A stretch of 33,795 nt of DNA from Peribolospora baueri (Eukaryota), in assembly GCA_029717555.1 (NCBI GenBank), contig JAMDHS010000135.1, forward strand, positions 1 to 33,795, written 5' to 3'. The translations under genes and the position numbers were made by a program. The notes beneath the pieces were generated by a model. The model was given only the letters and a program-made list of their open reading frames with translations, did no database searches and was not told where the DNA came from. How positions within the stretch are numbered: the stretch's first letter is position 1; the number at the start of each line of letters is the position of its first letter. Below are positions 1-33,795 of this stretch, one piece after another.

Positions 1-903
1 GCCGGTGCTGATGGGTGACGTTCGAAGCAACTTTGAGCTGGGACGCTGGAACGGCCGAGGCCGCCAGACTGGGAGAAGGGGCATTGGCGGAAGGCGCTTC
101 GAGTAGGGTGCCACGTGATGGCGCGGACTCCCCCAAGACACTCAGTAGATATGCGACAGGTGTGTAGCCAAATCAGCTCTTGACGGTCCAAGAATGCCAA
201 AGACTCAGAGGCGTTGGGGTGGGAGCAGACGCGGGTTCTGATGGAGTGGGCGGCATGGAGTGAAGGTTATGGCAAAACAGGATGAGAAAAGAGAAGGCCT
301 GCCAGTAATGATTACGAAAAAGCAGGGAGAGGAGAAGGCTGTGGATTGGATTGGATTGGATTGAAGATGGAGGAAGAACGGGTGGGGAACGGACCCCTCT
401 TTATAACTTTCTCCCCAGGGCTGGGCCCGGCCAAGCTCTTTCGTCCATGACGAGGACCTTGGTTGTTGATGTGAATGAAACAATGTCCGTCGCCGAATGC
501 GAATGAGACGATGTCCCGCCTTCGGGTGAAGGTTGCAAAGACAAGACAAGGTCGCTGTACAGAAGGAGCAAAGGAAGGGACAACGAAAGGAGGAAGTGCG
601 CGTGCGCGCAAGACGCGGTCGCTGTACCGAAGGAGCGACTGAAGGTGGTTGCTGCCCATACGGTCTAGTCATGATCGGTCGAGACGAGGGACGGAACCGG
701 CCGTCTGGTCCTCTCGATTCGTTCGCTGAGGACAGTACATACCTGTCGTACACTGTACGGTACTCGCTCCTGTGCTTGGCGGGTCGGCCGACCTGCCTGC
801 AGTTTGTAGTTGGGCGAGGTGGACGTCCGGAACGGGTGACCGACGTCGACGCGATAAGATCGACAGCCGCTCCCGATCAGACCGCTTCCCACCACCATTC
901 GCT

Positions 904-2111
904 ATGCCCGCTGACGACCCTACCACCGTAGTGAGGGTCACCACTACCTACCTCATCGTCCGCCATGGCGAGACAGATGAGAACGTTCAGCGTGAGTCGT
1001 CCGCGTGAGCTTGAGACGTTCATATGATATGGCAGAGGGGAAGTGCTTCCGCTCACCTTCCACCACTCATCCTCGCCTTCCGAATATCCTTCCTCCCAAA
1101 GGCATAATACAAGGCCAACTAGACACCCAGCTCAACGACCACGGTCGTGCCCAGGCTCGAGCTGTGGGCGAGGCGCTGCGCGGCATGCCAATTGACGAGG
1201 CGTGGACGAGCGATTTGCGCAGGGCCAGAGATGTACGGTCAGGTCCTTACTCTTCCTTCTCCTTGCCTAGACGCATTTCGTTGTCCAACCCCCCTCCGTC
1301 CTTTTTAACGCGAATCTGACGGAATGATTCACTTCCTCTTCTTCCTCTCGCGCCTTCTTCGCCTGTCACCCAGACCGCAGAGGCCATTATGGCCCACCAT
1401 CCAGGGGCGCATCTGCACGTTGAACCCCGGCTGCGAGAAAGGCGCATGGGTTCGTTGGAAGGCAAGACGTTCAGTCCCAGAAGGGACGATGTGAAGGGCA
1501 TCGAGTCGATGAAAGAGTGAGTGAGGACAGGCGGCAATGGACAGTATAGCCGCCACGGCGACCAGGCTGACCAAGTGGATTCGCCCTTGTACGACCTCGG
1601 TTCCTCTCTTCCGCTCCGCTCGACGTCGCAAAGACTTGTCCGTCGCCTGCAAGACTTCTACGACACTGTCTCCCGCCATCACCTCTCCTCTTCCACGCCA
1701 CTAAAGGATCGCACTTTCCTCTTCGTTTCCCACGGCGCTACGATCAAGACGTTTGTGCTCTTCGTGCTCGCCAACCACCCTTCCTTCACTCCCAGAGGCG
1801 GCATGAAGCTCGCCCCTGGCAGTGGGCTCGATGACGGGCGAGAGCTGGCCCTGACGAATGCGGGCATTACCGAAGTGAGAGTCGTGGAAGATGTGCCAGT
1901 CCCTTCCCGTGACGGTGACGATGCAGATGGGCCGAGGCCGAGGGGCGGAGGGACGGACGGTGGGAAGCAAGGCATCGCGCCGTCCCGGGAGCCGAAGAGC
2001 AAGGTGGTAGAAGCGACGCTCGTTCGATGGTCCGACCACCGACATACGCGGTTGGACCCTCGCAGTATTGACAACGTCGACGAGAAAGTGTCCAACTCGG
2101 CCACCATCTAA
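904..2111 (+). CDS. Histidine phosphatase superfamily (phosphoglycerate mutase-like) protein, 4 exons
   Basis: ATG 904. Motifs LIVRHGETDEN (RHG), GQLDTQLN, WTSDLRRARDTA, PRLRERRMGSLEG and VSHGATI join across GT-AG introns 992-1101, 1233-1373 and 1517-1633; TAA 2109-2111. Confidence 0.9.
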
Positions 2112-2406
2112 ATTCACTTCACGAGGCGATGCGAGGCATACCGACTTCTGAGGCTCCGCGAACGAGAGTACCCAAATTAAGCCACTTGATCCCTTTGTGT
2201 CATCGAAGTACCCGACCTTTATTAGACAGGAAGGATTGTTCGAACGGCGGTTTGCGGCCGCTTTGAGGGGATGGATGGACGGCGTCGGACGGCCGGCCGA
2301 CCGCCCGCCCTTGTATTCTTTGTAGATCTTCTGCACTCATGTTTATTACTGCCTGGCCTCGTGACCTTTCAACACCCGTTGGAACCTTGTGGCCGTCGCA
2401 GCCTTT

Positions 2407-2425
2407 CCCCCCCCCCCCCCCCCCC
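2407..2425 (+). repeat. Poly-C homopolymer (C19)
   Basis: Directly visible run of 19 C. Confidence 0.95.
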
Positions 2426-3054
2426 AAAAACCCCATCCCGCTTGTCCTTGGTTCACCCCATGCAGATGCGGACCATTACGTCCGGTGGGATGGCGAACGG
2501 CATGAAGTAGCCCAAGTACATGCGGTACGTGCCAGCGAACGCCCTGCGTCTACCCAGCTCCTCTGGGAGCAGCGAGCTCAGAAGCCGTGGCTGAGCAAGA
2601 TGAAGTTGGCGGCGCCGAGGCAAAGGTGCCCTTGGACACAATCCAGACAGGGCGAGCGGAGGTGACCTTGGACGCGATTCAGCTCGAAGGACTGAACGAC
2701 GAGGGGCGGAAGCCTGTGTGCAACACTGTAGAGCTGAGGTCCTTCAACCCTTTTCAGCTGCGTGAAAATGAAGCGGCGGGGAACGCATATCACCGGGCTC
2801 GCTGGAAACACATGCAGGCGCTGGAGTCGATCGTGATGATTCTACAACCATTATTATTAAACCATGAGAAAAAATGCCACGGACAATACCCCGGGGGCGG
2901 GGGGAGGGAGGGGTAGGCGAGGATGTGAGGAAAACAGGGGCGCAGGCAAAGTCAGTTGGTAAACCTCGAGAGAAACCAAGACGAGATGGACAAAGTGATC
3001 AAGAAAGAAAGCACGATGAATTCTACGTGTCCCTGGCGAAACGAATCGCTGGCT

Positions 3055-4767
3055 CTACTGTGAGATGAAAGTAGCTTCGTTGAAAAGGACGCCCTGGACG
3101 GTGAGCTTCTTGGCACCATCGGGAGTGGGCTCCGCCTCGTTCTTCTCATCCGTCCACGACGCCGGCAAGTGCACCGTCATTGTCGCCGGGTTGAGCCACT
3201 GTAGAACGGACGCAAGCGGCGACCGAGCGAGCGAGGAGACGGATGGTCATGATCGATCAGCGAACAGGGCCAAAGGGTAAAGGGAGAAAGAAAGAAGCGG
3301 GGGAAGAGAAGCGACGGAAGGCCAACCGGCTCACCTGGTAGATGTACGGCTTGGTGCCGGCGACGTAGTTGACCACCTTCTTGACGACGTAAGGAATCTC
3401 AGCAAGCACGTCCACCTTGTCGACCAGTCCTTTGCTCTCAGTCGACGGGAACTGCTTGCCGACATCGACCTGCAGCTCCGCTTTGACATTCTCTCCCTCG
3501 ACGATGGAGGAGGTGGCCGAGAGGAAGGGGCCCTGCCAGAGGTAGCTGATCGTGCCGGGAGCAGAGTAGCCCGTATCCTCGTCCTTGTTCTTCATCCCAT
3601 GCTCCACCGAGCTGCTCGAACCATCCACGGCGACATCGGCGTCGCCGGTGCCGGAGGAACCGAGCGTCTTCGTGCTAGCGGTGACGGCCACCAACCTACC
3701 ACCCACCACGACGCTCCCCACGTTCACCGTCGTCCTACCGCCAGACGGAGCCTTGTTGGAATAGGAGTCGGTGGTGGTGAACTCCATCATGATGCCGCTC
3801 ACGCCTCCATACTGGTCCGACTGAAAGTTGGCAAAGTTCCAGCTGGCGGCGACGAGGTTGGGCCGCATGCCCTGGATGGCGTGCACGAACATGCCTTGAC
3901 CTTTGGCATCGATGGCGGCACCCTTGTAGATGATGTGGCCGGAGGAGATGGCACGAGGCCAAAAGCGGTGGATCACGTAGCCCTCGTCCGATCCTCCTTG
4001 CTCCTCTCCCACTCCGAAGTACGAGAATCCTCCCTTGGGACCCTTGCCCAGCTTCCAGCCCTGTACAGAAGCGGGACGAGTCCAATACAGGGAAAGCTGC
4101 AGTTCGCTGTCCAGGTTGGCCGAGATGTTGTACGTCTCACTTCCGTCCGAGCCCGGCTCGAGAAGGATGGAGAATTGGTCTGCTTTTGCAGAACGCTTGT
4201 CGTATGTCTTTCCACCCGAGGAAGGCGGAGGCGTGGTGAACTTGGACACGTTCACCGACTTCCACACCCTTTGCTTCGTGATCGGGTTGTAGTACTTGAA
4301 CGTGATCTGTATCTGAGGGTACCAGAGGCTGTGGTGGGAGAAGCAGAAAGCGAGTATGAGCGTCCCTTCCGTCGGATCTGTACAGCTAAGCAGTGTTGAA
4401 ACGAAGGTGGACGGGAAGAGACGAGACGACGAAGAAAGACGCACCCCACTGAAGAGTGGATGATCTGGACGGTAGCGAAAGCGCCGTCCTCGAGCACGGT
4501 GTACCAGGTCTGCGTCTCAGTGGCGAACCCTCCATCGCAAGTCCATTGGGTATCTTTGGCTTCAAGAGGGCCAAATAGATCGGCCTGGGGCGTGGACGAA
4601 ACTGGGCGGAAGTTAGCCTTCTTGACTTGGCCGCTGCCGTCGCTCGTCGGCGTTTGGGATCTGGGAGAGTGGGGACGGTGTCAGCTCAAACCGGTCGGAC
4701 CAGTGATGCCCATTCTGGGGAGTCGATGGGCGCCTCACCCGCTTATCCAATTGGAGAACAGGGACAT
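3055..4767 (-). CDS. SVF1: Svf1-like (survival factor 1) protein, 4 exons
   Basis: ATG 4767 (MSLFSNWISG), then FGPLEAKDTQWTCDGGFATETQTWY...QIIHSSVG/LWYPQIQITFKYYNP...HRFWPR...FVHAIQGMRPNLVAASWNFANFQ...MMEFTTT...VDVLAEIPYVVKKVVNYVAGTKPYIYQ/WLNPA...LFNEATFISQ*. Canonical GT-AG introns; TAG 3055-3057. Confidence 0.92.
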
Positions 4768-5449
4768 GGTGGGGCAGATGTCGAGGGTCAAGCAGAACGG
4801 AAGGCCACGCCGGTGGAGGAAAGGAGGTGAGCGACCGATCCCCTTCAGGTGCGAGCAACATCATCGTCGCATCGAGATCGGACGTACGCGGGGTTAGGTC
4901 ATTCAGTGTCATTGATAGGGTTCGCGTGTACGTCGAAGTGACATGACATGACGGTGGACGCTGAATAGAGCATGCCACTGCACAACCCAGCTAGGACTTC
5001 TGCTCTACTTCTATGCTGAGCGTGAACACCCCCGAGTCCTGGCAGTGCTGTATATTGAGATGTATCTGCAGCAACGTCGGCCTGGCGCACCATTAGGTGT
5101 CAGCTCTCTTCGATAGAAAGAGGGATGGAAGATGAAAGGGCTGAGCAGGCGCTCAGGTTAGAAGACAGCACGTCTGACAAGAGTAGCTGCTGATGTCATC
5201 AGGCCTGAGCCGTGTCAGGTTCCTCGGTGTCCCCAACCTGCCTGCCCTCATTTGCGTGCTCATACCTGGCGTACGTATCTCTCAGCAGCGAAGTAAATGA
5301 TGTTGTAGTCACGGCTCATGTTCATCACAGCTCACGTTCACGTACCGTGTGGGATGGAATGGGACATGCGATTCGAGTGGTCAGGGGAAGGATCTACGCA
5401 TGTGCTCCTCAGGAGGTGGCAATGTACACTCCACTGGGGACAAAGTGAG

Positions 5450-5450
<1 letters not shown>

Positions 5451-5492
<42 letters not shown>
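5451..5492 (+). repeat. (CT)21 microsatellite
   Basis: Directly visible dinucleotide run. Confidence 0.95.
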
Positions 5493-5495
<3 letters not shown>

Positions 5496-6290
5496 GTCTA
5501 TGATATTGCTCCAGTTTGCCAAGTCTTAACGATCAAAGAGTGGCTTGTCCAAAGGCATTCTTGGTTGTGCATTTGGGCGCTTGCTGGACCAGGGAAAGCT
5601 CTTCGGAGAACTCTCCTTCGTCGGACACAGATTTGGATGGAGCACGAGTGACGTCTTTGCAAGATGTTCTAATGAATGTGGCGCACCGAGGGATGACATC
5701 GTCAACCTATTCCCTCCTTCGGGGCGCGTGTCGGTGGCTCGTCCATAGTGTAGCCCCCGAGGTCTTTGCTATGGCCGACTTCGCGAGGGACGGGGACGAG
5801 AAAGCCAAGGATTCCTTTACGGCCGGAGACGAGTCCGGGCATGTCGCGTTCCATGGAGATGGTGTGAGCGAGAAGAGAATGCCAGAAAGTTTAACAGAGA
5901 GAAGGAGGAAGAGAGATCAATATGGTATCGGCAAGGATATAGATCAGTTCAACTCGAAGAAGTGGGCGAGACCAGCTTGGTAGATGGAATGTAGTGGCTC
6001 ACCTCTGCCGTCCTCCTGGCCCAGGTACGTGTATATCGTTCGCCACGTGCTCCACCACGTGAGCCAGCATCGAACATCAGCATCGCCCACCAGCGTCGAC
6101 CATCTCTCTCACACTTCAAGGACTCCTCGATTCATCTCATAGCTCATATCGCTCCCTCCTGCCGCACCTACTCTCCCGAAGAGGCCGGGCGGAAGGAAGC
6201 TAGGAAGGAAGGAAGACGTGGTCCTCAGCTCTTTAATTATATCTCCATCGCCGCTCTCTTCACCGCAAGTCCATTCCATAGGAGCCCACA

Positions 6291-8484
6291 ATGCTCTGCC
6301 TTCAGCGCTGTTCCGCCCGTTTGAGGGCTTCTCACAGCCCGAGGTCTTTTGGTGCACGCACCACCGTTGGCCCTCTTTGGCTTGCGTCTCCATCTGCGCC
6401 GCCTGCGCGAACTTTCAAGAGCGTCCCAAGGCCGAGCTTCCTTGTCACCGCCGGCTTCAGCAAACCGGCGGTCGCCCGGATGCCCCTCTCCACCAGGCGT
6501 CCTTTTCATTCGACACAGCCCACAAGGGCGATGTTCCCCATGTTAATCAAGCCAATACTCAAGAGCTTCCTCTCCATTCACGCTCTCCAACCGTACCTCC
6601 GCCTAAGCCTCACCCTGCTTCCTTTCACCTCCTTTTTCCGCGCCCGAACCCTCCGCTACGTAGCCGCGGCCAAGGGTGTAGATCCGGAGCAAATATTGAA
6701 TCACCCGCATATCAAGTGGAAGCAACGTATCCTGTGGGCTCTCATCCTCATCCCACCATCTCTACTAGGGCTGACTATCCTTGCCGGTCTCGAGCGGACG
6801 CCCGTCACGGGCCGGTGGAGGGTGGTGTTGGTAAGTCCGCAGGAGGAAGAGGACCTCCGGCGGCAGATGATTGCAGAAGTCTCGGCGGCCCGCTCTCAGC
6901 GGGGTTCGGGCGACGAGATCGCGGCGACGACGACATTGACGGCCTGGGAGGGGAAGGTGGCTGAAGTGTTGGGGGTCAGTCGGGAGGAGTTGATGAAGAG
7001 CGTTCTAAGGAAGGAGGATGACTGGCGCGTCGCTTGGGCGGAGGACACTCTTCATCGGCTCGAGATGGGCTCTCTTGCCCTCACTCAGTGCGATCAAACG
7101 CAGCGAAGTGTAGCTGGGCCTCTGCCTCAACCTGCTCGCAACGGCGACGACGACTTTCGCCCGCCCCCAACGGCCTATCCTCTCGTCCCTCGCTCCCGAC
7201 TGTCCAAGAGATTACACGGCTGCTTTCATCAGCTTTACGACGACCAGTCGCCCTCGCCCGTTTTGGGCGCGCCTGGTGCCGCCTATAACGCAGCCCCGTA
7301 TTCGCTTATGGTCATTGACCATCCGGAAGTGAACGCTTTCTCCCTCGGTGGCGGACTGAACACATCGGCCTCCGAAGCTGAGACTGGCGCGGGCGTCAGT
7401 CCTGGGGTTATCGTCGTCTTCTCTGGATTCCTCGATCACATCATTAGCACCACCGGCCTCGACTCATCCGCACAAGCTGCCTTGGCCGAAGCGGAGGAAC
7501 GCGAGCGACGATTCAGAGGAGCCGCGCGACGGAGTGGAGACGGAAGGCGGCGATGGGAGGGAGACATAAAATCGGGCGATAGTCATGGCGACCACGCATC
7601 AGGTCTGTTCTCCTCTATCCTTCGTAGCTTCGGCTTCGGAACAGGCGGAGCGTACGTCACCGCCTTGTCTACCCAGCACACGCTTCGACACCCGCGGGTC
7701 GGGCCTTTGTTTTACCGCTCTTCATCCGACGGTGGCCTCAGCGGAGGCGGTCCGCGCGATGATTCAGTCTCAGCCACCTCGCACCTCGCCGTGCTCCTCT
7801 CGCACGAGCTCTCCCACCTCCTCCTCTCCCACCACATCGAGACGCTCTCCGTGCGCACCTTGCTCCTCCCCTCTCTCTCCTCTATTCTCGTCGACGTCAT
7901 CCGCGTCGTTGCATGGCCTCTGAGCGCGATGGGTGGACCGTTCGTGAACGACGCGGTGGAGGCGGCAGGCAGGTCGTTACAGGAGGCGATGGGCTTGCAG
8001 GGATTCAGGCTAGGATCTGGGGGGAAGGAAGAGGAAATTTACGCTCCTCCGTCCTGTTTCGATAGGCAGCTGGAGACGGAGGCCGATCTTGTGGGATTAA
8101 GGTGAGTCGAGCGGCCGCGACCGTCGTGCTCCCGAGTCTGTCCGGCGATCAAGTCGGAGCTCGAGTTCAGTGCCACTGACCGTCCCATCCGCTTTCCCGC
8201 TCTTCTTGCCCTTTTCCACACTGTCCAGACTGCTCTATGCCGCCTCCGTAGACCCGCGCTCGGCCCTCTCCTTTTGGCGTTTGCTCAGTTCCATCTCCTC
8301 ATCAGCCATCTCCCAGGGCGACTCGGCATCGAATCAACGCGTGGCCGAGGGGCCATCAAAAGGGCTCTGCCTCCGCAACTGTCCGTTTACGAACCTCTTC
8401 GAGACGCATCCCGTTGATGAGGAGCGCTTGAAGGGAATCGAGTTAGAGCTGGGAAGGTGGAGGAGGGCAAAAAGCCAGGGTTGA
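6291..8484 (+). CDS. OMA1: Mitochondrial metalloendopeptidase OMA1-like (peptidase M48), 2 exons
   Basis: Arg/Ser-rich N-terminus resembling a mitochondrial presequence, a TM segment followed by LERTPVTGRWR, then PEVNAFS, IVVFSGFLD, zinc motif HELSH (HExxH), ETEADLVGLRLL and C-terminal ETHP..ERL. Intron 8102-8228; TGA 8482-8484. Confidence 0.85.
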
Positions 8485-9378
8485 GGATAGAGAATCGAGG
8501 GAGGTGGCGGTGACTGGTGCTCACATCAGATGGAGACTGAGGGCCGGCCCCTGATCACTGGTTAGAGCGGTCCTGCAACCTACTGGCGTGGATAAGACAG
8601 GCCGATTCATCTGCCTGTCTGCGGGCGAGACCTTTATTTCTTCTTTCTTTCCTTCCTGCCGCCACTCGTTCCCCATTTTTCCGACGAGATACGCCCCCAT
8701 TGCTGACATGTGTATCCACCTTGGCACCCTAGCCCTTCAGCGAAGGCTCCTCAGCCGTCTACTCATTTCCTTTTCTTACCCGCCCGTCCCGATGTCCTTT
8801 CATCTCGTGTTCGGTGTCTATCATCTCCGCTCATTCAGGCTCATTTCCTGTCCTCGTCGCTCCCTCCGTCTATCTATCTGTCTTCTCTACCACCTCGCTC
8901 CCATACCCTCTCTGCTGGCGGCCTTGTTTTTGCTGAGGTCCTGGTCTGATGCGTCTTCGCCCTACCGCGTCCTTCTTCGTTTCGGAGACCCCTTTTCTTT
9001 TGTTTTATATTTTTGGATTCCGTTTCCTCTTTCGACCGAGTATACTCGCTTGGGCTCGGCCACCGTCTAGGGTCGGGGTCTGTCATGTCATCCAGAGAGT
9101 CGATGCGTCCGTTAGCCTTGCTGTGTCCTTCTTGTTGGATAACATCGGGGTAAAGTCTCGCACTGTTCTCTCCTCGGCTCCTCTGCAGTAATGGGTTGCG
9201 TTCCACCGGCGGACCATCTCTTCTCCGGGCTCCCCGCCTTGGCCGCTGTCGGGAGGCGGGCGCGCGAGCTCATTATTGTTTGGGTCGTGCGTGAATCGTC
9301 CGGGCGGAGCTGCCCGTGACCGGCAGCATCCATGGCGGCCGTCCGGACGGGCTTGGTGGGCGGCTTGGCGCCTGTGGC

Positions 9379-9407
9379 TACATACAGTACATACAGTACA
9401 TACAGTA
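9379..9407 (+). repeat. (TACATACAG)3 tandem repeat upstream of MET6
   Basis: Three exact 9-mers plus TA, ~260 bp upstream of the MET6 ATG. Confidence 0.9.
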
Positions 9408-9665
9408 ATGGCGCAAAAGAAAAGGAGGACTGCGTGCTGGCGGGGGATAGGTTGTGATTGGAGGGCCCGAGCAGCTGAGCGGTCTGGCAAGAACCGGGAA
9501 TAGCATCCGTCCCGGGAAGAGAGAAGAAGAAGAAACGTGCCCCCCATAAAGCCGCCGTTTTCCTTACCCCTTCCTTCTTCCCCTCCCACCACCACCACCA
9601 CCACGTCCCCCCATCCCCTTGCCCTCTCGCTTTCCACACCCCTTGCCCACTCCCTTGCCACCACA

Positions 9666-12272
9666 ATGGTCGCCTCCGCTGTCCTCGGTTTCCCTCGCAT
9701 CGGTGAGTACAACACAGTCAATGCTAGACAGACAGGACAAGTAAAACACGCCGAGTCGCCCTCGCCGTCGTCGTCGTCGTCGTCGCCGTCGCTGACTGAC
9801 CACGCCCCCACCCCCCTCGCACCTCCTTCTCAGGCCCCAACCGTGAGGTCAAGAAGGCCGTTGAGGCCTACTGGGCCGGCAAGCAGTCCGCTGATGAGCT
9901 CCAGAAGGTCGCCAAGGCCACCCGCCTCCAGAGCTGGAACTACATCAAGAACGCCGGCGTGGACGTCGTCCCCTCCGGTGACTTCTCCCTTTACGACCAC
10001 GTCCTCGACGCCAGCAACACCTTCAACATCATCCCCTCTGCGTACGCCAAGGAGAACCTCTCCGCCCTTGACACCTACTTCGCCCAGGGCCGTGGTCGCC
10101 AGGTCGACTCGGTCGACCTTCCCGCCCAGGAGATGAAGAAGTGGTTCGACAGGTGAGGGCAACGTTGAACGCCGCTCGTCAGACGCATTCACCCGCCTCC
10201 GACAGGCTGCTTACGTTGCTTCTCCCTTATCTCCTCCCCAGCAACTACCACTTCATCGTCCCTGAGTTCTCCGAGACCACCCAGTTCACGCTCAACAACA
10301 CCAAGCAGGTCGACGAGTTCCTCGAGGCCAAGGCCGCTGGCATCCACACCCGCCCCGTCATCGTCGGTCCCGTCACCCTGCTCGCGCTCGGCAAGGTGTC
10401 CAAGGACTCGAAGCAGGAGAGCTTCGACATCATGACCCTTCTCCCCAAGCTCGTCCCCGTCTACGCCGAGCTCTTCTCCAAGCTCGCCGCCGCTGGCGCT
10501 GACTGGATCCAGGTTGACGAGCCCGTCCTCGTCCTCGACAAGGCCGTCGGTCTGGCCGACCAGTTCAAGGCCGCTTACGAGGCCTTCGCCAGCCAGGTTC
10601 CTGGCCTCAAGATCATGCTCACCACCTACTTCAGCCGCCTTGACTCGAACCTCAACTTTGTCAAGGACCTCCCCGTTGCCGGCGTCCACGTCGACCTCGA
10701 CCGCGCGCCCGAGCAGCTCGACGCCGTCCTTGCCGCCTTCCAGGGCAAGAAGACCGTCGTCTCCCTCGGTCTCGTCTCCGGCCGTAACGTGTGGAAGGCC
10801 GACCTGGCCTCGGCCATCGCCCTCGCCGACAAGGCCACCAAGGCGCTCGGTGCGGACCGCGTCGTCGTCGCCACCTCTTCCTCCCTTCTCCACACGCCCA
10901 TCGACCTCGAGAACGAGACCAAGCTCAAGCCCGAGGTGAAGGACTGGCTCTCGTTCGCCGTCCAGAAGGCCAAGGAGGTCTCCGTCATCGCCAAGGCCCT
11001 CACCGACCGCGCGTCCGTTGCCTCCGAGCTCGAGACCAACGCTCGCTCGATCAAGGCCCGCCGCGAGTTCGAGACGACCTCGGACTCGGCCGTGCGTGAC
11101 CGCATCAAGGCCATCACGCCCGCCCAGCTCCAGCGCGCCTCCCCCTTCGCCAAGCGTGCGGAGGCGCAGAAGGCCAAGTACGGCTTCCCCAAGTTCCCCA
11201 CGACTACCATCGGCTCCTTCCCCCAGACCAAGGAGATCCGCGTGCAGAGGCAGAAGTTCAACAAGAAGGAGATCTCCCAGGAGGAGTACGAGAGCTTCCT
11301 CGAGAAGGAGATCGAGACCGTCGTTCGCTTCCAGGAGAAGATTGGCCTCGACGTTCTCGTCCACGGTGAGCCTGAGCGCTCGGACATGGTCGCCTACTTC
11401 GGCGAGCAGCTCCAGGGCTTTGCTTTCACCGAGAACGGATGGGTGCAGTCCTACGGCTCCCGCTACGTTCGCCCTCCCATCGTCGTCTCCGACGTTAGCC
11501 GCCCGGCGCCCATGACCGTCAGGTGGAGCAAGTATGCGCAGAGCATCACTCAGAAGCCCATGAAGGGTATGCTCACTGGCGGTGTGACGATCCTCAACTG
11601 GTCGTTCCCGCGTGTCGACGTCCCTCGCGAGATCCAGGCCAAGCAGATCGCCCTCGCTCTCCGTGACGAGATCAAGGACCTCGAGACCGCCGGCGTGACC
11701 GTCATCCAGGTCGACGAGCCCGCCCTTCGTGAGGGTCTTCCGCTTCGTCAGGCTGACCAGGCCGCTTACCTCAACTGGGCTGTGGATGTCTTCAAGCTCG
11801 CCACCAGCGGCATCGAGGACAGCACCCATATCTCCTCGCACTTCTGCTACTCCGACTTCAACGACATCATGAAGAACATCATCGACCTCGATGCCGACCA
11901 GATCACCATCGAGAACTCCAAGTCGGACGCCAAGCTGCTCAAGATCTTCACGCAGTACCAGTACCCTGCCTGGATCGGCCCCGGCAGCTTCGACATCCAC
12001 AGCCCCCGTGTTCCGCCCAAGGAGGAGTTCATCGCTCGCATCGACGCCATGTGCAAGGTGCTCCCTAGCGACTTGCTCTGGGTCAACCCCGACTGCGGTC
12101 TCAAGACGCGCTCCTGGGAGAGCGTTGAGGGTGCCCTGACGTGAGTAGTCTTCGCTTGCCTTCCCTCCCTCGTTTCTTTCTTTTCTCACTCAATCTTCAA
12201 ACCCCGTTTGTCTTCGCCTATCGCAGGAACATGGTGGCTGCCGCCCAGGAGGCGCGCGCCAAGTACGTGTAA
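9666..12272 (+). CDS. MET6: Cobalamin-independent methionine synthase (MetE/Met6), 4 exons
   Basis: MVASAVLGFPRIG/PNREVKKA...GDFSLYDHVLD...EMKKWFDSNYH...PTTTIGSFPQT...HGEPERSDMV...WVQSYGSRYVRPP...KGMLTG...IQVDEPALREGLPL...HFCYSDF...DIHSPRVP...WVNPDCGLKTR. Introns 9703-9833, 10153-10241 and 12141-12226; TAA 12270-12272; strong C-ending codon bias. Confidence 0.98.
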
Positions 12273-13493
12273 ACGTGCAGAGTTAGGACTTCAACATGTC
12301 CGCCACAACCCTTGATCGCGCGTTCCCTTTCAACAATGAGGGGCGTGGCCATTTCATCTCGCTCGAGTTGATTTCGGCTGCTTCGCGTCGTACCCTAATC
12401 CCCTTCATCATCATCTCTTCTCTCACGAACGGGGCGCTTCGATGAAATTGCTGGGTCTGGATGCAGGTCCCTTCCCTCCCCTCTTCTGAGGAGGTGGGGT
12501 TGGCACCGAGCATGCCTACACCCGATGCCGATGCTTGCTTGCTTTTGCTGCCGGTGCCCACACTCGCTCGTCTTGTCTGCCGTCGGCCATGCCGTCGTTC
12601 GGTAGCCAGTCAGGTCAGGAGTGACCGCGATCGGGCAAATCTCCCGTCGGGAGCAGCATGACCAGCCCGGACGGCTGACGGACGACAAGACCGAGCCGTG
12701 GCGCCTGCCAGCGCGGCGAAGGTCTTGTAGTTCCGTTAGCCCGGCCCGAGGCGATCTCCTCGCTCGCCTTCGTCGCCAGCTCTTTACCGGTCGGCGAGTC
12801 GCGGCAACGTTGCGCCGCGTGCTCCTCTCTCCTCGCCGTCCCCTCTTTTATTGGACAGCTTGCTCACCATCGGAGCCACGTCCCCGTCCCCGCTTCGTGA
12901 ACTCGTTCCGGATGCTCGATTCAACATCGTGGCGCTGGACCAACCGATCCCCCCCTATCCCGTCCCCTCCGCTTCCCGCTTCATCTTTTAACGTTGTCTC
13001 TTTTTTTATTACGGCCCTATGAGTTCCATTTATCCTCTTCTCCGTTCGTCCGGGCGGCTAGGGACGAGCCGCCGTCCGCCCTTTATGCTTGATCTTGTTA
13101 TTGAGTCGATGTCCGTGTGCCTACTCTGAGCAATGAGAGGTCGCGCCGATTTGATCAGGTCAACCGACGAAAAAGCATCATAAAGTATTTGTTTCGCGCG
13201 AGGGTTCTTCATTGAGCGCCATGAAAAAGTTGCTGACGATGAGAAAAGAGGCTGCAAGCTCGAAATCTACCAGCTTCGAGCATTGCCTGCCGACCCCCGG
13301 CCAGGCCGCTGATGAGAAGGAATAGAACTCGGAGCGCAGACTGAAAAGATTGCAGAAGTGTCATAGGTACAAGGTCATGAACAGAGGGTTCAGACAGACG
13401 ACGAGGGGGATGTAGCTGGATGCGACGCGATCGAAATGCGACATTGACAACGAGCGACGAGAGCACGCGTACCAAAAATAAGGGCAAAAAGAC

Positions 13494-13500
13494 AAAAAAA
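13494..13500 (-). terminator. RNA polymerase III oligo-T terminator of the tRNA gene
   Basis: T7 run on the minus strand 3 nt downstream of the tRNA 3' end. Confidence 0.8.
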
Positions 13501-13503
13501 TCT

Positions 13504-13592
13504 CGGTGACACTAGGAATCGAACCTAGGCTTTTGGAAATCTTCCGTCAAAGGACTTCAAAATCCAACTGTCTACCTCTAACATATGCCACC
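13504..13592 (-). tRNA. tRNA-Gln(UUG) with 18-nt intron
   Basis: Reverse complement folds into a cloverleaf: acceptor GGTGGCA/TGTCACC, D-stem TGTT/GACA, anticodon stem TTGGA/TCCAA with loop TT-TTG-A, intron AGTCCTTTGACGGAAGAT after position 37, T-arm CTAGG-TTCGATT-CCTAG. Confidence 0.9.
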
Positions 13593-13815
13593 ACGTTTGA
13601 TTTATCCAACCGCTGAGCGGCACATTGATTATAACCCCCATCCACGAGCTTCTTCCTCGCCCCGAGATGACTACTCACCGTTATCTGCCTATTGCCTTCG
13701 GTACTGTCTCCACTGTTCATAGCATATGCGATAGCGTTGGTGAGAGTGGTATAGTTCACTGATCTCAAGAAGACATACATGGCCCTATTGGATACAGAGG
13801 GCTCTACCAGCGTGT

Positions 13816-15828
13816 TCATTGCGCGACCATCGGCACTTCTTCGAGGACAAAATCAAAGTACTCCTGCTCGAGGAGGTTGGCGTATTCGCCCGCGTAGTCA
13901 CCCGCCCCAGAGCTCGTATCTTTCTTCTTCCCGTCGTGGTCCCGGGAGAGGTAGGAAAAATGAGAAGCAAGCGTGGAGAGCAGTGCTTTCGTTCGCTTGG
14001 GATTCGGCTGACAAGAGAAGGCGACGAGCGCGTCCAGTCAATGCATTGATCGCAACGTGTCTGACGGTCACGCGATGCCCACCTTGATCGTGACGCCAAA
14101 GTAATCAGCAGGCAGGCCGTACCGGAGAACGCTCTCCACGAAGAGCTTGACAACCTTCAGATGCACCAGCGCCTGAAAGGCCTCGGAGAAGTTGGTCCGC
14201 GAGAGTCGCAACAACTCCGTCTGCAATTCCGTCCGCGCGCGCGAATGAGTAACCATCAGCGTCGAGCGTCCGGTAATATCACAAAACCTCGAGCTCACCC
14301 AAAGCTCCTTCTCAGAGATTCCCGCGTCTTCGAGCTCCTGTCTTTGTTTGTCCAGCAAATTCTCGTCGAATTTGAAGTCCCGAACGGTAAACCTGCAGGA
14401 AATGAAAGAGGAATGAACGGGACGTAGACCTGGGTAAACTCACTGGCCGGCCGCGATGCTGCTGCGGAGGGATAAAATCGTCGCGCACGCTCACTTGTTT
14501 TCTCGGCACTTCTGCACAAACTCGTCGTGCACCTTTTTGAACACTGTCACATTGTACAGGCAGTACTCATCGTCCTTGGCTAGCAGCCTGTTGAAAAGAA
14601 GCAACATATCGAGCATTTACGTCAGTATATGTCGTGAATACCAACGGGACCCTAACCTGTAATCTCACGTTGAAGATCGCGGTACGACCATCGGAGACAA
14701 CCGCTCGTATTTGGCCAACCAGTCTTTTGACAGGTTTCTAAGGGAACAAGTGTGAGGTTAGCTCGAGTTGAAAAATTTGAGAGAGGCACAACACCGTTCG
14801 AGGGAGCTTACTTCGGCACCGCTACTAGCAATGTCTCCAGGTAATCCGAACCATTATCCACAAAGTCTTCCTTCTTCACGACGTCTGCCAGCGATCGAAC
14901 GCTCAGGTTGCCGCTGTAATCGTGATCCAGCAAGGCCAATCCAAACCACGGTCAAGGTGAGCCAAGAGCAATCAGCTGCCTCGAGTATGCTGAAAAAGCG
15001 GCACTCACGTCTTCTTCCTCTGAAGCTGCTGCAAGGACCCTTTCGCGAGGTTGTAGTTGTTCAGTTTCTGTTTCATCACGTTGTCGATCGATGTCATCTC
15101 CTGAAAAATGGTCACACGTCGTGAAGATTCCAAAGCAAGGATCAGTAGGACCGCTTCCTTGAACTAGCCACTTCATGACTAATCTAAAGGCCGGACATTA
15201 CATGTGACTGCTCACTCACCTTGCTCAAGGAATCCACCACCTCCTTCAAGCTCCTATCCGTCCTGTACTTGCCAACGTTCCAGGAGAATGCGAGCACGTA
15301 GTCATCAATAGGGCGCTCGTTGATCAGCAGGTGTTGCGCCAACCTATCCGGGTCGTTATTGAGGAGATTTCGCAGGGTGTCGACGATCTTAGCGACCACT
15401 TGGGTGAAGTAGGAGTCGTGCTTGGGGAGTTCTCCCGAGAGAGAGATGAGAGAGTCGAGCGTTCCGGTCTGCAGTTCCACGTTCGACCATCGGAGGTGAA
15501 AGGAAGAACATTCAGCAACTAGCTCGCGACGCAAGGGCGTCCGCTTTGATCGAGTGACGGTAGTTCCAGCAGTACCTTGAAAGATGGAAAGTGGAGCTCG
15601 CCAAACTCGCTTGCCGTGCCTCCAGCGCTGATAAGCTTGGAGGACAGCTCGCTCATCATGCGGTGGGGATCTCCATCCAGCAGAGGCACTGATACGAGCC
15701 CTATTGGTTGAGGACAGCGGAAAGCGCGGTGGTCAGCCGTCTCACTTCGGGAACGATGGGCGATCAGCGGAGTGGCGTCATGAGAATGCGCAGAGATGGT
15801 GCTCACAGTAGGAAAGATCGGAAGGCAT
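13816..15828 (-). CDS. VMA5: V-type proton ATPase subunit C, 9 exons
   Basis: MPSDLSYW/LVSVP...FPSFK/TGTLDSLISLSGELPK...FSWNVGKYR...EMTSIDNVMKQKLNNYNLAKG...GNLSVRSLADVV...YLETLLVAVPK...YERLSPMVVPRS...FTVRDF...TNFSEAFQALVHLKVVKLFVESVLRYGLP...EYFDFVLEEVPMVAQ*. All introns GT-AG. Confidence 0.95.
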
Positions 15829-16067
15829 GTCTGCTGGGCTATCTACCAGAAACGGCGGGGGCCGAAGGTGTTGGCGAGTGCTAAGGGATGAATGGACGGT
15901 CGATCGCTCGCCATGCCTTGTCACCACGGACGCCCAAAGGGGCAGCCATCGGAAAACGGCGGCGATGGGCGGCTTGGCGCGCTCGCGTCGATCACTTCGA
16001 CGTCGGAGCGCATCTTTGTCTGGGGACGACTCCTTTGTGCCAAAAGCAACGCCAGAGTCAGGTCAAC

Positions 16068-19000
16068 ATGCCTGGTGAGCATGGTCGGCCATCGTCGCGG
16101 CTTCGCTTATTATTTCTACAGGCCTGACCGTATTGTCATTCTTTCCTCTAGCGTTGACAGGCGAGCTCGGGCGGCCCATGACCATCTTCGAAGAATTCGC
16201 TGCCGTCGTTCAGGAGGCCAGGGAAGATCACTTGGACCCGACCGAGGGGCTGGCAAGCCGCTTTGTTGAGGTTTGCCAACAGAAGTGAGCTGCGTTTCCT
16301 TTATCCTTGTGTTGTGCATCACATACAGGAAACAGGACAGTGCACCTGGCTCACTCTTTGCCACCCCTGATCCTCTCGTGGACGTCAGGGCCGCGGGTGA
16401 GGAGGTGAGCAGGTGGACCCTCGAGAGGAATACTTGGTCTATCATACAGCGACTCTATCTGTGAGTTTGTACGAGGATGGAGAGAGGACAAGGCTGTACA
16501 CTGGTGTTTGACGGCATGGTGTCGATTAACATAATTTTACAATGTTTCTGCACGATTAGAGAACGAATAGACTCGTCTGGGTCATCGTCTGGAGGCGCTC
16601 TGACTCAAATAGACCCGTACGAGACGCCTCTGAGCATGGTACAGAGGTGTTTTGAGGAGGATGCATTGCTGAACGAATTTAGGGTATGTCTAATACCTCG
16701 CGGTCACTTCCGGTTGCTATGCAGCACCGCTCATCCGATCGCTTATGATTTGCCGTGTAGGTCGTGAAGGAATGGCTTCAGGAGACAGTCCCTCCTCTCT
16801 ACCGAGTAGAGCCACGTGAAGGCTATTGGCCTCAAACTTGGAGCCGTATCAGGGCTGATACCCGAGGAAAGGTTCCCCTCGGCTTTGACCTGGCCAAGCG
16901 GACCAACACGAAAACAGTCACAGAGATGGATCCTGACGCTCCTAACCGGGGTCAGGGCGGATTAGCGCCCCAGGATGACGTGTGTAACGTTTTCGGGACA
17001 TAACGTCCGCTGCCAATTGTAAACCGGCTTAACGAACGCTTTTCTTCTTTCTTCATATTCGACACCTCTGCACAGACGTACGACAAGGCTCTCCTCCGGT
17101 CGCTCTTCGAGCATGTCCGTGCTGGACGACTCGACATCGCCATGAACATGTGCCGCGAATCGGACCAAGACTGGCGGGCAGCGAGTCTTCGAGGCGGCAT
17201 ATTCTACGACGATCCGAAATTAAGTGAGTAGTCGGCACATTCGGTATGTTCGTGGCATTTTCGACATGTGGAGTTCTTAAGCGATCCTTGGCTATCATCC
17301 GCTTGCTCACGCCGATTTCTTCCCCAAATCTAGCTGGGACTTTGGACGAGATGGATTTCGATGAAGACGGGCAACCGATACGGAGAGACGCTCCAATGGG
17401 GAACAGGGACAGGCTGCTATGGAAGATGATGTCCCGCTCGTTGGCGGCTAACGTAAGTGTTTTTGAACTCAAAGTCACAGGCAGTCTCTTCGATCAGTTA
17501 CTAAAGTATCCACGTGTTTCAGTCCGACCTGGACAAATACGAACGAGCTCTGTATGGCGCTTTATCTGGCGACCTTCAATCCGTTCTGAATGTCTCTGAG
17601 ACGTGGGAAGACCACCTTTGGGCTTATGTCAGCTCGGCCGTCGAATCCCGGTTAGAGGTCAAGCTCAGCCAGGCTGGCGGATGGTGGAGCCAGCGTGCAG
17701 AGGCTGAGTTTGGCCGAGCCGGGGAAGCGGGCTCAACAAACGTCGGCGAGCGCCAGACGGTCGACAAGTGGCGTAAAGAGGGGGAATTGACCTTTGATGC
17801 GATCTTTAACGAGCTCTTGCAATCGCAAGATGAATCAGTTCGGTAAGGATGCAGGGTGCGGACCGTCGACAAATTTGGGCGTACCTTCTGTTTATTCACT
17901 ATGTCATGATTTTCAACTCTCAGCTTGGCAAGCCGAGACCCGTATCGCATGGCTCAGATGTTTATCATGCTCGGGCGAGTGACCCAACTCCTTGAAACGG
18001 TCGCGAACAGGTTATCGGAGATTGAAGAGGAATGGGGACCGTGAGTGCAGCAACAGAGATGTCGCGCGAGCGTCGTTGCTGGAGGACTGCATGGCTGACG
18101 ATTTCCTTCTCGATGACCCTTGCAGCACGTTCGACCACATCCTCCGCTTCTACTCGCATCTCATTCTCCTTCTACGGTTCATGGAGCAGCCTCTGCCCCA
18201 AGGCAGCTGCAACGTGATTTTGCGGCGCTACGTCTATTTGCTGAAGGACCGGGGCCAAGACGAGCTAGTGGCGATGTATGCGAGCGCTCTGGAGGAAGAA
18301 AGCGCTACGGAGAGCTACGCACGGTTCTTGCAATGTGAGTCGATCACGAGTGCTCTTCTTGTCGGGCGCTGTGCAACTGACTGTCGCTATCTGACATTTC
18401 GACCAGCCATGGACCCCGACACGAACATAGAAACGAAGCAGGCGGCTCTCCTGCGCGGGAGCGAATACGACCTCAACCTTGTCGCGGTGGCCCGTCGAAC
18501 TGTGGAGCTCATCTTCGACGATACGCTGGTGGTGAGTGTCCTGCCTCGCGTGCCGTTCGCCGTCCTCCGTTCGAACTCCCATTGACGTGATCACTACACC
18601 TCTACTCCTGTACAGCAACCGCTGAACCAGAGCGATTGGGCGATCACTCAATTCGGGGACCGTCCGAATGCGCTGGAGCAGATGTTGATACGAGGCGTCG
18701 ATTGGCTCACCTTTGACGAAAGCACGTATTCAGAGGCTCTTTACCAGATCAATGCCCTCATGCGATACTTCTTGTGTAAGTCGCTTCATTCGCTCCACAG
18801 GCATCGCTGCCGACGTTTTGACTCACCCTCTTGCATCCACTCGCCGTCGCTCACGTTCTTCAAATGACAGCGAACGGCCGACGACACGCAGCCGGCGCCT
18901 TACTCTCCTCACTGTCGTCATCGCTCATAGTCGCTTTCACCGATTTGCCGGGGGTACCGGAGGATCAGCGGAACGAATTTGCCCAATATCAGATGCTCTT

Positions 19001-19790
19001 CGACGCGTTGCACGAGCACATGCGATGGACGGAGATATGGCCGAAGAGGCCCAAGACTCCGTGAGCGATCTGGATTACGTTGGCCAGAGGTTGAGCGGAC
19101 GTTGGCGACAGAAGATTGACATGAATTCTCTCTCCTTGGGGGGCCCACAGGAAGGACTCGGCCGAGTTTTCCTCTTGGAGCGAAGGGATGAGGGTCAGTG
19201 ATTCTTCCTCGTTTTCCGAGCGAACCGTAAGAATGACGGTAGCTTCCGTTGACACGTTTCAGATGTTCGTGGACAACGCACGGACGACGGCGCTGGCCGT
19301 GCTCGAATCTGACTGGCTCAAATTCGACATCGAAGAGGATTCCGCTGCTGGTGCGTGCCGCGAAAGGCTTGACTTGCCGCTCTTTGTGTGGCATCGTGCC
19401 GGCGAATTTGCTGCTGACATTCGCCCGACATTGCCTTGGCGCCCGTGCGTTCAAGTTCGACGGCGACGGGAAGAGCTGGCTCGCATCCGACAACTGTACA
19501 TCCCAGAGATTGTTTTCTCGCTGTACCGCACGCTCTTGGACAGCAGCGAGGTCGTCCCGGAGAGCCTGGCTCAGGCGCTCCAGCTGGCCAACCTGGTCGC
19601 CGACGAGCGGAGCAAGCTCTACCTCGACTTCATCACCGAAAGCGGCGGCAACAAGCTGGGCGACTTCCTGGCCCTCGTCCGGCGTGCCGCGCTCGAGCAG
19701 CTTCGCGTGTCGCAGGAGAAGGGCGTGCCTGGTGGCCCGGACGTGTTCAGAGCGGCGGCGGGTGGTACCATCAGCGCCGCTGTATTTTAG
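16068..19790 (+). CDS. NUP84: Nuclear pore complex protein Nup84/Nup107, many exons
   Basis: Probable ATG 16068 (7-nt first exon). Motifs LERNTWSIIQRLY, VKEWLQET, MDPDAPNR, LFEHVRAGR..A..MCRESDQDWRAASLRGG, GNRDRLLWK, YERALYGALSGDL, WEDHLWA, ILRFYSHL, LVAMYASAL, RQLYIPEIV and LANLVADE; TAG 19788-19790. Start exon less certain than the family call. Confidence 0.92.
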
Positions 19791-19995
19791 TGCGCGTCAC
19801 GAGCTCACGGGGCCGTCTGGCGGTCCGAAACATACATGGAGACTGCTCGTCGGTGGCGTCGACCAGCATCCGCGCCCTCGAGATCGACCCGACTGTACGT
19901 GACTGTAAGCGACTGAATAGTTGCTATAGCTAACCATCGGTTTGAAGGTGTCCTAGACAGTTGAAGAGAAAATGGGTGCACATTTCGGTCGCCCT

Positions 19996-20056
19996 GGTGG
20001 CACGTATCAGCTGGCACCGTAGTAGGAAGATGTCTCAGTTTTGGGGTCACTTGCGC
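19996..20056 (+). repeat. Dispersed direct repeat, copy 1 (41-bp exact core plus ~20-bp near-exact tail) upstream of the YggS/PROSC gene
   Basis: GGTGGCACGTATCAGCTGGCACCGTAGTAGGAAGATGTCTC is identical to 26278-26318; followed by AGTTTTGGGGTCACTTGCGC. Confidence 0.95.
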
Positions 20057-20213
20057 ACGTTACAACGTCCGTCGCCGTTCCTCTTCTTCCCCGTCCCACC
20101 GGCGTTTTCCGTAGTCACACGGTGTCGCCCCTTATCGGGGGTCACGTGGTCAGCCTTTCCTGTCACTCGACCACGTCGATCTTCTTAACACAGTCTTCCT
20201 CCCAGCTTCACTC

Positions 20214-21597
20214 ATGGGCGCGCTCTTCTCTAGGCGCGCCTTCACTTCAGCGTCTTCTGCATTCGTCCGCCTCACACCCTCCAACTTTGTCGCTTCACCC
20301 AGTCGCCCCATGTCCGAAAGCACCACCGGCAATACATCCGGAGCGCCGGCCCAAGTCGAAGTCGATCTGCCGGCGTACCCTGTGCCTGTGCAAGAGAGAG
20401 AGGAGGAGGTGAAAGCAGGGCTTGAAGACGTGAGGAAGAGGCTTGAGGCGGCTGCTAGCCAGGGCGGGAAGACGAAAGTGAGATGGAATCATGGCTTTGG
20501 ACAAGGAAGATCCACCTCTGTTCCCGTTCTTCGTACATCCTCCTTACCTCTTATCCGCCCCCCAACATCTTCTACTTTCTATCTCCCGCGCTCAAAGCCC
20601 CGTCTTGTAGCCGTTTCTAAGTTTAAGCCCCCGTCAGACATCATGGCAGCTTACAAGGCAGGCCAGCGCCACTTTGGAGAGAACTACGTCAATGAGCTCG
20701 TAGATAAGGCTCCCGTTTTGCCGCCCGACGTCAGGTGGCATTTCGTTGGCGCTTTGCAGAGTAATAAGGGAAAGGCTCTCGCTTGTGAGTCCTTCCTCTC
20801 TCCTTTAGCGCTTGCGCGATGATATGGTGGGCGCGATGCGGACGGGGAGACTTGAAGGGACGGGGCGAAGTGGGTGCCGCGTACGTGATGATAAGAGCGC
20901 GTGTTCCACCTTCTCCTTCCGCCTGTTTATTTGCCTCGCAGCCATTCCAAATCTTTACCTCCTGGAAACGCTCACGTCTGTCAAGGCGGCCGACATCCTG
21001 GAAAAGGCTCGCGCATCCGTCATTTCGTCATTATCCTCTTCCTCCAACCCTGTGGATCCCTTGGGCGTATACATCCAAATCAACACCTCTGGAGAGGACC
21101 AGAAGGCGGGTCTGACCACGCTGCGCGAAGGTAGCACCGAGACCTCGAACGCAGAGGCAGAAGTCGTTCGTCTCGCCGCGCACATCCTCAACAAATGCCC
21201 ACACCTCCGACTCCAAGGCCTGATGACCATCGGTTCCTTCGACAACTCGGCCTCGGCGGCGGACGCTGCGGAAAACCCAGACTTCCAAGCGCTCTTGACC
21301 ACTCGCCGGGCTCTCCTCGCGGCCTTGATGGCGCCTTCTTCTCCTCTCTCTCCAGCCGTTCGCCAAAAACTGATCGAGACGCGGGATCAAGATCCTGATG
21401 GCGGTGGACTACCGTTGGAGCTGTCGATGGGCATGAGCGCTGATTTCGAGATTGCGGCCAAGATGGGGAGCGGAAATGTCAGAGTGGGCACGAGTATATT
21501 TGGCCAGAGGGGAGGGAGGGAAGAGGCTAAGGAGGCGAGGGAAAGAGAGGCGGCCAAGGCTATGGGCGACCAAAATTGGCGGAAGAGTAGCCAATAA
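20214..21597 (+). CDS. PLPBP: Pyridoxal phosphate homeostasis protein (YggS/PROSC/PLPBP family), 3 exons
   Basis: PRLVAVSKFKP (PLP lysine), GQRHFGENYVNEL, WHFVGALQSNK, IQINTSGEDQKAG, LQGLMTIG, ELSMGMSADF and VRVGTSIFG. Introns 20478-20597 and 20785-20941; alternative start ATG 20310. Confidence 0.95.
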
Positions 21598-21683
21598 CCG
21601 AAGTTTATGGAGAGCCATTGCATTCCATATGTATGATAATGAATAGACAATAAAAAAGATTTCAGTCTTCCCAGAAGCTGGCT

Positions 21684-23557
21684 TTACCCTTCACCAGCCT
21701 GTCCATCTTGCCCGTCCACCCCGTTCGCCTTGGGCTCTTGCTCGTTTTCTCTCCCATCTGCACGACCGGCCGCCTCGTCGTTCTCCTGACGCTCCGAGCT
21801 GTCCGCCTCTCCCTCTGCCTTCTCCTCGCCCTGGTCTCGCTTGTAGGCGGAGAGATCCCAGTCCTCCTCCTCCTCGTCCTCGTCCAGGTACATCTCGGGG
21901 TTGTATTGGAACTGTAATGCAAGACAAGATTGACGGAGAACGCGTCGATCAGTGAAAACGGCCGTTGGCGTGTAAGCGAACATATGGTTTGCCGAGATGA
22001 GATACAAAGACCACGAAACGGTACGAATGGAGCAAAGAGGCAAGCTTACCAGCTCCCTTCCGCTCATGCCATTCGCCTTTCCAGCCTTGACCTGCGCCTC
22101 CCGCGCCTTGTTCCTCGCCTCCTCTTCCGCCTGCTTTTTGTCCATCCGGTTCTTCTTCCATGCGGCGAACGTCTCGGCAGTCACAGGCGTGAGGTTGGAG
22201 CCCAGCTTGTGTCGCTGTGATGAGAAAAGGCGTGTGGTGCAAGGAAAAGATGAACGAGTAAACATGGAAGGACTCAGTTCAGATTCTGACTGACGGGGCA
22301 GCAGACACAACCCTGAACTGAAGGGCGCAAGAGATCAAACTCACCTCGACCTCCAGAAACTCCTCCAAAGTGATTTCGTTTTCCTTTTCCTCTGCCTCCT
22401 TCTTTTTCTGCTGACTCTTGAGTACGAACCCAGGCGGCAACGCGTGGCGGTACTTGCACTTCTCCCCGCCATTGGGACACTCCCAGAACCAACCGTACTT
22501 GCCGTCTTCGATGGCTTGGATGAAAAATTTGCACACGATGTCCGTCGTCGTCTTTAGATTGCCGTGTTTGGAAAGCACCACTTGGTTCAGCTTGGCAGAG
22601 TCCCACTTGTCCATTGTGTCTGTTTCGTAGAGCGGTCGACCGCGCACGGGCAAATGAGTCAGCGTAATATTAGCTATGTACTTAGCCTTCGTACGGGTCT
22701 CCCAACTCCGCGACTGCAGGTGCGCTGCTCACCAGTCTCCTTGTCCTGATCGACTCGCATGTCTGTATACAAGTCCCTCTTTTCTGACTTGCGATCCGGC
22801 TCTTTCGTGTGCGCAAATTTACACTTCTTCCCCTTTTCACAGTTGCCCGCTTTGAAGAACGCGCAGGGCACGGTTTTCGGATCTTGGGCGTAGGAAGGTA
22901 TGAAAAATGAGAATGACTCTGCGTCGGCGGCAAGGGTTGAAAACGAGCATGGGTAGAGACCCACCAACGCCGAAAGGCACCTTCTGTACCTGAGCAGGCT
23001 TGAAGAGCTCGCCCATCTCCTTCTTCCGGATCTCTTCCGCCTTCTTCCTCTCCCTTTCCTCCTCTTTTCGCCTTTCTTTCATTTGCTGTTGGGGATGACA
23101 AGCAATAAAGTTCTGAGAGTCAGCCACAAAAGAAAAGCCAAGATAAAACAGCTCAAGCGCCGGTTACTCACAGCCTCCCGGTTCTTCCCTGCCAAGGACT
23201 GCTGCTGCTGAATTAGCTTAACCTGCGCTTGCACTTTGGTGGACTTATTTTTCTGGATATGGTGCAAGCAGCGAGCGAGGCGGCAAACCATATGAGAGAG
23301 AATTGTTTCAATGATCGACGGTCCGGTGAGGTCATGCACGCCACAGGTCATTGGAAACTCACGTTTTTGAGACCGAAAGTCTAGTGAGAGAAAGGAAAAG
23401 AAGATATTGGAGACAGAGCAGATCAGCGTCGCACCAAGTCCATGCGTGAGCCTTTCGCAGGTCGTCCCAAGTCCCGACCGGTAGAGCTCTGAGAGCTCAC
23501 CTTGTCCTCCTTGACCTTGTTGGAGCTTCCCTGCTGCTGCTGCTTTTTGGGCGCCAT
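21684..23557 (-). CDS. TMA46: Translation machinery-associated protein 46 (ZC3H15/DFRP1; two CCCH zinc fingers), multi-exon
   Basis: [33 protein letters not shown]...[34 protein letters not shown]...[43 protein letters not shown]...[31 protein letters not shown]...MSGREL/FQYNPE; TAA 21684-21686. Confidence 0.95.
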
Positions 23558-24428
23558 GGTGCTCGTCCAGCACTAACTGAGTTGTGAATATGGTAGAATA
23601 TGAGGTGAGGGAGGTATATGCGGTGGAAAGGGTCTATCCTTGCTCCTCGCCGCCTTGCTGGTGATGGTGGGTGATGGTGGTGGTGCGTCTGGTGGCAGTG
23701 GACTGGCTGATACTCCGTGGGAACTGGCTCGTTCGCCGCAGCCTTTCGGGATCGGGTCAACGAGGCATGCCGCAGTTCACCGGGACAGCTGCCCATATCG
23801 TTCACCACTGCGGCCACGTCCCATTCGCCTTATGCGAAAAGAGAACGTACGAGAGAAGAGAAGGGAGGGGAGAGCGGGATCGCCTGGGTACGCACGCAAG
23901 CATGCATGGAATAAGCGCGGACGTCCGTGCGATGGGGCGCGTTGAGTCTCTCGATGGACAGGTCAACTCGTTATCGCTTCGGAGGGCCGTGACACGGGAT
24001 GGAGAGCAATGGACCCGCGGTCGTTCGAAGGTGGCCTCAGTTCGCCAGGTGCCCTCGGACTTGGGCGTGCAGCATTGACAGACCAGTCTGGTACGGCAAG
24101 AGAGACATAGTTGTGAGTGCGAAGCGAGCTGTCGACGCGGATGATACCTGTTCATTTGTCTGACCGTCGCATCGTACACTCGTTGACCCCCGAAGCAATG
24201 CAATTACTGCGAGCAAGATCCTTCTTTGTCCTTCTTTCCTCTGCAAACAGCTGGTCAACTATCGTCGTTTACTGACGAGAATAAGAAAAGCGACGTGGAG
24301 AAGCGAAAGAAACTGGACGAGAATACGATTTAGGAAGTTATAATTGCCTTTGGCGGCATCTGTAACAGGAGCCTCATCTCAAAGCTCGGACCTCGCTCAA
24401 GGGGTCCTTATTACTTATTCAGCCATCC

Positions 24429-25430
24429 TCAGACTTCCCCATACTTCCTCAGACTTGAAGATGTGACCCTTCTGGATGTATAACAATAACCGAGGTGATG
24501 TGGTACTCGATACTGGAGACCGATAAACGTTGCTGTTATTTTGCCTGTTGGTGAGTTGACCCTCAGGACAGTGGTTTGCCCAATGACCAGTATTGCTGCA
24601 ACAGCAGCAGCTGCCAATCTAACAACGCTGACTTCTACTGCTGTTGCTATTTCCGCTGTGAAGGTTTCCAGAGCGCTGGATGTTGTCTTGGCGACGAGGG
24701 TTCCGATGATATCCTCAACCCTCGCCCTAATGTTAAGATCATATCCAAAACCCTTTTGCCGAAGCTGGGTCTTGTATTAAAAGTATGTCCCCGCACAGAA
24801 ACCAATAAGGGAATGGTGGCCTTGTACCCCGGGGTCATGCCGCCATCAGTACTGATCAGATCAACCCAGAACTCGCGGTCGTAAAAGCATTGTCGCGCAT
24901 TTCTACTGGCAAACGTGGTCCATTGATCATACTCTGCTGGTATGTCTTCCTACGAGCAGCAAAACAGACAGGTAGGCTTGCTAGTACGACGACGCACGTC
25001 CCTGGGAGTTGAAAGACTGGGGGACGCTCACTGTTTGTTGTCAGAACAACCGTGTCAACTGTCACCTGCCCGTCCATTTCTTCGTCAGTGAAGTCTCTGC
25101 CCCCGTCCGGCCATTGTAGCCAGAAGCTGCCGAACTCATCTACAGTACTACTTTACTTCAATCGTCATACTCGAGTCCATGAAAAGGGAATACCCAACCC
25201 ATCAAGAAAACCATAATTGTTGCGACGAGGTCGTTTGTTCACGTGGTAAATCCTCGACAAGTGCCGCAGCTTCTCTTTCCCCCACACTGCAAGCGCATCG
25301 TAGCAGCGGCTGGCTCCGGCACACTTGTCCCGCCGGGGCCAACAGCGACGATCTGTCCATCCATCGCTTTGATCTTCGTCTAGGCCTCTCCGCCGTCACC
25401 ACTTTTTAGTATCTCTCGGGCAAGCTACGA
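24429..25430. pseudogene. Degenerate coding-like remnant of unknown family
   Basis: Lower-GC, partly CpG-poor stretch with protein-like fragments in several frames interrupted by stops, and splice-site-like motifs on the minus strand. No intact gene model could be built. Confidence 0.3.
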
Positions 25431-26277
25431 CACGACTTCTTTTGGCGCTGTCTCTATCTTGACTGTCCAACCACTCTTCGTCGGAATTGGCGGGCAGCCA
25501 TGCTCACAGGCAACCACCGACCCGCAACCACTCGGGGCGCAGGCCAACCGTACGCCGTATCGCACCCATCAGCCCTGACTAACCAGCTGCAGCCCTCAGG
25601 GTCATGTCGAAGCCGTTCAGCGTCCCCACAGTTGCCACCATTTCGGGCCATGTACAATCCAGCCCTCCACCACCCAGCTTTTCCTGCGGCCTGGAGTTGG
25701 GGATGGGGTGCGGGCTACATGCAGCGGAGATGGGTCGGCGGACAGCCTGGAACGGGAACGGAACGAGGCACAGAGGAGGAAGGGCGGGGAGGTGGAAGGT
25801 TTGGAGAGCATACGCAAGGCGCAGCGAGAACTCAGGAGGATGTTAGCTCAGCGCACGTCCCTGAGATATCATGTTCGAATTGGGCCCCGCCACATCTACC
25901 AGCAACATCGCCACGGGCAGCGACAGCGGTCTCATCGCCGACAGCTCGCCCATACGATCCAACGTTATGCCACCCCGCTTGGGCACCATTCTGGACGTTC
26001 TCCTCTCATCCTTTACCTCCCCCGTCCGCCGACATACCTGTGGCGAAGGCGCGCTTATGATCTCCTTGCCGCCGATGGAACGCCTCAGCTCGGCAGGCCC
26101 GGTTGTACGCGCGAGATAGTTAGCACTATTGGTGCCGGCTTTGCGCTTCCATGTATGGGCTTTTATACCTGGATGCTTGCTTTTTTCATACCCATCGTGC
26201 TGGTGCATGGTGACATGTATACCGCGACTTCACACCTTGCTCAGCCACGCTTTGTCGTATAAGGGTCTGCCCAGATG

Positions 26278-26340
26278 GGTGGCACGTATCAGCTGGCACC
26301 GTAGTAGGAAGATGTCTCTCAGTTTTGCGGTCACTTGCGC
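26278..26340 (+). repeat. Dispersed direct repeat, copy 2
   Basis: 41-bp exact match to 19996-20036, then TC-AGTTTTGCGGTCACTTGCGC (2-nt insertion and 1 substitution versus copy 1). Confidence 0.95.
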
Positions 26341-27546
26341 GCCTCATTTCTTCTTTCCTCTCCCCCATCGGTCCCTCGGAGCATTTCGTCTCGCTCGTTG
26401 ACGTCCCTTTTGTATGGGTTGACCCGGCCCTTCGTCTGTATAGAAGCGCTCTTTACTGTACAGCGTCTACCGCTGGATTTCTGCACTCCGTCCTTGCTCC
26501 CTCGCTCCTTTCCTCCTCTGCTCGCTGCGATGTCGGACGGCTCGGGTGGTCGTTTTGCAGGTCCGGCGGTGCTACGGGAATAACGATCGCAGGAGAGGCG
26601 ACCGCCCACTCTGTCCAGATTCAATTGATCTATTGCAACATTATGCGCGGGACGTCCCCTCCACTAGAACCGTCTCGCGTTCGCAGGGACGACAGTGCGC
26701 TTGCCACTCCTTACGCCGATGAGGACCGAGTATGCTTGGTCCCATTCGGACAAAACGGGCCGGGCCTCTTAGTCAGGTTCAAAGCGTCGAGATCAAGCAA
26801 GAGACCGGCTTGTTGAGCCGTCCCGAATGCGAGGCGGACGAGCAGCGTACTTACTTGCTCGACTGACTCGGGAAATTTCTTTTCTTTCTCCTTTACACAA
26901 CAGCATTTCGAGCTCGACGCCGAGGCGGACTTGATCGCAATGAATCGACCGTCTTAGCGCGCCCTGATGTCGAGGTAAAAACTTGCTTGATCCTCTAGTG
27001 GACACTGAAGCGGCATAGAAAGATGTTGTCGACTGCTAAGCCTTGCCCCGGGTCCCGGGCTTGTGTGCCGTTCCCGGGGGGGACGCGCCTTTTCGCCAAG
27101 GCTCGCCCGCCTCGGCTACCACGTCGCTCGTTCGTTCAGTACCACTGCACAGTGTCGCTAAGGGGCAGGGCGGGCGGACAGCCATCGGCTGCGTGCAGGA
27201 ATGACCGAACGCACTCCGCACTCCTCGGCACCTTTCTTCCCTCCTTTTGTCACTATCAAACTTTCTCATTCCTTTGTCTTCTCCCCATTGTCCCATTCTG
27301 TCACTTGCAGCACAAACGTTGCAAATCTCGCTCGAGAAGGGGCGCTGCATCTTCCCGGACGAGGACACGCAGAAGGGATTTTCAAATACGAACACATAGC
27401 TCGATACAAGGAGTGGTGCAGGTGAGGGGGCGGGGCAATGAATACAGGAGGGAGTGCGGAGGTGGAAAGGTACGTTCGCTGGACATCTGGGTGGCCCTGG
27501 CCGAAGGGTTCGTGTTTTGACGCGGGACGGCAACAGCAGTGGCCCC

Positions 27547-28248
27547 TTAGAAGACCTCGAGAATGCGCTGCAAAGCGGCAGGCTGTACTGCTTGCCTGTC
27601 GCACTTGGTCCAGTAGACTTTGTGCTTTTTAGTCAATTCACTGTACAGGCAATGCCGGGCGTGCGTGGTAAGTCCTCCCCTGAAGACGCGGTTTGTTATC
27701 ACCGTTGGGGGCGCGTCGTCCTCAAAGAACCGCACAGGGAGAAGGCCGGTGGAGCGATGCTCGGGCAGCTCAAATTCCCTCACTAGTGTGCCGGTCCTGT
27801 CGTTGCTCAGCTCGAGGGAGAAGGCACGGCCGGCGGGAGAGGCTTGCATGAAGCCCACGAACTCATCGAGGAAGTCGTCGAACCCCTCGACGCCCTGACT
27901 GTCGTTCGTTGTGTATTCGTAGGCCTGCAGCCTTCCTTCCGGCGTGACGAGGTATAGGTGCCCTTGCAGCTCGCCGCCGGGCAAGGAGGGTCTAGGTCTG
28001 CAAACCTCCCCTACTTCGCCCTCTCCCACGTCCACCTGGTACGATATCATGATGTTGTCCTCCTCGATGTCGAAGTGTTTGTGTACAAGGTGAAGGGAGA
28101 AGTGCTCGGTGGCTGCATGGCGCCTGAAGATCTCCTCCAGCTTGGCGAGCTCCTCACTAAATTCTTCCCAAGCGCCTGCCGCATCGGTAATGTAGGGCAG
28201 GGTATTGTAGTCGGCAGCGGCGATAGGCTTGTTGAGAAGAAGGGTCAT
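27547..28248 (-). CDS. Intronless hypothetical protein (~233 aa), uncharacterised
   Basis: Open frame from ATG 28248 (MTLLLNKPIAAADYNTLPYI...IFRRHAATEHFSLHLVHKHFDIEEDNIMI...GRLQAYEY...FLDEFVGFM...) to TAA 27547-27549; globular composition. The frame stays open upstream to 28458 without an ATG. Confidence 0.7.
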   Translation of the reverse strand: MTLLLNKPIAAADYNTLPYITDAAGAWEEFSEELAKLEEIFRRHAATEHFSLHLVHKHFDIEEDNIMISYQVDVGEGEVGEVCRPRPSLPGGELQGHLYLVTPEGRLQAYEYTTNDSQGVEGFDDFLDEFVGFMQASPAGRAFSLELSNDRTGTLVREFELPEHRSTGLLPVRFFEDDAPPTVITNRVFRGGLTTHARHCLYSELTKKHKVYWTKCDRQAVQPAALQRILEVF

Positions 28249-28995
28249 CTTGTTTGCTTGTGGGGGCAGATACGAGACGACATCGGACAACCGAGCTGCT
28301 TTATACTCTCCTTGGGAGATCTCTCTTGGGGCTGATTCGGCTCGATCCCGGTGACAATGGCCGACTTCGGCCAGCTGATGTCGTAAGTGCTTATTGTCGC
28401 TCGATTGAGGACTTGGAGCTTGACGTTGAACTTGCGGTTGAGCTTGTGACAAGGCCACGTCGTCTGTGACGAGAAAGCCGAGCCTTTCCCTTAACGACGA
28501 TTGGACCGGTGAAATATCATGGAAAGTCTCAATGCTTTGATGTCTTCAGCGCCGACCGCCAACCAGATTTCCTTTTTGCCCTCGTCAATGTGCTCAGTGG
28601 GCCATGCACAGCATCACCGTTGCATATCCGTGACGCCAAAACTCGGTTGGGACAAACACCTGCTGAAATGGAGGGCGAGATAGGTGGCATGTTGCAGAAC
28701 GAGATCTGGGACGAGTGCAGAGAAGGCCCAGTCTCACTGAAACGCAGCAGGTGAGCACAAGGCGTCCCAAAAAGTCCAGGTTGGCTCGTTTGGAAGGAAG
28801 GTGCGGCTACGCTTCCCTGAAACGAGCCTCGCCATTGTTGGTCTCGGGTCCGAGATTGGGGGCCTGCCTGCTCTCGAGATCCCTTCCGACAACGAGAAGT
28901 TGTTCTCCGCCTTTTCCATAACTGGGCTGACAATAGAAGGCACAGGGACAAGCTCACTGGTTTGGTTTGGTTTTCAGGCCGACACTAGACAAGAG

Positions 28996-30681
28996 AGTTC
29001 CGTGTCGACACTAATAACCACCCGCCAAGGCCGGCAAAGACGCGACGCGACATCCTGCCTGCCCATCCTATCGTCCTCATCCACCGCGTAAATTAGCCAA
29101 CAATAAAGTTTGAATAGGCGTCGCCACCGCGCTATCACCCTCGCCCTCGCCCTGACCTGCCCTCAGTTTCGAGTTCATTTCCTTACCACCACCACGGATC
29201 GTTCTCCTCTTTGTCGGCTCTGCCACCACTTTTTTTCATCGCCGCGGCCTCCTGGTGTCCCTGTGAGCCTCTCCGACTGTCTTCGGCTACTTTTCCAAAG
29301 CAGGCTCACGCGGTTGGCACGTCGACCACAGCCGGCGGTTTTGCCTCCTGCTTACCCACTCGGCACCTCGAACTTCGCCCCTACACGCCAAGATGTCGGC
29401 CGTGCTCCTGAGGGCGGATAGAGAGTTCAGATATTTCAAGCACTCCTTGTGGAGCTACTCGGTGTGGGGAGCGGAGGTATGGTACGAGAACTGGTACGTG
29501 CGCATCGTCGACAAGCCGGACACCCTCGCCGCCAGAGTGCTACGCTTCGAGGAGGACTTGCCCGAATACGAGGTTAACTTGGTTCTGCACGGCGATGAGG
29601 TACGCCGAACGGAGTACAAGGCCGACGACGGTGGAAGGGAACGCTACAGCCCCGTCAGCAGCGACCTGATGAAACGGCTGCCCGTTGTGTCGCCGGTGGA
29701 GGGAATACATTTCGTCAAGCGCCCGAGGGGAGATCGGGAAGTCACAAACTTGCTGGCAATGTTGGGACGCCCTGGCGTCATTCAGGTGCTGGGAAGGACG
29801 GCCGACAATGACTTGGTGTTTCCTCTCTACCCGTCGAGCATGGAAGCGCTTATTTGCTTAAGCCCCGAGCGCCCAGTGACGCAGATAAAGACGTGGTGCC
29901 TTCAAGTGCTGGACAGCCTGGAACAGCTGCATGCGCAAGGCATATGTCACGGCGACGTGGGCCTCCGCAACCTCCTCGACGCGGAGCCCCTCGTACTCTG
30001 TGACCTTGAGGGACCCTTTGAGGAGCCAAGCCCTGCGATTCCGGAGGCTCGCAAAGGCTTTCCCTTGAACGAGGCATCGGACGTGTACCTCTTCTCGTTG
30101 TGCTTGTGGGAGATGGTGAATCGCAACGCTCCTCGGCCCTTCATCAAGCTCGATCTGCAGGGCCCCTTCGGAGACGTCTTCCGCGCGTGCTCTGCTGAGG
30201 ACCCAGCCCTCAGGCCGTCTCTAGGGGAGATCAGAGTGATGCTGGAGGCCGTGGATGCGCCATAGAGGAAGAGTATGCGTGCCCGGTGCGTTGCTCGCCG
30301 CCTTGAATCGCGAACAGGTGTCTAGCCCGCATGGCGCTTTCGTCCGCTGATCTTTCTTCTCTGCCCGCGGTGCTTTGCCCTACTGCTTTCTTTGGCCTCC
30401 GCAGCACCTTTCCCTTCCCTCTTCGGTTTTCAGCAATGTCACTTTGTTTCGCTTCTCACCTCGACGCCGCTCATGAACAGAACCGCACTCGTCCCTTCAG
30501 GTCCCTCCGGTTATCTTCTCGGATGGCCTTCTGATAACCAGGGCAGTGCAGCTGGAGGTTATGAATTGATACGAAAATGATGATGACGAGGACTCGGAGG
30601 GCTGCTCTTATACTAGATGACAGGAGAGAGACCACAAAGGAAAGGCAATAAAGCAAAGCGCCTGATGGGTGCCTTCAGACG
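28996..30681 (+). repeat. Tandem segmental duplication, unit 1 (period 1696 bp)
   Basis: Begins near GTTCCGTGTCGACACTAATAACCACC and ends at CCTGATGGGTGCCTTCAGACG; aligns nearly end to end with ~30692-32369. Boundaries approximate to a few nt. Confidence 0.95.
29393..30265 (+). CDS. Intronless atypical protein kinase-like protein, copy A (290 aa)
   Basis: HFVKR (beta3 Lys), REVTNL (alphaC Glu), CHGDVGLRNLL (catalytic loop), LCDLE (DFG equivalent), IPE (APE equivalent), SDVYLFSLCLWEM and C..EDPALRPS. No GxGxxG loop visible. Confidence 0.88.
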   Translation: MSAVLLRADREFRYFKHSLWSYSVWGAEVWYENWYVRIVDKPDTLAARVLRFEEDLPEYEVNLVLHGDEVRRTEYKADDGGRERYSPVSSDLMKRLPVVSPVEGIHFVKRPRGDREVTNLLAMLGRPGVIQVLGRTADNDLVFPLYPSSMEALICLSPERPVTQIKTWCLQVLDSLEQLHAQGICHGDVGLRNLLDAEPLVLCDLEGPFEEPSPAIPEARKGFPLNEASDVYLFSLCLWEMVNRNAPRPFIKLDLQGPFGDVFRACSAEDPALRPSLGEIRVMLEAVDAP

Positions 30682-30691
30682 ATGACTAGAG

Positions 30692-32369
30692 TGTTCCGTG
30701 TCGACACTAATAACCACCCGCCAAGGCCGGCAAAGACGCGACGCCACATCCTGCCTGCCCATCCTATCGTCCTCATCCACCGCGTAAATTAGCCAACAAT
30801 AAAGTTTGAATAGGCGTCGCCACTGCGCTATCACCCTCGCCCTCGCCCTGACCTGCCCTCAGTCTCGAGTTCATTTCCTTACCACCACCACGGATCGTTC
30901 TCCTCTTTGTCGGCTCTGCCACCACTTTTTTTCATCGCCGCGGCCTCCTGGTGTCCCTGTGAGCCTCTCCGACTGTCTTCGGCTACTTTTCCAAAGCAGG
31001 CTCACGCGGTTGACACGTCGACCACAGCCGGCGGTTTTGCCTCCTGCTTACCCACTCGGCACCTCGAACTTCGCCCCTACACGCCAAGATGTCGGCCGTG
31101 GTCCTCAGGGCGGGTAGAGAGTTCAGATATTTCAAGCACTCCTTGTGGATCTACTCGGTGTGGGGAGCGGAGGTATGGTACGAGAACTGGTACGTGCGCA
31201 TCGTCGACAAGCCGGACACCCTCGCCGCCAGAGTGCTACGCTTCGAGGAGGACCTGCCCGAATACGAGGTTAACTTGGTTCTGCACGGCGATGAGGTGCG
31301 CCGAACGGAGTACAAGGCCGAAGGAGCTAGAAGGGAACGCTACAGCTCCGTCAGCGGCGACGTGATGAACCGGCTGCCCGTTGTGTCGCCGGTGGAGGGA
31401 ATACATTTCGTCAAGCGCCCGAGGGGAGATCGGGAAGTCACAAACTTGCTGGCGATGTTGGGACGCCCTGGCGTCATTCAGGTGCTGGGAAGGACGGCCG
31501 ACAATGACTTGGTGTTTCCTCTCTACCCGACCGACATGGAAACGCTTATTTGCTTAAGCCCCGAGCGCCCCGTGACGCAGATAAAGACGTGGTGCCTTCA
31601 AGTGCTGGACAGCCTGGAACAGCTGCATGCGCAAGGCATATGTCACGGCGACGTGGGCCTCCACAACCTCCTCGACGCGGAGCCCCTCGTACTCTGTGAC
31701 CTTGAGGGACCCTGGGAGGAGCCAATCCCCCACATTCCGGAGGCTCGCAAAGGCTTTCCCTTAAACGAGGCATCGGACGTGTACCTCTTCTCGTTGTGCT
31801 TGTGGCAGATGGTGAACCGCTCCGCTCCTCGGCCCTTCATCAAGCTCGATCTGCAGGGCCCCTTCGGAGACGTCTTCCGCGCGTGCGCTGCTGAGGACCC
31901 AGCCCTCAGGCCGTCTCTAGGGGAGATCAGAGTGATGCTGGAGGCCGTGGATGCGCCATAGAGGAAGAGTATGCGTGCCCGGTGCGTTGCTCGCCGCCTT
32001 GAATCGCGAACAGGTGTCTAGCCCGCATGGCGCTTTCGTCCGCTGATCTTTCTTCTCTGCCCGCGGTGCTTTGCCCTACTGCTTTCTTTGGCCTCCGCAG
32101 CACCTTTCCCTTCCATCTTCGGTTTTCAGCAATGTCACTTTGTTTCGCTTCTCACCCCGACGCCGCTCATGAACAGAACCGCACTCGTCCCTTCTGGTCC
32201 CTCCGGTTATCTTCTCGGATGGCCTTCTGATACCCAAGGCAGTGTGCAATGAATTGATATGAAAATGATGATGACGAGGACTCGGAGGGCTGCTCTTATA
32301 CTAGGTGACAGGAGAGAGACCACAAAGGAAAGGGAAAAAAAGCGAAGAGCCTGATGGGTGCCTTCAGAC
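30692..32369 (+). repeat. Tandem segmental duplication, unit 2
   Basis: Near-identical copy of 28996-30681, with one small indel region in the 3' flank (~32240-32250). Confidence 0.95.
31089..31961 (+). CDS. Intronless atypical protein kinase-like protein, copy B (290 aa)
   Basis: Same motifs as copy A (CHGDVGLHNLL, LCDLE, IPE, SDVYLF); intact ORF with about 21 amino-acid differences from copy A by manual alignment. Confidence 0.88.
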   Translation: MSAVVLRAGREFRYFKHSLWIYSVWGAEVWYENWYVRIVDKPDTLAARVLRFEEDLPEYEVNLVLHGDEVRRTEYKAEGARRERYSSVSGDVMNRLPVVSPVEGIHFVKRPRGDREVTNLLAMLGRPGVIQVLGRTADNDLVFPLYPTDMETLICLSPERPVTQIKTWCLQVLDSLEQLHAQGICHGDVGLHNLLDAEPLVLCDLEGPWEEPIPHIPEARKGFPLNEASDVYLFSLCLWQMVNRSAPRPFIKLDLQGPFGDVFRACAAEDPALRPSLGEIRVMLEAVDAP

Positions 32370-32958
32370 GGAGAATAAAAGGTAATAGGACGGCCAGTGT
32401 GGCAGCCGCACTTCGGCACCAAGCCCTCAGGAAACTGCCACTTCCATTCATTTAATAAGATCCTCATTCAATCACCAGCATAGCGCTCTTCCTCCGCCCT
32501 CCCATTCTTGAGAATCGCCGCGCAGCTAGGCAAAATCTGGTCGACATCGACGCGTAGGGATTCTCCGAGTTGTTGAATGCATCCAGACCACTCGCATAGG
32601 CTACGAGAAATCCGTCTTGTGCTTTTCTCAAACCCCTCTCCACCTTTTTCTTGGTTATTTAGTCTGCAGTGCCAAGCTAGAAGCCAAATATCGAGACAGA
32701 GGTCGACAGCTTCAACGCGCTAAAGCTTGGGCCTAGATGGCCGTGCGGCAAGCGGAAGGAAGAAGGCCGCGCCTCTACAGACGAGAAAAGCGATGTTTAT
32801 GTCGCTCCTCTCGTCTTCAGTCTGGCCGTCCTCATGTCCTATTATTTTCTCATCCCAGAGATCGTCCTTCCCTTCCCCCTTTCTTTCTTCCATTCTCCCA
32901 CCTCGACCCCCAGGATCGGTTGGCTGGAGAACTAGGTAGCCGTACACTTCATGGATTA

Positions 32959-33795
32959 TTACAAGGTCGCCTGGTCGGAGGCTTGAGCCAGAGGAAGCAA
33001 AGAGTGGTGAAGCTCTGTGAGGAGAGGTACATGACGGTGTGTGCTTTCACGTGTGCAGCTATTGCAGTAGCCATTGCGAACCTGTTTGGAAATGCGAGGG
33101 AGGAGAAGGCACGGGAAAGAGATTAGCTTCATTGATTCTCCACTCGTCGTCGGCTGCGTCCTCACCGCAGGTATCACGGCTGGTTCCCCCGGGTATATGA
33201 GGCGAGAAGCCCAGAGAGAGCCCGCGTGGATTCTAACCCACGACATTCTGGCCGTCTCTCGAGAAACTTCACCAGCTGCCTTGCTGCCTCTTCCCACTCT
33301 TCCAAGCCCCGAGACTGCTTTGCCATGAATTCCCAGAATGCGTCCTTGCTGCAAAGAGACGAGATGACGTCCTGAAGTTCTGCGTCGCTCATCAAAGGTC
33401 CGAGCCGGTGCGCCATCCCGCGCCTCTCCTCCTCGGCGCTGTGCGGAACGATTGGAGTGACCAAGAAATCAATGGAGTCCAGACGTCGGGGGCTCATTCC
33501 ATGTCCGCTTACCTGTAGAGCTCGAGGTACATGTCACGGTCAGTTTCGTAGTCCTCCTCACCCCAGCCCTTGATGAGCGATGGATAACTTGCCGCCTCCA
33601 CCAGTGGAAGCGGCTCGCCACACTTAAAGCCGACCCAATCGATGATCCTAAGAATTAACGCGTCAACGCGCCGGAGATCAGCCTTGAGTACGAGCAACAG
33701 TCGCAAATCATCTCGAGGCGGTGGGGCTCACCCGACAATATTCAACTCGTTATCGACGAGTATATTGGAGCCGCTGAGATCGCCGTGAACCATAG
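32959..33795 (-). CDS. Partial multi-exon hypothetical protein (5' end outside window; 3' end uncertain)
   Basis: Helical-looking exons ...LLLVLKADLRRVDALILRIIDWVGF...DMYLELYR|GTAAG ... CAG|AEEERRGMAHRLGPLMSDAELQDVISSLCSKDAFWEFMAKQ...FLERRPEC|GTGGGT, followed by further GT-AG intron candidates. No family recognised. Confidence 0.5.

Follow-up and report, generated by a model that had tools for sequence, protein, structure and literature searches.

A tandem pair of kinase genes with a diversifying peptide-binding groove and a linked gene with a hypervariable loop as candidate partner in Peribolospora baueri

Residues that set the specificity of protein kinases are normally slow to change, and bacterial kinase toxin-antitoxin pairs such as HipBST and TakA-TglT are modules of two adjacent genes whose products, a kinase and its partner, show mutual recognition at the active site. 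To our knowledge, the first allorecognition locus in basidiomycetes was mapped only recently. Four described systems come close to the locus reported here, each being taken as the available text of its source describes it. Unclassified protein kinases are found in fungal accessory regions, for example in the lineage-specific kinome of Fusarium oxysporum (PMC6001611), and in the Spok meiotic drivers of Podospora the kinase provides resistance, which is homologue-specific (PMC6660238). At somA, the somatic-incompatibility locus of Coprinopsis cinerea, polymorphic kinase genes of variable number are paired with a partner gene (bioRxiv 10.64898/2026.06.24.733965), and in PKR, set against poxvirus K3, helices alphaD and alphaG are among the windows under selection, as is the activation loop (PMC11556786).

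The window, i.e. the whole stretch of 33,795 nucleotides of P. baueri that was analysed (contig JAMDHS010000135.1, assembly GCA_029717555.1), contains part of a three-gene cassette (27120..33795) that is also present at C21 and across C394-C517-C136-C178. It comprises ORF-L (27547..28248, minus strand; 233 aa), a kinase gene head-to-head with it across a shared spacer of 1.1 kb, and the 3' portion of a gene for an APH-family phosphotransferase (33174..33795, minus strand, 3' end approximate), which continues on contig C157. The kinase is present twice on the plus strand, as the intronless copy A (29393..30265) and copy B (31089..31961), both being intact frames of 290 codons, as the first-pass annotation had stated. 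They lie in two directly duplicated plus-strand units (28988..30681 and 30684..32370), which take in the kinase with its upstream and downstream regions, leave ORF-L and the APH gene outside, and meet at a junction of two filler bases (30682..30683). Two further kinase copies were found in the assembly, and our sample consists of three ORF-L and four kinase alleles from one assembly. The pieces C394-C517-C136-C178 are joined by exact overlaps, with second exits to C49 and C115, and the C21 cassette carries frameshifts in all three genes and a deletion of the ORF-L/kinase spacer. No convincing terminal repeats of the cassette were seen, the 4-bp CGAT on either side of the C21 copy being too short to count. 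Polyploid haplotypes were ruled out as the origin of the extra copies because the outer flanks of C21 and C394 differ.

The tandem pair could be suspected of joining two haplotypes through misassembly, an alternative already named in the first-pass annotation, since the assembly is fragmented (668 contigs), parts of the cassette are collapsed, and the whole duplicated stretch is spanned by none of the contigs listed for the public runs. We found this unsupported and consider it highly improbable. The junction is also present in public runs (X1–X4, all from one study, two of them possibly representing the source strain): it is crossed by single contigs in X1 (30592-31231) and X2 (30591-30802) and covered in X3 and X4. 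Depth in X4 was 86 at the junction base, 91-94 at the C21-specific joints, 184 at the C136 joint and 378 in the flank common to all loci, which corresponds to a 1:1:2:4 pattern, and Met6 has one match in the assembly. In X1 and X2, contig depth points to an amplification of the kinase only, to about 6-7 tandem units per flank, the arrays carrying a homogeneous-looking, mosaic kinase allele. Because the junction also occurs in runs with such arrays, the capture of two alleles in tandem by unequal crossover is still compatible with the data.

The kinase represents an orphan Dikarya family. It has neither the Gly-rich motif (GxGxxG) nor the catalytic-loop Lys, reads HGDVG(A)L for HRDLK and DLE for DFG of canonical Ser/Thr eukaryotic protein kinases (ePKs), and has a very short activation segment. 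Its structure model (pLDDT 91.8) shows a bilobal kinase fold that aligns with Csk at Z 20.5 (rmsd 2.4, 194 aligned), with 267 chains at Z 8 or more. Residues K109, E116, D188, N193, D204, E218 and D230, which correspond to the beta3 Lys, alphaC Glu, catalytic Asp and Asn, Mg-binding Asp, APE Glu and alphaF Asp, are identical in all four copies, in line with the initial observation that catalytic residues are unchanged, and their conservation across an alignment of 59 sequences is 90% or higher. By the model and the conserved residues, the protein has an ePK fold; its phosphotransfer activity is putative. Only partial matches to PF07714 and PF00069 were obtained from Pfam for A and B, with no match to FunK1 (Pkinase_fungal, PF17667) at E up to 0.1, and only partial kinase-domain matches from PADLOC. 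Relatives are 30-39% identical and bear generic kinase or hypothetical names, those named coming from Kwoniella, Rhizoctonia, Termitomyces, Lyophyllum and Moniliophthora; a word-index search yielded no kinase homologue among 1675 candidates. No loci of the kinase or ORF-L families were found in the prokaryote genomes, metagenomes and plasmids scanned.

Alignment of A and B reproduced the 36 nucleotide differences reported for the coding sequence, with 21 non-synonymous (21 residues) and 8 synonymous codons, six codons having multi-nucleotide changes, and all the motif swaps that had been named. The contrast with the flanks was confirmed in its counts (4 differences over 396 nt upstream and 3 over the 270 nt nearest the gene downstream) but had been overstated: upstream, two further differences fall at the junction, in the first 9 nt, and downstream the last 138 aligned nucleotides of the duplicated flank add 11 substitutions as well as gaps. 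The coding sequence differs from the flanks originally chosen at p = 0.0002 and from all aligned flank at p = 0.037. Among the four copies, 84 of 871 coding and 36 of 706 flanking positions are variable (p = 0.0008), and four-fold sites (9/124) do not differ from the flanks (p = 0.39). The pairwise dN/dS of A and B is 0.83, not above 1.

Variable sites were placed by motif-anchored mapping and not by model distances, the N-terminal ones (21, 78-94) being unplaced; the cluster at codons 78-94, which had been thought to line the groove, lies by homology outside the canonical groove. In copy A, the variable segments that could be mapped (plus strand) are the hinge/alphaD codons 148-157 (29834..29863; 149 = PKA 127), the catalytic-loop codons 189-192 (29957..29968; 192 = PKA 170), the P+1 codons 209-215 (30017..30037; 213 = PKA 203, 215 = PKA 205) and the alphaF and alphaF-alphaG codons 240-246 (30110..30130; 240 = PKA 230, 246 = PKA 236). 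Codon 213 encodes four different residues in the four copies. From the A/B differences R192/H192, A215/H215 and E240/Q240, the two kinases would be predicted to differ in their preferences at P-2 and P+1. Nine of 18 substrate-proximal positions, taken from a published list, vary among the four copies against 14 of 164 other core positions (Fisher p 4e-5). This enrichment persists in entropy-matched comparison (p 0.002), was reached in none of 181 circular shifts, and is found also in the three intact copies and in A and B alone. Furthermore, disjoint copy pairs vary at the same codons (8 shared of 21 and 22, p = 3e-5), and mean pairwise pN and pS are 0.222 and 0.082 in the groove, as compared with 0.013 and 0.041 in the core outside the groove.

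When one synonymous rate was used throughout, all eight fits put omega at 2.9-4.3 for the groove, against 0.23-0.41 for the remaining core (p 5e-6 to 0.012); with a free local rate, groove omega above 1 was significant in three of eight only, so that a PKR-like pattern of a selected groove is not proven. The site model M2a was significant, yet a hotspot model in which synonymous and non-synonymous rates are raised together fitted the whole gene equally well (lnL -1623.2 versus -1625.2 for M2a), and the addition of omega above 1 to it gave p 0.15-0.22. The variation could be read without positive selection, as clustered multi-nucleotide mutation or short conversion tracts, which would come from more distant copies, combined with relaxed constraint in a decaying accessory cassette. 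Such a reading agrees with p 0.11 for the three intact copies when multi-nucleotide changes are allowed, with pS of 0.13 within one codon of the groove versus 0.047 elsewhere, with pN/pS near 1 in the neighbouring genes versus the broken C21 copy, and with the variable kinase sites being variable family-wide as well (mean entropy 3.3 versus 2.3). However, hotspots blind to function should miss the substrate-proximal positions, where both the entropy-matched comparison and the circular shifts place the variation; the kinase core is constrained (omega 0.2-0.4); and the ORF-L loop described below has diverged by 38-67% of its nucleotides without stop or frameshift, a single 10-mer of one allele recurring elsewhere in the contig stretches searched for templates. 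A raised pS beside selected sites is expected under old balancing selection with conversion, too. We regard the non-selective reading as distinctly unlikely and positive selection on the kinase groove as well supported. The original proposal of diversifying selection at recognition sites is strengthened by the enrichment, the recurrence and omega, and stops short of proof with the equal fit of the hotspot model.

The earlier reading of the kinase pair had recognised its diversification and overlooked both the multi-locus cassette and a hypervariable loop in the neighbouring ORF-L. This loop (codons 202-208; 27625..27645, minus strand) is situated between the invariant H199-C200-L201 and H209-K210 and, although only 21 of 426 nt long, contains 18 of the 37 minimum changes that separate the three copies (permutation p 5e-5); between C39 and C394, 10 of 21 positions differ inside the loop and 6 of 381 outside. 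All loop alleles are in frame and free of stops, and residue 206 is T, S and T, this retention of Ser/Thr consisting of three codons one step apart (ACT/AGT/ACT). No local template for the loop alleles was found in the contig stretches searched. ORF-L has no match in Pfam, NCBIfam or PADLOC, and a word-index search gave no homologue among 323 candidates. Its structure model is of low confidence (pLDDT 69, under 50 in the tail 191-221), and fold searches with it gave a best Z of 3.0 and no Foldseek E below 0.001. A match to Scone-E (E 0.0004 over 27 residues) had no stretch passing and was set aside, as was a UstYa/DUF3328-like assignment based on HxxHC, a single motif that is absent in the paralogues and has no Pfam match.

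Paralogues of ORF-L in this genome (approximately 20% identity) adjoin four other genes of kinase fold. The arrangement is head-to-head at C61/C133, C73/C660 and C53, whereas at C99 the paralogue follows an APH; between the C73 and C660 members, divergence is again greatest in the Cys/His tail. We propose that the cassette carries a mobile two-gene recognition module in which kinase groove and ORF-L loop co-diversify and the kinase most likely disarms or licenses its partner, and we put the probability of this reading, with ORF-L as the candidate target of the kinase, at roughly 45%. The kinase would be an intracellular ePK-fold enzyme; statistically, its core is under purifying selection and its peptide-binding groove diversifies, and the seven-residue loop of ORF-L, in which a Ser/Thr is retained, changes faster still. 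The loop would be the cognate substrate and each cassette a lock-and-key pair; with less support, phosphorylation may disarm or license ORF-L, on the lines of poison-antidote or self/non-self systems. A strain would therefore gain from extra kinase dose and extra specificities, which would account for the duplication of the kinase without its neighbours, for the groove differences between A and B, and for the shuffling of groove segments between copies by recombination. A fuller version, which we offer as doubtful, is a selfish or self/non-self cassette whose kinase would read the phospho-acceptor loop of ORF-L, possibly a new fold, in an allele-specific manner, different kinase clades having been recruited by the ORF-L family as key readers, and tandem arrays serving strains as stores of kinase alleles that confer immunity.

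It should be noted that the Ser/Thr evidence for the pairing comprises only three codons, and that the paralogue tails at C660 and C208 have no Ser/Thr in a loop comparable to ORF-L 202-208. At C208 and C472, the ORF-L paralogues have open frames, and the stretch covered there showed no kinase motif; accessory regions of this kind may also just be rich in kinase-fold genes, two being present in the cassette alone. In the kinase of a second cassette family, the most variable patch (520-533) lies in an insert after the APE motif, outside the canonical groove. The groove might instead have been selected against an outside antagonist or target, such as a mycoviral pseudosubstrate, a competitor or a host protein, in the manner of PKR facing poxvirus K3, the ORF-L loop being selected separately or acting as a decoy for that antagonist. 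Groove-centred selection that includes alphaD and the alphaF-alphaG loop, amplification of the kinase without ORF-L in X1 and X2, and a second-family kinase at C197 with no upstream ORF-L homologue would all suit this alternative; alone, it leaves unexplained the repeated head-to-head pairing of the ORF-L family with unrelated kinase-fold genes and the retained Ser/Thr at position 206, and we judge it rather unlikely. The polarity could also be the opposite: the kinase would be the effector, toxic or signalling, and would be inhibited by the ORF-L loop as a pseudosubstrate, for which HipT-HipS and PKA-PKI are precedents. Co-diversification and linkage are equally accounted for in this way, but a stoichiometric inhibitor fits poorly with the excess of kinase units over ORF-L in the X1 and X2 arrays, copy B without an ORF-L of its own is awkward, and an inhibitor would not need to keep a hydroxyl residue; we think this very unlikely.

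Here, specificity residues are replaced from copy to copy although identity elsewhere is about 95%, and the candidate substrate next door changes in step. If the pairing of kinase and ORF-L holds, the co-evolution of kinase and substrate could be tested directly on natural cognate and non-cognate alleles, a first function could be given to two fungal families that are widespread and uncharacterised, and the locus would point to a basidiomycete conflict or recognition system. If the lock-and-key reading is true, the cassettes would constitute a natural library of how kinase and substrate specificity co-evolve. No account of the pair was found in the literature searched, most subscription papers being outside its scope.

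The likeness of the cassette to HipBST and TakA-TglT is one of layout, PADLOC having given nothing for ORF-L and no more than partial kinase-domain matches. With the F. oxysporum kinome it shares an ePK fold, a weak Pkinase match and a multi-copy variable region, whereas neither groove-centred selection nor a linked partner appears in what is described there, the present kinase being only a candidate member of that group (PMC6001611). Spok and the cassette are alike as mobile blocks at several loci with conversion between homologues; in the available account, Spok is one protein combining a nuclease with an ELK-like kinase (PMC6660238), whereas here there are two genes, a 290-aa kinase-only ORF of ePK fold and a partner, neither kinase nor ORF-L having a Pfam nuclease match. 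Like the cassette, somA is a basidiomycete locus of kinase and partner genes, described with a NACHT partner arranged tail-to-tail, a flanking LRR gene and alleles less than 50% similar (bioRxiv 10.64898/2026.06.24.733965). The cassette, unlike somA, has no NACHT or LRR, its kinase being flanked by ORF-L, which has no Pfam family, and the APH gene, and its copies are 91-93% identical. PKR, facing the viral pseudosubstrate K3, combines positive selection on the substrate-binding surface with a constrained core, a pattern that the present kinase may share, and is described as a vertebrate eIF2-alpha kinase that is single-copy, carries dsRNA-binding domains and acts on a fixed substrate (PMC11556786); here, unlike PKR, the kinase is small, fungal and multi-copy, and is linked to a partner that is itself variable.

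The two kinase genes A and B (29393-30265 and 31089-31961, + strand) belong to a direct duplication with units at 28988-30681 and 30684-32370, each holding one intact 290-codon ORF. The first-pass annotation had counted 36 nucleotide differences between them, giving 21 non-synonymous and 8 synonymous codon changes, and these counts were exact (dN 0.041, dS 0.049, ratio 0.83). Its claim that the coding sequence diverges faster than the flanks was reproduced with the flanks it had used (4/396 differences upstream, 3/270 downstream; p = 0.0002), but the remaining duplicated downstream part carries 11/138 differences and the p-value with all aligned flank is 0.037; the size of the contrast depends on where the flank is ended.

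Two further near-full kinase copies were found in the assembly: an intact one on contig C136, and one on C21 in which codons 22-23 have lost 2 nt and 9 nt are inserted elsewhere. The outer flanks of C21 differ from those of the other copies, and exact overlaps link C136 with C517, with either C394 or C49 and with either C178 or C115, so that the copies are separate loci and not haplotypes; the housekeeping gene Met6 has a single match in the assembly. The region is present, as contigs, in four public sequencing runs of one study (X1-X4); X3 and X4, which may be the source strain itself, do not count as independent evidence. Single contigs cross the tandem junction in X1 and X2, and depth in X4 (junction 86, C21-specific joints 91-94, C136 joint 184, flank common to all loci 378) is as expected for four loci. 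The proposed tandem arrangement thus withstood the read-depth check, and an artefactual pair is extremely improbable. Depth of the kinase unit against its flank (2186-2354 vs about 352-364 in X1; 1273 vs 186-235 in X2) suggests about 6-7 tandem units in these runs, contig depth not being copy number and rare variants being dropped in contigs.

The genes around the cassette in the window are fungal housekeeping genes. Sampling of the lineage is poor, as Met6 is only 63-67% identical to its best 120 listed relatives, of which every named one is a basidiomycete. Searched against 1.84 billion representatives, the kinase gave 205 matches at E <= 0.001, the best at 30-39% identity; organism names were available for seven of 10 relatives examined, and these seven are basidiomycete proteins whose names are generic or hypothetical. 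In the relatives closest by score (P0001 and P0002, Kwoniella) a single protein contains two and three domains of this kinase family, respectively, and P0040 is fused to a Pkinase_fungal domain. The kinase model (pLDDT 91.8) matches ePKs at Z about 20 across residues 82-290. Residues K109, E116, D188, N193, D204, E218 and D230 are kept, HGD and DLE are present, the GxGxxG motif is absent from the sequence and the activation loop is almost absent; the protein is a putative active enzyme.

In all copies of the cassette, ORF-L (233 aa; 28248-27547, - strand, in the window) is head-to-head with the kinase and the APH-family gene tail-to-tail. This linkage recurs, and the kinase is amplified alone. 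A decayed, partly inverted kinase fragment with a LINE-like element on its 5' side lies on C96 (L022, 1-8427), a contig terminating in telomere repeats, whose APH gene is 78% like that at C21 28811-29904. Broken cassette pieces occur as fold-back inversions on C3 (41832-42164, L058), C394 (428-922), C494, C115 and C96, the ORF-L pieces of C3 directly behind a NACHT-like frame. Short telomere-like TTAGGG tracts lie in or beside several copies (L023 2412-2431, L057 start, L040), one of those on C73 following an altered ORF-L tail. A short sequence containing a TATA-like core recurs in the genome (window 30588-30648 and 32276-32337 (-); also C73, C373, C273, C139 and C195) and might serve as a promoter or terminator that travels with the cassettes; at C73 and C373 it adjoins a segment matching window 27230-27303. 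The window also contains two copies of a direct repeat, 6.3 kb apart at 19996-20056 and 26278-26340, which match exactly over 41 nt and at 95% over about 60 nt, and, at about 24400-25300 (-), broken frames resembling, by eye, a decayed flavin monooxygenase fragment.

Nine kinase codons (21, 80, 148, 156, 192, 209, 213, 215 and 246) have three or four residues among the four copies. Site models favoured M2a over M1a (2dL 34.6, p 3e-8; with multi-nucleotide changes allowed, 2dL 13.0, p 0.0015), but a hotspot model with omega 1, in which all changes are raised about 13-fold at about 7% of codons, fits equally well, adding omega above 1 to it was not significant (p 0.15-0.22), and for the three intact copies, multi-nucleotide changes allowed, p was 0.11. 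The groove was taken as the 'substrate proximal' positions in S1 Table of PMC6611643, 18 of them mapped by motif anchors; PKA 82-84 have no counterpart in the kinase and so fall outside this set. Because the variable sites were known before mapping, the comparison was made for two registers of the hinge and again with the hinge left out. Variable positions make up 9/18 of the groove vs 14/164 of the other core (p 4e-5; entropy-matched 0.002; 0/181 shifts), 8/18 in the second register (matched p 0.012) and 6/15 without the hinge (matched p 0.041). Taken by itself, the C136/C21 pair is weaker (matched p 0.04-0.16). Eight codons differ both between A and B and between C136 and C21 (p 3e-5); for silent-only sites the overlap is one. 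Amino-acid turnover is centred on the groove over a constrained core, with omega 2.9-4.3 vs 0.23-0.41; omega above 1 in the groove is significant in 8/8 fits when the synonymous rate is shared and in 3/8 when the local rate is free. Kinase positions 149, 192 and 240 correspond to PKA 127, 170 and 230, to which PMC3219626 assigns a role as determinants for P-3 and P-2/P-5. Mutation or conversion clusters with no selection, which would suit the hotspot fit and have to be set against the concentration in the groove, are distinctly unlikely; diversifying selection probably acts on the groove.

The alleles are mosaic. Differences were listed for 40 of 213 rows of the runs, and for two X1 contigs (29567-29907 and 29939-30308; 10 differences apiece) all are listed, so that codons can be read. 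They are B-like at codons 78-81, 209 and 213-215, A-like at 87-94, 148, 152, 192, 240 and 267, and new at 149 (Asn), 157 (Lys) and 246, where Gly is encoded otherwise than in C136, a mix which indicates that groove segments were shuffled between copies.

ORF-L had no family match in profile searches; its language-model look-alikes were unnamed fungal and actinobacterial clusters, weak at 0.90-0.91, and fold searches with its moderate model (pLDDT 69, tail 191-221 under 50) matched no fold. Among three copies covering codons 76-217, codons 202-208 hold 18/37 minimum changes. This hypervariable loop (YSELTKK, WMIRSER, FIKKTEL) stays in frame between invariant His/Cys residues; X1 and X2 carry K207E (27630). 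Residue 206, Thr/Ser/Thr, is a putative phospho-acceptor. Taken as such, among few alleles, it has P+1 Lys with kinase A (Ala215) and Glu with His/Tyr215 kinases, and P-2 Glu with Arg192 and Lys with Gln192. We put at roughly 45% the probability that the loop is the cognate substrate of the kinase, which might in turn disarm or license ORF-L. That an outside antagonist shaped the groove, as for PKR, would fit the groove turnover and is unlikely. Reverse polarity, with ORF-L inhibiting the kinase across the same two variable surfaces, is very unlikely and fits poorly with the kinase excess.

Distant ORF-L paralogues in this assembly adjoin four other kinase-fold genes. The arrangement is head-to-head at C61/C133, C73/C660 and C53:19039, and the paralogue at C99 follows an APH gene in the same orientation; the C133 and C660 kinases are cut by the contig end and were identified by likeness to C61 and C73. 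At six ORF-L places (C208, C472 and fragments on C329, C53:10420, C3 and C494) the stretch read held no kinase motif; the C208 and C472 paralogues are open frames, C472 with only about 300 nt upstream. In the C73/C660 ORF-L pair (96% identical) the Cys/His tail is again most divergent, without a kept Ser/Thr, and a second kinase family (C348 L084, C340 L085, C73 L023) varies most within an insert that follows the APE motif (520-533, C73-frame numbering), where each of the three copies has its own codons 530-531 and the patch lies outside the canonical groove; the replicate is therefore only partial. At C208 87057-88770 (L073) an intact ORF-L family gene stands directly behind a gene that by eye resembles a GNAT acetyltransferase, suggesting that other modifying enzymes can substitute for the kinase.

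No description of the kinase/ORF-L pair was among the papers listed by our literature search, and the passages of PMC7849911 gave nothing further about vic-locus kinases. That the cassette is a new kind of lock-and-key system is rather unlikely. As far as the accessible parts of the sources go, it resembles in its working Spok, where a kinase gives specific resistance within a mobile block, somA, a recognition locus of a basidiomycete at which pairs of kinase and partner vary, and PKR; membership in Spok or somA fails on architecture. The kinase/ORF-L cassette is best read as a variant of kinase-based conflict or recognition systems.
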